Origin: a virus
Taxonomy: Duplodnaviria > Heunggongvirae > Uroviricota > Caudoviricetes
Strand: one strand, 5' to 3'
IMG/VR virus record: IMGVR_UViG_2541047850_000005
Coordinates: 1 to 64,000 of that record
Length of the DNA stretch: 64,000 bases
The notes beneath the pieces are model-generated. The model searched no databases and had not been told where the DNA came from. It saw nothing but the letters and a program-made list of their open reading frames with translations. Positions 1 to 64,000 of this stretch are shown piece by piece (within the stretch, counting starts at the first letter, position 1; each line of letters starts with the position of its first letter). The position numbers and the translations under genes were made by a program.

Positions 1-771
1 ACCCTCGACAATATCAGAAAGATTTGTCGAGGGTTCGGACTTTCCCTATGTCTGAACGATTAAATATTAACAGCAATTAAATATTTTGTATATGTTATTC
101 TTCTGGTGGCACGACAAAATCATCGAGCTTATTCTTTTCGTCTCGAAGCAACTTGATTTCTTCTTCTGTTATACATTTGTCATAATCTGTTTGTTCAGAA
201 TGGCACAGTGTAACCGCGAATGGATAGCCGGTATAAGACAGTCCCCTAACAGGTTCTAGTTCACCGTTGTCTTTTTTCCTAAATTTGTAAAAGTCAGGAG
301 TGTCATAATTGGTGACGCTAACAAGAGCATATTTATCATTTTCTCTTGCATACACTTCACTAACACCTCTCGATTCGCCCAACTCTCTACTCACATATGT
401 CGAATCACTTGCAGCATCAAACACAGCCTGACCTAATGGAGTTTTTTTTAAATCATCTATTTTCTCTTTTTCCTTCCTGATTTTAGATTCGTTTTCCAGA
501 TAAAGTTTCACACCATTTTCTTTACATGCTAGATTTTGGCGTTCAAAACGTAATCGTTCTCTTGCCGAGTTGGTACTTTTATCCATTGCAACGAATACAA
601 TCGGGTTACGTTCACGAACATCAAAGATGTGTGCATTGAATGCGGTCGCACCTGTATAGGCGTTCAAGACGTTTTTACCATTCACCTCTCCACATACCAT
701 ATATGAATAGCTATTTGATCTTACCCACCAATAGTGGACACAGAACTAAGTGAGTAAACTCTCAGTTAGAG

Positions 772-1080
772 GTGACTCACATGACAAAAACAGTATCAAC
801 CAGTAAAAAACCCCGTAAACAGCATTCGCCTGAATTTCGCAGTGAAGCCCTGAAGCTTGCTGAACGCATCGGTGTTACTGCCGCAGCCCGTGAACTCAGC
901 CTGTATGAATCACTGCTCTACAACTGGCGCAGTAAACAGCAAAATCAGCAGACGTCTTCTGAACGTGAACTGGAGATGTCTACCGAGATTGCACGTCTCA
1001 AACGCCAGCTGGCAGAACGGGATGAAGAGCTGGCTATCCTCCAAAAGGCCGCGACATACTTCGCGAAGCGCCTGAAATGA
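772..1080 (+). CDS. insE: IS3 transposase OrfA (HTH DNA-binding subunit)
   Basis: 102-aa ORF, sequence matches remembered IS3 OrfA (..[34 protein letters not shown]..); leucine-zipper-like C-terminus. Confidence 0.9.
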
Positions 1081-1943
1081 AGTATGTCTTTATTGAAAAA
1101 CATCAGGCTGAGTTCAGCATCAAAGCAATGTGCCGCGTGCTCCGGGTGGCCCGCAGCGGCTGGTATACGTGGTGTCAGCGGCGGACAAGGATAAGCACGC
1201 GTCAGCAGTTCCGCCAACACTGCGACAGCGTTGTCCTCGCGGCTTTTACCCGGTCAAAACAGCGTTACGGTGCCCCACGCCTGACGGATGAACTGCGTGC
1301 TCAGGGTTACCCCTTTAACGTAAAAACCGTGGCGGCAAGCCTGCGCCGTCAGGGACTGAGGGCAAAGGCCTCCCGGAAGTTCAGCCCGGTCAGCTACCGC
1401 GCACACGGCCTGCCTGTGTCAGAAAATCTGTTGGAGCAGGATTTTTACGCCAGTGGCCCGAACCAGAAGTGGGCAGGAGACATCACGTACTTACATACAG
1501 ATGAAGGCTGGCTGTATCTGGCAGTGGTCATTGACCTGTGGTCACGTGCCGTTATTGGCTGGTCAATGTCGCCACGCATGACGGCGCAACTGGCCTGCGA
1601 TGCCCTACAGATGGCGCTGTGGCGGCGTAAGAGGCCCCGGAACGTTATCGTTCACACTGACCGTGGAGGCCAGTACTGTTCAGCAGATTATCAGGCGCAA
1701 CTGAAGCGGCATAATCTGCGTGGAAGTATGAGCGCAAAAGGTTGCTGCTACGATAATGCCTGCGTGGAAAGCTTCTTTCATTCGCTGAAAGTGGAATGTA
1801 TCCATGGAGAACACTTTATCAGCCGGGAAATAATGCGGGCAACGGTGTTTAATTATATCGAATGTGATTACAATCGGTGGCGGCGGCACAGTTGGTGTGG
1901 CGGCCTCAGTCCGGAACAATTTGAAAACCAGAACCTCGCTTAG
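1077..1943 (+). CDS. insF: IS3 transposase OrfB (DDE catalytic subunit)
   Basis: 288-aa ORF overlapping orfA stop (ATGA); DDE integrase-core motifs (..WAGDITYL.., ..HTDRGGQY.., ..DNACVESFF..). Confidence 0.9.
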
Positions 1944-2258
1944 ACCTGTGTCCATATTACGTGGGTAGGATCAATTTTCACCTAACTGAATAGCTCGCAT
2001 ATTCGTGAACCGACCAGCATCAGGATCTAGCAGTGTAGAGCGAATATCCTTTTCAACTAGATCTATGGCTCGCTCTTCATCAGAATCACAACCTGTTAAT
2101 AGTAAAGCCGCTATTAACAATGCTAATGAGTATTTTTTATTCACCCCATTCTTCATGAAACTTATTCCATAATCAATTTTTGGTGGAATGTACGGTTAGT
2201 CTGTCTACGCATCATAGAGATGTATATAATGACCAAAAAAGACTTAAAAAGGTAGACT

Positions 2259-2777
2259 ATGGTTAAAGACATCACCTACGGCATACCGGCTGAAGTCTGG
2301 CCGCGAGACTACGAACATGCTGAGCGCACCTTGCTCTTCTGGCGGAGTGCAAAATTTCCTGTAAGAGTCACTCTCGAAGACGGCCAAGTGTTTTGCATGT
2401 ATGTCTACGGGCTATTGAGCGCAAGAAATAAGCTGAACCTCACACCAGATCCGCTTAGCAACACAAATCGTATAAGGCTCCCTCTTGAGCGCATTAGCAC
2501 AATTGAGTCGGGCATAGAAGAGGTTGACACTTCATTCACAGGTCGACTAACGCTAAACAATGAACAGATGGTTAATCAGCCATCACGTCGTGACTTTTTT
2601 AAGATATGTCGTCAGGCTTACCAAAACGGCAAATCTATAAGGGTCTACATGGCAGACGGTCGCGAAATTGAGGGAACGTCAGATGGCGTTGACGCCTGTC
2701 TAGTCACACTTAAGTTGGAAGACGGTAGAAAAATACTTATTTTCTTCGATTGGGTTGAACGAATCCTTCCGTTTTAA
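2259..2777 (+). CDS. hypothetical protein (172 aa, internally repeated)
   Basis: ORF with upstream AT-rich promoter-like region; no recognised domain. Confidence 0.5.
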   Translation: MVKDITYGIPAEVWPRDYEHAERTLLFWRSAKFPVRVTLEDGQVFCMYVYGLLSARNKLNLTPDPLSNTNRIRLPLERISTIESGIEEVDTSFTGRLTLNNEQMVNQPSRRDFFKICRQAYQNGKSIRVYMADGREIEGTSDGVDACLVTLKLEDGRKILIFFDWVERILPF

Positions 2778-3075
2778 TTTCTATAAGGGTAATAATCGGC
2801 TAAGTCCGGTTATTATTTTACATGCCATTCGTTTAACACTCATTCAATTCTCCCCCGTATAAATATATAAGGTCAAAAGCCGGAATTTATTATTTATTTA
2901 GGGAACACCTTCGACGATCTAACTTTTATTTCTAGGACTTTCATCCCTGCAAAAAAACTTAAAAAAAACACTTGCAATCTTTTTTCGCGTATCGATAATT
3001 GAACGCATCAGGAACGAGTGCAAAACACTTTCTTTCTTGAGTTAAATTTTAATATTTATACTAAGGAATAAAATC

Positions 3076-3726
3076 ATGACTAACATTATCATTTCTAAAA
3101 AATCCATCATTGAAGCTGCTTCCATTGTATCCGATGAACTGCGCGAAAAAGCAGATCTGGCAACTCAAACATATAACGACCATTATAAAAATGGTACGCA
3201 CACTAAAGCAGACAAAGCAAATATGCAAGCTGCGACCACTAAACTTGCTTACTTCATCAACAACGTCGTAAACGCAGTAGAAGACGAAAAATTATGCTCT
3301 GTTTTCTACTATGCGATTAAAGCAAGTAAACAAGCGCCAGAAGTATTTTTCCGTGATGCTATGACTAATAGTTATTCACTGGAAAAACTGGTTTATCTGG
3401 TTAAATCCATTAAAGCTGGTAAATGTGTTTATTCCGTCGCTGATATGTCTGGATCTCGTGTATTCGCTTTAATCGATATGATTAACGACGAGATCGACAC
3501 GTTCACCAATGGCGCTGTTTTCGATTTAATGAATGAAGCTAAAAAAGCGTGTGAAATTAAATTGGACGCTGGCTATACTCAAGCCAACCAGTTGATCAAT
3601 CTTTGCGAACGTCTTGGACTTGTTGAAAAAGTCAAAGGAGCTGGGATCGCAAAAGCTGGTACTCAGCAATATCGCTTCATTAAAAATGATTTCTACAATT
3701 ATTTAGCTGATGCTTTCAAAGCGTAA
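3076..3726 (+). CDS. hypothetical protein (216 aa)
   Basis: ORF preceded by GGAAT-type RBS (aaggaataaaatcATG); AT-rich; followed by hairpin. Confidence 0.55.
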   Translation: MTNIIISKKSIIEAASIVSDELREKADLATQTYNDHYKNGTHTKADKANMQAATTKLAYFINNVVNAVEDEKLCSVFYYAIKASKQAPEVFFRDAMTNSYSLEKLVYLVKSIKAGKCVYSVADMSGSRVFALIDMINDEIDTFTNGAVFDLMNEAKKACEIKLDAGYTQANQLINLCERLGLVEKVKGAGIAKAGTQQYRFIKNDFYNYLADAFKA

Positions 3727-3773
3727 TTAATGGAATCAAGCGCCCATAGTGGGCGCTTTAAAGGAGCTTTAAA

Positions 3774-3977
3774 ATGATCAGCTATGACAAGATCCGCGCG
3801 GAATATCGCGCAAAGTATCGCGCTTATAAACTGGAATTAATCGATGATTTGATCGCGCAACGCGACCAATTAAATTTTACGTTTTCTGATTTGCTTAACA
3901 GCAAGCAAGATTGCAAGCGCAAACGTGAATACTTACGTTTAAGCGCATTAATCGGAAAACTTCAAAATTCTATTTAA
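3774..3977 (+). CDS. hypothetical small protein (67 aa)
   Basis: ORF with RBS aaaggagc upstream. Confidence 0.4.
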   Translation: MISYDKIRAEYRAKYRAYKLELIDDLIAQRDQLNFTFSDLLNSKQDCKRKREYLRLSALIGKLQNSI

Positions 3978-3998
3978 TTTTTTTTAAGGAGCTTAATC

Positions 3999-4229
3999 AT
4001 GTTTGTTCTTATCGCTGGCGTTAACGTCCATAATGAATATTATGTTAATCGCATCGCTGGGATCGCTGGTTACGCTGGGCGCGCAGTCGAGCTTATAGAT
4101 GAAACGACGCGCAAAATTGACTTATTGAGCGACCAGGAGCGAAAAAAAGCAGACGTGAACGACGCTGATATATTTTTAATGTTAAAAGCGTTTGTAGAAA
4201 TGGGGTTTAAAATCAGTTTACACAAATAA
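3999..4229 (+). CDS. hypothetical small protein (76 aa)
   Basis: ORF with RBS ttaaggagc upstream; followed by strong terminator. Confidence 0.4.
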   Translation: MFVLIAGVNVHNEYYVNRIAGIAGYAGRAVELIDETTRKIDLLSDQERKKADVNDADIFLMLKAFVEMGFKISLHK

Positions 4230-4233
4230 AATC

Positions 4234-4258
4234 GAGCGCCCACTATGGGCGCTTTTTT
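4234..4258 (+). terminator. rho-independent terminator (GAGCGCCCA-cta-TGGGCGCTT + T6)
   Basis: 8-bp GC-rich stem followed by TTTTTT; a near-identical hairpin occurs at ~3739..3759 and a second hairpin+T-run at ~4282..4306. Confidence 0.6.
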
Positions 4259-4844
4259 CGTTTCCAATACACCTACCATAACGCGCCAATGATGGCGCGT
4301 TTTTATTGTCTTTAACTCACTCCAACAACATAAAAATAAGCGCCAAAATAACGCCATAGACGCGATTTTATATCCTTGCCAGTACACACCCATTACTTAA
4401 CACATTAACGCGCTTAAAACGCGTTATATTGCGCTATAGAGTATGGTTAATCATTGGCTTTTAGTCTTGCTTTATGATCCGCGTTTATTTGTCGGCGCGG
4501 ATCGGCATTTTGTTTTGTTCCGTATCCGCTCGCGTATTATGTGCGCGTGATTTTTCACATAATCACACCACTTAATCACGTATGTGATTACGCTACGAAA
4601 GAAATCTGGATGTCTCAGGCGACGAAAGTCATAATAATTTTCCCCGCTCACCTGTCCGACAACCGCTGGTTGGATTCCACCAGCTTCCCGATGTTTTTTC
4701 TACATAAAGGCGAATGCAGCCGTTTCCCGAAAAAATCCTGGCCGTTTCCCGTCGGCTAATGAATACGTTCCTCGCCGTTTCTGAAAATTTCCCTACGGCA
4801 GCTGATGGATATAGAGAAAGGGCCGTTTCTGGCCCTCTTCTCAG

Positions 4845-5327
4845 TTACACGCCATCAAGGATGTGGATGCGGTTGCTTGCGTATACATTCAGCATAAAGT
4901 TAGCGCAAAACAGTTTCCATGTATCAACGCCAGCGGTATACGTAATGTTTTTGCATTTAATTGCATTGTTGGCGATCCGCATCCCCTGCGATACTGCTTC
5001 ATCGTCGGAAAATTTGAACGACGATTGAGTTTTAATCCAGACAGAAATCTGCGTAGCGAACTCAATCAGCTTGGACTGGCAGAATCGCCCGGAGCGCACC
5101 GGAAAGACGAACGTTCCGAATCCAGAATTTACCACATACGCTTTCTCAAATACCCGCGAGTAACGACGATTGCCAATGATGTCGCGTGCAATAATGCATT
5201 TTTCTTGTGCTGACAGTTCTACCGTCTCATTGTCGCGCCATGCACCAAGTACTCGTTTTTCAATGTCAGAGAACGTTACAGCGATATTGCCATGTGCGGG
5301 TGCGTTTACAGTAGCGATAAAATTCAT
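4845..5327 (-). CDS. hypothetical protein (160 aa)
   Basis: ATG at 5325..5327 with AAGGAA RBS; conserved AACAAATTGTTTTC motif upstream. Confidence 0.5.
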   Translation of the reverse strand: MNFIATVNAPAHGNIAVTFSDIEKRVLGAWRDNETVELSAQEKCIIARDIIGNRRYSRVFEKAYVVNSGFGTFVFPVRSGRFCQSKLIEFATQISVWIKTQSSFKFSDDEAVSQGMRIANNAIKCKNITYTAGVDTWKLFCANFMLNVYASNRIHILDGV

Positions 5328-5677
5328 GATTAATTCCTTATCGTAAATAACAAATTGTTTTCTTGTTGGCGTTAATTATCGTTGTACGAATAAGGCATCA
5401 AAGTGGAAAGTTGCGGTAGCCGGACGGGAACAGGTGGGTTTGTCGGTTGCCTGGAGGTAAGAGGTTGGTGTTTTTAGCCTGCGGGAAACAGGATGGTCAT
5501 TTAAGGCCACCAGCAGTGGTGGCCTTAATAATTATCGACCGATTACGCTAAGGATCTTTTCCTCAACTGATTTGTTGTTGCGACTAAACTGCCTTGCGTA
5601 TCTGATGACAGAAGAGGCGTTTTGCTTTCTGACTATCTCGGCTCTTTCCTTCAGGCGTTTCTTGAAATCGCCCATAT

Positions 5678-6052
5678 TTACCACCAGGCGCAGAAGGTCA
5701 GTCTGTTATTGTGAAAGTCGTGGTTCTTAATCAGCTCTTCCACAAGTTTTTTCAACTCCCCCACGTCATGCCAGTACCCTTCATCGTACTCCTGACTGCC
5801 GAAGAAAAAACCTTCACAGGTAGGTAAGTACTCTTCGCAGTTACTTTCGTTCATGTGCATCAAATGAGCTTTCAGAGCACAAATGTCATTCATCGTTAAT
5901 TCTAAAAGCTCACAATTTTTGACTTCACCTACGTTGCGTTCCATCCACCCAAAGAGAGCATTGAACTTACGGAAGTAAGCAACCTTCTTTCTGGATGCAT
6001 CGTTATTCAGATCGTTTTTTGGTTGCGTCTCAATGTAGATATCAAGTCCCAT
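5678..6052 (-). CDS. hypothetical protein (124 aa, Cys/His-containing)
   Basis: ATG start with AAGGAAACC RBS and upstream palindromic motif. Confidence 0.5.
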   Translation of the reverse strand: MGLDIYIETQPKNDLNNDASRKKVAYFRKFNALFGWMERNVGEVKNCELLELTMNDICALKAHLMHMNESNCEEYLPTCEGFFFGSQEYDEGYWHDVGELKKLVEELIKNHDFHNNRLTFCAWW

Positions 6053-6170
6053 GATGGTTTCCTTATCAAGTTGCTTTCAGTGAAAGCATTTTCACAAATC
6101 AGATAAGGCAGAAAACAAATTGTTATCGGGCATAAGAAAATGGCGCGGTTTACGCGCCATTCAAAGAGGA

Positions 6171-6566
6171 TTAAGCGAATACGCTTTCAGGGATTAAGGT
6201 GTCAGCAGGAATGCCGGAGGTAATGCGCAGACCATACTGACCAATCCAGGTAGTGTTAGTGTTCAGACTGGAAGCGAATACGGTGTTAACCATATTCATC
6301 ATGGTTTCAAACACCTCTTTATTCACCTTACGGAAGTAACTTTCAATTTTCAACAACAACGGGTCCGTTGCATCAAAAATGGACTGATATTGCGCCTCAT
6401 ATTCCCCGCCTGATGTATCTCCTTTACGCACAATAGTACTTGCCTGAACTTCAGTTCCAGTTTCGGTGTTGTACGTAACGACGGTGATTTTAGCTACATT
6501 CTTACCTTCGGCGCTTTCTGAAGCATAGTAGACATCAACTGTCAGGTTTTCTCGTTTAACGCTCAT
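6171..6566 (-). CDS. hypothetical protein (131 aa; start moved to internal ATG with GGAGAG RBS)
   Basis: ORF track 6171..6578; ATG at 6566 has a better Shine-Dalgarno. Confidence 0.5.
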   Translation of the reverse strand: MSVKRENLTVDVYYASESAEGKNVAKITVVTYNTETGTEVQASTIVRKGDTSGGEYEAQYQSIFDATDPLLLKIESYFRKVNKEVFETMMNMVNTVFASSLNTNTTWIGQYGLRITSGIPADTLIPESVFA

Positions 6567-6692
6567 ATCACTCTCCATAGTGTCTTGGTTATTTTTCTAT
6601 TTTATAGACATAGGTATGTACTTACAATACAAAAAAAACCCGTAAGGATGGCGGGGCTGTCGTACTGTCGACTAATTACCACTTGCACATTA

Positions 6693-7004
6693 TCAGGCTA
6701 TTGCCATCACTGATGCTCTCTGAATCTCTTGCTGGGCCACGCGGTTAACTTCCATCAAAGCCAGTTCGAGCTGATGTTCCGGCCACATTCTTTGAAATGC
6801 CATCCAGCCTTTTCCACGCTGGCGACGAACATTCATTACATAACGAGTAAAGGTGTTTTTATCGAAAGACACCGCTGTTTCACGGAACAGACGAATAGAG
6901 GTTCCATTGGCAACGATGTCCAGCAAAGTTAATTGAGCAACCAGCGCAGGCTTCTCTTTTCTCTTCTGGTCTTTGTCCAGACCAAGAACCAATGATTTTT
7001 TCAT
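6693..7004 (-). CDS. hypothetical protein (103 aa; ATG start MKKSLVLG)
   Basis: track ORF begins at a TTG; in-frame ATG at 7004 has GGAG RBS and the conserved motif just upstream. Confidence 0.5.
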   Translation of the reverse strand: MKKSLVLGLDKDQKRKEKPALVAQLTLLDIVANGTSIRLFRETAVSFDKNTFTRYVMNVRRQRGKGWMAFQRMWPEHQLELALMEVNRVAQQEIQRASVMAIA

Positions 7005-7157
7005 CACAACTCCGTAAACAACTTGTTTTCTCAATGTCGTAAATAATACCAGTAAGAAAACGGCTACAAAGCATATTGATCAGGTGCATGAGCGATATGC
7101 AGGTTCTTCCCTGCGGCTATAGAGAAATTAAGCCAGCAATGCTGGCTTTGGTTGGGA

Positions 7158-7487
7158 TTACGCGAATACCTCAAGAAACTCCTGAACGTCCCAATGCTGG
7201 ACGAGGTGAAGATAGACCTTAGAAATCACGTCATTTTCACTATCGCATGTGAAGTAGTACTTCTGGCTGCGGTTGTATGTGTCCACACAAAATTCGCTCA
7301 TATCCATAAAGTCAGCATCTTCACCCATGTCGCAAATCATCAAAGCAGGTGCGTCATCACGAGTCATCAGCTCCAGCACCCATATTGAATTAATCAGAGT
7401 GGAAGACCAACCTTCCAGCTCATAAAACTGGTCAAACTCTTTTTGAGTCAATTTCTTAATTTGGTTGATGTCGATATTTGCAAACAT
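7158..7487 (-). CDS. hypothetical acidic protein (109 aa; start MFANIDIN)
   Basis: in-frame ATG at 7487 preceded by AAGGAT RBS and the conserved motif. Confidence 0.5.
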   Translation of the reverse strand: MFANIDINQIKKLTQKEFDQFYELEGWSSTLINSIWVLELMTRDDAPALMICDMGEDADFMDMSEFCVDTYNRSQKYYFTCDSENDVISKVYLHLVQHWDVQEFLEVFA

Positions 7488-7626
7488 AAAGCAATCCTTA
7501 AACATGTTGTTTTCTGAATTACGTAAACAATACCAGTAAGAAAACGGCCACAAAGTATATCGTTACGGTGCTGCGCTGCCCCGGAGGTTAATAGCGACAA
7601 AAGCCACCGTGCTGGTGGCCTCACTC

Positions 7627-7845
7627 TTAATCTTGGTCGTCCGGGAACTCGCTGTGTACCGCGCCAACCAGCTCCCGCTTTTCATCTTCACTCAGCAGGT
7701 GCCAGATATCCTTCCCTTTGGGCGATTCCCCTTCTGCCGGGACGAACGACCACAACTTGCGGTACAACTCCGGCCCCACTGCATCCAGACACTCAGCCAG
7801 GGAATCCACGCCCCACACCTCAACCGTCACAGGCATCTTAATCAT
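7627..7845 (-). CDS. hypothetical small protein (72 aa)
   Basis: ORF with GAGGA RBS. Confidence 0.45.
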   Translation of the reverse strand: MIKMPVTVEVWGVDSLAECLDAVGPELYRKLWSFVPAEGESPKGKDIWHLLSEDEKRELVGAVHSEFPDDQD

Positions 7846-8439
7846 CTCTTCATCCTCACTTCGTTTCTATAACGTCTAAATATGCTGTTTACTTGTTGGT
7901 GTTATTATCGCAATAAGACAAAGGCGAAAAAGGATTTTATGTCGGGAAAGCCAGGCTGGGCAGTGAATATCCGGGAACGACACGAGAGCCAGTATTTACG
8001 ATATTCTGCTCTACGCACGCCGCGGGGCTGGTGGGCAGAATAATCCTCTCCCCGAAAACCTACTGAAATCGATTGTGACCCGCTGGCTGTCTGGCACAAT
8101 TACGCTGTATCTGGCATTCAGAGGGAATCCAGCGGTAAGCAAGTCAGCCTGCACGTGAGCGTCTCTCTTCTTCCCGCACATTACAGGTGGGTAGCTGCAA
8201 CTCTCTCTCGCTATACCGGTACGCCGCCGTTCCTGAACCGGCATCGAGCCTTTTCCCGAAATCCACACAGGCAACTCGACCGTTTCCCTGAAAATCCCCA
8301 GCCGTTTCTGTAGCGTATGCAACCTTTTCTCTGTATGGACCGAAGGCTGACCGTAGGGGTGTTACGGGGGATGATGGTAAGATGTTGAATAAATACGAAA
8401 AAGGAGGCGACACCCCTCCTTCCCTCCCCACTTATACAT

Positions 8440-9300
8440 ACCTTGCTTCTTCGCTATACATGTTGTGTTTTCTTCGTGTTTTATCTGTCTCAACCTCTCT
8501 ATAGGCGTTAATGCTTACTCCTTCCAGAACGTTCTATACGGCGACTATTTCTGTTGGTGAATTGGGTGTGTTGTTTTCTCTGTCGATGTATGTGGTTTCG
8601 TTCGTTTTGCGGTGGTTCTTCTATGGGGTGTTCTCGTCGTTTTGGTGATTGTTCTTCTCCGTGTATGGAGTAATGGCAGGTGGGCGATTCCTTTCGTTAT
8701 TGTGTTTGAGTTGTTTGTCTGGAGTGTGTGAAGGGCTTTTGTAGTTATTCGTGTATTGGGTAATGGCGTTTCCCGTGATTGTTATGTTTCGTGTCTTTTG
8801 GGATTGAGAGAAACCTTGCGGTTACAGGCTTCGTTGGGGTTTCAGCGGTTCAGGTGTTTCTTCGCTGTTTGGGTAATGGCGTGTCGTGGGTATCGCGCGT
8901 ATGAATGTTTTCGGATTGCCTGTGAAAGTTAGGTTGGTTATCCGGTAGCCTGGGAAGAAGAGGTGGGGTCTTTTCGGTAGCCTGCCATAAAGAGGTTGGT
9001 TGTTTTGGGTAATGGCATATGTGTTATTTGGTTGTTTTGTTATGCCTGAAAATAAGTTGTTTATATGGTTGTGTAACGCAACGGGAGCGATTTTGAGCGT
9101 GTGTTTTTGTTGGTAGTGTGTTGAGTCGTCTGTGGTGAAAATTGGACGCTGTGGAGCTGTCTGCTGCGTAGGTTTACGGGTATAAGAAGTGATGTGTGAA
9201 AACGTCAATTTTTTAGACCAAATCGGGAGAAAGCGTTGATGTTTCGTTGATCTGTTATTTAGTTGTTTTCTTATTGGTATAAACAACTGTAACCTATTGA
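8440..9300. repeat. strongly G+T-skewed non-coding tract with degenerate ~100-135 bp repeats (recurring GGGTAATGGC core)
   Basis: plus strand nearly devoid of C/A runs; GGGTAATGGC-like core recurs at ~8664, ~8762, ~8872, ~9008; CGGTAGCCTG repeated twice. Confidence 0.5.
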
Positions 9301-9414
9301 TATTTAAGGATGTGATTGCAGGCATGGAAGGGGAGTAGTGGCGATCAACGGATTCTTATAGAAAAGAATCAAATTGTGACCGCCATTATCAACGGTTTGA
9401 ATATGTTTGCAGAT

Positions 9415-9714
9415 TTACCAGTTCCAGCACTCAAGCCCTTCAACGACCGGCGCACCACAATCAAAATGTACAGAGTCAAAGCCTACATCAAGTACTTTCT
9501 GAATGTTAGCAATCGCGCCTTCGGATATACCATATCGACGCAAGTCGTCTTTCCAGACATCATCCTGTAACCCGGCGTGGACAATACAACCGCCATCAAT
9601 TTGTGAAACCCAATCCAGCTCATTGCTTGCGATCATGAATCGGCGAGCATCTTCCTCTGATGTATGAGATGAACTGATCAATGCCACCTGGTAGGCTTGG
9701 GTAATGTTCAACAT
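9415..9714 (-). CDS. hypothetical protein (99 aa; start MLNITQ)
   Basis: in-frame ATG with GGAG RBS; two copies of conserved motif upstream (9727..9790). Confidence 0.5.
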   Translation of the reverse strand: MLNITQAYQVALISSSHTSEEDARRFMIASNELDWVSQIDGGCIVHAGLQDDVWKDDLRRYGISEGAIANIQKVLDVGFDSVHFDCGAPVVEGLECWNW

Positions 9715-9823
9715 TTCAACCACTCCAAAACAAGTTGTTTTCTTATGTGGCTTATTATCTCTAACAACAAAAGGCAGAAAACAAATTGTTTTAGGTACTG
9801 TGTAAATCAGAAGGGATTGTGTC

Positions 9824-9854
9824 TATATGAAAATGCCCGGCGTGTTGCCGGGCA
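9824..9854 (-). terminator. rho-independent terminator downstream of metG
   Basis: hairpin ATGCCCGGC-N5-GCCGGGCAT followed by TTTT on the minus strand. Confidence 0.6.
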
Positions 9855-9875
9855 TTGCGAAGAGAGGTTGCTTAA

Positions 9876-11909
9876 TTACTTAACCTGGTGACCAGGTTTA
9901 GCACCAGCATCCGGGCTTAACAGGAAGATATCTTTCCCACCAGGACCAGCAGCCATCACCATGCCTTCTGAGATACCGAAACGCATTTTACGCGGAGCCA
10001 GGTTAGCCACCATAATGGTGTGACGACCAATCAGTGCCTGTGGGTCTGGATAAGCAGAACGAATGCCGGAGAAGACATTACGCTTTTCCCCACCGAGATC
10101 CAGTGTCAGACGCAGCAGTTTGTCAGAGCCTTCAACAAACTCCGCGTTTTCAATCAGCGCCACACGCAGGTCAACTTTGGCGAAGTCGTCAAAGGTGATG
10201 GTTTCCTGAATCGGGTCGTCAGCCAGTGGGCCAGTTACCGGTGCGGCTGTGGCTTTCACTTCTTCTTTGGATGCTTCCACCAGTGCTTCCACCTGTTTCA
10301 TATCGATGCGGTTATACAGCGCCTTGAACGGATTCACTTTGTGGCCCAGCAGCGGTTGCTGGATACCATCCCAGGTCAGTTCTGTATTGAGGAATGCTTC
10401 TGCGCGCTCGGTCAGTTTCGGCAGTACCGGTTTCAGGTAAGTCATCAGCACGCGGAACAGGTTAATGCCCATAGAGCAAATCGCCTGCAGATCGGCATCG
10501 CGACCTTCCTGCTTCGCCACCACCCACGGAGCCTGTTCATCGACATAGCGGTTAGCCAGGTCAGCCAGTGCCATGATTTCACGGATAGCTTTACCAAATT
10601 CGCGGCTTTCCCATGCTTCGCCAATCACTTCAGCGGCATCAGTAAAGGTTTTGTACAGTTGCGGGTCAGCCAGTTCGCTTGCCAGCACGCCGTCAAAACG
10701 CTTGTTGATAAAGCCTGCATTACGGGAGGCCAGGTTAACCACTTTGTTCACGATATCGGCATTCACTCGCTGAACGAAATCTTCCAGGTTGAGATCGATA
10801 TCATCAATGCGCGAAGAGAGTTTCGCAGTGTAGTAGTAACGCAGGCTGTCGGCGTCAAAATGATTCAGCCAGGTGCTGGCTTTAATGAACGTGCCGCGAG
10901 ACTTGGACATCTTCGCACCGTTCACCGTCACATAGCCATGAACAAACAGGTTGGTCGGCTTGCGGAAGTTGCTGCCTTCCAGCATGGCAGGCCAGAACAG
11001 GCTGTGGAAGTAAACGATATCTTTACCGATGAAGTGGTACAGCTCGGCGGTGGAGTCTTTCTTCCAGTATTCATCGAAGCTGGAGGTGTCGCCGCGTTTG
11101 TCGCACAGATTCTTGAAGGAACCCATGTAGCCAATCGGCGCGTCCAGCCAGACGTAGAAATATTTGCCCGGCGCGTTCGGAATTTCAAAACCGAAATAAG
11201 GGGCGTCGCGGGAGATATCCCACTGTTGCAGGCCAGATTCAAACCACTCCTGCATTTTATTTGCCACCTGCTCCTGCAACGCACCGCTGCGGGTCCATGC
11301 CTGCAGCATTTCGCTGAAAGAAGGCAGATCAAAGAAGAAGTGTTCGGAATCACGCATTACCGGCGTAGCACCAGAAACTACCGATTTCGGCTCGATCAGT
11401 TCAGTCGGGCTGTAAGTCGCGCCGCAGACTTCACAGTTATCGCCGTATTGATCTGGCGCTTTACATTTAGGGCAGGTGCCTTTTACAAAACGGTCCGGCA
11501 GGAACATGCCTTTTTCCGGGTCGTATAACTGAGAGATGGTGCGGTTTTTAATAAAACCGTTCTCTTTCAGGCGAGTATAAATAAGCTCGGACAACTGACG
11601 GTTCTCTTCGCTGTGCGTCGAGTGATAGTTGTCATAGCTGATGTTAAAGCCTGCAAAATCAGTCTGGTGTTCCTGACTCATTTCGCCAATCATCTGTTCC
11701 GGTGTGATACCAAGCTGCTGTGCTTTCAGCATGATCGGTGTGCCGTGGGCATCGTCGGCACAGATGAAATTAACCTCGTGGCCGCGCATTCGCTGGTAAC
11801 GAACCCAGACATCAGCCTGGATGTGCTCCAGCATATGGCCGAGGTGGATTGAGCCGTTAGCGTACGGCAGCGCGCACGTCACCAGAATTTTCTTCGCGAC
11901 TTGGGTCAT
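9876..11909 (-). CDS. metG: methionine--tRNA ligase
   Basis: 677-aa product starting [26 protein letters not shown] (HIGH motif), KMSKS motif, C-terminal tRNA-binding domain; track ORF extends upstream of the true ATG. Confidence 0.95.
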
Positions 11910-12066
11910 AGTAGGCATTACTTCTTTGTAGTGAAAAGGGGCTTGATAGTAACAAAATGGCCTTATGTCTGCCATGTGATAACAGCATTTCTCATAAATG
12001 ATTAAATGCCGTAGCTGGAGTACACTACAAGGCGACAATTGCGCAAATTAAAATAAAGGAGACGGG

Positions 12067-13167
12067 ATGAGCGAGTCCAAATCGCCGGATGCCCTGAGAG
12101 CAATGGTAGCCGGTACGCTGGCTAATTTTCAGCACCCAACCCTGAAACACAACCTGACTACGCTTAAAGCGTTACACCATGTTGCGTTGATGGATGACAC
12201 ACTGCATGTCGAACTAATCATGCCTTTCGTGTGGAATAAGCCTTTTGAAGACCTGAAAGAGCAATGTAGTGGTGATCTGCTCCGTATCACTGGCGCAAAG
12301 GCTATCGACTGGAAGCTGTCGTACAACATTGCCACGCTTAAGCGCGTCAAAAACCAACCAGGCATTAATGGCGTTAAGAACATTATCGCCGTCAGCTCAG
12401 GCAAGGGCGGCGTTGGTAAATCCTCCACGGCGGTAAACCTGGCACTGGCGTTGGCTGCTGAAGGTGCGAAAGTTGGTATTTTGGATGCCGATATCTACGG
12501 GCCATCAATTCCAACCATGCTTGGCGCGGAAAACCAACGTCCAACCTCACCGGACGGTACTCACATGGCACCGATTATGTCTCATGGACTGGCAACCAAT
12601 TCAATTGGTTATCTGGTAACTGACGACAATGCGATGGTGTGGCGTGGTCCGATGGCGAGCAAGGCGTTAATGCAGATGTTGCAGGAAACTCTATGGCCTG
12701 ATCTGGACTATCTCGTTCTCGATATGCCGCCGGGTACTGGTGATATTCAGCTGACGCTGGCGCAGAACATTCCTGTAACTGGTGCTGTTGTGGTAACTAC
12801 GCCGCAAGATATCGCGCTGATCGATGCGAAGAAAGGCATTGTGATGTTCGAAAAAGTCGAAGTGCCGGTACTGGGTATCGTCGAAAACATGAGTGTGCAT
12901 ATTTGCAGTAACTGCGGTCATCACGAGCCAATTTTTGGCACCGGTGGCGCACAGAAACTGGCCGAGAAATACAACACGCAGTTGTTAGGCCAAATGCCAC
13001 TTCATATCTCTCTTCGTGAAGATCTGGATAACGGAACACCAACCGTTATTAGTCGTCCAGATAGCGAATTTACGGCTATTTATCGTGACCTTGCAGATCG
13101 CGTTGCTGCCCAAATGTATTGGCAAGGTGAAGTAATACCTGGCGAAATCGCATTCCGCGCAGTGTGA
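12067..13167 (+). CDS. apbC: Fe-S cluster carrier ATPase ApbC/Mrp
   Basis: P-loop SSGKGGVGKSSTAVNLA, CxxC motif (HICSNCGH), divergent from metG as in enterobacteria. Confidence 0.9.
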   Translation: MSESKSPDALRAMVAGTLANFQHPTLKHNLTTLKALHHVALMDDTLHVELIMPFVWNKPFEDLKEQCSGDLLRITGAKAIDWKLSYNIATLKRVKNQPGINGVKNIIAVSSGKGGVGKSSTAVNLALALAAEGAKVGILDADIYGPSIPTMLGAENQRPTSPDGTHMAPIMSHGLATNSIGYLVTDDNAMVWRGPMASKALMQMLQETLWPDLDYLVLDMPPGTGDIQLTLAQNIPVTGAVVVTTPQDIALIDAKKGIVMFEKVEVPVLGIVENMSVHICSNCGHHEPIFGTGGAQKLAEKYNTQLLGQMPLHISLREDLDNGTPTVISRPDSEFTAIYRDLADRVAAQMYWQGEVIPGEIAFRAV

Positions 13168-13194
13168 TAAAAAGGTGGTGCAATGCACCACCTA
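13168..13194. terminator. hairpin terminator between convergent apbC and umuD-like gene
   Basis: AGGTGGTGCA-a-TGCACCACCT stem with A/T runs on both sides (bidirectional candidate). Confidence 0.5.
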
Positions 13195-13204
13195 AACAGT
13201 TCTC

Positions 13205-13594
13205 CTACATCACAGGACAATCATCAAACTCGCCACTTCTTGCGTCGTTGATAATGTGAGTGATCACACCAAACACGGCATTGCTGCCCGTGCATCCATC
13301 ATCATCCTTTGGCAATGCTTCCTTCTTACCAGTTCTTAAATCCTCCAGATGCTGACGTGGATACTTCCGGTATCTTTTTACGCGATATTCCCCATCCAGA
13401 GCACATACAAGAAGAGATCCATCAACAGGAGTGAGTGAGGAATCGACCACCAGCAATGCACCCTGCAATATTCCCTCACGATGATGGCTATCAGCTGCCC
13501 TCAAGAAGTAGGTCGCTGAAGGATGTCTAATTATCTGCTGATCAAGAGAAATACGGCTCTCAGCATAATCCGCCGCAGGAGAGGGGTACCCCAT
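13205..13594 (-). CDS. umuD: UmuD-like S24 peptidase (translesion-synthesis accessory, HumD/UmuD' type)
   Basis: 129 aa; alignment-by-eye to UmuD (..HPSATYF..A.DS....GI..G.LL.VD.....G.......DGE..VK..); Ser and Lys of the S24 dyad present; LexA box upstream; no umuC adjacent. Confidence 0.75.
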   Translation of the reverse strand: MGYPSPAADYAESRISLDQQIIRHPSATYFLRAADSHHREGILQGALLVVDSSLTPVDGSLLVCALDGEYRVKRYRKYPRQHLEDLRTGKKEALPKDDDGCTGSNAVFGVITHIINDARSGEFDDCPVM

Positions 13595-13612
13595 AGCGTT
13601 TTACCTCAAAAA

Positions 13613-13632
13613 TACTGTTTATCTGTACAGTA
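13613..13632 (-). promoter_or_regulatory. LexA (SOS) box TACTGTTTATCTGTACAGTA upstream of umuD-like gene
   Basis: perfect CTGT-N8-ACAG core ~20 bp upstream of the ATG at 13594. Confidence 0.7.
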
Positions 13633-13751
13633 TACATTAAAGAAGCACCTTTGGTGCATTAGAGAAATGCAAAACGATAATAGAGGCTAAATCGAGGTAG
13701 AAAACACATTGTTTAAGGCCACTAATTGTGGCCTTAATGGAGAGGGGATGC

Positions 13752-14276
13752 TTATTGGCTATGGCTAAAAATCAAATTAGACACTTCATGTGGTTGTAGC
13801 TCGTCAAGATCCGGTGCCACAAAACCTTTTCCGAAAGACTTCACAAGTGATTCACCAGCCGCATCATTGTCACCTATTACACGAAAGTCATACGGCAGCA
13901 TTGCCAGTTGACGACGTAATCCTGCTGAGAAAGTCGAACCTAACAGCGCCCACGAATTTCCGCCCGCGTTGTGCACTGCTGCACTTTTAAAAATCGACTC
14001 AGTTATCCATATCGGTCCATCTTTTAAAGGAAGATAGGTTCCCCATAGTAGCTGTCTGCCGTGCGCTCGTGTGAAATACCGGGCCATCTTCGGATTGCTG
14101 TGCTGCTTAGGAGCGCCTGGTCTGTATGTCTGATACCCGGCCAACATCCCATCAAACCTGTATAGAGGGAATGTAACAACTCCTTCGCTTTCATCGATCC
14201 ACTGTCTATATGGGTGTATATCATGGCGGTAGTTACGAGTCAGCAAATGAGCTTCCAGCTTTCCAAATTTGGTCAT
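13752..14276 (-). CDS. Toprim-domain protein (primase-like)
   Basis: ..PIWITESIFKSA.. and ..VIGDNDAAGE.. resemble Toprim Glu and DxD motifs; start set at internal ATG MTKFGK. Confidence 0.55.
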   Translation of the reverse strand: MTKFGKLEAHLLTRNYRHDIHPYRQWIDESEGVVTFPLYRFDGMLAGYQTYRPGAPKQHSNPKMARYFTRAHGRQLLWGTYLPLKDGPIWITESIFKSAAVHNAGGNSWALLGSTFSAGLRRQLAMLPYDFRVIGDNDAAGESLVKSFGKGFVAPDLDELQPHEVSNLIFSHSQ

Positions 14277-14289
14277 AACTTCGCATCCC

Positions 14290-15144
14290 TCATAACACTT
14301 CCCATTTATCACCATATTTCTCCATAGCTCTTAGCCAGTAAACATGGCCACTAGGCATAGTGATGTGAGGCTCGCCAAACTCTTCTCCATGCACATCAAA
14401 GATGTCCCCAACAGAGAATTGGGGGATTTCTGTGCCGTTTTCACCTATATGCGTAATTCGTATACGTTTCGGTTGAGATTCGCCCCCTTTGAGCGAGTTG
14501 TTCACGGCTCTTGCAATCTTCTCCCGCAATTGCTGCGTTCCGTGATACGAAACCGCAATATCCCGCAACTCGTTCACCAGTTCTCGAATTTGGTGATCTT
14601 TAAGCTCATTATTTGGGTGATGGGCAACAACTCTGGTTAATTCACCCTTGTCTTTTGCTCTTACGTATGCAGCTCTTGTGCATTCGACCCATGTATTACC
14701 GCCTACATTAACTTCGTAGATTAGGCTGGACTTATCTGTTAATTCGGCACAAATACGGGCCGTGGTCTGACAACTAGAGCATTCGCAGTGATCACGGAAA
14801 CCGTGATCTACTGGCTTCGGTTTCACATCATCAACTTTTTCTACCCTATTGGAATTTAAATACTTCGAAGCCTTGCTATGCCAATCGCTGGTTTTAGGAT
14901 CTTGTCCATCCATCAAACGCCAGGCTTCAGCGATTAACTCATAACTAGTGACTGTAGCTTCCTGCGCATCACCAATAAGTCGTGTAATCTCTCTTTCAAG
15001 CCGACCGCCTAATTCCGTTTTAGTGCAATGTTCTGACCAATCGCCAGCCTCAAGAAGCGCGAGAATGTTTAAAATATCGTCCAATAGAACGGTAGTATTT
15101 TCGACTTCCTTCTGAAGCTCTCCGGCTGCTGATTTATGCGTCAT
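14290..15144 (-). CDS. hypothetical protein (284 aa, Cys cluster HCECSSCQ; possible primase zinc-binding partner)
   Basis: ORF with ATG; immediately upstream of the Toprim gene. Confidence 0.5.
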   Translation of the reverse strand: MTHKSAAGELQKEVENTTVLLDDILNILALLEAGDWSEHCTKTELGGRLEREITRLIGDAQEATVTSYELIAEAWRLMDGQDPKTSDWHSKASKYLNSNRVEKVDDVKPKPVDHGFRDHCECSSCQTTARICAELTDKSSLIYEVNVGGNTWVECTRAAYVRAKDKGELTRVVAHHPNNELKDHQIRELVNELRDIAVSYHGTQQLREKIARAVNNSLKGGESQPKRIRITHIGENGTEIPQFSVGDIFDVHGEEFGEPHITMPSGHVYWLRAMEKYGDKWEVL

Positions 15145-15410
15145 TCGTCATCCTCATCCGACTCATCCTCATCACAGGTTGAGAGTAGTGGGTTAGTCAT
15201 TCGTCCTACTTGAGTGGCGTAGCCACGCCGACAGAGATTGCGCAGCACACTGTATATTTCGAACATCTCGGTTCGTTCCTCACCAACATCAAGCTCAGAT
15301 GCTATAGCGTGGCATTCAGTCGCGAGAGCCGATATTTTCTGAAATAACTCTGCTTTATTCACTCTTCGACTCCTGCGGAGGTTCTGGTAGCGGCATCCAG
15401 TGTGTGACAT
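15141..15410 (-). CDS. hypothetical small acidic protein (89 aa)
   Basis: ORF overlaps the 3' end of the upstream gene by ~56 nt; start uncertain. Confidence 0.3.
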   Translation of the reverse strand: MSHTGCRYQNLRRSRRVNKAELFQKISALATECHAIASELDVGEERTEMFEIYSVLRNLCRRGYATQVGRMTNPLLSTCDEDESDEDDE

Positions 15411-15963
15411 TGCTAATCAGACCATATTCATTCGTTTGAGGATGGTTGCCGTTATCGTCTCCGTATTTAAGACTCTCCATAAAGCCATAATGCCTATCAC
15501 CATTAACGCTCACAAAGCCGTAATAAGCAGGTATAACGCCGATCTCACACGTAACCAGCAAAGGAAAACTAGTTCTCCAATTTAGCTCGCCGATTACAGG
15601 CATCTGCTCACTACAGCTTATCCAACCATCAGGAGTAACCGGATAGTTGCGCATTGCGACCTTAAATGCCTCATAGAAGCAACCTTTCAGATTATTGAAC
15701 TGACGCCCGTTCAGAGGGCCATGTTCTGTCAACATGTTGTGTAATTTCCATGCCGCGTCGTTAACTTCGTTGGATGATCTGGGAGGCAACTTGCAAGTTT
15801 GGCTTACAGGTTCTGCACTATCAGCTTCGCGCCGCTTCTGTAGCTCTGCTGCCATCGCTCTCACGACTTCAACTGGTGCCCTTGCAGCAAACTCTATGTT
15901 GGTGATCAGCTCATTAAGATATTGCTCGCCTGGATACTGTTTCTTATCGGTTATAGTAGTCAT
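15355..15963 (-). CDS. DUF551-like phage protein (202 aa)
   Basis: C-terminal ..TPDGWIS..W.PLPEPP motif reminiscent of DUF551; start at internal ATG MTTITDKK abutting upstream stop. Confidence 0.5.
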   Translation of the reverse strand: MTTITDKKQYPGEQYLNELITNIEFAARAPVEVVRAMAAELQKRREADSAEPVSQTCKLPPRSSNEVNDAAWKLHNMLTEHGPLNGRQFNNLKGCFYEAFKVAMRNYPVTPDGWISCSEQMPVIGELNWRTSFPLLVTCEIGVIPAYYGFVSVNGDRHYGFMESLKYGDDNGNHPQTNEYGLISNVTHWMPLPEPPQESKSE

Positions 15964-15964
15964 A

Positions 15965-16402
15965 TCACTCTCCTTTTCCCTGAAGCATGGCAGCGTGGCA
16001 GGCATCCTCTACGCCCTTAACTGCATCTGCGCAGTAGTTATAGCGATTGCATTCCACTAACTTCTGCTTGAGATTTTCAATTGCTTGCGCGACATCAGCC
16101 TGTATTACGGGAACGAGGGGAGCGGCGTATACTTCAATTGTCCCATTATCAATAGGCCACTCCCCATCCTTGATGTAGTCACTTGTGCCGTCAACTTGCT
16201 GTTCTGCAATGTGGAATGCACCTATTGGTTTTGTCTCAAGTGAGGCCAGTGCAATTCGTGCCAGTTTTAGATCTCGTTCGACCATCTCAATAACAACTTT
16301 GCAGTCCGCACCTTCTTTACTAACACGTCCTTTCAAGTCTTCCAGATAACTAACGCTTTCGCGTGCATGGGAGATTAACTGTTCTTTGGTTAAGGTGGTC
16401 AT
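15965..16402 (-). CDS. hypothetical protein (145 aa)
   Basis: ATG overlapping upstream stop (translational coupling). Confidence 0.5.
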   Translation of the reverse strand: MTTLTKEQLISHARESVSYLEDLKGRVSKEGADCKVVIEMVERDLKLARIALASLETKPIGAFHIAEQQVDGTSDYIKDGEWPIDNGTIEVYAAPLVPVIQADVAQAIENLKQKLVECNRYNYCADAVKGVEDACHAAMLQGKGE

Positions 16403-16587
16403 TAGGCAGCTCTCTCAACAACAAGCAATTCGTCGTAGTCATAATCAGTTTCGGAACCATCCGTACCGAACAGAGTCACTTTGTCATCTTCCATCCAAAA
16501 AGATTTAACCGCACATTGTTGACCTTTAGATGTTATGAGCACATCACCAGGGATTACATCTTCAGCGCGAACTTCTAGTGTTCTCAT
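16402..16587 (-). CDS. hypothetical small protein (61 aa)
   Basis: ORF in operon context. Confidence 0.4.
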   Translation of the reverse strand: MRTLEVRAEDVIPGDVLITSKGQQCAVKSFWMEDDKVTLFGTDGSETDYDYDELLVVERAA

Positions 16588-17114
16588 CGTGCTGACCCCT
16601 CTTTGGTTAAAATGCCTGCTGCAATGCTGTTTATGATGCTGTCAGTGCATGGAGTAGAAAGCTGGGCATCTCCAGCAATTTTCATGACCTCAACATCCGC
16701 ATATCGAATACCGAGGTGTATCAGACCGGCTATACCTGACTTAAGTCGAACATTTTCCATAAACAGATCTTTTTCCCGCTGTTTAGCGGCTTCCAACTCC
16801 ATCGACAATTTTTCCAACTGCTCTTTATGCTTCTTGTATTCCTGATACGCGTGCCAAGACTGACCTTTGCGCACACTATCAGTGATATCAGCAACCTGCT
16901 CCGGTGTTAGCGTGGTCAGTGGCTGTGCTGGAAAAATCATCACCTTCCCGGCATCCCAATCAAAACCCGCCTGAATTGACTGAACCTCAACTGATGGTGT
17001 TGAACCGATGCGACCAGGCGAATGAACAACGATCGTTACATCCATATCGCGACGATGGCTGTGGTTGTTGGACAAAATACGATTCACCAACTCAGAAAAT
17101 TTGGAAAATTTCAT
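16584..17114 (-). CDS. hypothetical protein (176 aa; start MKFSKFSEL)
   Basis: track ORF extended upstream; ATG at 17114 abuts the stop of the upstream gene. Confidence 0.5.
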
Positions 17115-17434
17115 GCTGATCCCTCTTTTTCTCCCCGGATAATTCTGTTGCACACATCCACACACTCGTCGCAGATGAAAACGGCGTCCCCAGCAATTAA
17201 CTTTTTGACGGCGTACTGGGATTTGTTGCAGAAGCTGCAACAAAGTGTTCGCCTGACTGATAAGGATGGAGCGCCAGATGTCAGCCGCTCCATATCGTTC
17301 TTGCGACGCAATATCACACGGCTGAACTCAACCAGTTTCTCCGGGGATATCTCCTCCTCCGTAGCAAGCGCCTCTAATCGTTCGAGTATGTGGAAGGCTT
17401 TTTTCTGGGTAATTGCAGAATGCGATGTGGTCAT
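17111..17434 (-). CDS. protein with ClpX-type C4 zinc-binding domain (ZBD) homolog
   Basis: C-terminus ..[34 protein letters not shown].. closely parallels the ClpX N-terminal ZBD (CSFCGKSQ..KLIAGP..YICDECV..C); start at ATG with AAGGAGAG RBS. Confidence 0.65.
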
Positions 17435-17435
17435 C

Positions 17436-17966
17436 TCACTCTCCTTTGATGCGAATGCCAGCGGCGCGGGAATCATTCCATCGCTTTACTTCTTCACGAA
17501 TTACGTCAATGCATTCTTTCGAATCCATTAGGTAATCTTCATCAAAAAGACGTTCCTGTTCGTTTTCTATCGCAACAATGATTGCTTCAACTAACTTTTG
17601 TGCCTGAGAATCACTTTCTAACTCTGCTATGCGCTTACTTCCATCCGAGATAACGCCCTCGTAATACTCACGCTGCTCGTTGAGTTTTGATTTTGCCAAC
17701 TCCAGTTGTTTTGTTAGTTCCGCAATACGGCAAACATCGTTGATACGCGTTTCCTCTAATGCGTTGATCTCATCCAGTAGTGCCAGCACGGTTTCTGGTC
17801 CGGCCAGAAATTTGAAGGCGTTGAGGGCATCAATATCAACACCGCTATCTTTAAGTTCCTGTTCACTTAACAAGTCATCATCAGCTGGCAACATTAACAG
17901 GCGTTCCATTGCTGGAATTGCACGTTCCGCCACCTCACGCAGTGCCTGGTAATTAATTTCGCTCAC
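17436..17966 (-). CDS. hypothetical acidic coiled-coil protein (176 aa)
   Basis: ORF, operon context. Confidence 0.5.
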
Positions 17967-18207
17967 TGGCTGCCTCCTGCTTTTCTGCCTTCAACACCAT
18001 GCGAGAACCATCATCCAGCTCCCACACTATCTCACCACCTTCAGCCATGACCAGTTGCCACACCAATTGAGCAGCCTCATTGGTAACATCACGACCTGGA
18101 TCATTGCCAACGCGCATACGTCCACCTTCAACATCGCGCATTTTTGCCAGCATGATAGTTTTTGATAGCGGTGAAAAACCAAGCTGTAGTCGTGCTGAAT
18201 TACTCAC
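17953..18207 (-). CDS. hypothetical protein (84 aa)
   Basis: ORF, operon context. Confidence 0.4.
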   Translation of the reverse strand: MSNSARLQLGFSPLSKTIMLAKMRDVEGGRMRVGNDPGRDVTNEAAQLVWQLVMAEGGEIVWELDDGSRMVLKAEKQEAASERN

Positions 18208-18710
18208 TGGTTGCCTCCTTTGCGAAGCTGGTCGGCGAACAAACGTACACCAGACGCTTCACTGCGTAGAAACTTAACGGCATCATCAAAACCACCTCGT
18301 TCTGCGTCGTCTGCTCCGTTGTCGAGGTTATCTGCGTACATCTCTACCCCCTGCGCCCGTACTTCAGCCAGAAAAGCATCGGTGGCTGGAGTCTCCGTTA
18401 ATTCGCTAACCCAATTATCTCCGTGTTCCTCGGCACGCATCGCATCGAATGCTCGCTCAGATTCTTTCAGGGCTGCATTCTCCGCCGCTAATGCGTCTCT
18501 CTGCGCCCGCAACTTCTCAATTTCGGCAGCCATGTAGTAACCAACCATAGCGAAGACGGCAAAAGAGTTGTCTGCCTCATCAGGCGACACTGAGGCCATT
18601 AGCAGACCATCGTAATAATCGTGACTCCCATTGGTGATCGCCACCGCATAGGAGTCGTGGTTCTCACGCTTGTGAATGAGAACTACGGGGTTTTCGATTT
18701 TGTTACTCAT
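18204..18710 (-). CDS. hypothetical protein (168 aa)
   Basis: ATG preceded by GGAAAAACAC-type leader seen at many genes of the island. Confidence 0.5.
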   Translation of the reverse strand: MSNKIENPVVLIHKRENHDSYAVAITNGSHDYYDGLLMASVSPDEADNSFAVFAMVGYYMAAEIEKLRAQRDALAAENAALKESERAFDAMRAEEHGDNWVSELTETPATDAFLAEVRAQGVEMYADNLDNGADDAERGGFDDAVKFLRSEASGVRLFADQLRKGGNQ

Positions 18711-18848
18711 GTGTTTTTCTCTTCTTTGCTGTTACATAAGCACTACCAAGTGCTGGTTTATTTTCACAAATAAGAAAATGTAGAAAACAATTTATTTAAG
18801 GCCACAACTTATGGCCTTTATTTATTCATGCCGAAGGATTTGTAGCGT

Positions 18849-19229
18849 CTAATTGCCGTATAAAATGGGGTGAGGTGCTTGCCAGTAGGCTCCACCGGTC
18901 CATGTGAACCCCATGCGAATAAGAGTGTTTATTGCGGCTTTGGTAGACTCCGATTCGACACTGGCTTTACGAAACTCTTGAACCTCTTTCGCCAACCTGT
19001 ATGTAATTGTGCAGGGGACGATTGCAGCCCAGCCTTTCTCATGACTGTTAATGACCATCTGGATGTGACCATCCAGAATAGGTTGATTAGACATGTTATT
19101 GAAAATGTCTGCCTGTTTTTGAATGTGAAGAAAAAGCCTTGCCAGCTCCATTTGCTCACTACGAGACAAGGGATTATCAAGAGGGCTTTTTGCAAAAGCG
19201 GCTATACGCTGTGCGTCAATGCCAAACAT
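18849..19229 (-). CDS. hypothetical protein (126 aa)
   Basis: ORF, stop/start abutting next gene. Confidence 0.5.
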   Translation of the reverse strand: MFGIDAQRIAAFAKSPLDNPLSRSEQMELARLFLHIQKQADIFNNMSNQPILDGHIQMVINSHEKGWAAIVPCTITYRLAKEVQEFRKASVESESTKAAINTLIRMGFTWTGGAYWQAPHPILYGN

Positions 19230-19933
19230 CAGCGCACCTCACCATCTTTATGGCTGGAGTTAACTTCCGCCATTAAATGTCTGACGTAATCGACAAGAGA
19301 GCCACCTGGTGGAATCTGGCATTCCTCAACTAACTGGAAGTAGATATCCGCAGCATTACGTGTATTGCTACCCGCGCATATTCTTTCTTCCCGAAGTGCA
19401 TGAAGCTCGTTGATCAAACGGTCACACTCTCCGTTACGCTGATCCACAACAGCCTCAAGTTCTGCGACGCGTTCACCTGGCGTCTTACCTTCTTCGCGTT
19501 GGATGGTAACGACGAAATCGCCAATTGCAGGGACGTTGTAATCCAGCTCAAGGTAGTTTTTGGCACCGCTGCGGACGAACTCACCCGCGAACATGGTGGC
19601 GAACATCTCAGAGGCCATTGTGCTGTTGAAAAGTGACTCCAGATCTAACGGAGTCCCGGCAGCCAGAGCCTCTTTTGCTGTATCCATTGCATCCATGAAC
19701 CGATCAAACTCATTAGCGCGCTTTTCCAGGTCTTTCCATTGCTCGCTCCAACGTTTGGCAATGAAGTCTATGAATGTTTTCGCGGATTCATCAAAATCCC
19801 CCTCAAACTTAACGATGCCTTTATCAATAATGATCTGGCCTACCGCATCCTCTGCATAACCTTTCAATGTAAACTTGAAAGGAAAATCAGAATGGCCTGT
19901 GACGTTAAAATGCTCTAACTGGAGGTTGTTCAT
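19229..19933 (-). CDS. hypothetical protein (234 aa)
   Basis: ORF with ATG and A-rich leader. Confidence 0.5.
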   Translation of the reverse strand: MNNLQLEHFNVTGHSDFPFKFTLKGYAEDAVGQIIIDKGIVKFEGDFDESAKTFIDFIAKRWSEQWKDLEKRANEFDRFMDAMDTAKEALAAGTPLDLESLFNSTMASEMFATMFAGEFVRSGAKNYLELDYNVPAIGDFVVTIQREEGKTPGERVAELEAVVDQRNGECDRLINELHALREERICAGSNTRNAADIYFQLVEECQIPPGGSLVDYVRHLMAEVNSSHKDGEVR

Positions 19934-19994
19934 ATGTTTTTCTCTTATCGTTTAGTTATTACATTCTTACACAAATTAAGTAAGTATTTACCTA

Positions 19995-21680
19995 TCATTT
20001 AACGCGTTTGAAAACGTATACGCTGACTGTGATCCCTGTGTCTTCAAACTCGTTGGTAAACGACTTCCCTCTGGCATAAACGTAATTATCCATCGTCATC
20101 CAGTCCAGTATTGGCGCAGTGCCCGGCAATACTGCTACAAGACGCCCGCCGACTTTCAGATGCCCCAGCGCAGCCAGCGTGTGCTCTCTATGACGACCAA
20201 GCGAGTACGGCGGGTTCATAACGATTTTGTCGAACTGATAACCTGCGTTGTCCTCAGACCACTTTATGAAGTCGCAGCAAATCGTGTTCGTATACCCTTT
20301 TCCACGCAGGATATCAGCGAAGAGAGGTGCGATTTCTATACAGGTAACATCTTCCAGATCGGCGTTAATATAGGCCAGAAGATCCCCACGTCCGGCTTGA
20401 GGCTCCAGCAGCTTCTCACCAGGCTTCAATTCAGTGGCTCTGGCAACGTACTCAGCAATCAAGCGTGGGGTAGGGTAGAACTGGTGTGATTTTGTATCCG
20501 GTATTAAACCGGTAGCCACAATCGTATTTAGCGTATGGCCGATCTCATACTGGAACTGCCAGTGCTTTTTCTCCTGCACGCCGCCAATGAAGCTCAGTGT
20601 GCGCTCAAGCTCTTCCACCTGCGACTTCTGGAGAGCTGAATCAGAGAAGTACCATACGCCTTTGTCTTTGCTCAATCGCCCGTCACGAAGCGCAGTGCGA
20701 ACCGGCACGGAGATCGTCTTCTGGATTAACCCGAACTGCTTTGGTGCCCGTGTTTTTGGCGCAGTTCGGCATGGCGCGGGGATTGCAGCAGGCATACTGT
20801 AAGCCAGCACCTCATTCAACTTCCAGGCCACGTCAGGATGTATTTCAAAGTGAACGTTGCCGTTCTTGAACATCTTCACGCGCATCAGATTTCCATCGAC
20901 GTTCATCCAGTCACCGGTCTGGCAGTCGTTTGCCCTATACGCAGCTGATAGCACCTCAGCAGTGCGGTTGATGGTAATAAATTCTTTGTGCGCGAAGAAA
21001 TGAAGCAAGACACGCAGATCGTCGATGTAGTCCTCTTTGCGATAGTTCACGCTAACGCTGTCCCGCCAGAAATCAGAAATGCAGTCAGCGATTATCAGCC
21101 GCTCGCTGAAACCGTTTGTCTTATTTGTCTTGTGCGCAGGACTCAGCGCCTTAAACAAGCCATACACGCGCTCAGAGAGATATTTGTGCCTGTCATTCAG
21201 CAAATTAAGCATCGTGGGTATGACCGTTTCTGCTTTGAACTCCGGTACACCAACGAACTCTTTAACCTTCATCTGATAGCCGGTTCTGTCAGTTTTGATG
21301 ACTTCCTGCTTGCCCTCGATAAATTGCTCACGCCACTCGTCGCGACGGGAAGCTGGCATGATCAGCAGAACGTTAGTCATATCCGTGACCTTCCTCCAGT
21401 ACTCGGCCCAAATATTCTGTTTCACCCATTCCAGATCGACGTTATCCAGCCAGACTCGATTCAAACGTGAGCGATCTTCATCTGGTCGGTGGTTTAGTCG
21501 AAGCAGGCGATTAATCATGTTGTGGCGTTCATCGCCATAAACGAAGTCGTGTACCTGATACATGAAGGAGATCTCTTTCTCGCACTCGGCCACAATTTCG
21601 TGGATGACGTTCATTTCCTGTCGATAGTCGATAGCAGTGTTTGAGCTGGCATCGTCCATGATGGAAAGAGCTGTATTCAT
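19995..21680 (-). CDS. two-domain protein with C-terminal gamma-class N6-adenine DNA methyltransferase domain
   Basis: FYPTP (motif X-like), LEPQAGRGDL (SAM-binding GxG), NPPY catalytic motif in the last ~170 aa; ~400-aa N-terminal domain unassigned. Confidence 0.7.
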   Translation of the reverse strand: MNTALSIMDDASSNTAIDYRQEMNVIHEIVAECEKEISFMYQVHDFVYGDERHNMINRLLRLNHRPDEDRSRLNRVWLDNVDLEWVKQNIWAEYWRKVTDMTNVLLIMPASRRDEWREQFIEGKQEVIKTDRTGYQMKVKEFVGVPEFKAETVIPTMLNLLNDRHKYLSERVYGLFKALSPAHKTNKTNGFSERLIIADCISDFWRDSVSVNYRKEDYIDDLRVLLHFFAHKEFITINRTAEVLSAAYRANDCQTGDWMNVDGNLMRVKMFKNGNVHFEIHPDVAWKLNEVLAYSMPAAIPAPCRTAPKTRAPKQFGLIQKTISVPVRTALRDGRLSKDKGVWYFSDSALQKSQVEELERTLSFIGGVQEKKHWQFQYEIGHTLNTIVATGLIPDTKSHQFYPTPRLIAEYVARATELKPGEKLLEPQAGRGDLLAYINADLEDVTCIEIAPLFADILRGKGYTNTICCDFIKWSEDNAGYQFDKIVMNPPYSLGRHREHTLAALGHLKVGGRLVAVLPGTAPILDWMTMDNYVYARGKSFTNEFEDTGITVSVYVFKRVK

Positions 21681-21783
21681 AATTGCACCATTAAGAAATG
21701 ATTTGTTTAATGATGCAATTATTTCAAAAATAAAAAGGTGCTAAATAGAAATTAACAGGCAATACTTAAAATAAAGGCATTGA

Positions 21784-22458
21784 CTAATCATACTTGGATG
21801 TATTTATAACCAGGACTTTATTTGTATATAGTTTTTTTACATCCCATGTAACATTACTTGAATACCATTCACCATTATATATTTGGTTTCCCGTTGCGCC
21901 TGTCATTGTTACGTATACAGGTCTGTCGTAAGGTGTTCGTCTATAGTTATATACTCCAACCATTGCAGGCATTATCGCACACGGGTATCCCATATTTATG
22001 GTAAATTGAGGATTTGTAATAGTGATAATCTCTGCATCAAGGGGCATCATCTCACCGTGATATACCATTTTACCTGCGCTATTATACATGGCAATACCAT
22101 ATCCTGAATGTGGTAACACCATATCAGAAAAAGCATAAACTGTTATCGTTCCGGGGTTTCCTCCAACCTGATTCAGTCTGAGAACATTATACCCATCTCT
22201 AAATTCATGAACGAACATCATATTCGCCTTATTACTGCTTTTTATAAAGAAAAAACATGATTTGTTCGACGGTATTGAAGTCTTAAAAACAGAACCTTTA
22301 GACGTGGACATTGTCCCCCTATTAATCAAATTTTGCGGTGTAAATTCTGGACTCATCCACACATTACCATTTGACTGAGTAATTGACATCCCGAACATTA
22401 TTGTTATCCCCAATATGTATATATATAAGATCCAAGTCCCTTGTATAAATTTGACCAA
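21784..22458 (-). CDS. hypothetical Tyr/Asn/Thr-rich protein with N-terminal hydrophobic segment (AT-rich cargo gene; start uncertain, TTG or internal ATG)
   Basis: ORF in markedly AT-rich segment; overlaps upstream ORF in another frame. Confidence 0.4.
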   Translation of the reverse strand: MVKFIQGTWILYIYILGITIMFGMSITQSNGNVWMSPEFTPQNLINRGTMSTSKGSVFKTSIPSNKSCFFFIKSSNKANMMFVHEFRDGYNVLRLNQVGGNPGTITVYAFSDMVLPHSGYGIAMYNSAGKMVYHGEMMPLDAEIITITNPQFTINMGYPCAIMPAMVGVYNYRRTPYDRPVYVTMTGATGNQIYNGEWYSSNVTWDVKKLYTNKVLVINTSKYD

Positions 22459-22685
22459 CTTACTGTATTGCCGTTAATAGTGATAGTTGGTGTAGGTATA
22501 TTTACATGGTTATCGTTATTTAAAGGCATCAATGAGCACACAGCATGTAATGATTTGCCAGGTGGTGGATTTGGGTAAGTCTTAGAGCCTGACGTGGTTG
22601 TAAATCGATCAAGAAAAAAAATAGGAGTAAGGAAGCCGGTAACGTTAACTCCCTTATTATTGTAGATCCCTGTACCGTATGCCAT
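22404..22685 (-). CDS. hypothetical protein (93 aa), possibly the N-terminal part of a frameshifted gene with 21784..22458
   Basis: ATG start; 55-nt out-of-frame overlap with the next ORF. Confidence 0.35.
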   Translation of the reverse strand: MAYGTGIYNNKGVNVTGFLTPIFFLDRFTTTSGSKTYPNPPPGKSLHAVCSLMPLNNDNHVNIPTPTITINGNTVSWSNLYKGLGSYIYTYWG

Positions 22686-22739
22686 TTTTCATCCTTGTTT
22701 TTATCAACATAATATGGCCGATCATGCGGCCATATCAGA

Positions 22740-23309
22740 TCAATTAGAGCTTTGAAAGGCTTTGTGTGGCTGTGTTGCGAGGTTATGTCGATGGCTTAAC
22801 TCACGCATCATGTCTTCAAAGCGACTCTTTGTGTCGTCGAGTTGGTCAGCCATTGCTCCTAAAAGCTGACGAACTACCATCGGATCGTCGCTGTTTAGTG
22901 ATGGCATTTTATAACCCGCCTGAGAAGACATCAGATTGAATGCAGACATCAACATCGTTAGAGAGGATTTAAGCCCGGCAATTTCACGATCTTTGCTGGC
23001 AATAATCGTCTCACTTTTGTTACTGTCATGAGTTCCTTGAGTCTCGCTCACCATATCCAAAGTCGCCTGCAACTTATCAGCGCGCTCTTTTTCAGCAAGA
23101 TAATGAACACCGAAATGATGTGCTAAAGCTACAACCTGAGTTGGCTCTTCAAAGGTGGACTCAAAATTAAGTGCTGTAACCACTCTCTCAAAAATGGAAA
23201 CGTCTTCTATTCCTCGAAGAATGGCTAACATTTTGACCAGTTCATTAGCATCCATTTCTTCGAATAAGGCGTTTTGTTCATCAGCTATCGCTTTGCATTT
23301 CTTGCACAT
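22740..23309 (-). CDS. hypothetical protein (189 aa)
   Basis: ATG with GGAAAAACAC leader and conserved motif upstream. Confidence 0.5.
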   Translation of the reverse strand: MCKKCKAIADEQNALFEEMDANELVKMLAILRGIEDVSIFERVVTALNFESTFEEPTQVVALAHHFGVHYLAEKERADKLQATLDMVSETQGTHDSNKSETIIASKDREIAGLKSSLTMLMSAFNLMSSQAGYKMPSLNSDDPMVVRQLLGAMADQLDDTKSRFEDMMRELSHRHNLATQPHKAFQSSN

Positions 23310-23448
23310 GTGTTTTTCCTAATGCTTAAACAAGTTGTTTTCTTATTGGCTTTATTGTGATGTGGCATAAAAGGGGAGCAAGCTAAACGTAAAGGTGCAA
23401 ACTCTCTATTTCGGTCAACGAAACACAATGGCCATTTGACCCTTGTCA

Positions 23449-23607
23449 TTAACACGTTGCTTTACGGACTAGCGGATAAGCGAAGTAGATCGCCAGACCA
23501 ATGAGGACGCCATCAGAAATGACAGACATCATCTTTCCCGTAAAATCCACCAACACCGCCATCACCAGAAGAGCAATGACGGTCACAAGCCGGAATCTCT
23601 CAAGCAT
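23449..23607 (-). CDS. small hydrophobic protein (~52 aa, two predicted TM segments), not in ORF track
   Basis: ATG overlaps the TAA of the upstream TerB-like gene (TAATG); translation MLERFRLVTVIALLVMAVLVDFTGKMMSVISDGVLIGLAIYFAYPLVRKATC read by hand. Confidence 0.35.
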   Translation of the reverse strand: MLERFRLVTVIALLVMAVLVDFTGKMMSVISDGVLIGLAIYFAYPLVRKATC

Positions 23608-24032
23608 TAGAGATAAGCATCCAGTGACAACTGAAGCGCCTGGGCGATCTTTTTCAGCGCCTGCTCTTCTGGTTCATCAATGCCGTCTTGGTCGGCAATA
23701 TCAAGGCACAGACAAAGTACATCTACTGCATCATCAGTCCCGGCCACATCCGCCAGCTCACGTAAAGCCTGGGCATTAGCACGGCGCGGTGAGGCTTCGT
23801 ATTGAGCGCGGATATTGGCGCTCATCTGGGCAATCTCACCAGCAAAAGGAGAAAATGCAGGCAGAGCTGCAATTGTTTTCTCAAGAATGGAAATTTCTTT
23901 TGCATCGCATGTACCGTTGGCATAGGAGATCATGTACCCACCCCACACGGTGGCTTCAACCGCATCACGGTTCTCCATTTTTTTGACTTCGATAACTGCT
24001 TTACGAGTTTTCTTTTTGAAGAAACCTAACAT
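23607..24032 (-). CDS. TerB-like domain protein (141 aa)
   Basis: all-alpha composition with ..LCLCLDIADQDGIDEPEEQALKKIA.. resembling the TerB (tellurite-resistance B-like) motif. Confidence 0.45.
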   Translation of the reverse strand: MLGFFKKKTRKAVIEVKKMENRDAVEATVWGGYMISYANGTCDAKEISILEKTIAALPAFSPFAGEIAQMSANIRAQYEASPRRANAQALRELADVAGTDDAVDVLCLCLDIADQDGIDEPEEQALKKIAQALQLSLDAYL

Positions 24033-24125
24033 GTGTTTTCCTTTTGTTATTTGTCAAAACAAGTTGTTTTCTAGTTAAATAAATTGCTTACGCAAAGGCG
24101 GTCAATGCATATGCACTAACAACCG

Positions 24126-24314
24126 TCAGAAATAACCAAGTACCGAACCGACTGGAAAAATAAAAATCCCAACTACACGAGCCAAGGTCATGCCAGCCTG
24201 AAACTGGAGATCGCCAGAGCAAACAAGTTTTATAATGTTCGATACCCAACCGGCGGCCATGAGGGCAAGAATTGCCAGCCAAATTTTTCCAAAGTGATTT
24301 GAAAACCAGTTCAT
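24126..24314 (-). CDS. small membrane protein (62 aa)
   Basis: two hydrophobic segments; ATG overlaps stop of upstream 83-aa ORF (ATGA). Confidence 0.45.
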   Translation of the reverse strand: MNWFSNHFGKIWLAILALMAAGWVSNIIKLVCSGDLQFQAGMTLARVVGIFIFPVGSVLGYF

Positions 24315-24529
24315 ACAACCGCCTTAGTCACAGCATGATCCTGAGTAACTGGATGAACTTGAGGTATCGCATCCACCGTCATCCCATCCAGAGTGACAGG
24401 ACGCTCTGCTGGAGTGGTGGTAATTGTCGTCGACGGAGGTGTGGTGATGGATGAATCCGGCATCAAAAGGCTCTGGCCGGCTGGAACGGCTACCGTCGCC
24501 AGTGAAACTATAATGAGAACGTAGGCCAT
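24311..24529 (-). CDS. small secreted Pro/Thr-rich protein (start MAYVLIIVSLATVAVPA)
   Basis: signal-peptide-like N-terminus, AAGAGG RBS; alternative frame to 24324..24839. Confidence 0.35.
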   Translation of the reverse strand: MAYVLIIVSLATVAVPAGQSLLMPDSSITTPPSTTITTTPAERPVTLDGMTVDAIPQVHPVTQDHAVTKAVV

Positions 24530-24839
24530 TGGTTTCAGCCTCTTTCTTTGAAAATTTTCCATTCGAACTGTCCTTGTTGTTTTTCTCCTTCACTAAAGGC
24601 CGTGCATTTTTCGCTTGGTGTGAAGAACCAGAGGTAACAATCGCCCCCACGTTCGCAACAACTGACGCTTGCTTATCTAAACGTTCATTCAGCAACCGAA
24701 CGGTAGTCTCAAGTTCATCAAGACGTGACAGAACACGACCGCTAAATAATTCGGCCAAAATTTGACGTAGTGAACGAGGACGTTTAGTTGCAGAAGTGAA
24801 ATAGGTTTGACGTGCCATGTGGACTCCATCCAGTGTCAT
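24324..24839 (-). CDS. hypothetical protein (171 aa; C-terminal half low-complexity and possibly spurious)
   Basis: longest ORF in track; overlaps the 83-aa ORF in another frame, so only one of the two is likely real over 24324..24562. Confidence 0.3.
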   Translation of the reverse strand: MTLDGVHMARQTYFTSATKRPRSLRQILAELFSGRVLSRLDELETTVRLLNERLDKQASVVANVGAIVTSGSSHQAKNARPLVKEKNNKDSSNGKFSKKEAETNGLRSHYSFTGDGSRSSRPEPFDAGFIHHHTSVDDNYHHSSRASCHSGWDDGGCDTSSSSSYSGSCCD

Positions 24840-24963
24840 AAAGAGTTGCGGCTGGCGATTGCCAGCCGCCTTTCTCGTTCCATCCTGGAACTGTGTCTTA
24901 CCGACACATTGTCATCCTGACGCCGATAAGATACATGATTTATAATGATAGGTAAACACTTAC

Positions 24964-25557
24964 TTACTGCTTGTTATAAACAAAACCAATATCTTTCTTG
25001 TGAGGCATATCTGCTGCGGAAAAAGCTGCGATCTTCGCGAGTCGATCACATATTTCATTTTCACGATGCCCGGCGTGACCTTTAACCCACTTCCAGCGAA
25101 CATTATGTCGACTTGCGGCCTCATCCAGACGCTTCCACAGATCAACATTCTTTACCGGTTTTTTGTCAGAAGTCATCCATCCATTGCGTTTCCACCATTT
25201 CATCCACTGTGTCATGCCGTTTTTCAGATACTGGCTATCAGAGTGCAAAATAACGTTGCATGGATATTTCAAACGCTCCAGCCCGATAAGTGCCCCCATC
25301 ATCTCCATGCGGTTATTGGTGGTGCTATGAAAACCATCTGAGAACTCGCGTTCCTCACCACGATACTGAAGAACGATACCGTAACCGCCCGGGCCACCCG
25401 GATTTTTAAGGCAAGAGCCATCACTGAAGATTTTCACGGTTTTAAGCTGGGGATTGAACTCTACGACAGGCGTTGTGGGATTGGTACGGGGAGAATTTTT
25501 GTTTTTGGCTTTTTTGCGAGTTTTTGCTTGCGATCGGGCTGGTGTCTTCGTCGTCAT
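24964..25557 (-). CDS. rnhA: ribonuclease HI with basic N-terminal extension
   Basis: ..[18 protein letters not shown].., ..TTNNRMEMM.., ..HSDSQYL.., ..[15 protein letters not shown].. match RNase HI active-site motifs; start at internal ATG with GGAG RBS. Confidence 0.85.
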
Positions 25558-25611
25558 ATAAACTCCTGAATCAAGCGCCGCGCCGATTTTTTTTTCCTCG
25601 CGCGTGCGCAC

Positions 25612-26141
25612 ACGCGTGCGTGTTAATAATTATTAAAATAAACAAATTACTTCCCAGAACAGGTTTTTATAAACCTGAACTGAACGAACGAAGTGAGTGA
25701 AGTTCACCTCGAACGAAGTGAGAGGTTGTCTTTTCAGGTAATACTCTCCCAGGGAGGTGAGTATAAAATTCCTCACCAACCTGGTCGTTTCATAACCTGA
25801 AAAGTTATGGTCTAAGTCTACTGCCAGCTTAGACTTGGGAAGTTATGGATGACAGCACCCCAGAACCGAGATCTTCCCACACTTTATGAAGGGGAGTACT
25901 GGATTCAACCTCTCGAAACACCCCAGACTCGACAATCATAAAGTGACCCTTGTCTCTGCTCACTTTGGTTCCCCCTTCCCCGACACCTAAACGGCACCGG
26001 TTCTACGCTGGTAGTGAGCTTTTTAAACCTGACGCCAGTGACGCTTACCCCCACCCATCAGGTCGAGCCTCCAGTCTACGACTGGAAACAATCAGATCTT
26101 AGCACTTACAATTCACTTTATGAATAGTTTGTACTTATCTA
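25612..26141. other. ~530-bp ORF-free region with multiple inverted repeats and short direct repeats (candidate structured ncRNA or cis element)
   Basis: no ORF >=60 aa; palindrome GCGCGTGCGCACACGCGTGCG; hairpins CAGGTTT-ttata-AACCTG, GGTGAG-N10-CTCACC, AAGTCT-N12-AGACTT; direct repeat GAACGAAGTGAG x2. Confidence 0.4.
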
Positions 26142-26396
26142 TCATTGTGATTGATTATTTTCTCGACCATGTAGTTGAACATTCAAGGCAAACACCTCAT
26201 TGATCAACTCACCTAAAAGCTGTTCAACAAGTTCGCGATGCTCCCCAAGATGCAAGCACTTAATTGCCCATTCGTACAAGTTGAAAGCCTGCTCTCGATC
26301 TTTCATCATTTCACGAGCCTTAGCCAGAAAATCGCTCTCTACGAGCGCAACGACATTAGTCGGGTATGACATGTTGGTTTCCTTAAAGTGGTTCAT
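26142..26396 (-). CDS. hypothetical protein (84 aa)
   Basis: ORF with ATG, AAGGAAACC RBS. Confidence 0.4.
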   Translation of the reverse strand: MNHFKETNMSYPTNVVALVESDFLAKAREMMKDREQAFNLYEWAIKCLHLGEHRELVEQLLGELINEVFALNVQLHGRENNQSQ

Positions 26397-26556
26397 AAAA
26401 TCGATTTTAAAGCGTCTGGGAAGGGGGTCTAGTGGATTCTGTAGTGATGTTCAGGTCTGGGAGTCTCTGATACAAAACAGCCTGCTTCCGTATATTAATA
26501 ATTAATATGTAGTTATTTATATACAGAAGCAGGTTAATTACACTCGCCAGAACAAA

Positions 26557-27150
26557 CTAAGCAGCCTTCTTTGATGCTCTTTTTTTTCTGACCACATTCG
26601 CAGGATCATACCCTCCCAGACTTTTCATGACGTCCAAAGGGATCTTGCTTATAGAGTGCCCAGCGTCCTGACAGAATCCTCGAAAAACAACGAGCATACT
26701 GCCACCGGGGTTGATGTTTACTTCTACCTGACCCAAATTGACGTCAGGCTCGACAAACGCTACGCGGCCACCAGACAGAATAATCGTCTCATTCGCATAC
26801 TCTGTTGCACGCTCATACCACTTTGTATCGAGGGATTGAGGAATTAGCATCACTGTTGTAACTCCGCGAGCCTGCTCACGTATAGCCGCATCAATCCAGG
26901 GGGAGATTTTGGAGTAGGGTGGATTGAGGAAGGCAATTGTACCTGGCTGCCCCCATTCAGATTTCAAAGCATCGCGCTCAACGCCTATGAAAATAGGCAG
27001 CTTTGCATTGTCCTTGTTGCAGGCAACGTCAACATCAAATGTCACTCCAAGATAACGTTGAATGGCAGAAAACAGCCAATCAGGTGTTCTCCAGAGATCA
27101 CGAAGAGAGTTGTCGCGCTTTCGCTGTTTGATTTTTTCGGCTGCAATCAT
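26557..27150 (-). CDS. phage-type DNA N6-adenine methyltransferase (Dam-like)
   Basis: ..IAFLNPPYSKISPWI.. (NPPY catalytic motif) in a ~200-aa protein, typical of small phage Dam enzymes. Confidence 0.8.
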   Translation of the reverse strand: MIAAEKIKQRKRDNSLRDLWRTPDWLFSAIQRYLGVTFDVDVACNKDNAKLPIFIGVERDALKSEWGQPGTIAFLNPPYSKISPWIDAAIREQARGVTTVMLIPQSLDTKWYERATEYANETIILSGGRVAFVEPDVNLGQVEVNINPGGSMLVVFRGFCQDAGHSISKIPLDVMKSLGGYDPANVVRKKRASKKAA

Positions 27151-27214
27151 CTTTTTTCTCGATAGGTAAGTGATTACCTATTTTTGCATTTGATTTCATG
27201 TATGGCAATCAAAT

Positions 27215-27260
27215 AAAACGCGCCAGAAATGCGAACAAGAAGCTCTCTGGCGCGTTTTTG
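27215..27260 (-). terminator. rho-independent terminator (CGCGCCAG..CTGGCGCG with T-runs on both strands)
   Basis: 8-bp GC stem, T-tract on the minus strand downstream of 27334..28143; a second hairpin CTGGGTA..TACCCAG follows. Confidence 0.5.
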
Positions 27261-27333
27261 TGGTGCTGGGTATGGGTTATGCTTACCCAGCACTATAAAG
27301 CTCTCTATGGGCTTTATTTTCAGTAGGGGAACG

Positions 27334-28143
27334 TCATCCAATAGTGTACTCCGCGACAAACTTCTTAACGATCGGTGATTCTTCGTTCAATGTTAGATTT
27401 CCACCGTCTCTAACAGCAATTCCTGTAGCTGGAAATACAGCCATCATTTGCCCAGCCTGAGTTGACGCAGTGTTAAGCGGATACGGTTTTTCTGGATTGC
27501 TCATTAAAGCAATCTTAATACTATTACTTGTAGCCTTCTTTTCTGTGAGAAGGTGTCTCATGGAAATTACCGTGTAAACACTAATATCTGGACCTCCGCT
27601 AAACCAATTAAGAAGATTTAATATCTTATCCTTCGCTTTGACAGGCGCGTTTTCGTAAGCGTCTAAGAAAATATCTTTTTCTAAGCCTGCTTTATTGAAA
27701 AACGAATCATCTTTATCACTTAAAGTAAAACGAGGACCTCTTGCAACACGAGCTTTTTTATTTGTATTGCTATCATTTGACTGTTGAACTTTTAATTCAT
27801 CATTAACCTCAACACACTCTTCAACCTCAATAAATCCCAATTGTTCTGGCTCGTTTTCGGCAGCTTCAACACTTTCAGCGTTAATTACGTTTATAGGCTC
27901 ATGCGCTAACTCCAACTCATTTAAAGCAGAGCTGAAATCACCTGCTTTTTCTTCATTGAACAGTTCTTCGGCAACATCATCAGAACTCATGGCTACGCCA
28001 GCATCGAGGCCGAGAAGCAGATCGTCAATATCATCAGTATTTTCAACCTGTGCAGCTTTTTTTACTGGTTCATCAAGTGATTGCAACATGGCTGTCAGCT
28101 CATCCAGATCATCATTTGTCATTACATTTTCAACCGAACTCAT
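27334..28143 (-). CDS. hypothetical highly acidic protein (269 aa)
   Basis: ORF with ATG; N-terminal two-thirds very D/E-rich. Confidence 0.5.
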   Translation of the reverse strand: MSSVENVMTNDDLDELTAMLQSLDEPVKKAAQVENTDDIDDLLLGLDAGVAMSSDDVAEELFNEEKAGDFSSALNELELAHEPINVINAESVEAAENEPEQLGFIEVEECVEVNDELKVQQSNDSNTNKKARVARGPRFTLSDKDDSFFNKAGLEKDIFLDAYENAPVKAKDKILNLLNWFSGGPDISVYTVISMRHLLTEKKATSNSIKIALMSNPEKPYPLNTASTQAGQMMAVFPATGIAVRDGGNLTLNEESPIVKKFVAEYTIG

Positions 28144-28263
28144 GTAAGTCTCCTTCTGTTTAGTTGCATTTGCGTTTCGATGGCTACATTTTGACTAAAC
28201 CTATCAGGCGGAAAAGTATTAAATACAGGCAGGAAATGATTGAAAGGCGACTGTTCTTTAAAA

Positions 28264-28300
28264 GAAAGCCTGCTTCAAACTCTCTTTAAAGCAGGCTTTT
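28264..28300 (-). terminator. hairpin terminator (AAGCCTGCTT..AAGCAGGCTT + T-run)
   Basis: 10-bp stem followed by T-rich tract on both strands. Confidence 0.5.
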
Positions 28301-28303
28301 GTT

Positions 28304-28861
28304 TTACACAATTTCAGAGGGTAATTTAAAAAATCCGTATTTATTACGTGCCTTAAAGAAGCATTGCATCATTAAGTTTGTGTCATATAAGGCACTATGT
28401 GCTTTGGCATGATCGTATATAAAGCCAAGAGAGAAGGCCAATTCTTCAAGGCGAGGACGTTTACCGTCTTCTGTGGCCCACAATCCCGATAACATAGTAT
28501 CTATAACGGGAACGTCTGGCAGTCTTACTCCATACCCTGAAAACTCGTGTCGAATAAATGGTATATCAAACGCTTCGCCGTTATGAGCAATCCACGCACT
28601 ACATGCCCCCATATAAGCGCCAATTTCGCTGGCATGATTTGACAACAAAGGTTCAGCTGCGAGCTGTTCTAATGAAATGCCATGAACGGCTTGAGCTTTC
28701 GGATCTATGTTTCTGCGAGGGTTAAAACGCATCTCCAGACTATCAATATGTCTCTGTGTCTCCAGTTCATAGCGGGTAATTGCGATTTCAATAATTTTAT
28801 GACCAGCAAGGAAATCCAGTCCCGTAGACTCGATATCGATGCCTGCAACAATCGTTGTCAT
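28304..28861 (-). CDS. DEDD-family 3'-5' exonuclease (DnaQ/epsilon-like)
   Basis: Exo I GIDIESTGL, Exo II HNGEAFDIPF, Exo III H..YD motifs. Confidence 0.8.
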   Translation of the reverse strand: MTTIVAGIDIESTGLDFLAGHKIIEIAITRYELETQRHIDSLEMRFNPRRNIDPKAQAVHGISLEQLAAEPLLSNHASEIGAYMGACSAWIAHNGEAFDIPFIRHEFSGYGVRLPDVPVIDTMLSGLWATEDGKRPRLEELAFSLGFIYDHAKAHSALYDTNLMMQCFFKARNKYGFFKLPSEIV

Positions 28862-28870
28862 CAGAACTCC

Positions 28871-29290
28871 TTACAACTTCTTAGCGCCCTTAAGTAGTGC
28901 GCTACGTACAAATTGAGCCGCTTTTTTCAAAGTTTCTTGACTGGTTTCACAGACAATCGGATTTTTCCACTTACCTGACGCAGTGTTGAGAATATTGATT
29001 TGGTTGCTATCCAGACAAACAGAGATATAAAGCACCGTGCCACCAGCCAGCATCAAATGCATAGGAAACAGAGGCTTTTTACTGTCTTCACTGAACTGAG
29101 ACATGGCGATGTTAATGGCTTCACCTACTTGTGCGCCAACAAGCCCCTGCGCAGTTTCGAATATGGCACGAATAGCCAGACGAGCCTCTCGATCGCTCAT
29201 AAGCGACCGGGAATGTTCGTCCGCTACACGAATCAAAGCCTCTGTTGTTTTCCGATCCAGTTCATCTTCAAGCAACATTTCACTAAACAT
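28871..29290 (-). CDS. hypothetical protein (139 aa)
   Basis: ORF in operon with exonuclease. Confidence 0.5.
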   Translation of the reverse strand: MFSEMLLEDELDRKTTEALIRVADEHSRSLMSDREARLAIRAIFETAQGLVGAQVGEAINIAMSQFSEDSKKPLFPMHLMLAGGTVLYISVCLDSNQINILNTASGKWKNPIVCETSQETLKKAAQFVRSALLKGAKKL

Positions 29291-29351
29291 TTTTTATCCT
29301 TAACCCATTTTGAGAGTTTTATTGTCGCAATGTCGAAGAGGCGAACAATTT

Positions 29352-29996
29352 CTAATGAACGGTCACTCGGCCACAGAACCGGTTTTCTATCTTTTCTACA
29401 GCGTTATCTAGCACTCTCATCACTGATCTGGCTCTTGCTTCAACCGTGCGATATCGGTTGGAAACGACGAAGGTTTGCAGATCCCCCCTTTGCGGATGCA
29501 GGTGAATTTTTGTCAGTTCCCCGCACATCAACGCATCAATACGAGCGACATACAGACGGTCTAATGATGCTCGTTGTGATCGCAAGTAATCTCGCTCTGA
29601 GAGAGCGACTCCCGGGCGTAGGCCAGCAATGGCGTTAAAGTTTGAAATAGCAGTTTTGTGGCAAAACTTTTCGATATCGAGGGCTAACTCAATACATCGA
29701 TCTTCATTGGTATGGCCGACCAAATCCAACGTGTAGGCCATAACATCAGCAGGTGTGCGATCGATAACAAAGCCTTCAACACCACGCGTAAGTAGCTCTA
29801 TATGCTTTGCTATTTCCATTTGAATCTGAAGCCGCTCATATAGAGGCATAGACTCACCTACTCGAACACCGAGTCGGCTCATCAAACTTCCGACACCAGC
29901 ATCCACGTAAGGGATTCCGTAATGTTTGTCGATATATTTTGCCAGGGTTGTTTTCCCACTGCCCTGAGCACCAGTGATCCCAATCCGGTAATCCAT
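29352..29996 (-). CDS. P-loop nucleotide kinase (dNMP kinase-like)
   Basis: Walker A GITGAQGSGKTT at N-terminus, 214 aa; sits in nucleotide-metabolism operon. Confidence 0.7.
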   Translation of the reverse strand: MDYRIGITGAQGSGKTTLAKYIDKHYGIPYVDAGVGSLMSRLGVRVGESMPLYERLQIQMEIAKHIELLTRGVEGFVIDRTPADVMAYTLDLVGHTNEDRCIELALDIEKFCHKTAISNFNAIAGLRPGVALSERDYLRSQRASLDRLYVARIDALMCGELTKIHLHPQRGDLQTFVVSNRYRTVEARARSVMRVLDNAVEKIENRFCGRVTVH

Positions 29997-30472
29997 TACG
30001 ACCTTCTGTATACGATCTGCGAAAAGCCAGGCTCTTCCTCGCTGGCTCGTTGGGTAAAAACTGTTTCAACAGGCACAAAGCCTAAATTACGCATCATGCT
30101 TGCCGGGAAGAATGCATCGGCGTTTGGCACATCAACGCCGATGTGGGAGAGCCAAATCTCTTCAACATGCGGCATGAATAGCGAGTAAATTTGTTCCCCG
30201 CCAATCACCCACACAGGCTCTGGTAATCGCAACACATCATCCACACCAGCAGGGTAGAATCCATTTGGTACAAAGCCATGAGAGCGCGTCAAAACGAGGT
30301 TATGACGCTCTGGAAGAGGGCGTTTGAGACTTTCCATCGTTTTACGCCCCATAACGACAGTGGCGTTTTTGGTGAGTCTCTTAAATAGCTTCAGATCGGT
30401 AGAACAACGCCAGGGCAGTTCGTTCGCTATGCCGATCTCATAGTTACGGCCAACAGCAGCTATCATCTTCAT
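29996..30472 (-). CDS. dihydrofolate reductase
   Basis: MIAAVGRNYEIG..LPW.. N-terminal DHFR signature, 158 aa; adjacent to thymidylate synthase. Confidence 0.85.
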   Translation of the reverse strand: MKMIAAVGRNYEIGIANELPWRCSTDLKLFKRLTKNATVVMGRKTMESLKRPLPERHNLVLTRSHGFVPNGFYPAGVDDVLRLPEPVWVIGGEQIYSLFMPHVEEIWLSHIGVDVPNADAFFPASMMRNLGFVPVETVFTQRASEEEPGFSQIVYRRS

Positions 30473-30870
30473 TTGCTCACCTCATAGATGACCGGTCTAT
30501 GATGAGAGTCAGCTAAAGCGGCACGGAGTCGAGGATCGTGCACCAGCGCAGCGATAAGCAGATCGCCTTTATGCTCCGCTAATGTGCGCTTAATATGCTT
30601 CTCATAACTGGTGCCATTCGGTACGAGATGAAGCCAGTCGTAATCAACGCCAAAATCTTTCAGCCATCGTTTAGTGGGCGCTTCAAGAGTTTCAGAGCGG
30701 CTACTGATAAGCACCACTTCAGCCCCTGAGCGAGCAAAACCACGCAACATACGGCTGGTGGGGAAAATGAGTTCATCACCGGCAATGAGCTGGTCTGCAT
30801 CCGTGTCAGGTACAGATTTACGATGGCTGGTATTTGCCAGCACACCTTCAATTTCGCATAAGACATACAT
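30469..30870 (-). CDS. hypothetical protein (133 aa; start MYVLCEIEGV), possible degenerate HAD-like fold
   Basis: track ORF overlaps thyA stop; internal ATG with AAGAGG RBS chosen. Confidence 0.45.
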   Translation of the reverse strand: MYVLCEIEGVLANTSHRKSVPDTDADQLIAGDELIFPTSRMLRGFARSGAEVVLISSRSETLEAPTKRWLKDFGVDYDWLHLVPNGTSYEKHIKRTLAEHKGDLLIAALVHDPRLRAALADSHHRPVIYEVSK

Positions 30871-30883
30871 ACCTCTTGCCATA

Positions 30884-31987
30884 TCACACCGCCACTGGAA
30901 CCTTGATCCACGGTAGAGGGTCATAGCCAAGAATCAGAATATCGTCCCATTTGAAATCATCCAGCTCAGACCATTCATGAGGGAAAATAACGACCGGATC
31001 TGAATGCTCTGGAGCCTGTCGTTTCATTAGCTCACACACACCTTCCATGTGGTTGTTGTACAAATGCACGTCAAAGCCAAAATGCACAAATGCACCGGCC
31101 ATGTGACCCGTAATCTTCGCGAGAAAATGAGTGAGAATGCCATAGCCAGCAATATTGAATGGCATACCAACAAAAGTGTCTACGCTACGCTGTACGAGGC
31201 AGGAGTTGAGGATGCGTTTGGGGATTCCAAGTTCATCCAGTTCAGTTTCAGTAACACTGCCGTCCATCTCCAGATCGTATAGCATCTTGGTGTAGATAGA
31301 CTCATAACCGAGGCGACTGTGTTGAAGACCAATGTCAGTTGCCATCGTTAAACGGGTTTCAAAATCAAGCTCACGACTCCACAAAGAGAAGACAAAGTGG
31401 CAAGGTGGCAGTTTCATATCCTCAAGCTCGCCTACGTTCCATGCGTTAAGCATGATGCGACGATCGGTAGGGTTCGTGCGCAGTGTGTCGACAATACGCT
31501 GTAGCTGATCGATTTCACGGGACAGCACTACGCGATCTTCACTGATACCCAGGTATCCCTCGACTTTGTACCCGCGTTCACGGAAAGTAGCGATCTTGCT
31601 CAGATATTCACTATGGCTCACGATGCGGGTATCTTCCCATCGACGCCACTGCTTACCGTAAACCGGCCCCAAATCGCCATTCTCATCGGCCCATGCATCC
31701 CAAATCTTAACGCCGTTATCCTTAAGAAATTGGATGTTGCCCGTGCCTTTCAGATACCACTCAAGTTCGACAAGCAGTGGTTTAAGATTTACCGCCTTTC
31801 CAGAAATAAGCGGCACAGTCCCACCAGTAAGCATGTAGTAAGAGGGAACGTAGCAGGTGCTTAAAGTACCAGTGCCTGTGCGATCATCAGTCTGCACGCC
31901 GCTTTTAAGCACCGTCTCAATAACTTTTGCATACGATGCGTTTGTTACCTGACCGTTCGTATGCTCACGATTCAAAAGGAGTGACAT
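30884..31987 (-). CDS. thyA: thymidylate synthase (ThyA family) with ~80-aa internal insertion
   Basis: DDRTGTGT, GDLGPVYGKQWRRW, DRRIMLNAWNVGEL, PPCH (catalytic Cys), QRS.D..VGMPFNIA; 367 aa versus ~264 for bacterial ThyA. Confidence 0.9.
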   Translation of the reverse strand: MSLLLNREHTNGQVTNASYAKVIETVLKSGVQTDDRTGTGTLSTCYVPSYYMLTGGTVPLISGKAVNLKPLLVELEWYLKGTGNIQFLKDNGVKIWDAWADENGDLGPVYGKQWRRWEDTRIVSHSEYLSKIATFRERGYKVEGYLGISEDRVVLSREIDQLQRIVDTLRTNPTDRRIMLNAWNVGELEDMKLPPCHFVFSLWSRELDFETRLTMATDIGLQHSRLGYESIYTKMLYDLEMDGSVTETELDELGIPKRILNSCLVQRSVDTFVGMPFNIAGYGILTHFLAKITGHMAGAFVHFGFDVHLYNNHMEGVCELMKRQAPEHSDPVVIFPHEWSELDDFKWDDILILGYDPLPWIKVPVAV

Positions 31988-32069
31988 AAAACCTCACGAA
32001 GATAAGTAATCAATTATTTATCACGTGAGTTTACATTCATTGATAACACAAGACCAGATAGATAAAAAA

Positions 32070-32105
32070 TGGTGGCCATAGGCCACCAAAAAGAATAGTC
32101 GCTCC
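32070..32105 (-). terminator. rho-independent terminator (TGGTGGCC-ata-GGCCACCA + T6)
   Basis: hairpin followed by TTTTTT on the minus strand downstream of 32155..33024. Confidence 0.5.
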
Positions 32106-32154
32106 AGAGTTTTATACGCAAATCAAATATACATTAGTAGATAATCACCTACAA

Positions 32155-33024
32155 TTATTTTTTGATCATTCCGTACATTGCTGAGGCTTTAGCTTGCTCA
32201 ACAAAGGAGGATAAATCGACATCACTATAGGTTGGAGACTTCAGAATCTTTCCATCGGAAATTCGAAAACCGATCATCTTATCGGTGCCATCAGCATGGC
32301 GGAATCCCAGATCTGAAGAGTCGTATTTGCAGTTGGCCACAGCCTGGCGACGTTCCTCGACATCAGCAGGCCATAATTTTGTCATGTTAGACCGATGAAT
32401 TTCGCCAACCAGCTCGACTACATTGATACCGAGGAAATCAGCCAGTCGATAGGTCATCATGCACGCCACATAGATTTTGTTCATGACACGGCGCAGTTCC
32501 TGAATCAGCTCAGAATCCTTAACAGTCTTGTTCTCAAGTTTATCTGCCAGCTCTTCGAGCATACATGACGCCTCACGAGCTTCCTGAAATGGCATTGCCA
32601 TATCATCGAAAACAGTGTTACCGGGCACAAAAATTGTCTGCATAAAGCGATCAATGCTCTGTTCCTGCGTGTAATAGGTCATGCCGGTAGAAATACCACC
32701 TTTGATGGCGACCATCGTACCAACACCAACGTATAAAAAGTCGGCCATTGCATCCAGCAGTTGCTCAATATCCCCATTCATTGCAGCTGGAATACCTTCC
32801 ACTACAGCTTCTTCATGAATCAGGCTTGCACGGAGACGAAGCAGCTCTGGTGTCGGCATAACGCGTCTCGGATGCTGGAAGAGTTCATGAAACTGATCGA
32901 CCATCTTGTAAATACTTTCAGTAGCTACACCATGACCTTCATGCAACTCATATGGTTCTGGCTTAAATCCAATGAGACGATCGGTGGCAAGTTTCAGGTG
33001 GTCAGTCAGTTTGGTAAAGTTCAT
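32155..33024 (-). CDS. hypothetical protein, possibly all-alpha NTP pyrophosphohydrolase (MazG/HisE-like)
   Basis: 289 aa from ATG MNFTKLTDH (AAGGAAC RBS); ..LIHEEAVVEGIP..DIEQLLDAMADFLY.. resembles the EExxE..D motif; weak. Confidence 0.45.
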   Translation of the reverse strand: MNFTKLTDHLKLATDRLIGFKPEPYELHEGHGVATESIYKMVDQFHELFQHPRRVMPTPELLRLRASLIHEEAVVEGIPAAMNGDIEQLLDAMADFLYVGVGTMVAIKGGISTGMTYYTQEQSIDRFMQTIFVPGNTVFDDMAMPFQEAREASCMLEELADKLENKTVKDSELIQELRRVMNKIYVACMMTYRLADFLGINVVELVGEIHRSNMTKLWPADVEERRQAVANCKYDSSDLGFRHADGTDKMIGFRISDGKILKSPTYSDVDLSSFVEQAKASAMYGMIKK

Positions 33025-33101
33025 GCTAGTTTTGTTCCTTCTTAATTCTTGTGATCCATTGTGGCCCAGCGTTGCCAGGCCACATAATGCTTTGTATCGG
33101 T

Positions 33102-34244
33102 TTACAGGTCTGCAAACTGGCTTAGAGAAGCCTTGTCCACGGTAGAATCGATCTGACCTACCAGATATGTGCTTTGCTCTGCCTCTTGTGGTGCAATTTG
33201 CAGTGTGTCGGTTAACAACCACTTGTTCATCCAGACCAGCGGATCGGTGGTAACCTCTGGAAATAAAGCCTTCAGGCCAAGACGATTCATAGCCAGATTG
33301 GTGCGGTATTTTACATAGGTCTTCAAAATATCCGCGTTTAAACCAATCATCGAACCGTCTTTGAAGAGATACTCGGCCCAGTTCATTTCTTGTTCGGCGA
33401 CTGATTTCATGGTGTCGTAAATGACGTTTTCTTCATCAGCAGCAATCTCTTTCCACAATAAACCTTCGCGACCGGTACGCATGAAGCGGATCATGCGTTC
33501 AGTTCCTTCGCAATGCAGAGCTTCATCACGGGCAATAAAGCGCATAATTTTGGTGTTACCCTCAAGCAACTTCCGTTCGCCAAAGGCAAACGTACATGCA
33601 AAACTTACATAGAAACGGATCGCCTCAAGCGCATTAATGGACACCAACGTGCGGAAAAGCTGACGGTGCAAAGGGTATGGCTCCCAGCCATATTCATTTA
33701 CGTACAGACGTTCAAACTCCTTCTCACCTAACGACTGGCGCTCGCAGGTCATCCCATAAAGCCTGTCATATTCAGCAGAGATACTGATCGCTCGGTTGAT
33801 GATTTCTTCATCCGTAACAATACCGTCAAAAACAATGCTCGGATCGTCCACCATGCCACGAATAATGTGGGTGTAGCTGCGGCTATGGATAGTCTCAGAG
33901 AAAGACCATGTTTCAACCCACGTTTCCAGTTCAGGAATAGAGATAAGCGGCAGCAGCGTTGCATTTGGGCTACGTCCCTGAACTGAATCGAGTAACGTTT
34001 GATAACGGAGATTGCTCAGAAAAATGTGACGTTCGTGGTCCCGCAGCTTCGTGTTGAAGTCGATACGATCGCTCGAAATATCAACTTCTTCCGGCCGCCA
34101 GAAGAAAGACAATTGACGTTCAATCAACTTTTCAAAATCACGGTATTTTTGCTGATCGTAACGTGCCACGTTGACAGATTGTCCGAGGAACATAGGCTCT
34201 TTGGTTGCATCATTAGCACCCAAACGGAACGTTGAATATGACAT
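33102..34244 (-). CDS. nrdB: ribonucleotide reductase class Ia small subunit
   Basis: ferritin-like di-iron motifs (..[15 protein letters not shown].., ..DEALHCEG..), C-terminal tail for R1 binding; start at ATG MSYSTF. Confidence 0.9.
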
Positions 34245-34349
34245 GTGTTTTTCCTTTTGCTTTTTGATGTGTTTAAACAAGTTGTTATCCTATTTGTTTA
34301 AACAAGGCTTACAAATCAAAGAGAAGGTGGGGATACACCCCACCATATG

Positions 34350-36665
34350 TCAGATTTTGCAGGCTCCGTCGCACTCATCTTCTGGCTCGACGGCTACAGC
34401 TTGCGTCAGTGGATTCTGCGGTTCGTCGTCATCACGCTTTCCTGCCCCATCTCTGGTGTTGTGGTAGTAAAGCGTTTTAACTCCCATCTTGTAGGCGAGA
34501 AGCAAATCTGACAGTAGCGTCATCATTGGGACTTTATCGTCTTCAAAGCGAGAAGGGTCATAGTTGGTATTGGCCGAAATAGCCTGGTCAAAGAACTTCT
34601 GGATGATCGCCACCTTTGTCAGATAGCCGCGGTTGTCCGGCATATCCCACAGGTATTCATACTGTTCCTTCAGTTTTTCAAACTCAGGCACGACCATCTT
34701 AACGATGCCGTCCTTAGAAGATTTCACCGACACCGGTCCACGAGGCGGTTCGATGCCGTTTGTGGAATTAGTGATCTGGCTGGAAGTCTCGCATGGCATT
34801 TGTGCCGTCAGTGTGGAGTTGCGAAGACCGTATTTTGCAATACGTTCACGCAGTTCTTCCCACGGCATCTTTAACTCAAAGTTGGTTTCGCCACTTTCGT
34901 CTAATGAAGAACGATAGTGGTCGATCGGCAACTGACCAATTGCGTACTTGGTCTGCTCAAACCAGTCACACTCACCTTTTGCTTCAGCAAGTCGGCAGCT
35001 GGCATCAAGAAGGTAATACTGGATAGCTTCGAACGTTTCATGCACCAGTTTATTGCCAGCGGTATCAGAATAACGAACGCCATTCTTTGCCAGGTAATAA
35101 GCAAAGTTGGTTACACCGATTCCCAGGCTACGACGAGCTTTGGCAGGCACTTCAGCTGCCTCCATCGGATAGTCTTGATAATCCAGTAACGAATCCAGTG
35201 CAGCAACGGCATAGAACGCCACCTCTTTAAGAGACTCCAGTGAACGGATGGCTCCGAGGTTAAAAGCGGATAAAGTGCAAAGCGCGATCTCACCGTTCGG
35301 GTCGTCGGTAAATGCCAGTGGACGAGTGGGTAGAGTGATCTCCATGCACAGGTTTGACTGGCGAACAGGTGCAAGAGCAGGAATGAAAGCGCCATGCTCA
35401 TTAATATGATCGACGTTCGCAATATAAATTCGGCCAGTGGACGCTCGTTCCTGCATCAGAGATGAAAACAGCTCAATGGCAGGCACTGACTTCTTGCGAA
35501 TTGAATCATCGGCTTCGTATTTATGGTACAGCTTTTCAAACAGATCTTGGTCTGTGAAAAAGGCTTCGTACATATCAGGCACATCATGCGGGCTGAACAG
35601 AGTGATGTTCTCGCTTCTGACGAGTCGACGGTACATCAGACGGTTACTCATGACGCCGTAATCAAGATGGCGAACGCGGTTTTCATCGATACCACGGTTA
35701 TTTTTCACCACCAGCAGACTTTCAACTTCAAGATGCCAGATCGGGTAAAACGCTGTTGCTGCGCCACCACGAACACCACCTTGCGAGCAAGATTTAACAG
35801 CAGTCTGGAAATGCTTCAGGAATGGAATAACTCCGGTATGGGTGGCTTCACCATTGCGGATCTCACTGCCCAGCGCACGGATACGGCCAAAACCAATACC
35901 AATTCCAGCACGACGTGAAACGTAGTCGATAATTGCGGCTGAAGCTGCACTAATACCTTTCAGACTATCGCCAGACTCAATCAGCACACAACTGGAGAAC
36001 TGACGGGTTGGAGTACGGACGCCGACCATGATTGGTGTGGGCAGAGACAGTTTGAACGTACTTGTAACGTCATAGAAACCTTTGACCATCTCCATACGTG
36101 TTTTGCCAGCGCAGTCGTCTTCCCAATTCTGGAACAGACACATGCCCACCAGCATATAGATATGTTGCGGCCCCTCATGAATCTCACCAGTAACACGGTT
36201 TTGAACGAGGTATTTGCTTTGCAACTGCGCCGTAGCTGCATAGCCAAAAAGATCGTCACGTTTCGGCTTAATGTAATTGCCGAGTTCTTCGATCTCTTCA
36301 AACGAATAATGTGTCAGCAAATCCTTGTCATAAACGCCCTTGTTAACGTTCTTGACAATGTGTTGGTAGAAGTTCGGATAGTCGTAACGACCGAAGGCAT
36401 CTTTGCGGATTTTAAAAATGTTCAGGCGGGCAGCCACCTGCGAGTAATTTGGTGCATCTGGTGAGATCAAATCAGCGGCAGATTTAACCAAAGCCTCATG
36501 CAACTGGCTGGTGGTAATCCCATCAAAAATGCTGGCCGCAGCTCCCATTGCTACAGCGGATGCGCTTACACCACGAATGCCTTCTACGCCATACATTACG
36601 ACGCGGTTGTATTTTTCTTCGGATAACGGCTCTGTTTGGCCGTTACGTTTTACGATGCTTATCAT
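34350..36665 (-). CDS. nrdA: ribonucleotide reductase class Ia large subunit
   Basis: N-terminal ATP-cone (VKRNGQTEPL..), catalytic-site Cys motifs, C-terminal CxxC (..ECDGACKI); 771 aa. Confidence 0.95.
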   Translation of the reverse strand: MISIVKRNGQTEPLSEEKYNRVVMYGVEGIRGVSASAVAMGAAASIFDGITTSQLHEALVKSAADLISPDAPNYSQVAARLNIFKIRKDAFGRYDYPNFYQHIVKNVNKGVYDKDLLTHYSFEEIEELGNYIKPKRDDLFGYAATAQLQSKYLVQNRVTGEIHEGPQHIYMLVGMCLFQNWEDDCAGKTRMEMVKGFYDVTSTFKLSLPTPIMVGVRTPTRQFSSCVLIESGDSLKGISAASAAIIDYVSRRAGIGIGFGRIRALGSEIRNGEATHTGVIPFLKHFQTAVKSCSQGGVRGGAATAFYPIWHLEVESLLVVKNNRGIDENRVRHLDYGVMSNRLMYRRLVRSENITLFSPHDVPDMYEAFFTDQDLFEKLYHKYEADDSIRKKSVPAIELFSSLMQERASTGRIYIANVDHINEHGAFIPALAPVRQSNLCMEITLPTRPLAFTDDPNGEIALCTLSAFNLGAIRSLESLKEVAFYAVAALDSLLDYQDYPMEAAEVPAKARRSLGIGVTNFAYYLAKNGVRYSDTAGNKLVHETFEAIQYYLLDASCRLAEAKGECDWFEQTKYAIGQLPIDHYRSSLDESGETNFELKMPWEELRERIAKYGLRNSTLTAQMPCETSSQITNSTNGIEPPRGPVSVKSSKDGIVKMVVPEFEKLKEQYEYLWDMPDNRGYLTKVAIIQKFFDQAISANTNYDPSRFEDDKVPMMTLLSDLLLAYKMGVKTLYYHNTRDGAGKRDDDEPQNPLTQAVAVEPEDECDGACKI

Positions 36666-36738
36666 GTATCACCAAATAAAGAGGGCCACTAAATATAGTG
36701 GCCCATGTTAATAGATAAGCACCTACCTATCAATGAAA

Positions 36739-37308
36739 TCAAATGAGAGACTTAAGAACATCGCGCACCTGGCGGAACTGATCTGTTTGCATACCGGTAT
36801 GGATGGCAGCCACCGCATCAGCCAAATGTTCGTTTTTGTTCACGAGAACATCCTGTCCAGATTGCTTACGACGCAGCCACGGTGCTTTAGGGTGTTTTTT
36901 CGTAGCCCACTGGATAATCTCTTCTTTCGATGTAGTAAGTTTATTGCCGACAAAATGCTTGATTTCGTTTGGAGTAACCTGGATCAATGGCTTATCCACA
37001 CACGCAAGTACACCGATACAAATACCGTAAGACGTCTGCGAACGAGAGTTTTGGCTCCCAACCGGTAGCTCACAAAAAACCATATTTGCCTTATCAATGA
37101 TTGGCTTCGCAACACGCCATATTTCACTGGCTCGGCGCAGATCGTCACTGTTCACACGAACGGTCTTTTTGTTACTCCCCGCTTTAGTCTCAACAAGAGT
37201 AAGGCCGTGAATCTCAAGTTCGTCCGTCTCAAGGTCTAAAGTGCCCACAGCAAGCCCAAAGTTGCTCATTGAGGGATCAACACCAACTACGCTGATTTTT
37301 TTACTCAT
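36739..37308 (-). CDS. RuvC-fold Holliday junction resolvase-like protein
   Basis: N-terminus ..ISVVGVDPSMSNFGLAV.. resembles the first acidic motif of RuvC/YqgF-type resolvases; 189 aa. Confidence 0.55.
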   Translation of the reverse strand: MSKKISVVGVDPSMSNFGLAVGTLDLETDELEIHGLTLVETKAGSNKKTVRVNSDDLRRASEIWRVAKPIIDKANMVFCELPVGSQNSRSQTSYGICIGVLACVDKPLIQVTPNEIKHFVGNKLTTSKEEIIQWATKKHPKAPWLRRKQSGQDVLVNKNEHLADAVAAIHTGMQTDQFRQVRDVLKSLI

Positions 37309-37317
37309 ATAGTCTCC

Positions 37318-38076
37318 TTACCATGTTCCCCATATAGGGTTTTCCAATAATCTCGCCTCCAACGAATTGGCTACTATTGCCGTTTGCAACGTTGGTTGGG
37401 GATAGTTTGCAAAGTCTGAATACTCATTTTCCTGCGTGACACGTTTATCTGCGGCATGTTTATCTGCGGCATGTTTTACACCACTTGCTATGAAATGACG
37501 CATGATGCCCAACAGCCTCCGACTGTCTGCACTATCGTTTGCTAAAACATGAGGGAGCTGAAGTTCGATTTCTACCATTTCTCCATACTTACCAACAAAC
37601 TGTAGTTTGTCCGCACTGTACTTTTTATCCCTCCTTTGGATAAGGAAACCAATAAAAGCATCACCTGGCGATGCCAAACTATCCACCCGCTTATTGGCAA
37701 GTCGAATAAGGTTCGTGAAAGCCATACAGTGATGCGCACCCATTCCCCCAAAGAACCCTTCGCTATTAATGTTAAGATCTTCAGTTTCATGGGATGCAAT
37801 AAACCCAGGCCCGACGTTGGGAAGATATCCCCCCTCAACAAAAGGATTAATCAGGATCGGCGCAATACATCCAGGTGGTAGTGATTTCAAACTTTGCATC
37901 AATGGCGTCTCGGATATTAGACCAAGCAACGCGGCGAATTGTACTCCGTCAATATTGTTGCTGCCCCACAGAATACGTGGAGCCGCACCATTGGAAGTAT
38001 GCCCATTGATCAGTTTTATCGACTGCATCACTGCAAATACCTGCAAAAACTGCGAGCGGCTTAATTTAAACGACAT
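37318..38076 (-). CDS. hypothetical protein (252 aa)
   Basis: ORF coupled to sbcC-like gene. Confidence 0.5.
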   Translation of the reverse strand: MSFKLSRSQFLQVFAVMQSIKLINGHTSNGAAPRILWGSNNIDGVQFAALLGLISETPLMQSLKSLPPGCIAPILINPFVEGGYLPNVGPGFIASHETEDLNINSEGFFGGMGAHHCMAFTNLIRLANKRVDSLASPGDAFIGFLIQRRDKKYSADKLQFVGKYGEMVEIELQLPHVLANDSADSRRLLGIMRHFIASGVKHAADKHAADKRVTQENEYSDFANYPQPTLQTAIVANSLEARLLENPIWGTW

Positions 38077-39982
38077 AGCTGCGCCCCTCTTTAACTTCCA
38101 GCGTAATAGTTTCCCGGAACCATGACTTCATCTCTTTATGGGAGATAATCAGCACAGTACCTCGCTCGCGAGCTTTGGACTCCAGAATACCCATGAGGCG
38201 TTCAAGACCGGCTGTATCGAGTGCATCGTCAATTTCGTCGCCGATAAACAAATCGATGTTTTTACTCGCCCGGTTACTAACCAGATCCTGCAATGCCAAA
38301 GAACACGCAATGCGAACCTTCCGCTTCTCACCACCAGAGAGGGTCTGGAACGACTTACTTGAACCTTTCTTCTGCACACTAATGTTGAATTTGTCGCGAT
38401 ACTCACCTTTTTTGGTGACATCCATCGTCGACCACTCAGCAGTAATATTCCCGTCAGACAACGTATTGAGATACTCGGCAGTGCGTGTATTCAGGAAAGG
38501 CGTAACAGACGTCAAAATATGAGAACGCACCCCGGCAGGAGAGTAGACCTGACGAGCTTTTTCCAATAGCAACGTTTGTTCCTGAATAGCCTTCAACTCA
38601 TCTTTTAAGGACTTGAAGGTAGACTTACTGGATACCAGGTTATCTTCGTGTCTGGCGATAAGAGCAATAAACGGATTAATCTCTTTTGATATACGATCGA
38701 CCTCAGTACGAGCACGAGTCACAAGAGACTCAATAGCAACAACCTCCTTCTCACGATGACGCAAAGATGAGAGTTGTTTCGTAAGCTCTTCAATCCGGGC
38801 AATGATAGCCGTTACATCAGGTGTCGTTTTAACAAGGGCAGACTCAATGCTTAACGCTTTCTCAAGATTCGTTTTGTGTTTAGCCATTGCCTCTGCAAGT
38901 GTCTTCGCCTGACCAATTTCCTGACGTGCTTGTTCAATGAAATTCTCCTTCACCGTTGATAGATCTTCTTCGCAGTAGGCTTTGCCACAAGTAGGGCATG
39001 GTGATCCCACTTTAGTACCAACCTCTTCTGCTTTGGTCTTAAAATTACGCGCGCGGCTCATTGCATCAGCCTGACTATTTTCTGTAGCTTTGATGCTTGC
39101 CCGAATATCAGTTATCGCACCACGAACTTTGAGCAACTTGGCGTCATGTTCTTCTTTTGAGGCTAACTTTTTGCGCTCACTTTCGATTGCCTTCTCGGTA
39201 TCACGGATCTGTTCGGGAAGAGTGCGGATCTCAAGTTCAACTTCCGTTAACTCAACTTCGGCACTGGCCAGCCCAGCCAGGGCATCGTCATAACGTTTAG
39301 AACGCTCTTGCTCCCATGATTCAGAGGAGGCTTTCGCTGACTCAATTTCTGACTGTGTTGCCTCAATGGTCGAGATTGTCGACTCCAATTTGGTTTTAAC
39401 CACATCCATACGTGCGGCAGCTGCATTAGCTCGCTCACGAGCAATAGCGTAGGCGCGTGTCAGTCTGTCAACGCCAGCGGCTTCTTCTACGATGGTTTTG
39501 AGGTTTTTGTCGGACATTCCAGGTAAATCTGGCATAGCTTCTTGGCTCGCATAGATGGAAGCCATGAAAACCTCTTTAGATGCACCGATCAGACGCTCGA
39601 CGAACTCTTGCGTCAGCGCATCTTTGCCTTTCGTCATATCGCCGTCTTCACCACGAACGATAAGCCGATTTTTGAACTCTTTGTGTTTACGGTGACGAAT
39701 GATCGCATATCTCTTGCCTTCATCCTCGATGGTTACTGCAACACGACAGTTCTTTTCATGGTCGGTAGACAACACATCGTCACCCTTCACACCATGAGCT
39801 GTTTCGCCATAAAGACACCACATCAGGCTATTCATTAGCGTTGACTTTCCAGAGCCATTACTTGATGCGGAACTATCATCACTATTAACACCCTGAATGA
39901 GCACTAAACCACGCTGATCTAACTCGACCTCCGCGCTGGCGATAGCCATAAAATTCTCAACCTGGAGCTTTAAAAACTTCAT
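38066..39982 (-). CDS. sbcC: SbcC/Rad50-like ATPase (T4 gp46-like recombination nuclease subunit)
   Basis: Walker A ..SNGSGKST.., zinc hook CPTCGK in central coiled coil, signature LSGGEK, Walker B LFIGDEIDD, H-loop ISH. Confidence 0.85.
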   Translation of the reverse strand: MKFLKLQVENFMAIASAEVELDQRGLVLIQGVNSDDSSASSNGSGKSTLMNSLMWCLYGETAHGVKGDDVLSTDHEKNCRVAVTIEDEGKRYAIIRHRKHKEFKNRLIVRGEDGDMTKGKDALTQEFVERLIGASKEVFMASIYASQEAMPDLPGMSDKNLKTIVEEAAGVDRLTRAYAIARERANAAAARMDVVKTKLESTISTIEATQSEIESAKASSESWEQERSKRYDDALAGLASAEVELTEVELEIRTLPEQIRDTEKAIESERKKLASKEEHDAKLLKVRGAITDIRASIKATENSQADAMSRARNFKTKAEEVGTKVGSPCPTCGKAYCEEDLSTVKENFIEQARQEIGQAKTLAEAMAKHKTNLEKALSIESALVKTTPDVTAIIARIEELTKQLSSLRHREKEVVAIESLVTRARTEVDRISKEINPFIALIARHEDNLVSSKSTFKSLKDELKAIQEQTLLLEKARQVYSPAGVRSHILTSVTPFLNTRTAEYLNTLSDGNITAEWSTMDVTKKGEYRDKFNISVQKKGSSKSFQTLSGGEKRKVRIACSLALQDLVSNRASKNIDLFIGDEIDDALDTAGLERLMGILESKARERGTVLIISHKEMKSWFRETITLEVKEGRSYVV

Positions 39983-40211
39983 ATAACACCTTTGATACCG
40001 TGTGTTAGCTTTTGACCTTCTTTCAATCTGAACTCCGTATGCGCCGGGAAGGATCTGCGCCTCAATACGCCTTTTCTGGTTAACCTTCCAAGATAAAACG
40101 CTACGGGATTTCCTTGTGGCGGGTAGGGCTTGTGAAACATCACCGTCTGGCCTCGTTCAAGTCTTTTCATCGTGATGGCAAAGTCTCGAAAGCTCCCATA
40201 ACGACTTTGCC

Positions 40212-41297
40212 TCACACAGCCTCCGAACTCTCCGCTTCGGTGAGGATTTCCTGACACAAAATATCCAACTTGCTCAGATCAAATCCGCCGTCAGTATCGT
40301 GGACAATCTTGCAATAAGCAGATACCGACTCTCCCAGGCTATCGATTTTGCTGGTTTCCGTTGTGCTTACTGTCCCTTCCATCATTGATGACTTACGGAT
40401 GAAGTTGCACACGACACCTTTTGCACCCATTGTTTTGAGGATGTTCTGGTACTTAATGCCTTCTTCATCGTTCTCAATTACGGCGCGGAAACGCACGTAG
40501 TTGCCGCGAATTTGGTCATCGGCAACATAATCTTCTAGGTTAATGAATTTAGGCGCACTGGTTTCGTAGTGACTGAAACTGCCGTCCGGGTTTACGATCA
40601 TGTAACCAGCCAGAGATCCAACATCTCCCCAATTTTGATGGGTCAGCGCACCGACACTGATAACTCCAGGAATGACCTCTTTGTGGTTGTGGTAATGCCC
40701 ACTAAGCACGAGACGAAAGCCGATATCCTTTAACTCCTGCGCATCGATACCGACGTCAGGCATTGTTGGAATGGCTTTGTTAATGGATGTATGGATAACA
40801 ACGTCATGATTATCACCTTCTACGCTCTTACGTAATGCTTTCAGATCGCTGATAAGCTCCGCATGATTGTTACGCCAGCTAATCAGGTGGACAGTCACAT
40901 CACCAATTTTTATTGAGTGTGGGCGTTTGCCACATACGATTACCACGCCGATAGAACTCAGCGATGCTGCTGCGTTGGCGCTATATACTGAATCGTTGGT
41001 TTCAAGATCGTGATTACCGGCCAGCATTACTACTGTCAGATCAAGCTCGTTGATAATCCACTTGTACGTTTCAGTTACGTAATGCAAAACAGAAGGGGAC
41101 ACAGTTCCTCGGACGTGAAATGTATCACCGGCAACCAACATGTACTTACAACCGGCCTTCTTCATGGCGATGGCTGCTTCTTTCGTTGCTTCCAACTGTA
41201 TTTCAAGTCTGGAGTTAAGCCCCTCAGCGTTCGTCGTGGAGAACGCATCCCATTTGTGGTAGTGGCAGTCAGAAATGACGCCGTATGGCAAAGTCAT
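40212..41297 (-). CDS. sbcD: SbcD/Mre11-like nuclease (T4 gp47-like)
   Basis: calcineurin-like phosphoesterase motifs (..ISDCHYH.., ..AGDTFH.., ..GNHD..). Confidence 0.85.
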   Translation of the reverse strand: MTLPYGVISDCHYHKWDAFSTTNAEGLNSRLEIQLEATKEAAIAMKKAGCKYMLVAGDTFHVRGTVSPSVLHYVTETYKWIINELDLTVVMLAGNHDLETNDSVYSANAAASLSSIGVVIVCGKRPHSIKIGDVTVHLISWRNNHAELISDLKALRKSVEGDNHDVVIHTSINKAIPTMPDVGIDAQELKDIGFRLVLSGHYHNHKEVIPGVISVGALTHQNWGDVGSLAGYMIVNPDGSFSHYETSAPKFINLEDYVADDQIRGNYVRFRAVIENDEEGIKYQNILKTMGAKGVVCNFIRKSSMMEGTVSTTETSKIDSLGESVSAYCKIVHDTDGGFDLSKLDILCQEILTEAESSEAV

Positions 41298-41551
41298 GTG
41301 TTTTTCCTTTGTGGTTATTTTGATACAAATTTTAAGAGCAATGAGAAGGTAAACAACTATGCATAACGGTATGTTAGGAATGAAACGAGCGTCTTAATAT
41401 ACAAAATTTATAAGTAAGTATATACCTATTTGTTGTGACGCAACTTTGCTTGTCTGTATGACTAAAAATAAGACAGGATCACTGTAGAACGCTATGAGAG
41501 CTATTTTGAGGGGGCGTAGATTCTATCTACGCCAATATACGATCTGGAGGG

Positions 41552-42196
41552 TTACAGCGCGTCAGTGGGCTTTTTACGCGCTGCGTTTATGCTTATGACG
41601 CCAGCTTTTGGACGTGGGTCAACAAGGTTAAGCTCTTCTTCACTGTGGTATTCGAGGTCGAACTCACGTTTTACATGTCTGATGTAGATTGCGGTGAGCA
41701 GGCTATCTTTGGTCAGAAAGTGTCCGTAGGATTTGCGGATCACTTCTTTTACCTTCTCGATTTTCTCACCACCCATACAGAGATGATTAAATCGGCTGTG
41801 TTTCCGCAACATTTCGTCTACTGGGCCTGAGTAAACCTTGTCCACTTTCCCAAAACGGATGATTTTCCCTGTGTCTGCGGATACGAGGCAAATCAGCTTG
41901 TCTGGTGATAAACGATCTCGCCACGTCACACCTGAACGGAGTGTGTTGAAGTAGGGGGCATCCAATCCGATGATCGGTTTACGAAATGCGAGCAATGGAA
42001 CGTACCTGATGCAACTGTTTAAATGAAAATTCACACCAGCCTTATCAAGTTTTATTCTGGTTTCGTAGATCGGGCACTTCGCCGCTATACCGCAGATGTC
42101 ACAAAGCAACTTCTGCTTGTTCAGGTTGGAATTTGATTCGATAGTGTAGGAGCCGTCTTCAAGACGACGAACCCAGCGCGTGCGTTTTAGATCCAT
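41552..42196 (-). CDS. hypothetical protein (214 aa)
   Basis: ORF; divergent from repA origin region. Confidence 0.5.
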   Translation of the reverse strand: MDLKRTRWVRRLEDGSYTIESNSNLNKQKLLCDICGIAAKCPIYETRIKLDKAGVNFHLNSCIRYVPLLAFRKPIIGLDAPYFNTLRSGVTWRDRLSPDKLICLVSADTGKIIRFGKVDKVYSGPVDEMLRKHSRFNHLCMGGEKIEKVKEVIRKSYGHFLTKDSLLTAIYIRHVKREFDLEYHSEEELNLVDPRPKAGVISINAARKKPTDAL

Positions 42197-42282
42197 ATGT
42201 CATTTTTCTGTGATTGTTAGCCGAGGCAACGATAACCCACCAGGTGCGCCGAAGGTAGTAAATGCCTGTTTTAATTATTCAC

Positions 42283-42356
42283 ATATCCACAGGATAGATC
42301 CTAATAAAGAGATCCATAGATAGATCCTTGTATAGATCAAATAAGATCCCCGATCG
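42283..42356. promoter_or_regulatory. origin-like element: DnaA-box-like TATCCACA plus cluster of six GATC (Dam) sites
   Basis: ATATCCACA at ~42283..42291; GATC at ~42297, 42311, 42323, 42335, 42345, 42352 within ~60 bp, immediately upstream of iterons. Confidence 0.5.
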
Positions 42357-42395
42357 CTGTAAGCCGCGCCACGACTGGTCTGAAGCCATGTTCAT

Positions 42396-42497
42396 GTATG
42401 CTGTCAGCGGTAATTGATAGTCTGTCAGCGGTTCACCGTATGCTGCCAACTGTTTTTGGTATTCTGTCAGCGGCAAATCAAGTATGCTGTCAGCGGT
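42396..42497. repeat. iteron cluster upstream of repA (about 4 copies of TATGCTGTCAGCGGT-like 15-mer)
   Basis: direct repeats at ~42398, 42421, 42461, 42483. Confidence 0.8.
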
Positions 42498-42517
42498 TGA
42501 ATGACAAAGGTGTCCAC

Positions 42518-43612
42518 ATGTCCACAAAAAATAAAAAAGGTAAAAATAACAAAGAAGTAGAAGATAACATCGACAACTTTGAAGAAGGTTCCCTTGAATT
42601 GTACACAGGGGAACTTGTCCCTAATAGCAACAATACAGTCCAACCAATTGCGTTGATGCGACTGGGGTTGTTCGTCCCCACGCTTAAGGGAACAAAATAC
42701 AGTAAACGTAACAAGCCAAATGAGATCGATGCTTCAAAGGAGCTTGTCCAGCTCGAAGTAGCCCGTTCTGAAGGCTATTCCGATATCAAGATAACCGGTC
42801 CTCGTCTCGACATGGATCATGATTTCAAAACGTGGGTGGGCGTTGTGCGTTCGCTGGCAGAATACGGCGAACCTAATGGTCGTGTCGAGTTAAGCATCAC
42901 GAAATTTGCGAAGTTTTGTGGCTATCCATCGTCACAGATCCGCAAAACACTCCGCGACCGGCTTACAAACAGTCTTTTGAAGATCATGCGTACAACTCTG
43001 TCTTTCCAGAGAACGTATGAAGAAAAGAACGTCGACGGCTCTAACAAGATCTCGCTTCTGATGGTGCACCTCATCAATAGCGTGGACTACAACGAGCAGA
43101 AAGATACGGTGGTGTTCTATGCAGAACCGAAGCTGGCCGAACTATATCGCTTTGACCATAAGGTTCTTTTGCAGTTAAAGGTTATCAATAAGCTACCACG
43201 CAAAGAAACAGCACAGGCTCTGTACACCTTCATCGAAAGTCTTCCAACCAAGCCTGCGCCGGTATCGCTTGCTCGATTGCGTGCGCGACTCAATTTGAGT
43301 AGCAGGAATGTCAGCTCGCAGAATCAGACTATACGTAACGGCTTAAAAGCTCTCCAAGATTTGGGCTATCTCGAATACAGCGAGATTAAGCGTGGGCGGT
43401 CGATCTATATCCAGATTCACAGCCGCAATCCAAAACTCAAAGTCGCACCGCCAAAACCTGAAGACATCGAACCCAAAAAACCAGATGAGAAAGCTGGGGA
43501 AATTGATGCCAAACAGAACATTATCAACAAGATAACCGAACTTTCGCAGAATTTGACGCCTGAAAATATCAAGATGATTGAGATCCTTTCCAATAGTCTC
43601 AAACTGCTTTGA
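42518..43612 (+). CDS. repA: iteron-type plasmid replication initiator (RepA/RepE-like)
   Basis: 364-aa basic protein flanked on both sides by iteron arrays; start set at ATG MSTKNKKGK (track ORF runs through the upstream iterons). Confidence 0.7.
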   Translation: MSTKNKKGKNNKEVEDNIDNFEEGSLELYTGELVPNSNNTVQPIALMRLGLFVPTLKGTKYSKRNKPNEIDASKELVQLEVARSEGYSDIKITGPRLDMDHDFKTWVGVVRSLAEYGEPNGRVELSITKFAKFCGYPSSQIRKTLRDRLTNSLLKIMRTTLSFQRTYEEKNVDGSNKISLLMVHLINSVDYNEQKDTVVFYAEPKLAELYRFDHKVLLQLKVINKLPRKETAQALYTFIESLPTKPAPVSLARLRARLNLSSRNVSSQNQTIRNGLKALQDLGYLEYSEIKRGRSIYIQIHSRNPKLKVAPPKPEDIEPKKPDEKAGEIDAKQNIINKITELSQNLTPENIKMIEILSNSLKLL

Positions 43613-44143
43613 TATGCTGTCAGCGGTGAAATGTATGCTATCAGCGGCTATTTTTCTGAAAAGTATGCTGTGAACGGTTAAAGATATGCTACCAGCGGTA
43701 TAGTGAGATAAACGTATGCTGTGAGCGGTAAATCATCTATCACCACTCAATGCTCTTTTATACCTCCCCAGTGGTTACTAACCTCGAAGAGTGCATTCCA
43801 TATAGGTTTGCGCTCACTAACATTCTATTCCCATTGCGCTGATTACTTGTAGTGAAAGGTATTTATTGCCTGCTGCTCCCTGATAGAACGTATGCTGTCA
43901 GCGGTGTTTTATTGAGGAATTTTTGTTTGGATATGCTATCAGCGGTAATTAATGGCATATGTCAGACCTTCGTATGCTGCCAGCGGTAATTTTGTTCTGG
44001 TTATACCCATACCGGTACACATTATTCATGCAATGTCTTAAGTATGCTGTCAGCGGTAAAAAATCGAGTAAAGTATGCTGTGAGCGGTGAGATAGACTCT
44101 CGATATGCTATCAGCGGCAGTTGATTGTGTATGCTGTCAGCGG
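43613..44143. repeat. iteron array downstream of repA (about 12 copies, incA-like copy-control locus)
   Basis: TATGCT(G/A)(T/C)(C/G)A(G/A)CGG(T/C) repeats at ~43613, 43634, 43663, 43684, 43715, 43891, 43932, 43973, 44043, 44073, 44104, 44129. Confidence 0.85.
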
Positions 44144-44191
44144 TGACGACTATGAAATATGACTGCGGAACGTGCCGCAGTCAGTTTGCAT

Positions 44192-44404
44192 TTAGTGTAT
44201 TTTCTTCAACAGACCCCAAAGTGTTCCGGCTTTTGTAGTCAGTTTTCCTGTTTCTGGATCGTACATACGCCATTCACGCCGCTGGTGGACGATATACCCA
44301 TCTTCACGTTCCAGACGCTCAAGAATGCCAGGCTGCTTGAAACCCTTAGCACGCCAGTATCCGCTTGTTTTCTCGATTTCCAGACCTGCCAGTGTTAATG
44401 CCAT
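44192..44404 (-). CDS. hypothetical basic protein (70 aa)
   Basis: ATG overlapping stop of upstream gene (TAATG). Confidence 0.4.
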   Translation of the reverse strand: MALTLAGLEIEKTSGYWRAKGFKQPGILERLEREDGYIVHQRREWRMYDPETGKLTTKAGTLWGLLKKIH

Positions 44405-44739
44405 TATCCAACCTCCTTGCAGTCATCGAAAAGGTAGCTTTGCTGAGAAGCGTGAACGCCATAGAAGCCCTTGTATTTGTTGTATACGAAGTGGTCTTCT
44501 CCGACGCCGGTTAATTTGCCATTACGGTTTGTGAGATATGGGGATGACAATACTCGATCGTCACGCACAACATAGAACTGGTCGCCGCTGTCTACGACCA
44601 TCGCTCCATATGGTGCTTTTATGACGTCGGTAAGAGCGCCATTCTTAACGTCGGCTACAGACATTTCACACTGATAAACAGTGGTGTCGGTCACAACGAT
44701 CGAGGAAAGGAACAACAGAGCGAATGGGATGGCCTTCAT
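44404..44739 (-). CDS. hypothetical secreted protein (111 aa, signal peptide)
   Basis: N-terminal MKAIPFALLFLSSIVVT hydrophobic signal; AAGAGG RBS. Confidence 0.5.
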   Translation of the reverse strand: MKAIPFALLFLSSIVVTDTTVYQCEMSVADVKNGALTDVIKAPYGAMVVDSGDQFYVVRDDRVLSSPYLTNRNGKLTGVGEDHFVYNKYKGFYGVHASQQSYLFDDCKEVG

Positions 44740-44954
44740 GCTGCCACCTCTTTGATTACATCAAATGCTGAATTAAATACGAGCACGATAGCCAAAGCGT
44801 TTATGACTACGTCGTTCACCGGGGAAAAGACTTTACGAATGACACCGGTGAAAATGCAGTCGATGACAAAAGCTATTGAAACGATGAGTAACAAGTATTC
44901 AATAAAAATCTTAATGATAGGTAGATACTAACTTATATAAATTTTACTGTAAAC

Positions 44955-45230
44955 TCACTCAAAAGTGCTGATGCTTAAAATACGCTCAAGATGTGCGGCA
45001 TCTTCATCACTGATTTGTTGAGTCTCTTCTACGTACCAACAGTTGCCGTTATGCCAACAAACACCATCATCATCAACCATCACTGAATCAGCGTCATGAC
45101 CTGTATATTCAACGAGAATACGCTGGATCAGCGCGTCAGTTTCTTCGTCGTTAAGACCATCGGCTTTGACCATAAAAAGCGGAAACACGTCATAGACAGT
45201 GCTGGTAACGATTCGAACTAAAACTCTCAT
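44955..45230 (-). CDS. hypothetical acidic protein (91 aa)
   Basis: ATG with GGAAAAACAC leader. Confidence 0.45.
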   Translation of the reverse strand: MRVLVRIVTSTVYDVFPLFMVKADGLNDEETDALIQRILVEYTGHDADSVMVDDDGVCWHNGNCWYVEETQQISDEDAAHLERILSISTFE

Positions 45231-45285
45231 GTGTTTTTCCTTTTGTGGTTAGTGTTTACTTATTTTGTTAGTTATGAATAGGCGA

Positions 45286-45711
45286 TCAATCTTCTTGTTT
45301 AGGGAAAAACTGTTCAATAACTCTGTCAACGGCTGTGTCTATATGGAGTAGATGCCACACAACCATATCTTTGCTTCCCATGCCTTGTGTGAATATCACG
45401 TCATACTTACGCCATGCGCAGTGGAACCAATATGCTGAGTCATCAATTGGTAAATCCTCTCCCGCCTCTTTGAAGTATTTCAGCAGCATTGCCTGCTCTG
45501 CCGTTGGCGTTGGGCCTATTTCCTGAGCGTACATACGGATGAATCGCTGCCAGTCTGTCTCGTCGGGGGTTGGATCTGGTGGGGTCATTTCTGAGATAGC
45601 GTTTCGTAGCTGATGCGCCCAATCAGGTTCAGGAAAGCCTTTTGCTACTTCATCATCAATAACATCCAGAGCCACGTTTGCGGCATCGTAGAGTTTCTTA
45701 ATAGCTGTCAT
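45286..45711 (-). CDS. hypothetical protein (141 aa)
   Basis: ATG with conserved motif upstream. Confidence 0.5.
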   Translation of the reverse strand: MTAIKKLYDAANVALDVIDDEVAKGFPEPDWAHQLRNAISEMTPPDPTPDETDWQRFIRMYAQEIGPTPTAEQAMLLKYFKEAGEDLPIDDSAYWFHCAWRKYDVIFTQGMGSKDMVVWHLLHIDTAVDRVIEQFFPKQED

Positions 45712-45803
45712 GTTTTCTTATCCTTTTAAACAAATTGTTTTCTTAATAAGATAATTGCGATAAAAAAGGCGTCCAACTGGACGCCTGATCTTCTCAAAGA
45801 GAG

Positions 45804-46634
45804 TTATTTCACTGTAATGAAAGGAGTGTTAGCCCCTTGAGTCATGTACTGCGGTAACTGGCCATTCCATTTATTGATGGCTTCCAGCTCCATAACGTTC
45901 GGGTTTTGACGCAGAGCTTCACCGCGCAGACGAATGGCGTCTGCTTCTGCTTGCGCACGAGCACGGATAGCATCAGCTTCACCATTAGCCTGTTCACGTA
46001 GCATATTCGCCTCAGCTTTACGTTGTTCAACTTCCTGCTGACGTTGCAGAGTACGCTGGTTAGCCGTTACTTTGGCGTTGATAGATTCAATGACGGTTTT
46101 TGGGTAATCAGGCTTTCCAACCCATGACAGGCTCAGTACCTCAATACCAACCGGAGACATCTCTTTCTGAATATCTTTCAGTGCGTTGTCCAGCAATTGT
46201 GCCTTACCACCGTCGATAAATGAGTCAGTGGTCATACGGCTGGCCAAACGGTTTAGAGAGTCGGCAATTTTCTGACGCAGATCTGATTCGGTGATATCGT
46301 CTACGCCTTTGCGATAGGTCTGGAACACCGTCGTTACCTTGTCACGATTAACCAGATACGCAACGCCAATTTTGTGACCAATAGCAGTACCGTCACTCAT
46401 CTGGAATGTGAACGGCTCGTCGTAGGTCTTCATTTGTTTGAAGGTCGGGAATACGTAAAGTTCGGTGTTAAGACCTGTCCATTGGCGACCAACGCCAACT
46501 ACTTCACCAATCCCTTTGTCTTCACCTAATTTGTTTACTTTGATGCCAACGTATCCAGGCTCCACGCGATCACAGCCAGTAAGACCCATTGTGCAAACAG
46601 CGGCCACGATCACTGCCAGTAAACCTTTCTTCAT
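45804..46634 (-). CDS. SPFH/band-7 (prohibitin/HflC-like) lipoprotein
   Basis: lipobox signal MKKGLLAVIVAAVCTMGLTGC, SPFH-like core followed by A/E/R/Q-rich coiled coil. Confidence 0.7.
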   Translation of the reverse strand: MKKGLLAVIVAAVCTMGLTGCDRVEPGYVGIKVNKLGEDKGIGEVVGVGRQWTGLNTELYVFPTFKQMKTYDEPFTFQMSDGTAIGHKIGVAYLVNRDKVTTVFQTYRKGVDDITESDLRQKIADSLNRLASRMTTDSFIDGGKAQLLDNALKDIQKEMSPVGIEVLSLSWVGKPDYPKTVIESINAKVTANQRTLQRQQEVEQRKAEANMLREQANGEADAIRARAQAEADAIRLRGEALRQNPNVMELEAINKWNGQLPQYMTQGANTPFITVK

Positions 46635-46637
46635 TAC

Positions 46638-46838
46638 TTACTTCTCCTTCGAATTGATGAGTGACTTTAGAAACTTACGACCTGCAATAAACCCGATCAC
46701 AGGAGCGCCAAAAGCAACGATGATTCCAAGCATTACGGCAATGTCGCTTTTAGTAGAGATCAGCGACGGAACCAGCAAACAGTAGATGAAAACTACAGAT
46801 AGACCTGTAACTACTGCCATAAGATAGAGTTTGATCAT
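46638..46838 (-). CDS. small two-TM membrane protein (66 aa), partner of SPFH gene
   Basis: two hydrophobic segments; stop 3 nt before SPFH start (coupled). Confidence 0.5.
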   Translation of the reverse strand: MIKLYLMAVVTGLSVVFIYCLLVPSLISTKSDIAVMLGIIVAFGAPVIGFIAGRKFLKSLINSKEK

Positions 46839-46930
46839 GTGTTTTCCTATGTGGTTGTTATGCGAAAATAATAAGTAAGTGCTTATGTATTTTCAAGAGA
46901 TAAAAAAGGCGTCCTGTGGACGCCTTGTGT

Positions 46931-49270
46931 TTACTCTTCTACTGACTCGGTGGGGTTGTCTTTTGCTCTTCGGTCGTCGATTGCCTGCAAAGCCGCAATG
47001 ATTTCAGCCAGTGGCTTCTCCCGATACATCTCGACGATCTGCGATTTGGTGTATTTCTTGTCACCAATTTCAACTCGCCCGCTGGCGTTCTTTGGCAGGT
47101 ATCCTTCTTCCAGCATGTACTCGACGAGCGATTCGATAACGTCGAGGCCACGAGTAGGATCGAAGTAGAATTTCCAGGTGCATTTGCCATACGGTGGTGC
47201 AACTTTGTTTTTGATGCATTCTGCGCCTACGTCCTGGCCGATCTTCTCTTTACCATCCTTCATCACCGATGCACCAAGACGGATACGTACAGAAGCGTAG
47301 AACTTCGGTGAATCTCCACCTGGCGACGTAGTAGGGTCGCCAAACATTACACCGATTTTTGTGCGAACCTGATTCAAGAAGATGATGCAGGCGTTGTATT
47401 TGCGTGCCCACAAAGCCAGAGTAGGGAAGTTCGCACTTGTCGCACGAGCCAGTGCCGTATTGTCGTTCATGTTTAGCTGATCTTTGTCTTTGGCAGTGCC
47501 TTCAGCCATCTTTTCGAACTTCTCGGCTTTGGAGTTCGGAACCATAGACGCAAGTGAGTCAGCCACGATACAGATAGGTGCTGATTCAGGAATAAGCTCT
47601 TCATCACGTACCAATTTAAGAATTGTGCCGATCAACTCTACAGAGTCTTCGAAGGTATCAGGCTGCTTGTATACCCACTGACCGTCATCCTCATCTGCGT
47701 TCAGGCCATTGGCTACAGCCAGGCCAACGTCAAAACTGTTTTCATGATCGAGGAATACCGCCAGACCATCTTGTTTTTGAGCGGAGATCATCGCTGCTGT
47801 TGCAAGGAATGTGTTGTGGCTGATAATCCCGTTAGACCAGAAAGAGTGTGTTTCCGGCATCGCTACGTCGAACGTTGGTGCTTCACCTTCCTCAATAGCC
47901 ACGACTTCGTCGTAGAATAAGTTAGAGCCAATTACCGCTGCCAGTTGTGCAAACAGATGCTCGTTAAAACGATTCTTTCTGCCAATGAAGGAGACATAGA
48001 TTTCTCGCAGTTTGTCTATTCCGACACGATCGCCGCGGCCAATAACGTGGTCTACCAGAGCGTAGTCTTCACGGGTGGTCTTGGTGAGCGACTCGTAGAG
48101 TGATTTCACTAAGCCGCTGATGTGCGGAACATAGCCTGAGTAAGTGCGGTCAAAACCAATGTCCCGTTTGGTTGCCACTGATAAACGTGCCGGAGATTCG
48201 AAACCAATCGTTGACAGAAAAAGGTCGTAATTAGAGCCACTGAATGACAGCCGGTAATATGTATTTTCATAACCCGCGACGTGTTTTTCAGAGATAGTTG
48301 ACGTAATCCCCAGATTCAGGAGCATGAGGCGAATTTGCTGTAGCAGCAGCCCACTCGCGCTCACAACCTCAATGCAGCGACCACCATTGACGTGGCATTC
48401 CAGCTCAAAGTAGCCGCGAAGGAATGCAATTTGAGCCTCGCTATTGGCGCGACGCACACTCAACGGAACCTGCTTGCCAGCAGCTTTCTCATACTCCAGA
48501 CCATATTCTTTAAAAAGCAGCGAACGCACCTCTTTGCTAAACAGCACATGGTCTTCCGAGCCGTTATGTTTTCTCGTAACTGGCATCTTGTCTGATACCA
48601 GCGAAATGAGGCGGTAGTACTCATCCTTGATGAATGGATCTGTGTTAGAAAAATGCACAGAATTTTCAGAGGCCACGTATCCGTCAGCAATTAAATAGCC
48701 CATCAGTTTTGCGATATTGGCATCCAAGTGCTGATCGCCGAATTGATGTGTGCCAACCATTGAAGGAATCGTGTCGCCTACACTGATTTTTTCAGCATAC
48801 CGCCAGACGATATTGCCTAAGTCGTCAACCACACGAATTGGGTGACGGAACGTAGCCTCGATGTAACCCCCTGATGCCAGCTTAATGCGCTTGAATTTGC
48901 GACGGTTGTTCCATGTCAGGTGTGAGGTTTTCTCTATCACGCCATTTTCATTGATGAGTCCAACGTTATGCTCTACATCGCGAGTAGTGCATGTTGCTTT
49001 GTGCCCCTCAATCTCAAACAGTTCTTTCACTGTTACCATTCCACGCTCCGTCAGCAGCATGGTGTCTGCGGTAACACATTTCCCCGCACTTGGAGGACCG
49101 AATACTTCGACGATACGACCACATGGGAAACCGCCATCGTAACGACCGGAAATCGCTTTGTTTAACGGAGGAAAGCCTGTGTCAATCCAATGAGTTACTT
49201 TCTGAATTTCGTCGTTGCTACCGATTTTCTTTTTCAGAGCAAGTGCCAGTGCGGATTTTCCTTTTGCCAT
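46931..49270 (-). CDS. recA: RecA-family recombinase interrupted by a 422-aa intein
   Basis: exteins align by eye with E. coli RecA (RIVEVFGPPSAGK|T.., ..IIFLNQVRTKIGVMFGDPTTSPGGDSPKFYASVRIRL..); extein total ~357 aa. Confidence 0.85.
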   Translation of the reverse strand: MAKGKSALALALKKKIGSNDEIQKVTHWIDTGFPPLNKAISGRYDGGFPCGRIVEVFGPPSAGKCVTADTMLLTERGMVTVKELFEIEGHKATCTTRDVEHNVGLINENGVIEKTSHLTWNNRRKFKRIKLASGGYIEATFRHPIRVVDDLGNIVWRYAEKISVGDTIPSMVGTHQFGDQHLDANIAKLMGYLIADGYVASENSVHFSNTDPFIKDEYYRLISLVSDKMPVTRKHNGSEDHVLFSKEVRSLLFKEYGLEYEKAAGKQVPLSVRRANSEAQIAFLRGYFELECHVNGGRCIEVVSASGLLLQQIRLMLLNLGITSTISEKHVAGYENTYYRLSFSGSNYDLFLSTIGFESPARLSVATKRDIGFDRTYSGYVPHISGLVKSLYESLTKTTREDYALVDHVIGRGDRVGIDKLREIYVSFIGRKNRFNEHLFAQLAAVIGSNLFYDEVVAIEEGEAPTFDVAMPETHSFWSNGIISHNTFLATAAMISAQKQDGLAVFLDHENSFDVGLAVANGLNADEDDGQWVYKQPDTFEDSVELIGTILKLVRDEELIPESAPICIVADSLASMVPNSKAEKFEKMAEGTAKDKDQLNMNDNTALARATSANFPTLALWARKYNACIIFLNQVRTKIGVMFGDPTTSPGGDSPKFYASVRIRLGASVMKDGKEKIGQDVGAECIKNKVAPPYGKCTWKFYFDPTRGLDVIESLVEYMLEEGYLPKNASGRVEIGDKKYTKSQIVEMYREKPLAEIIAALQAIDDRRAKDNPTESVEE
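47813..49078 (-). other. intein with LAGLIDADG homing-endonuclease domain inserted in the RecA P-loop (between K64 and T+1)
   Basis: starts with Cys (CVTADTML), ends ..IISHN followed by Thr; LAGLIDADG-like motifs LMGYLIADGYV and AFLRGYFELECH. Confidence 0.75.
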
Positions 49271-49272
49271 GA

Positions 49273-49545
49273 TCAGGCTCCTTTTGTTTCGTTGATTCGT
49301 TTTAAAGCGGCGGATTCGTCGAATACAATCGCATCGTGGTTAAGGTGTCTGGATACACGAGCGAGGATTTTTACGACCTGCTCGCTGACTAATCCAAACT
49401 CGCGATCTGTCGCTTTCATTCCGGCAGCGTCTAGAATTGACGGCAGTGCGATGACAGCGTACTCACCGTGATAAAAGACAATCTCTTTTGCCAGTTGGGT
49501 AGGGGTGGTTGTAGCGCCATTAATAATCGATTTAAGCATTAGCAA
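49273..49545 (-). CDS. hypothetical protein (90 aa)
   Basis: ORF between FEN and recA genes. Confidence 0.4.
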   Translation of the reverse strand: MLMLKSIINGATTTPTQLAKEIVFYHGEYAVIALPSILDAAGMKATDREFGLVSEQVVKILARVSRHLNHDAIVFDESAALKRINETKGA

Positions 49546-50534
49546 TACCTTTCGAATGGAAGAACAAACACTTCAAGGTCTTCAAGGAACGAACGGAAAT
49601 TCAGCTCGTAGCACAGTTGCTCGAATGCTTTCACGTCACGATTGCCTTTGATTGTTTCGATTTCGGTAGGCGGAAACTTCGTCTCAATCAGGTTCATTAG
49701 CGTGATGTTTCTCTTGAACGCTTCGAGCATTCGACAGCCTGTTTTCTCGTTGAAGGCATTCTTCGCTAGTTTGTTGAAGGCGGTCTTATGACGCCCTTTA
49801 TTAACCACGATTGAGCCGTCGTTGATGCCGCGTACCATCGTTGCGACACTTCCCCATTCATGCAGTAGCTCTTTCGCACCGCCAGCACCAATGCCACCAA
49901 CACCGCTAATGTTGTCCGATTTATCGCCTTGTAATGCTTTTGCTTCCAAAAATGCGCGAGGAGTAGCGAATCCTGTCAGCTCCGCAAATTGCTCAAAATT
50001 AACCTGCTTGTTTTTGGCGTCTTCGCGCAGGCTTACCCAGCTTACGTTTTCGCGAACTAACTGAAGCCAGTCGCTATCGCCTGTTAACAGATAGATGTGT
50101 TCAACGATTGGCTGCGGTGCAATGCTGGCTACCAGCAGCCCGGCCAGATCATCCGCTTCTGCATCTTTTGCAATGAGTTGGGTAACTCCAAGCGCGGTCA
50201 TCATTTTGAGGATGTATGGCTTCTGGATAGCAAAGCCTTCCTTCATCTTTTTCATATCAGGATCGTCGTCGCGATTTGCTTTGTAGTCCGGGTAAAAGTC
50301 GCGACGCTTGTCACTAAATCCATCCCAAAGAATCATAGGTCGGGCATGGAGGATGGAGGCATAACGACGGACGTTCTTAACAAAGCCGAAAGCAGCCTGT
50401 ACTTCCATTTCGCCGTTGTGCAATTTGTCAGATTGTTGGTGGTAATAACCCAGGCTATTGCCATCTACGAAGAGATAATTCTCCGGTACATTCCTTCCAA
50501 AAAGTAAGGCGTCCGTAGACGCCTTACTGGTCAC
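49539..50534 (-). CDS. 5'-3' exonuclease / flap endonuclease (T4 RNase H / Pol I 5'-exo family)
   Basis: ..LFVDGNSLGYY.., ..GDSD.., ..GDKSDNISGVGGIGAGGA.. (helix-hairpin-helix region); apparent GTG start. Confidence 0.8.
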   Translation of the reverse strand: MTSKASTDALLFGRNVPENYLFVDGNSLGYYHQQSDKLHNGEMEVQAAFGFVKNVRRYASILHARPMILWDGFSDKRRDFYPDYKANRDDDPDMKKMKEGFAIQKPYILKMMTALGVTQLIAKDAEADDLAGLLVASIAPQPIVEHIYLLTGDSDWLQLVRENVSWVSLREDAKNKQVNFEQFAELTGFATPRAFLEAKALQGDKSDNISGVGGIGAGGAKELLHEWGSVATMVRGINDGSIVVNKGRHKTAFNKLAKNAFNEKTGCRMLEAFKRNITLMNLIETKFPPTEIETIKGNRDVKAFEQLCYELNFRSFLEDLEVFVLPFERYC

Positions 50535-50543
50535 GTAATGGGA

Positions 50544-51572
50544 TTAAAGAGAGTCCAGCTCTCTCAGTAGGTCATCCAGACCTTCATCTTCCGTCGCAGA
50601 TGCGGCTGCTACAGATGTCGCTGCGACTGCTTCAGACTCTTTGACTGATACTGCAACGGCAGCGGAACTTGCTTCTGGTTTAAATTCAGTTTCAACGGCA
50701 CGGAGGATTTCTTCATCAACCAGACTGGTTGGTTCAGAAGCTGGGGTGTGAGCGGTAGCTACAGCAGTCGCACCCTCCGTATGACCAGTGACAGAGCCAA
50801 ATCCAGGCAGTGCCGCAGCCGATGTTTTCGCGGTTGAGGAAATTGCTGGTGCAGATGCTGCGGCAGTTGGTGCAGCGATGCCAATCAGACGACCCATAGT
50901 GCGAACTGTCGACAGAAGACGAGTTTCATCAGCCTGATTTGCGTATGCGATCAGATCATGCTGGGTGTTCCAGAATTTATCTTCGATATCGCCTTTGTAG
51001 ACTTTACGCTTAGGCGAGACGTCATATTTGGTATCGCGACCAGAGCCAGTACGTTTAATCAGGAATGCGTAGCCTTCCTCTTTGCTCAGTGGATTACCGA
51101 TATCATCAGCGATGTCTTCGGTGATTGCTTTGCAGATATCATCGAATACAGTAGACGGCAGCTCGATTAACTGGCATTTCTCAGCATCTGCGAAATCCTC
51201 ACGAGCAGAAAGAATGCCGTTGACCAGGTAGCGAGGAGTGGCACGCATTTGACCGATGCGTTCTTCCATTGCTTTGTTACCCTTGTGACGAGCGCGACCT
51301 TCCATCACCATTTCGCATAGCTGACAAGCGCGACCGTGAGTATGTTGCTCACAAATATAAGCGTTGGTTGCTTCTTTACCTTCCTCGTTCTGATACTTAA
51401 CGTAGTGCATACCGAAAGTCTGGAAGAACTTACCGTTTGGGTCGTCTTTATTCGGGAAGATGCGGATATAGTTGACGCCGTCTTTTAAGCGAGTCAGATC
51501 AACGTTGTTACCACGTTTGGCGGCAATGTCTTCACGAGTTTTGTTAAGCAAATCAAGTAATGTCTTAGACAT
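50544..51572 (-). CDS. single-stranded DNA-binding protein, T4 gp32-like
   Basis: ..IRIFPNKDD.. and His-Cys-Cys-Cys spacing (MHYVK..ICEQHTHGRACQLCE) reminiscent of gp32 zinc site; long Ala/Ser-rich linker and acidic C-terminal tail. Confidence 0.6.
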   Translation of the reverse strand: MSKTLLDLLNKTREDIAAKRGNNVDLTRLKDGVNYIRIFPNKDDPNGKFFQTFGMHYVKYQNEEGKEATNAYICEQHTHGRACQLCEMVMEGRARHKGNKAMEERIGQMRATPRYLVNGILSAREDFADAEKCQLIELPSTVFDDICKAITEDIADDIGNPLSKEEGYAFLIKRTGSGRDTKYDVSPKRKVYKGDIEDKFWNTQHDLIAYANQADETRLLSTVRTMGRLIGIAAPTAAASAPAISSTAKTSAAALPGFGSVTGHTEGATAVATAHTPASEPTSLVDEEILRAVETEFKPEASSAAVAVSVKESEAVAATSVAAASATEDEGLDDLLRELDSL

Positions 51573-51689
51573 GTGTTTCTCCTTGTTGTGATTTGGCCGA
51601 TGGCGCTATGCGCGTTGGGCTTTCGTTCATTCGTGGCTCTTTCGAGCTGTTTAATGATAGATCAGTGCTTACTTATTATCTATCAAAAA

Positions 51690-52121
51690 TCAACGGGGAG
51701 TAATAAAGCGTTCAGAGCCTAATCGCTCTAATTCAACGATGGCCATCTTTGACGCCTGAACGATCATGTCTCGGCGATGCGAAAAGGCGGCGACAGCATG
51801 TTTGTATATGTCTGCGATGTGCCGTGCTTCATCCAACTTCTGCCGTTTAGACAGATACTGTGGGTTTGTTTTAACCTTAGCGTCCAGTACAGATTCGTTG
51901 AACTTAATGCCGTTCATACTCAAGTTCTTACGCTCTGTGTCGTATAGCTTTGCTTCAACAGCTTCAAGGTTAAGTTTTGCTTCTGCGACACTTCTTTCTG
52001 CATGGGCGAGTTTTGAGCCATATTCCATCAACAGGCGGGGTTGTCTACGCCAGACTTCCTCCAGATTGTCTCGGTCAAACTCGAGATCAGACATTATTTT
52101 CTCGTAAATATCGGTGATCAT
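51690..52121 (-). CDS. hypothetical coiled-coil protein (143 aa)
   Basis: ORF immediately downstream of the polymerase gene. Confidence 0.5.
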   Translation of the reverse strand: MITDIYEKIMSDLEFDRDNLEEVWRRQPRLLMEYGSKLAHAERSVAEAKLNLEAVEAKLYDTERKNLSMNGIKFNESVLDAKVKTNPQYLSKRQKLDEARHIADIYKHAVAAFSHRRDMIVQASKMAIVELERLGSERFITPR

Positions 52122-52246
52122 GTGCTTTCCTTTTTACTTATCATCTTATATTGATTATATCATTGTGATGATAAGGCAAGGAGTTCGAGGATAGGGGATA
52201 TGAGGGGATAAGAGAAAACATGGCCATAGAGGCCATGTTTATTGGA

Positions 52247-55200
52247 TCACGACTTAATAGTTTCTGCTACGTCGGCTAATATCGCTTCTAGTCGTTCTCC
52301 CTCTTCAGGTCTGAAGTAAAGAATGTTGGGGTTAAACCCGTAAAAGACAGTAACGTCAAGGTCTGGAAGATACTCCTTCCTGCCGACCAAATCGGATGGC
52401 TTGTTTTTGTTGTTAAACAATGCCGTTGCCCGGCTGCCACACGTCAGCACATAGGTCGGACGCACCAGATTGATCTCTTCACGTATAAAGTCGGTGAACT
52501 GGCCGATCTCGTCTTTGGTGTAGTCTTTTTCTTTGTCTTTAACCTTCTTGCAAACGCCTGTGACATAGAGATCGCCCATGCGTAAATCTCCAGCCGTCAA
52601 TAGCTTGGCCTTAAAGTCGTCGTATCCGTTCTCCATAAAGTAACCTGTTCGAGCATCATTGCCGTTCGCATTGTCCAGAATGATCATGATTTTCGGCTTA
52701 ATACCAATGCTGGGGCGGATTAGTTCATCACCTAAGCCCATTTCAGCCGCCATCCGTGTCATGAGCACGTTAATCTCAGCCGAACGTTTGGGGTTCATCT
52801 CAAACGGACGTGAGGCTTTAACTGCGTCTATGACAAGATTTCCCATCAATTCCGCTTGGTCGCGGAGACGTTCTGGATCAGTTGCTGGCAGACTACCTGG
52901 CTCGATGGATGCAAACGCACCTACTTTTCGCAGTGATTCGCGCACTCGACTATTACAGGCACGTTTCTCGACAGCTTCTTCGAATTGCGCCAGTGACTCG
53001 AATTTGCCGCCAACTTTTTCTCGCGCTCTCATGATGGCTTGGCAGCCATTCTCAGAACACCCCTTCACAGCAGAGAAGGGTGCATACAGAACCTGGCTGC
53101 CATCTTCAAGCGTGCGGATCTCGATTCGGTTAGATGACACGTTAACGTCTGGTGGCAATACGCGAATACCATAGGTCAGCGCATCTTTAACCAGCCCTTG
53201 GTGTTTATCTTCGCCAAGAATAGTGAGAGCAGCAGCGAAAAACTCTGCGGGATAATGAGTTTTCAACCACATAGATTGATAACTGATTAAGGAGTAAGCA
53301 ACAGAGTGTGATTTGTTGAACTGGTAGGCACCATTTTTTTCGAATGCGGTCCAGATCTCCTTCGCTTTCATCTCTGATAGGCCAGGATGTGACGCTGTAA
53401 CGCGTACTGCGTTTATAGGTAGTTTTGCGCCGTGCTCAAGTGCCTCTTCGACAGTTTTCAGAGTTCCGTCTTCGCATTTAAAATGTTCCGCACGGTGAAT
53501 GCGCTGTGTAGTGCCATCTTCCAGCTCAACGTCTATCCAGCCAGCTTGAGCCTGAACGATGAACTTCTCGCCCATGCTCTTCATTTTTTCCATGTTCTTC
53601 TTACCGATTGCGGAACGCACACCGTCAGCTTCAGCCATTGTGAAGCCGGCAAGCAATCGAGTCGCGTTCATCGTCTGTTCCTGATAGAGAATCACGCCAT
53701 TTGTTTCCGCGGTAAGTTCATCAAGAACGGGGTGTAATGATTCCGGCGTCATAAAGCCTTTGGCGACAGAAACATAGTCATCCAACATGCCTGATTGAAT
53801 TGGCCCCGGCCGGAAGAGCGCAGTTGTAGCGACGACCGTTTTAAAGCTCATTGGCTCAATTCCACCACCTAAATCTTTAAGCAGCTTGCGCATTGGGCCT
53901 GATTCAAGCTGGAAAACACCTTGAGTGTACCCAGCAGCAAAACCATCCAGTACCTTGCGATCTTCAAGAGAAATGGCATCAAGATTGATATCCTCACCTG
54001 TGTTCTCTTTAATGTAGCGTTTTGCACTATCGAGCAAATCGAGAGTCGCCAGGCCAAGTACATCCAGCTTAATTAGGCCCATAGCCTCGCAGTAACGCTT
54101 GTCAAATGCGATACAACGCGCGTCACCACGGCGTTCAACCGGTGTACGTTCTGTCAAGGGAACACCTGCTACGATCATCCCTGCCGCATGTCTGCCAAAG
54201 CCACGCATAATGCTTTGTAACTTACAGGCTGCATTGAATGCATCAGGATATTTTGTCGCGTATTTGTCGAGACTTGCTAGTTGTTCGCGCAGCTCTTCCA
54301 ATGGAAGGCTATCATCCTCGACGTTCTTCAGTTCTTTTGATACCGCCATATCCGCAGCATCGACACCGTAAATACGCGCAGTGTCACGCAGCGCAGAAGC
54401 AGCGCCCAGATAGGTGAAGTTCGGAATACCGGCAACGTAATCTTCGCCATAGCGTTCATTCAGATACTCGATCACCTCATGACGACGTGCCTGACTGAAG
54501 TCTAAATCAGCATCCGGCAAGTCGAGACGCTCAGGGTTGATGAAACGCTCAAACAGAAGACCGTGACGGATTGGGTCGACGTTGGTTATGCCTATGCACC
54601 ACGCCACCAGAGAACCGGCAGAGGAACCACGACCAGGCCCAACGGGAATGCCAGTTTCACGACTATGATTCATCAGATCGCGCACCATCAGGAAGTAACC
54701 ACAGAATCCCAGGCGAGTCAGCGTGTCCATTTCGTACTTTAGCCGCTCAACATAAACCCTGTTCTCAGAAGCAGGTGGTGTGTATCCAAACTCTTTTGTG
54801 GTAAGACGTTTACGCAGCCCTGCAACAGCCAGTTTCATCAGCGTTGCAGGTTCGTCGTCTGCCATCTTGGGCAGTGCTGGTGGCAATTCATGCCAGCGCC
54901 ATGTGCAGGCATCGATAATGGTATCCTGCGTTGTTGAGGCCATTGCAGCTGTTACCGGCACATCCATGCGAACGGAGAAGGCTTTAAGCGACTCAAGGAG
55001 ATGGCGGCGACCATTGACGGCGTTATCTCGCTGGTGGGGGATACGCAGACGATGCGGCTGGTCGATTTTTATGTTGTTCGTAACCATGTGCGCAATGTCT
55101 TTAATGTCTGCATCGTCGATCGATTCGTAATAAGCGGGATAGAACGCTACTGGCTCTATTTTCAGTGCGCTGGCTACTTTCATCGCTCGGACGTTAATCT

Positions 55201-55765
55201 GGTCGTAGAATGGGGTAGGGTGCGGATAAACCACGCTATAGAAGTTGTCTTTTCCACCCGCTGTAATCAGTGTGCTTATGATTTTTGCAAAATCGTTGCG
55301 TTGGAACACGCTACCGATGTCGGAAGTGAGCAGGATGATGTTGCCTTTGGCATATGTAGAAACCAACTGTTCGAGCGAGAGACGCGGTACAAAGTAGAAC
55401 TGTTCTCGTGTGTTGGCCACCGTCATTAGTTCGCAGATGTCGCGATATCCTTGCTCATTTTTAATTAGAGCGGTAAACGAGTAGTTACGTCCCCGCTCTA
55501 ATGATTCCATACATCTCATAGATTCTTTAGCAAGTTTAGCACGGTGCTCGTATGTGGGATCATCAACAATGTTTAGTTTCACACCACAAATAACCGCCAT
55601 GTCGTCACCAGCGGCACGTTGTAGTGGAATAACGCTCGCAATATTCATGCTATCTGCTGAAATTACAGCGGTGTAGCCAGCTTCTCTGGCAATCTTCACC
55701 GCGTTTTCTGCTTTTAAAGCCGACTCCCCAAGTGAGAAGTCAGTTCGAACCATCAGTGCCTTCAT
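52247..55765 (-). CDS. dnaE: DNA polymerase III alpha-like (DnaE-type, C-family) replicative polymerase
   Basis: 1172 aa; N-terminal PHP-domain-like region, large multi-domain architecture typical of DnaE; the island encodes its own DnaQ-like exonuclease. Confidence 0.85.
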   Translation of the reverse strand: MKALMVRTDFSLGESALKAENAVKIAREAGYTAVISADSMNIASVIPLQRAAGDDMAVICGVKLNIVDDPTYEHRAKLAKESMRCMESLERGRNYSFTALIKNEQGYRDICELMTVANTREQFYFVPRLSLEQLVSTYAKGNIILLTSDIGSVFQRNDFAKIISTLITAGGKDNFYSVVYPHPTPFYDQINVRAMKVASALKIEPVAFYPAYYESIDDADIKDIAHMVTNNIKIDQPHRLRIPHQRDNAVNGRRHLLESLKAFSVRMDVPVTAAMASTTQDTIIDACTWRWHELPPALPKMADDEPATLMKLAVAGLRKRLTTKEFGYTPPASENRVYVERLKYEMDTLTRLGFCGYFLMVRDLMNHSRETGIPVGPGRGSSAGSLVAWCIGITNVDPIRHGLLFERFINPERLDLPDADLDFSQARRHEVIEYLNERYGEDYVAGIPNFTYLGAASALRDTARIYGVDAADMAVSKELKNVEDDSLPLEELREQLASLDKYATKYPDAFNAACKLQSIMRGFGRHAAGMIVAGVPLTERTPVERRGDARCIAFDKRYCEAMGLIKLDVLGLATLDLLDSAKRYIKENTGEDINLDAISLEDRKVLDGFAAGYTQGVFQLESGPMRKLLKDLGGGIEPMSFKTVVATTALFRPGPIQSGMLDDYVSVAKGFMTPESLHPVLDELTAETNGVILYQEQTMNATRLLAGFTMAEADGVRSAIGKKNMEKMKSMGEKFIVQAQAGWIDVELEDGTTQRIHRAEHFKCEDGTLKTVEEALEHGAKLPINAVRVTASHPGLSEMKAKEIWTAFEKNGAYQFNKSHSVAYSLISYQSMWLKTHYPAEFFAAALTILGEDKHQGLVKDALTYGIRVLPPDVNVSSNRIEIRTLEDGSQVLYAPFSAVKGCSENGCQAIMRAREKVGGKFESLAQFEEAVEKRACNSRVRESLRKVGAFASIEPGSLPATDPERLRDQAELMGNLVIDAVKASRPFEMNPKRSAEINVLMTRMAAEMGLGDELIRPSIGIKPKIMIILDNANGNDARTGYFMENGYDDFKAKLLTAGDLRMGDLYVTGVCKKVKDKEKDYTKDEIGQFTDFIREEINLVRPTYVLTCGSRATALFNNKNKPSDLVGRKEYLPDLDVTVFYGFNPNILYFRPEEGERLEAILADVAETIKS

Positions 55766-55945
55766 GTGTTTTTACCTTTCTGGTTTTTTTGATTTTGTCA
55801 TTTGGGAAGCCTACGAACTTCCCATGCATCGAAATCGCAACTTCTTTTGCTGATTGGTGACAATAAGGCTTGTCTGGACACACCAGACAAGCCTTACCAG
55901 TTTCAGAAGCAGCGATAAGAGAGCCGAAACATCCTTTACGCACGA

Positions 55946-57181
55946 TCAACCAAATATTTTTTGAACAACTTCACGAGCCGCTTGTGCAGAAGCTGAAGGG
56001 AGTTTGTTAATGAAAGAACGCTCAATACCTGTCACAAAATCGCCTCGCATCATTCCAATCTTGGCCGACAACAAAAGCTCACGAGGCCCAATCGGTTGGC
56101 TGATATTGTGTTCTTCGTATCCATCGCGAACGATACCGGCAAACTTAACCATCTTTTCAGCGTATTCATCCACGATGCCGGCATTTATCAACATGTTGAT
56201 CTCTGCCTCTTTGCTCATGTATTTCACATTCGAAACGATGCCAAAACGCGAAAAGTTAGCGGCGTTCTGGATGTTTGTACCCTGGTACAAGCCGGTTTCA
56301 TCACCAGATCCGTTCGTGTTGCCAGTGCCAATGAAAGCAAACCGTTCATGCGGAGTAATGCGACGCCATTCTGGAGTCGCCTCTTTGATGACCAACGCTT
56401 CACCTTCCAGCACTGGCTGATACACGCCAAGAATCTGTGGAAACGCAAAGTCGTATTCATCCGCGAGGTAAACCCAGCCATGCTTCATTGCGAGCGCAAG
56501 CAAACCAGGCTCGAAATACGTAGAGCCATCACGCGCCAGAATTTGTCCCGTAACATGAGCCTCTTCCATTGATGCTGTATGTTGGGCACGGATTAACGGA
56601 CGATTGAGCAAAGCACATAGTTGTGTAGGCAATGAAGATTTGCCTGTTCCTGCATGACCCCACAAATAGCCTGGTATGCCAAGTTCAAGCATCATGAAAA
56701 TGTCTTTGATCAGTTCGAAGTCGCCATATACGTATCCCTTCTTCACTTCTGGAACGAACTCTGGAAACGGCGTATTGACGTTGACGCTAACCATGAGCGG
56801 CGTCCCACGTTTTGTTCCGAGTTCTTTCACCGTTACATTTAGCATTTCGTGAGCTGCGACCAGATCTGTCTTGTACTCAACTGTGCCTGTATAGCCTGGG
56901 CTATTGGTCACGCCAGATGATTTGGCCATTTCGCTTTTTTGCTCGGCACGTTTAGCTTGAATTGCATCAAGTGCCTTTTTCGATAGCGTTGGCTCATCTG
57001 GAAACTGCGTTGTGTACATTTTCAGTACGGTGTCAGGATCGGCATCTTTTACTGACTCAGGAATGCCCTCGCAATTACCATTGGCTACATGGGACTTAAA
57101 ATAGTGAAATGATTTTCCGCACCACTTGCAAACAAGGTAATCAGAAGGATTTTTTTCATTTTGCAGTGCAGTAGTAGTCAT
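55946..57181 (-). CDS. CobS-like MoxR-family AAA+ ATPase with N-terminal Cys/His zinc-ribbon-like segment
   Basis: Walker A ..GHAGTGKSS.., Walker B ..VYLADEYD..; N-terminal CKWCGK..H..C. Confidence 0.7.
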   Translation of the reverse strand: MTTTALQNEKNPSDYLVCKWCGKSFHYFKSHVANGNCEGIPESVKDADPDTVLKMYTTQFPDEPTLSKKALDAIQAKRAEQKSEMAKSSGVTNSPGYTGTVEYKTDLVAAHEMLNVTVKELGTKRGTPLMVSVNVNTPFPEFVPEVKKGYVYGDFELIKDIFMMLELGIPGYLWGHAGTGKSSLPTQLCALLNRPLIRAQHTASMEEAHVTGQILARDGSTYFEPGLLALAMKHGWVYLADEYDFAFPQILGVYQPVLEGEALVIKEATPEWRRITPHERFAFIGTGNTNGSGDETGLYQGTNIQNAANFSRFGIVSNVKYMSKEAEINMLINAGIVDEYAEKMVKFAGIVRDGYEEHNISQPIGPRELLLSAKIGMMRGDFVTGIERSFINKLPSASAQAAREVVQKIFG

Positions 57182-57276
57182 GCGTTTTTCCTTTGTTTTC
57201 TAATGAGCTTTCAACTTCTTATATAAATATACCATCAAATATCGTAAGTGATTACTTATCATTAAGGCTATTCTAA

Positions 57277-59385
57277 TCACTTCAAAATGATACGAGATAG
57301 TTCAGTAACTACAGATGAACCAAGACTATCAACGCTCGTTACCAGGGCATGGTTTGCGTAAAATCTCTCCGGTGCGTCAGTCATGATGCCAATTGCCATC
57401 AAATCAATGTCAGTCTGCGTTTCAATTTGCTTCGCAACCGAACGCAAATGAGCGTCAAAACCTCTCCCAACAGCCAACGGCTCGCCATCATTCAGAACAA
57501 GCATGATCTTCCTGTCCTCCATGCGACCGGAAAATAACGATGCAAGGCTGGCTATGCTTTCACCATCCACGTTATTAAGAAGTGGGAATGTGTAGCCTAC
57601 GCACCCCATACGTGAGCGAACTTCGCGAGAATTTACCTTTTCATTCCAATTTTTGATGATAGGTAGCATTAAAGATTCAAAGCGAGAGAACTCATACTTG
57701 ACAGCCTTAAGTTCTCCTGCCGCCATATGACTACCAAATGTAGTGAAGCCGGTGATAATGTTGGGAACATTTATTCGATCAAGGGCATCGGCGATGGTAT
57801 ATGCACTTGCAAGAGCCAATTGTATCGTTATACCACTCATTGAACCTGATAAATCAATCACTTGTTGAACACAGGCGTTAACGGCTTTAGATTCTTCTTT
57901 TTTACGAAACACGCGATCATCATTCATTGCTAATCTGTAGATACTAGAACCATGAATGCGCCCCCGACGCTGGCCCGGTATAAACTGAACTCTGTTTCTG
58001 CTTGCTATTGCTCGCTCCAGGTCTTTTGCCAGCGTCGACGAAACACCTGACGAAAGATGCTTTTCAATATATTTGTCGAAGAGCTGGTTGCCTTCAGGAA
58101 CGATGCGATAGCGGCTGATTGGATATCCTCCTAAATCAATATCGGAGAATGTTTTAATAAGCCGTTTGATATGGGCTTCTGCCTGATCAATCGAGCCGAT
58201 GAAGTCGTATGAGCGATTGTATGGCCTGTATTCACTTTTCGAGCTTTCTGTTAACTCGCTTTTAATCGTTTCGGATAGAGCATCTTCTGTCATGCCTCCG
58301 ACTTCATCTTCTATGCTATCCAGCTCCTCTAAAGCCTCTTCCAGACTCATTTTTGACGTAGTTGGAATATCTGAAGAGCCGTCTTCTGTCGTTTTTCTTT
58401 TTTCGTGGTCAGCGGTTAATGATTCTGACGCCGCGTTATCAGAAGCATCAGAATCTGATACCTCTTTATCATTTTCTGTATCATCGAATATTGTTTCTGA
58501 TGATTCAGAATTATCTGAATCATCACTGTCGTTATTATCATGTTTGTGCTTACTATGTGATTCTGATTTGATAGATTTGTGATTATCTAACAATGAGGGT
58601 GTCTCATGATCTTCGTTGTCTTCATTGTTTTCTCCAGAGGCATCCGTCTGGTCAGCGTCTGAAGGATCGGAAGTTTTTCCCGGAGCTGACTCCTTACCTT
58701 TGCTTTCACTTTCAGTGTCTTTGAGGATCTTAGCTATGGTCGCAGCCACCTTTACACAATCCTCGGTGCAAGACATGTTACGCACGGCCACATCGATACC
58801 ATGTTCTTTTAATAATGAAATTGGTTTCTCAATGACAGGCCAATATTCATCCATGAAATCTACGAACGGTGCTTGGCCATCCCAGGCTCTTACAACCGGA
58901 CAGAGAAAGAAGTTTAGAAAAAGCGCGCGCTGATCTTTGCCACAATAAGCAATAGCCTCTGAAGCCTTTGGTTTAAAGACTTTTTCGATTATAAGGCGCT
59001 GAGTTGCCATCAGATTACGTCTTGTTCCGTTAAAGACCTGACCCATTTTTCGCTCGATGAACACGTCTTCTAAGGCATTCCATAGCGACCAGGAAGGAAC
59101 GCGTCCTTTTTCTTTCATTTTGTTGGACACACGAATATCGGTAAACAAAATGTGAGCAACCTCATGATCGAGAAATCCGCGCACAGCATTCATCAATGCC
59201 GGTGTTGCGTTATCCGGGATTGATGGGATGTTTACGAGAATTGGCTCTCCATCATCATTATAGCGTACATAAGCGTCGTCCCCTCGTTCTGCAACAGGGA
59301 TGTTTTTACCTGAAAGGAGAGCGACTACTCGTTTTACACTGTCACGGAAGTCCTGAACCTCTTTGATGGAACGTTTTTTAGACAT
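57277..59385 (-). CDS. CobT-like protein with C-terminal von Willebrand factor A (vWA) domain and acidic low-complexity central region
   Basis: MIDAS-like motif ..VIDLSGSMSG.., D/E/S-rich linker, 702 aa; adjacent to the MoxR-like ATPase. Confidence 0.7.
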   Translation of the reverse strand: MSKKRSIKEVQDFRDSVKRVVALLSGKNIPVAERGDDAYVRYNDDGEPILVNIPSIPDNATPALMNAVRGFLDHEVAHILFTDIRVSNKMKEKGRVPSWSLWNALEDVFIERKMGQVFNGTRRNLMATQRLIIEKVFKPKASEAIAYCGKDQRALFLNFFLCPVVRAWDGQAPFVDFMDEYWPVIEKPISLLKEHGIDVAVRNMSCTEDCVKVAATIAKILKDTESESKGKESAPGKTSDPSDADQTDASGENNEDNEDHETPSLLDNHKSIKSESHSKHKHDNNDSDDSDNSESSETIFDDTENDKEVSDSDASDNAASESLTADHEKRKTTEDGSSDIPTTSKMSLEEALEELDSIEDEVGGMTEDALSETIKSELTESSKSEYRPYNRSYDFIGSIDQAEAHIKRLIKTFSDIDLGGYPISRYRIVPEGNQLFDKYIEKHLSSGVSSTLAKDLERAIASRNRVQFIPGQRRGRIHGSSIYRLAMNDDRVFRKKEESKAVNACVQQVIDLSGSMSGITIQLALASAYTIADALDRINVPNIITGFTTFGSHMAAGELKAVKYEFSRFESLMLPIIKNWNEKVNSREVRSRMGCVGYTFPLLNNVDGESIASLASLFSGRMEDRKIMLVLNDGEPLAVGRGFDAHLRSVAKQIETQTDIDLMAIGIMTDAPERFYANHALVTSVDSLGSSVVTELSRIILK

Positions 59386-59943
59386 GGCTAATCCTTTGTT
59401 ATGAAAACAAATTATTTACTAGTATGTTTAATGTAGCACTGCGCGAACAGGGAACTAAGCCATTCGCGCAGGTAGCAGAGGGGTTAACAGGTTCTGACGG
59501 CTAAAGAGCCAGAGCCGGTATTGATAAGCGTGAAGCGTTTGTTATTAAGTAGGAATATAAAGGCTGTTGCGTCATGCATACCAACCTGAATCTGCTCATT
59601 TGGTAATTCGGTGAGAATGTCAGCTACACATTCATCAGCTAATTTTTCAACGTGTCCGATCTCAAGAGTGATTAGGCTGGAAATAGTTGTTTTCATTCAA
59701 TCAATCCATTCTAACTTAAAATATGGTAGGGAGTACTATTAAATCTTATATCATAATTGAACTTATCTATATCATATCTGAGTTAGTTTTGTTACATGTT
59801 ATTAGTCGTTTTTCTCCATTAATGAATGCTGATTGGTTAATATTTGTGCCTGTAGAAAAAATGATTATATCTTTACAACCCTAACCTTTGATGTAATATC
59901 GGTAAGCACTTACCAGAGAGTTTAACGCGCAAAGGTCGCAATA

Positions 59944-60330
59944 ATGTCTGACAAAAACATTGAATTTATAGAAAGTCGCTATGCTGCTTTTATCGCAGGG
60001 CTGATTGAATCCTCACCTATGAGTCAGGCCCAAATAGCCAGACTTATTGGTTATAAAAATGCCAACAACCTTTCTTTAATTAAAAGTGGTAAAATTCCTT
60101 TGCCTATCGATAAGGTTCGTCCGCTGGCGTTGGCGCTGGGTATTGAGCCAAGTCGTCTTATGATGATGGTGCTGGAAGAACGCCAACCTGAACTCGCAGC
60201 ATTTTTATACAAAGAAGGCACCGCTCCTCTTAACGAGGACGAAAAACAGGTTCTTGCTGCATATAACGAGCGATTCGGTAAAGAGAAAGGCGCATCACAA
60301 AAGGTTGTTGAGGCCATAAAGTCTCTATGA
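59944..60330 (+). CDS. HTH (XRE/Cro-CI-like) DNA-binding protein
   Basis: ..SQAQIARLIGYKNANNLSLIKSGK.. helix-turn-helix; convergent with and overlapping the integrase 3' end. Confidence 0.65.
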   Translation: MSDKNIEFIESRYAAFIAGLIESSPMSQAQIARLIGYKNANNLSLIKSGKIPLPIDKVRPLALALGIEPSRLMMMVLEERQPELAAFLYKEGTAPLNEDEKQVLAAYNERFGKEKGASQKVVEAIKSL

Positions 60331-61428
60331 AAAATTTAGACGAATAAGCTCTGTTGATAGACGATCTCCCTTGAATTTGTGGTCAATTTCGTCTAAATCC
60401 GGTTGCTCTACGATTGATGCGATGTACGTTGAGAAACTTTCTAAGGCGTCTCGCATCTCGTCCATATAATCGTGCCGGTCGTAGACCCGATCTATCCCCT
60501 CAAGACTGTGGTTCATGATTTTGCGTGATACCTCCTGGCTTATGCCTAATGCTGGGAAGTAACTACGCGCAGTACGACGCAAATCTCGGGGTGTAAATGG
60601 CGCAAGCTCCATCAGTTCTGGTCGTTCCAGAATACGACGTAATGCCTGGGCTATTGCCACTTTAGACATAGGAAGGTCTTTCCCGATTTTTTTATTCGAA
60701 GGCACGAGCCACTGGCTGTCTTTACCGTATTCGAACAACTCTTCAATGCATGTGCGCATTAATGTGCTTAAAGGCAGCGAATGCTCACGTGCTGACTTGT
60801 TTCTCTTGCCTTGATTCCAAACTCCACGCTTAAGATTGAACTCACTTTTTTTAGCCCTCAGTACTTCGTCAGGTCGTCTTGCTGATACAAGACACAGCCT
60901 GGCCGCCCATTTTGTACCAGCGCACACATTGAAGTAGTCCCATATATTCCAGAACACCCATACCTCTGCGTCGGTCAGCTTCCGCTCGCGAGGTGTGGGC
61001 TTTGCGCCACCGGCAACTTTGTTTAGTGACATATCGTTTAACGGTGACACGTCTATCATCCCCTGGAAGGCGCACCAGCTAAGGAACTGCTTCATCAGAG
61101 AGAAAACGCGGCGGCCCATAACAATTTTGCCATCCAGTATTAGTGGGTTGACCAGTTGGTTCACCATGAACCTATTAATGTCACTTACTTTTACATCGGC
61201 AATGTGCGGCAAAACATGTATCAAAATACAATGAACAGCGATCTCTGGCCGACGTCTGGTTATCAGCAGAGATAAGCGAGTGAATAACATGAATGCGTCC
61301 GAGAATTTCATATCATTGCTAACCTGCGAGATCATAACGGCCTGCATTTGAGATGCTCTTTCGAGATACTCAATCGCCTCTTTTGAGGTGTTCTCAGCAG
61401 CGCGTGCTCTGTCAAAGCTATTTTTCAT
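60325..61428 (-). CDS. int: tyrosine recombinase / phage-type integrase
   Basis: C-terminal catalytic region ..FTPRDLRRTARSYF..RKIMNHSLEGIDRVYDRHDYMDE.. (R..H-x-x-R..H/Y pattern of tyrosine recombinases). Confidence 0.8.
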   Translation of the reverse strand: MKNSFDRARAAENTSKEAIEYLERASQMQAVMISQVSNDMKFSDAFMLFTRLSLLITRRRPEIAVHCILIHVLPHIADVKVSDINRFMVNQLVNPLILDGKIVMGRRVFSLMKQFLSWCAFQGMIDVSPLNDMSLNKVAGGAKPTPRERKLTDAEVWVFWNIWDYFNVCAGTKWAARLCLVSARRPDEVLRAKKSEFNLKRGVWNQGKRNKSAREHSLPLSTLMRTCIEELFEYGKDSQWLVPSNKKIGKDLPMSKVAIAQALRRILERPELMELAPFTPRDLRRTARSYFPALGISQEVSRKIMNHSLEGIDRVYDRHDYMDEMRDALESFSTYIASIVEQPDLDEIDHKFKGDRLSTELIRLNFS

Positions 61429-61444
61429 ATGACAATCACCGAGT

Positions 61445-61464
61445 TACGCCGATTTACTGTATAA
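61445..61464 (-). promoter_or_regulatory. LexA (SOS) box TACTGTATAAGTAAACAGTA upstream of the integrase gene
   Basis: CTGT-N8-ACAG core, 17-36 bp upstream of the int ATG. Confidence 0.6.
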
Positions 61465-61522
61465 GTAAACAGTATATTAGGCATAGATTCTTATAGGATC
61501 AAGAGTAAAAGTAACTCATTTT

Positions 61523-61563
61523 CAGTAATGATTCCATACATAGTAGGTATGGAATCATTACTG
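61523..61563. repeat. perfect 16-bp inverted repeat CAGTAATGATTCCATA-N9-TATGGAATCATTACTG
   Basis: read directly; located ~100 bp outside the integrase start, candidate recombination or protein-binding site. Confidence 0.5.
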
Positions 61564-61892
61564 CATTTTCAGCCAATTCTGTAGCGCCTACGACTACGCT
61601 AACGAAGCGTTCGGGGTAACAGTTCCTCCCATCGTTAACTTGGTGAATATGTACTATTATCTACTAACTTAATAGGGCAATGTGATAAGGGGCATCAATT
61701 TGTATAGTCTGCATTCACTGCCCTTATAGCCAGGCGTGATAGTGGAAAAACGGTCAGGATCAAATCATCTTGGATGACAAAAAAACTATTGCAAAAAATA
61801 ATAACTAGTATTTTCCACTTTCTGAGTATGTGTGGGTTTTTAATAAATACTGTCTATATATTATACCAAAAAATATAAATATTTAGATAATA

Positions 61893-61917
61893 AATAAAAA
61901 GCCACAATGCGGTGTGG
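61893..61917 (-). terminator. rho-independent terminator downstream of AraC-family gene
   Basis: GCCACA-ccgcat-TGTGGC hairpin followed by TTTTT on the minus strand. Confidence 0.55.
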
Positions 61918-61960
61918 CAAGATCTGAAGGGGTATATCAGAGGGCTGGTTTAATTGTGGG

Positions 61961-62743
61961 TTATTTTGAGATATATAAAGTTTTGTGTGGCTGTTTATTT
62001 TTCAGGTAAAATTGTTTAGGTGTCATATTGAAGTACCTCTTAAACACTGAGATAAAGTATGCTTCACTTGTATATCCTAAACACTTGGCGACAAAACCAA
62101 CTTTCCCAGTGTTGTGTTCTAATAGTTGTAACGCGTTTTTCATTTTAGTATCTAAAGTTAACTGTGTAAAAGTATAATTTTCCTCTTTTAGTCTTCTCCT
62201 CAATGAGGATTCTGAAGTATAAAGAGCGGAAGCCATTTCGCCTATACGCCATTGTTGAGTTAAGTTTTTTTCTAAGATGGATGATACTTTTTCTGAAATC
62301 AAAATTACTGGCATTGACTGCTTAAAGAAGTTTGTAAGTTCATAGGTGTCTATGCGGCTGAATAAAAATAACAGTATGCTAACGCGTCTAAAACCTGATT
62401 TTTCATTTTTAAGTTGTCTAAAGGCTAACTCTTCTTCCGTGTTCAGACTTGGTCCGATAATTAATGGTGGTTTGTTGTTGGTCGGGTGTATATTAACGCA
62501 GGAGAGAAATTTCACAATAATTCCAATATCCTCATCTTGAATAGTATAAATTTCGTCAGCAGAAACACGTCCGCTCAAACCAACAATTTTACTCTTTTTG
62601 CTAATAATGAAAAATGTATTTTTTAAAAGTTCTATCTCTTGATGCTCATTCAAATAAATTTTTATTGATTGATGTTTGACATAAACTAAGGTGTATTTAT
62701 TAAATATCATGTTTTTAAATGGCAACATGGTATTTTCCATCAC
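61961..62743 (-). CDS. AraC/XylS-family transcriptional regulator
   Basis: C-terminal double HTH signature (..IGEMASALYTSESSLRRRLKEE.. and ..VGFVAKCLGYTSEAYFISVFKRYFNMTPKQF..). Confidence 0.8.
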   Translation of the reverse strand: MMENTMLPFKNMIFNKYTLVYVKHQSIKIYLNEHQEIELLKNTFFIISKKSKIVGLSGRVSADEIYTIQDEDIGIIVKFLSCVNIHPTNNKPPLIIGPSLNTEEELAFRQLKNEKSGFRRVSILLFLFSRIDTYELTNFFKQSMPVILISEKVSSILEKNLTQQWRIGEMASALYTSESSLRRRLKEENYTFTQLTLDTKMKNALQLLEHNTGKVGFVAKCLGYTSEAYFISVFKRYFNMTPKQFYLKNKQPHKTLYISK

Positions 62744-62799
62744 GCAAATTTTTATATTACCACACCATGATTATGATGTGGTACATACTATATGAATAT

Positions 62800-64000
62800 C
62801 TATTCGCAAACTAGGGAGAGTCGACTTATCTTGCTTTGGTTTGCTTTTAATTCAAATCGTGCGGAGCATTGGCTTTCTTTATTGTCTCCCCATTGGACAT
62901 GCATTTCACCTCTGTCAGGCATACCACTCATCCATACCTGCCCATCGTTCGAAACAATGCTTGTTACACTGATATCTCCGGCTTCTCCTTTTAACGAGGC
63001 AATAGCGCCAAAAGGAACGAAATTACCATTTTTTCTAATCAAAGTAATAAGTGCCTTATGTCCAGATACTACATTAAATTTGGCGTGAACTAACGCCCCA
63101 CGGGAAGGTACTACCGTTAAATCAGATTTAATTATTTCAGTTTCTTCATTAACCTTGTTTACGTCTAGAGATATTCCATTTTTTCTATAGGGTGAAAGGT
63201 AAGGAACCACAGCATATCCATTGAAATCTGTGCTAATACCAATACCTCTTTTTACTTTGATGTCTTCTACGCCATTAGTGTCGATCAATGCATTAGCTCC
63301 GTCAAGAGATAACGGCTGAGACAATACAATCCCTTTTTTGTGTACAACTACTCCACCGCTAATGCCAAATTGTAATTGTTTTGAGTTATGTTGATGTGAC
63401 ACTGTTGATTGTATCTCTCCCTTGGAGGATTTATATCTCAGCGTTGCATTACCTGAACTGGAGTCACGACTACCGCTATGATAACCTTCCATGAAACTAT
63501 AATATAATTGCTGGTCTATAAAATAACCACTCACACCTGCTTGTGTATTTGTGCTATTTCCTGAATTGTATACATTTGTTGTCAATGATGCATTACTATA
63601 GTTCGAAAAAGAACTAAAAGGTACTGAAACTGAAAGATAAACAGATTTATCTATATCTTCATATTGTGGTTGTTTATTATAGTTTAATGACAAGGATGTA
63701 AATACCTTTTTTACAGGAAACGAATACGATAGCCGAAATTGGCGACTATCTTTAGCATTTCTATAAGTAGTCCAGTCTGAGGATAAGGTCAATTGGTTAG
63801 TATTGCCAATACTTTGTTGCAACTGAGTGGTAATTCTATTTATTTTATTAAATTTGGAATTATTACCAATCTTCATCTGTTGATAATCATTAAAAGAATA
63901 GAAGTTCTGTGAATTATAAAGTTGCTCTGTCAAATTCAAATAAGTACCTGTAGACTCAAATCCTTTCGCAAACATTAGTCGAGTTACAGAACCATTTTCA
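62800..64000 (-). CDS. fimbrial usher protein, C-terminal portion (gene continues beyond window end)
   Basis: C-terminal usher signature ..VPFGAIASLKGEAGDISVTSIVSNDGQVWMSGMPDRGEMHVQWGDNKESQCSARFEL..; the track ORF is open to the window edge. Confidence 0.8.
   Translation of the reverse strand, partial: ENGSVTRLMFAKGFESTGTYLNLTEQLYNSQNFYSFNDYQQMKIGNNSKFNKINRITTQLQQSIGNTNQLTLSSDWTTYRNAKDSRQFRLSYSFPVKKVFTSLSLNYNKQPQYEDIDKSVYLSVSVPFSSFSNYSNASLTTNVYNSGNSTNTQAGVSGYFIDQQLYYSFMEGYHSGSRDSSSGNATLRYKSSKGEIQSTVSHQHNSKQLQFGISGGVVVHKKGIVLSQPLSLDGANALIDTNGVEDIKVKRGIGISTDFNGYAVVPYLSPYRKNGISLDVNKVNEETEIIKSDLTVVPSRGALVHAKFNVVSGHKALITLIRKNGNFVPFGAIASLKGEAGDISVTSIVSNDGQVWMSGMPDRGEMHVQWGDNKESQCSARFELKANQSKISRLSLVCE

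Follow-up and report, generated by a model that had tools for sequence, protein, structure and literature searches.

The window analysed here, a 64,000-nt stretch (positions 1 to 64,000) of the IMG/VR virus record IMGVR_UViG_2541047850_000005, encodes a tyrosine recombinase, int, with a LexA (SOS) operator at its promoter and a lox-like palindrome upstream. We read these parts, at a probability of about 0.6, as a LexA-gated, Cre/lox-like multimer-resolution module of a phage-plasmid. Over its full length the window is collinear with the circular 108-kb phage-plasmid PhiR41_1 at 99.7% identity, and is a stretch of an extrachromosomal phage-plasmid of the SSU5/pHCM2/pMT1 type; a literature search on PhiR41 did not turn up a paper that describes this phage. 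When 5,426 complete E. coli genomes are asked for matches to the int region, all 254 are carried by plasmids, with no match on a chromosome, and the recombinase is found in 933 PLSDB plasmids, 900 of which are non-mobilizable. A tRNA/tmRNA search of the window returns nothing, and there is no tRNA-linked att site or att junction. The first-pass annotation had taken the region for a mobile island or integrated prophage, a description that the collinearity, the plasmid-only matches and the missing att junction contradict.

The LexA operator and the predicted int promoter

The int gene is encoded on the minus strand at 60325..61428, and the palindromic operator TACTGTATAAGTAAACAGTA, to which no strand is assigned, lies upstream of it at 61455..61474, in position to act on the minus-strand int promoter. 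The same 20-mer had been quoted in the first-pass annotation, and it is found letter for letter at window positions 61455-61474. The placement given there needs correction, in that the box was put 17-36 bp upstream of the start codon when it measures 27-46 nt upstream of the ATG at 61428 (a gap of 26 nt), and the end coordinate 61464 splits in half a box that ends at 61474. The box is 3 mismatches from a LexA consensus of the TACTG(TA)5CAGTA type, with the CTG-N10-CAG pattern. Allowing up to 3 mismatches to TACTGTATATATATACAGTA, only two sites occur in the 64 kb, where shuffles expect 0.00, so the 20-mer is real and beyond chance.

Scoring with a LexA matrix, a check that had been proposed along with the box, was done by the Berg-von Hippel heterology index (HI), and gives the int box HI 3.2, inside the range of 1.1-9.3 spanned by the set of 28 known LexA sites of E. 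coli from which the matrix was made. As background, the next match in the window that is not LexA-like has HI 10.4, and 30 shuffles give 5.9 at best. By this measure the predicted operator is comparable to strong E. coli SOS operators. A second LexA operator, TACTGTTTATCTGTACAGTA at 13613..13632 (no strand assigned, HI 4.65), lies upstream of a humD-type gene at a distance of 18 nt; this gene, on the minus strand at 13205-13594, matches the NCBIfam HumD equivalog with 215 bits. Cyrano is a phage-plasmid 96-98% identical to the element in the window. Across its entire 108 kb just two LexA boxes are strong, that of int and that of humD, with no antirepressor-like gene among their owners. Rfam at gathering threshold has no match anywhere in the window, and no known sRNA or riboswitch is near the box. 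A divergent target on the plus strand was also considered and rejected, as there is no ORF of at least 40 aa, the sole -10-like hexamer is spaced 14 bp from any -35-like sequence, and downstream the lineages differ in their DNA.

A phylogenetic footprint gives the promoter, Pint, that the box would control. The putative -10 hexamer, TAATAT in the int sense (61474..61479, minus strand), is kept as TAATAT/TTAAAT in the alignment, and the putative -35 hexamer, TTGATC (61497..61502, minus strand), as TTGATC/TTGACC, together with the 17-bp spacer between them. The putative -10 and the LexA box share one base, the last of the hexamer and the first of the box, so the overlap of box and promoter that had been proposed holds for this predicted promoter. 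Transcription is predicted to start some 7 nt beyond 61474, within the box. A generic promoter scan with a 9-of-12 threshold leaves Pint unflagged, at 8/12 matching positions; we count such generic promoter and terminator scans as weak evidence only.

Conservation of the box is deep. It is at the same position in 78/80 loci from IMG/VR viral contigs, in 20 sequence variants, and at -44..-49 (or -34) in all the plasmid relatives examined that have int 58-100% identical, namely those of E. coli, Klebsiella, Y. pestis pMT1, S. Typhi pHCM2, Enterobacter, Citrobacter, Kluyvera and the pCAV group. The CTG/CAG ends are invariant across these relatives, with the center free to vary and the flanks diverging. 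Because the operator is high scoring, is positioned at -10/+1, and is kept down to 58% int identity, LexA very probably represses this tyrosine-recombinase promoter. The box is absent from the int homologues of megaplasmids and of Photorhabdus/Xenorhabdus, so SOS gating is not intrinsic to the job of the recombinase. A literature search joining SSU5, pHCM2 or pMT1 with LexA found no report of the int box.

The recombinase and its candidate site

Int is a 367-aa protein with core-binding and catalytic domains of the lambda/P4 type (Pfam PF00589/PF22022). The catalytic set R184/R185, K211, R281-x-x-R284, H307, and Y316 is invariant in 42 sequences, and the first His of the HxxR motif is replaced by Arg. 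The AF2 model has a pLDDT of 84.6 and an N-terminus that is all helical. The arm-binding domain PF13356 is absent from all members of the int family and is found only in distant relatives. A fold search with int scores best to lambda Int residues 75-356 with E = 4 × 10−7, and the same search has IntI4 at rank 26 and Cre/Tre first at rank 35 with E = 0.017. A sequence search of the PDB has no match, and no integron-integrase model in NCBIfam or Pfam matches. Int descends from P4/lambda-type integrases. Membership of the Cre family was rejected on the missing PDB sequence match and on the Cre folds ranking 35th and below, and identity as IntI on the missing family match, the low rank of IntI4 and the lack of attC cassettes; the cargo beside the site is made of ordinary operons with their own regulator and not an attI/attC cassette array.

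Upstream of int there is a candidate recombination site at 61523..61563 (no strand assigned), with its core at 61528-61558. The core, ATGATTCCATAC-ATAGTAG-GTATGGAATCAT, is 31 bp with 12-bp inverted arms and a 7-bp asymmetric spacer, and is 53 bp upstream of the LexA box. In the window, the palindrome arms reach 17 bp and are bracketed by a CATTTTCAG repeat. The palindrome is found upstream of int in 70/74 loci and in 79/80 of the IMG/VR loci, and in the 5,426 complete E. coli genomes there is one copy per plasmid and zero on chromosomes. In a clade with int at ~47% identity, both arms switch from ATGATTCCATAC to TGACTCCAGAC together, as a compensatory change. That clade has no LexA box and mostly no HTH gene, the neighbor described below, and the palindrome is kept there; since the arm changes co-vary in this setting, the site is tied to the recombinase. 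In the distant megaplasmid homologues the arms co-vary with the recombinase protein. The orientation of the spacer relative to int is divided 30 vs 17 among loci, and is flipped between the window and PhiR41_1, which is the neutrality of orientation to be expected of an autonomous lox-like site.

Other functions for the palindrome were tried and rejected. As a terminator it would have an AT-rich stem with no T-run abutting on either strand, and the T-run in other lineages sits about 10 nt off. As an operator for the HTH protein it would have no reason to be kept in the Pantoea/Rahnella megaplasmids, which have no HTH gene within 3 kb. As an N15-like protelomerase site it is at odds with the asymmetric spacer, the circular records and a protein of 367 aa. 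A repeat search comparing Pint with the HTH/70-aa intergenic region found no convincing arm-type sites or shared operators.

The complete catalytic set, the missing arm-binding domain, the single-copy two-arm site near the gene, the co-variation of site and protein and the plasmid-only distribution are among the reasons why we favor a resolution module. Int would be a simple-site tyrosine recombinase, Cre-like in manner, having the 31-bp palindrome, present once per replicon, as its cognate site. Two directly repeated sites would arise only in a plasmid multimer, and therefore the effect of int would be to turn multimers into monomers, which would keep the plasmid prophage heritable. Host LexA bound to the 20-bp operator would cover the last -10 base and the predicted transcription start, and keep the recombinase low in undamaged cells. 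On DNA damage, RecA* would bring about LexA self-cleavage, Pint would be derepressed, and the recombinase would go up, and the SOS response is when host RecA and the recombination genes of the element are expected to make the most multimers. No other LexA-controlled recombinase for multimer resolution is known to us, and none came up when the literature was searched, so the adaptive logic of the gating is a conjecture.

Expression in Cyrano and the neighboring genes

For Cyrano, whose sequence is OV696614, strand-specific reads are public under GSE154648. The public RNA-seq data, in which we take B1 and B6 to denote bacteria alone, with no macrophages, give log2 values for int of 6.06 (B6), 8.89 (MB1), and 10.29 (MB6). 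That is a rise of about 19-fold for MB6 vs B6 in a macrophage infection that has no lexA mutant control, and it parallels the rise of host umuD, dinI, and sulA and of the LexA-boxed humD homologue. The authors of the RNA-seq call the macrophage condition SOS-inducing; it is not a clean SOS test, as toxin-antitoxin and several other Cyrano genes rise equally.

A gene for a 128-aa HTH protein lies on the plus strand at 59944..60330; it converges with int, and the two genes share 6 nt at the 3' end of int. It is the gene annotated "putative repressor" in Cyrano, CYRAN_45, and its expression in Cyrano lysogeny is 10x above background. The idea that the system operates without a CI-type repressor does not stand in that form, given a putative-repressor gene expressed in lysogeny and converging with int; no S24 autocleavage domain is detectable in the product of this gene. 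The convergent int-HTH pair is kept in all the phage-plasmid relatives, and also occurs without the LexA box in plasmids of Photorhabdus, Xenorhabdus, and Morganella; in Photorhabdus the module adjoins a Rep3 replication initiator. Downstream of the HTH gene is a 70-aa ORF of unknown function (phrog_2627; 59484..59696, minus strand), the homologue of CYRAN_46, and the stretch from int to this ORF has no predicted intrinsic terminator. SSU5, a lytic phage isolated as a plaque former, has neither int nor the HTH gene nor the 70-aa gene, so lytic growth does not need the module.

Alternatives to a resolution module

The alternative that survives best is that LexA-gated Pint acts, also or mainly, as an SOS sensor for prophage induction, with a transcript running through int, antisense over the HTH gene, and onward to the 70-aa gene and the block of early replication genes, so that the lysis-lysogeny switch would be tipped without a cleavable repressor. 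Several of the above features suit it, namely the tail-to-tail overlap of int and the HTH gene with no predicted terminator ahead of the 70-aa ORF, the early genes downstream all being on the strand of int, and the plaque-forming SSU5 lacking all 3 genes. Ciprofloxacin induces Cyrano 39-fold though its only strong LexA boxes are those of int and humD, and an HTH+S24 repressor was not found among the regulator candidates with recognizable annotation. Of all Cyrano genes, moreover, the 70-aa gene shows the strongest induction in the macrophage condition described as SOS-inducing, and it tracks int over five conditions. Against this, the HTH mRNA goes up with int instead of down (6.6 to 9.9 log2), the same macrophage condition yields no Cyrano virions, and the transcript level drops about 30-fold from the 70-aa gene to cobT. 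The Photorhabdus, Xenorhabdus, and Morganella plasmids have the int-HTH-70aa module but no LexA box, once beside the Rep3 gene in an arrangement resembling plasmid maintenance, and pMT1, which is not known as an active phage, retains the box. We think a sensor role unlikely on this balance, and would extend it only tentatively to the supposition that, throughout the SSU5/pHCM2/pMT1 supergroup, one operator may set off both the induction of the prophage and the action of the recombinase on the lox-like site.

Less likely than the sensor variant, and in our view quite improbable, is that the palindrome is an integron-like capture site where the SOS-induced recombinase inserts circles with a compatible site. 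Capture would explain why lineage-specific cargo starts exactly at the distal arm, inter-lineage homology ending at the outer edge of that arm. It also draws on the chaperone-usher operons found there in two independent lineages (an AraC-type regulator and usher in the window, caf1 in pMT1), on the many different distal flanks across IMG/VR, and on the lengthened, repeat-bracketed arms of the window. However, each plasmid has a single site, and the cargo is not flanked by a second, hybrid one. In PhiR41_1 the far end of the cargo has a "mobile element protein", which points to acquisition through an IS or by homologous recombination. Purifying selection on a functional module beside a variable region would account for the sharp boundary just as well.

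We regard it as very improbable that the LexA-like sequence has no function and is there by coincidence or as a relic. A Buttiauxella relative does have a degraded box (HI 9.6), and LexA binding to the operator is a prediction, but the chance expectation is about 0, the position and CTG-N10-CAG are kept through 20 variants while flanks and center diverge, and int is co-induced with SOS genes.

Least credible is the original reading of a prophage or island integrase that SOS derepression would set to chromosomal excision: it has in its favor the lambda/P4 integrase lineage of int and a LexA box that is real, and is already contradicted by the distribution data (no chromosomal copy of gene or site among the complete E. 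coli genomes, the mostly non-mobilizable PLSDB plasmids, the collinear circular phage-plasmid), as well as by the absence of a tRNA/att junction, of an arm-binding domain, and of an excisionase annotated beside int, where the neighbors are the HTH regulator and cargo. What stands of the SOS control suggested for int is a very probable LexA repression of its promoter, by score, position and conservation and by the rise of int in step with host SOS genes; excision as the output does not.

Comparison with known systems

For the resolution module, the nearest functional likeness is Cre/loxP of P1, and also ResD/rfsF of F, where a tyrosine recombinase of a plasmid prophage has a single site nearby. 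The loxP site similarly has two ~13-bp inverted arms and a short asymmetric spacer and needs no arm sites, and multimer resolution is the role to be expected here also. The differences are that int has no sequence relationship to Cre, that the spacer is 7 bp and not 8, that recombination at the palindrome is a prediction, and that the int promoter carries a LexA operator. To our knowledge, such an operator has not been described for cre or resD.

By sequence (26-33% identity) and by core-binding/catalytic fold, int is closest to the lambda/P4-type integrases, from which it differs in having no PF13356, attB, integrated copies or excisionase.

The LexA-controlled integron integrases (Guerin et al. 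2009; Cambray et al. 2011, PMC3108266) resemble int in having a LexA box over the promoter of a tyrosine recombinase, coupling recombination to SOS, and in having variable cargo beside the site. Int has no IntI family match or attC cassettes, and its candidate site, of which each replicon has one copy, is a palindrome in double-stranded DNA.

Direct use of host LexA by a plasmid prophage is seen with P1 humD, N15 antC, and GIL01 (for N15 and GIL01 as phage-plasmids using LexA, see PMC11652158), and the element in the window shares with P1 a LexA-boxed humD orthologue. The LexA targets in P1, N15, and GIL01 are a translesion accessory factor, an antirepressor or lytic promoters, whereas here the target is a recombinase gene.

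Significance

A recombinase and site this compact, diversified naturally in both arms and spacer, could be tried as a pair for genome engineering. If capture were true, it could account for the chaperone-usher operons at the junction, including the F1 capsule locus of Y. pestis. We found no description of DNA-damage sensing by these phage-plasmids in the searchable literature. The family is very common in Enterobacterales, as the PLSDB count given above indicates, with pMT1 and pHCM2 included in it, and its members carry virulence and resistance cargo. The int operator, next to a putative repressor gene, offers a mutable handle on how induction is wired in these elements, and on whether their multimer resolution is deliberately coupled to SOS.

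The LexA box and the int promoter

The tyrosine recombinase gene int (60325-61428, minus strand) is preceded by the 20-mer TACTGTATAAGTAAACAGTA at 61455-61474, which the first-pass annotation had called a LexA box, and that observation stands. The distance given there, 17-36 bp from the start codon, has to be corrected to 27-46 nt upstream of the ATG, and the right-hand coordinate of that annotation bisects the box. Just two sites in the 64-kb window match the E. coli LexA consensus TACTGTATATATATACAGTA with 3 mismatches or fewer, against 0.00 in shuffles. Scoring with a LexA matrix, the check proposed at that stage, bears the call out: by the Berg-von Hippel heterology index (HI), from an approximate matrix of 28 published E. 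coli sites, the int box is at 3.2, within the 1.1-9.3 of those known sites, while the next unrelated match in the window is at 10.4 and the best in 30 shuffled windows at 5.9. That the box is a chance sequence is thus very unlikely. At 6875-6890, CTGTTTCACGGAACAG also fits CTGT-N8-ACAG, but with an HI above 13 it is unlikely to be one.

A second box, TACTGTTTATCTGTACAGTA (13613-13632; HI 4.65 by the approximate matrix), lies 18 nt upstream of a HumD-family UmuD'-like gene (13205-13594, minus strand; 129 aa; NCBIfam equivalog, 215 bits). The humD gene of P1 is LexA-regulated, and the window's gene parallels it.

The upstream DNA of int was compared among 13 annotated relatives, 61 GTDB loci, and 80 IMG/VR loci. 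All phage-plasmid relatives carry a LexA box, located at -44 to -49 relative to the start codon except in the pCAV group, where it is at -34 and the int protein is only 58-60% identical. A box with an index of 6.1 or less is kept in 78 of the 80 IMG/VR loci, where 20 sequence variants occur, all of them CTG-N10-CAG; the Buttiauxella-type box (one sequence) is degraded, with an index of 9.6. When 11 diverse members are aligned, CTG and CAG are invariant, the box centre varies, and a predicted promoter is kept, with -35 TTGA(T/C)C, a 17-bp spacer, and -10 TAATAT/TTAAAT. The first base of the box is the last base of the predicted -10, so the box covers the predicted start site, which for this putative promoter would be the classic geometry of LexA repression. 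A generic promoter scan does not flag it because just 8 of 12 consensus positions match.

The element carrying int

The int region shares 99.7% identity with Escherichia phage PhiR41_1, a circular 108-kb record with which the remainder of the window is also collinear; identity of the region to phage Cyrano and further SSU5-like phage-plasmids is 96-98%. The neighboring genes, for CobT/CobS-like proteins and a DnaE-like polymerase, are typical of this group, and the window has no tRNA gene and no Rfam family. The int protein is encoded by 933 PLSDB plasmids, 900 of them non-mobilizable and the majority about 105-115 kb, in Klebsiella, Escherichia, Enterobacter, Yersinia pestis (pMT1), Salmonella (pHCM2), Citrobacter, and others; homologs with 46-48% identity are on Pantoea and Rahnella megaplasmids. 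Since all 254 occurrences of the region in 5,426 complete E. coli genomes are on plasmids and none is chromosomal, the element is not an integrated island, and the initial proposal that SOS-induced int excises and mobilizes one is contradicted and can be set aside as highly improbable.

The recombinase and its candidate site

Int has 367 aa with Pfam Phage_integrase and Phage_int_M domains, and its catalytic residues (Arg, Lys, Arg-x-x-Arg, His, and Tyr) do not vary among 42 homologs. The nearest outgroups, at 26-33% identity, are P4-type integrases with the arm-binding domain PF13356, which is absent from every member of the int family. The AlphaFold model (pLDDT 84.6) has an all-helical N-terminus, then core-binding and catalytic domains, and is best matched by lambda integrase residues 75-356, with Cre and IntI4 far lower. 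Int is an integrase by descent, with an anatomy like that of simple-site recombinases, Cre for example.

At 53 bp beyond the LexA box there is a perfect palindrome (61523-61563) with the core ATGATTCCATAC-ATAGTAG-GTATGGAATCAT. This layout of 12-bp inverted arms and a 7-bp spacer precedes int in 70 of 74 loci, and the IMG/VR set has it in 79 of 80. A clade with 47% identity has matching compensatory changes in both arms (TGACTCCAGAC/GTCTGGAGTCA), and most of its members have neither a LexA box nor the helix-turn-helix (HTH) gene found next to int in the window (59944-60330, plus strand). Therefore the palindrome belongs to the recombinase, and a role as operator of the HTH protein is ruled out. 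It is single-copy per plasmid in 252 E. coli genomes, each copy being listed as two places, presumably since both strands match, and E. coli chromosomes in the 5,426 genomes have no match even at E = 10.

Relative to int, the commonest spacer among the 74 loci occurs either way round (TTAATAG, n = 30; CTATTAA, n = 17), and the window's spacer (61540-61546) is the reverse complement of that of PhiR41_1, both flanks being identical. Such neutrality, as read from these alignments, would be expected of an autonomous site without asymmetric accessory arms. The spacers are quasi-palindromic (xTAxTAx); template switching at a hairpin and antiparallel synapsis are possible mechanisms of flipping. An exact 12-mer copy of one arm (GTATGGAATCAT) at 55501-55512 (minus strand), within the DnaE-like gene, has a chance expectation of about 0.008 and may represent a pseudo half-site or be coincidental.

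Expression in Cyrano

The int box of Cyrano, TACTGTTTACTTATACAGTG (index 4.4), differs from the window's at the outermost base alone. Cyrano is present as a plasmid at about 5.5 copies per cell, and ciprofloxacin induces it 39-fold (PMC9928086). Tables S1 and S4 of that paper give strand-specific RNA-seq values for five conditions, of which we take B1 and B6, from their labels, as macrophage-free bacteria. From B6 to macrophages at 1 h and 6 h, the log2 values are 6.06, 8.89, and 10.29 for int; 9.09, 11.34, and 12.21 for the LexA-boxed humD homolog; 4.1, 8.2, and 8.9 for host umuD; 5.8, 9.1, and 10.2 for dinI; and 7.3, 8.4, and 9.9 for sulA. The median Cyrano gene shifts by just +0.9 from B6 to MB6. 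The authors regard the macrophage as an SOS-inducing environment (PMC9928086). The int pattern is consistent with LexA control, in a condition that is no clean SOS test; toxin-antitoxin genes and several others are likewise up.

Proposed SOS-gated resolution and its alternatives

The account with the best support is that LexA would occlude the int promoter in undamaged cells, and that SOS would derepress it and raise the level of a recombinase acting on the adjacent single-copy palindrome. The obvious role of such a pair in a plasmid prophage would be multimer resolution, as for Cre/loxP of P1. Recombinases of this kind are anticipated in work on phage-plasmids, where tyrosine recombinases are listed as persistent in the SSU5 supergroup (PMC7969092). 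SOS coupling would be sensible because RecA recombination and the element's own UvsX/UvsY/SbcCD/RuvC genes are expected to produce multimers during that same response. The module of int, the HTH gene, and, beyond it, the 70-aa gene is missing from the type phage SSU5, which is lytic, so lytic growth does not require it. The whole module is naturally deleted there: tRNA-Asn is followed directly by cobT (9526-9762 of the SSU5 locus), and phoH and the glutaredoxin gene are missing too. In Photorhabdus asymbiotica (774-6768 of its locus) an int-palindrome-HTH-76aa module with no LexA box is flanked by a pore-forming colicin-domain protein and a Rep3-family replication initiator. The SSU5 absence and the Rep3 neighbor fit a maintenance role.

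The most interesting alternative, though one we consider unlikely, is that the int promoter acts as the sensor through which SOS induces the element. The only two strong LexA boxes of the complete Cyrano genome are at int and humD, and S24 cleavage domains are absent from the annotated regulators tested. The int and HTH genes converge and overlap, and the HTH gene (CYRAN_45, a "putative repressor") is expressed in lysogeny. No terminator is predicted on the int strand ahead of the 70-aa gene (59484-59696, minus strand; phrog_2627, function unassigned), whose homolog CYRAN_46 is the most strongly induced of all Cyrano genes in macrophages (MB6-BLB +6.4 log2). However, HTH mRNA goes up, not down, no virions are made in the macrophage condition, transcripts fall about 30-fold ahead of cobT, directly downstream of the 70-aa gene, and Photorhabdus, Xenorhabdus, and Morganella have the int-HTH-70aa module free of a LexA box. 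Where the HTH gene and the 70-aa ORF diverge, their promoter region has two 14-bp direct repeats, TATATCATAATTGA (59747-59760) and TATATCATATCTGA (59768-59781), 21 bp apart, which are candidate operators of the HTH protein. A hairpin with a 9-bp stem (CTGCGCGAA...TTCGCGCAG, about 59441-59473) follows the 70-aa ORF.

Considerably less probable is SOS-gated capture of cargo at the palindrome. Lineage-specific DNA begins exactly at the arm distal to int, and it includes chaperone-usher operons, in the window an AraC-family regulator (61961-62743, minus strand) and a fimbrial usher (62800-63975, minus strand) and, at the equivalent junction of Y. pestis pMT1 (1-1740 of its locus), the caf1 F1-capsule locus. 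Against this, there is a single site per plasmid and a mobile-element gene at the far end of the cargo. The window's junction is common to just 1 of 252 E. coli phage-plasmids. In its lineage only, the palindrome has a 9-bp direct repeat, CATTTTCAG, on either side (61517-61525 and 61564-61572), and the arms are 17 bp vs 13 bp in Cyrano; these may be a scar left when the fimbrial cargo became joined to the palindrome.

Significance

For integron integrases, which are tyrosine recombinases, LexA control is established (PMC3108266), and PMC11652158 gives the N15 antirepressor and GIL01 as LexA-controlled cases in other phage-plasmids. Int, likewise a tyrosine recombinase with a LexA box, has no match to any integron-integrase model in Pfam or NCBIfam. 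While P1 humD, the N15 antirepressor, and GIL01 are other LexA targets, the target here would be a Cre-like simple-site recombinase of P4/lambda descent, and what appears new is such a target in a very widespread phage-plasmid supergroup. We found no earlier report of the int operator in the searchable literature, which is no proof of absence. A LexA-boxed recombinase in a phage-plasmid is unsurprising in principle; the box is genuine and conserved, and through it the SOS wiring of these phage-plasmids becomes directly testable.
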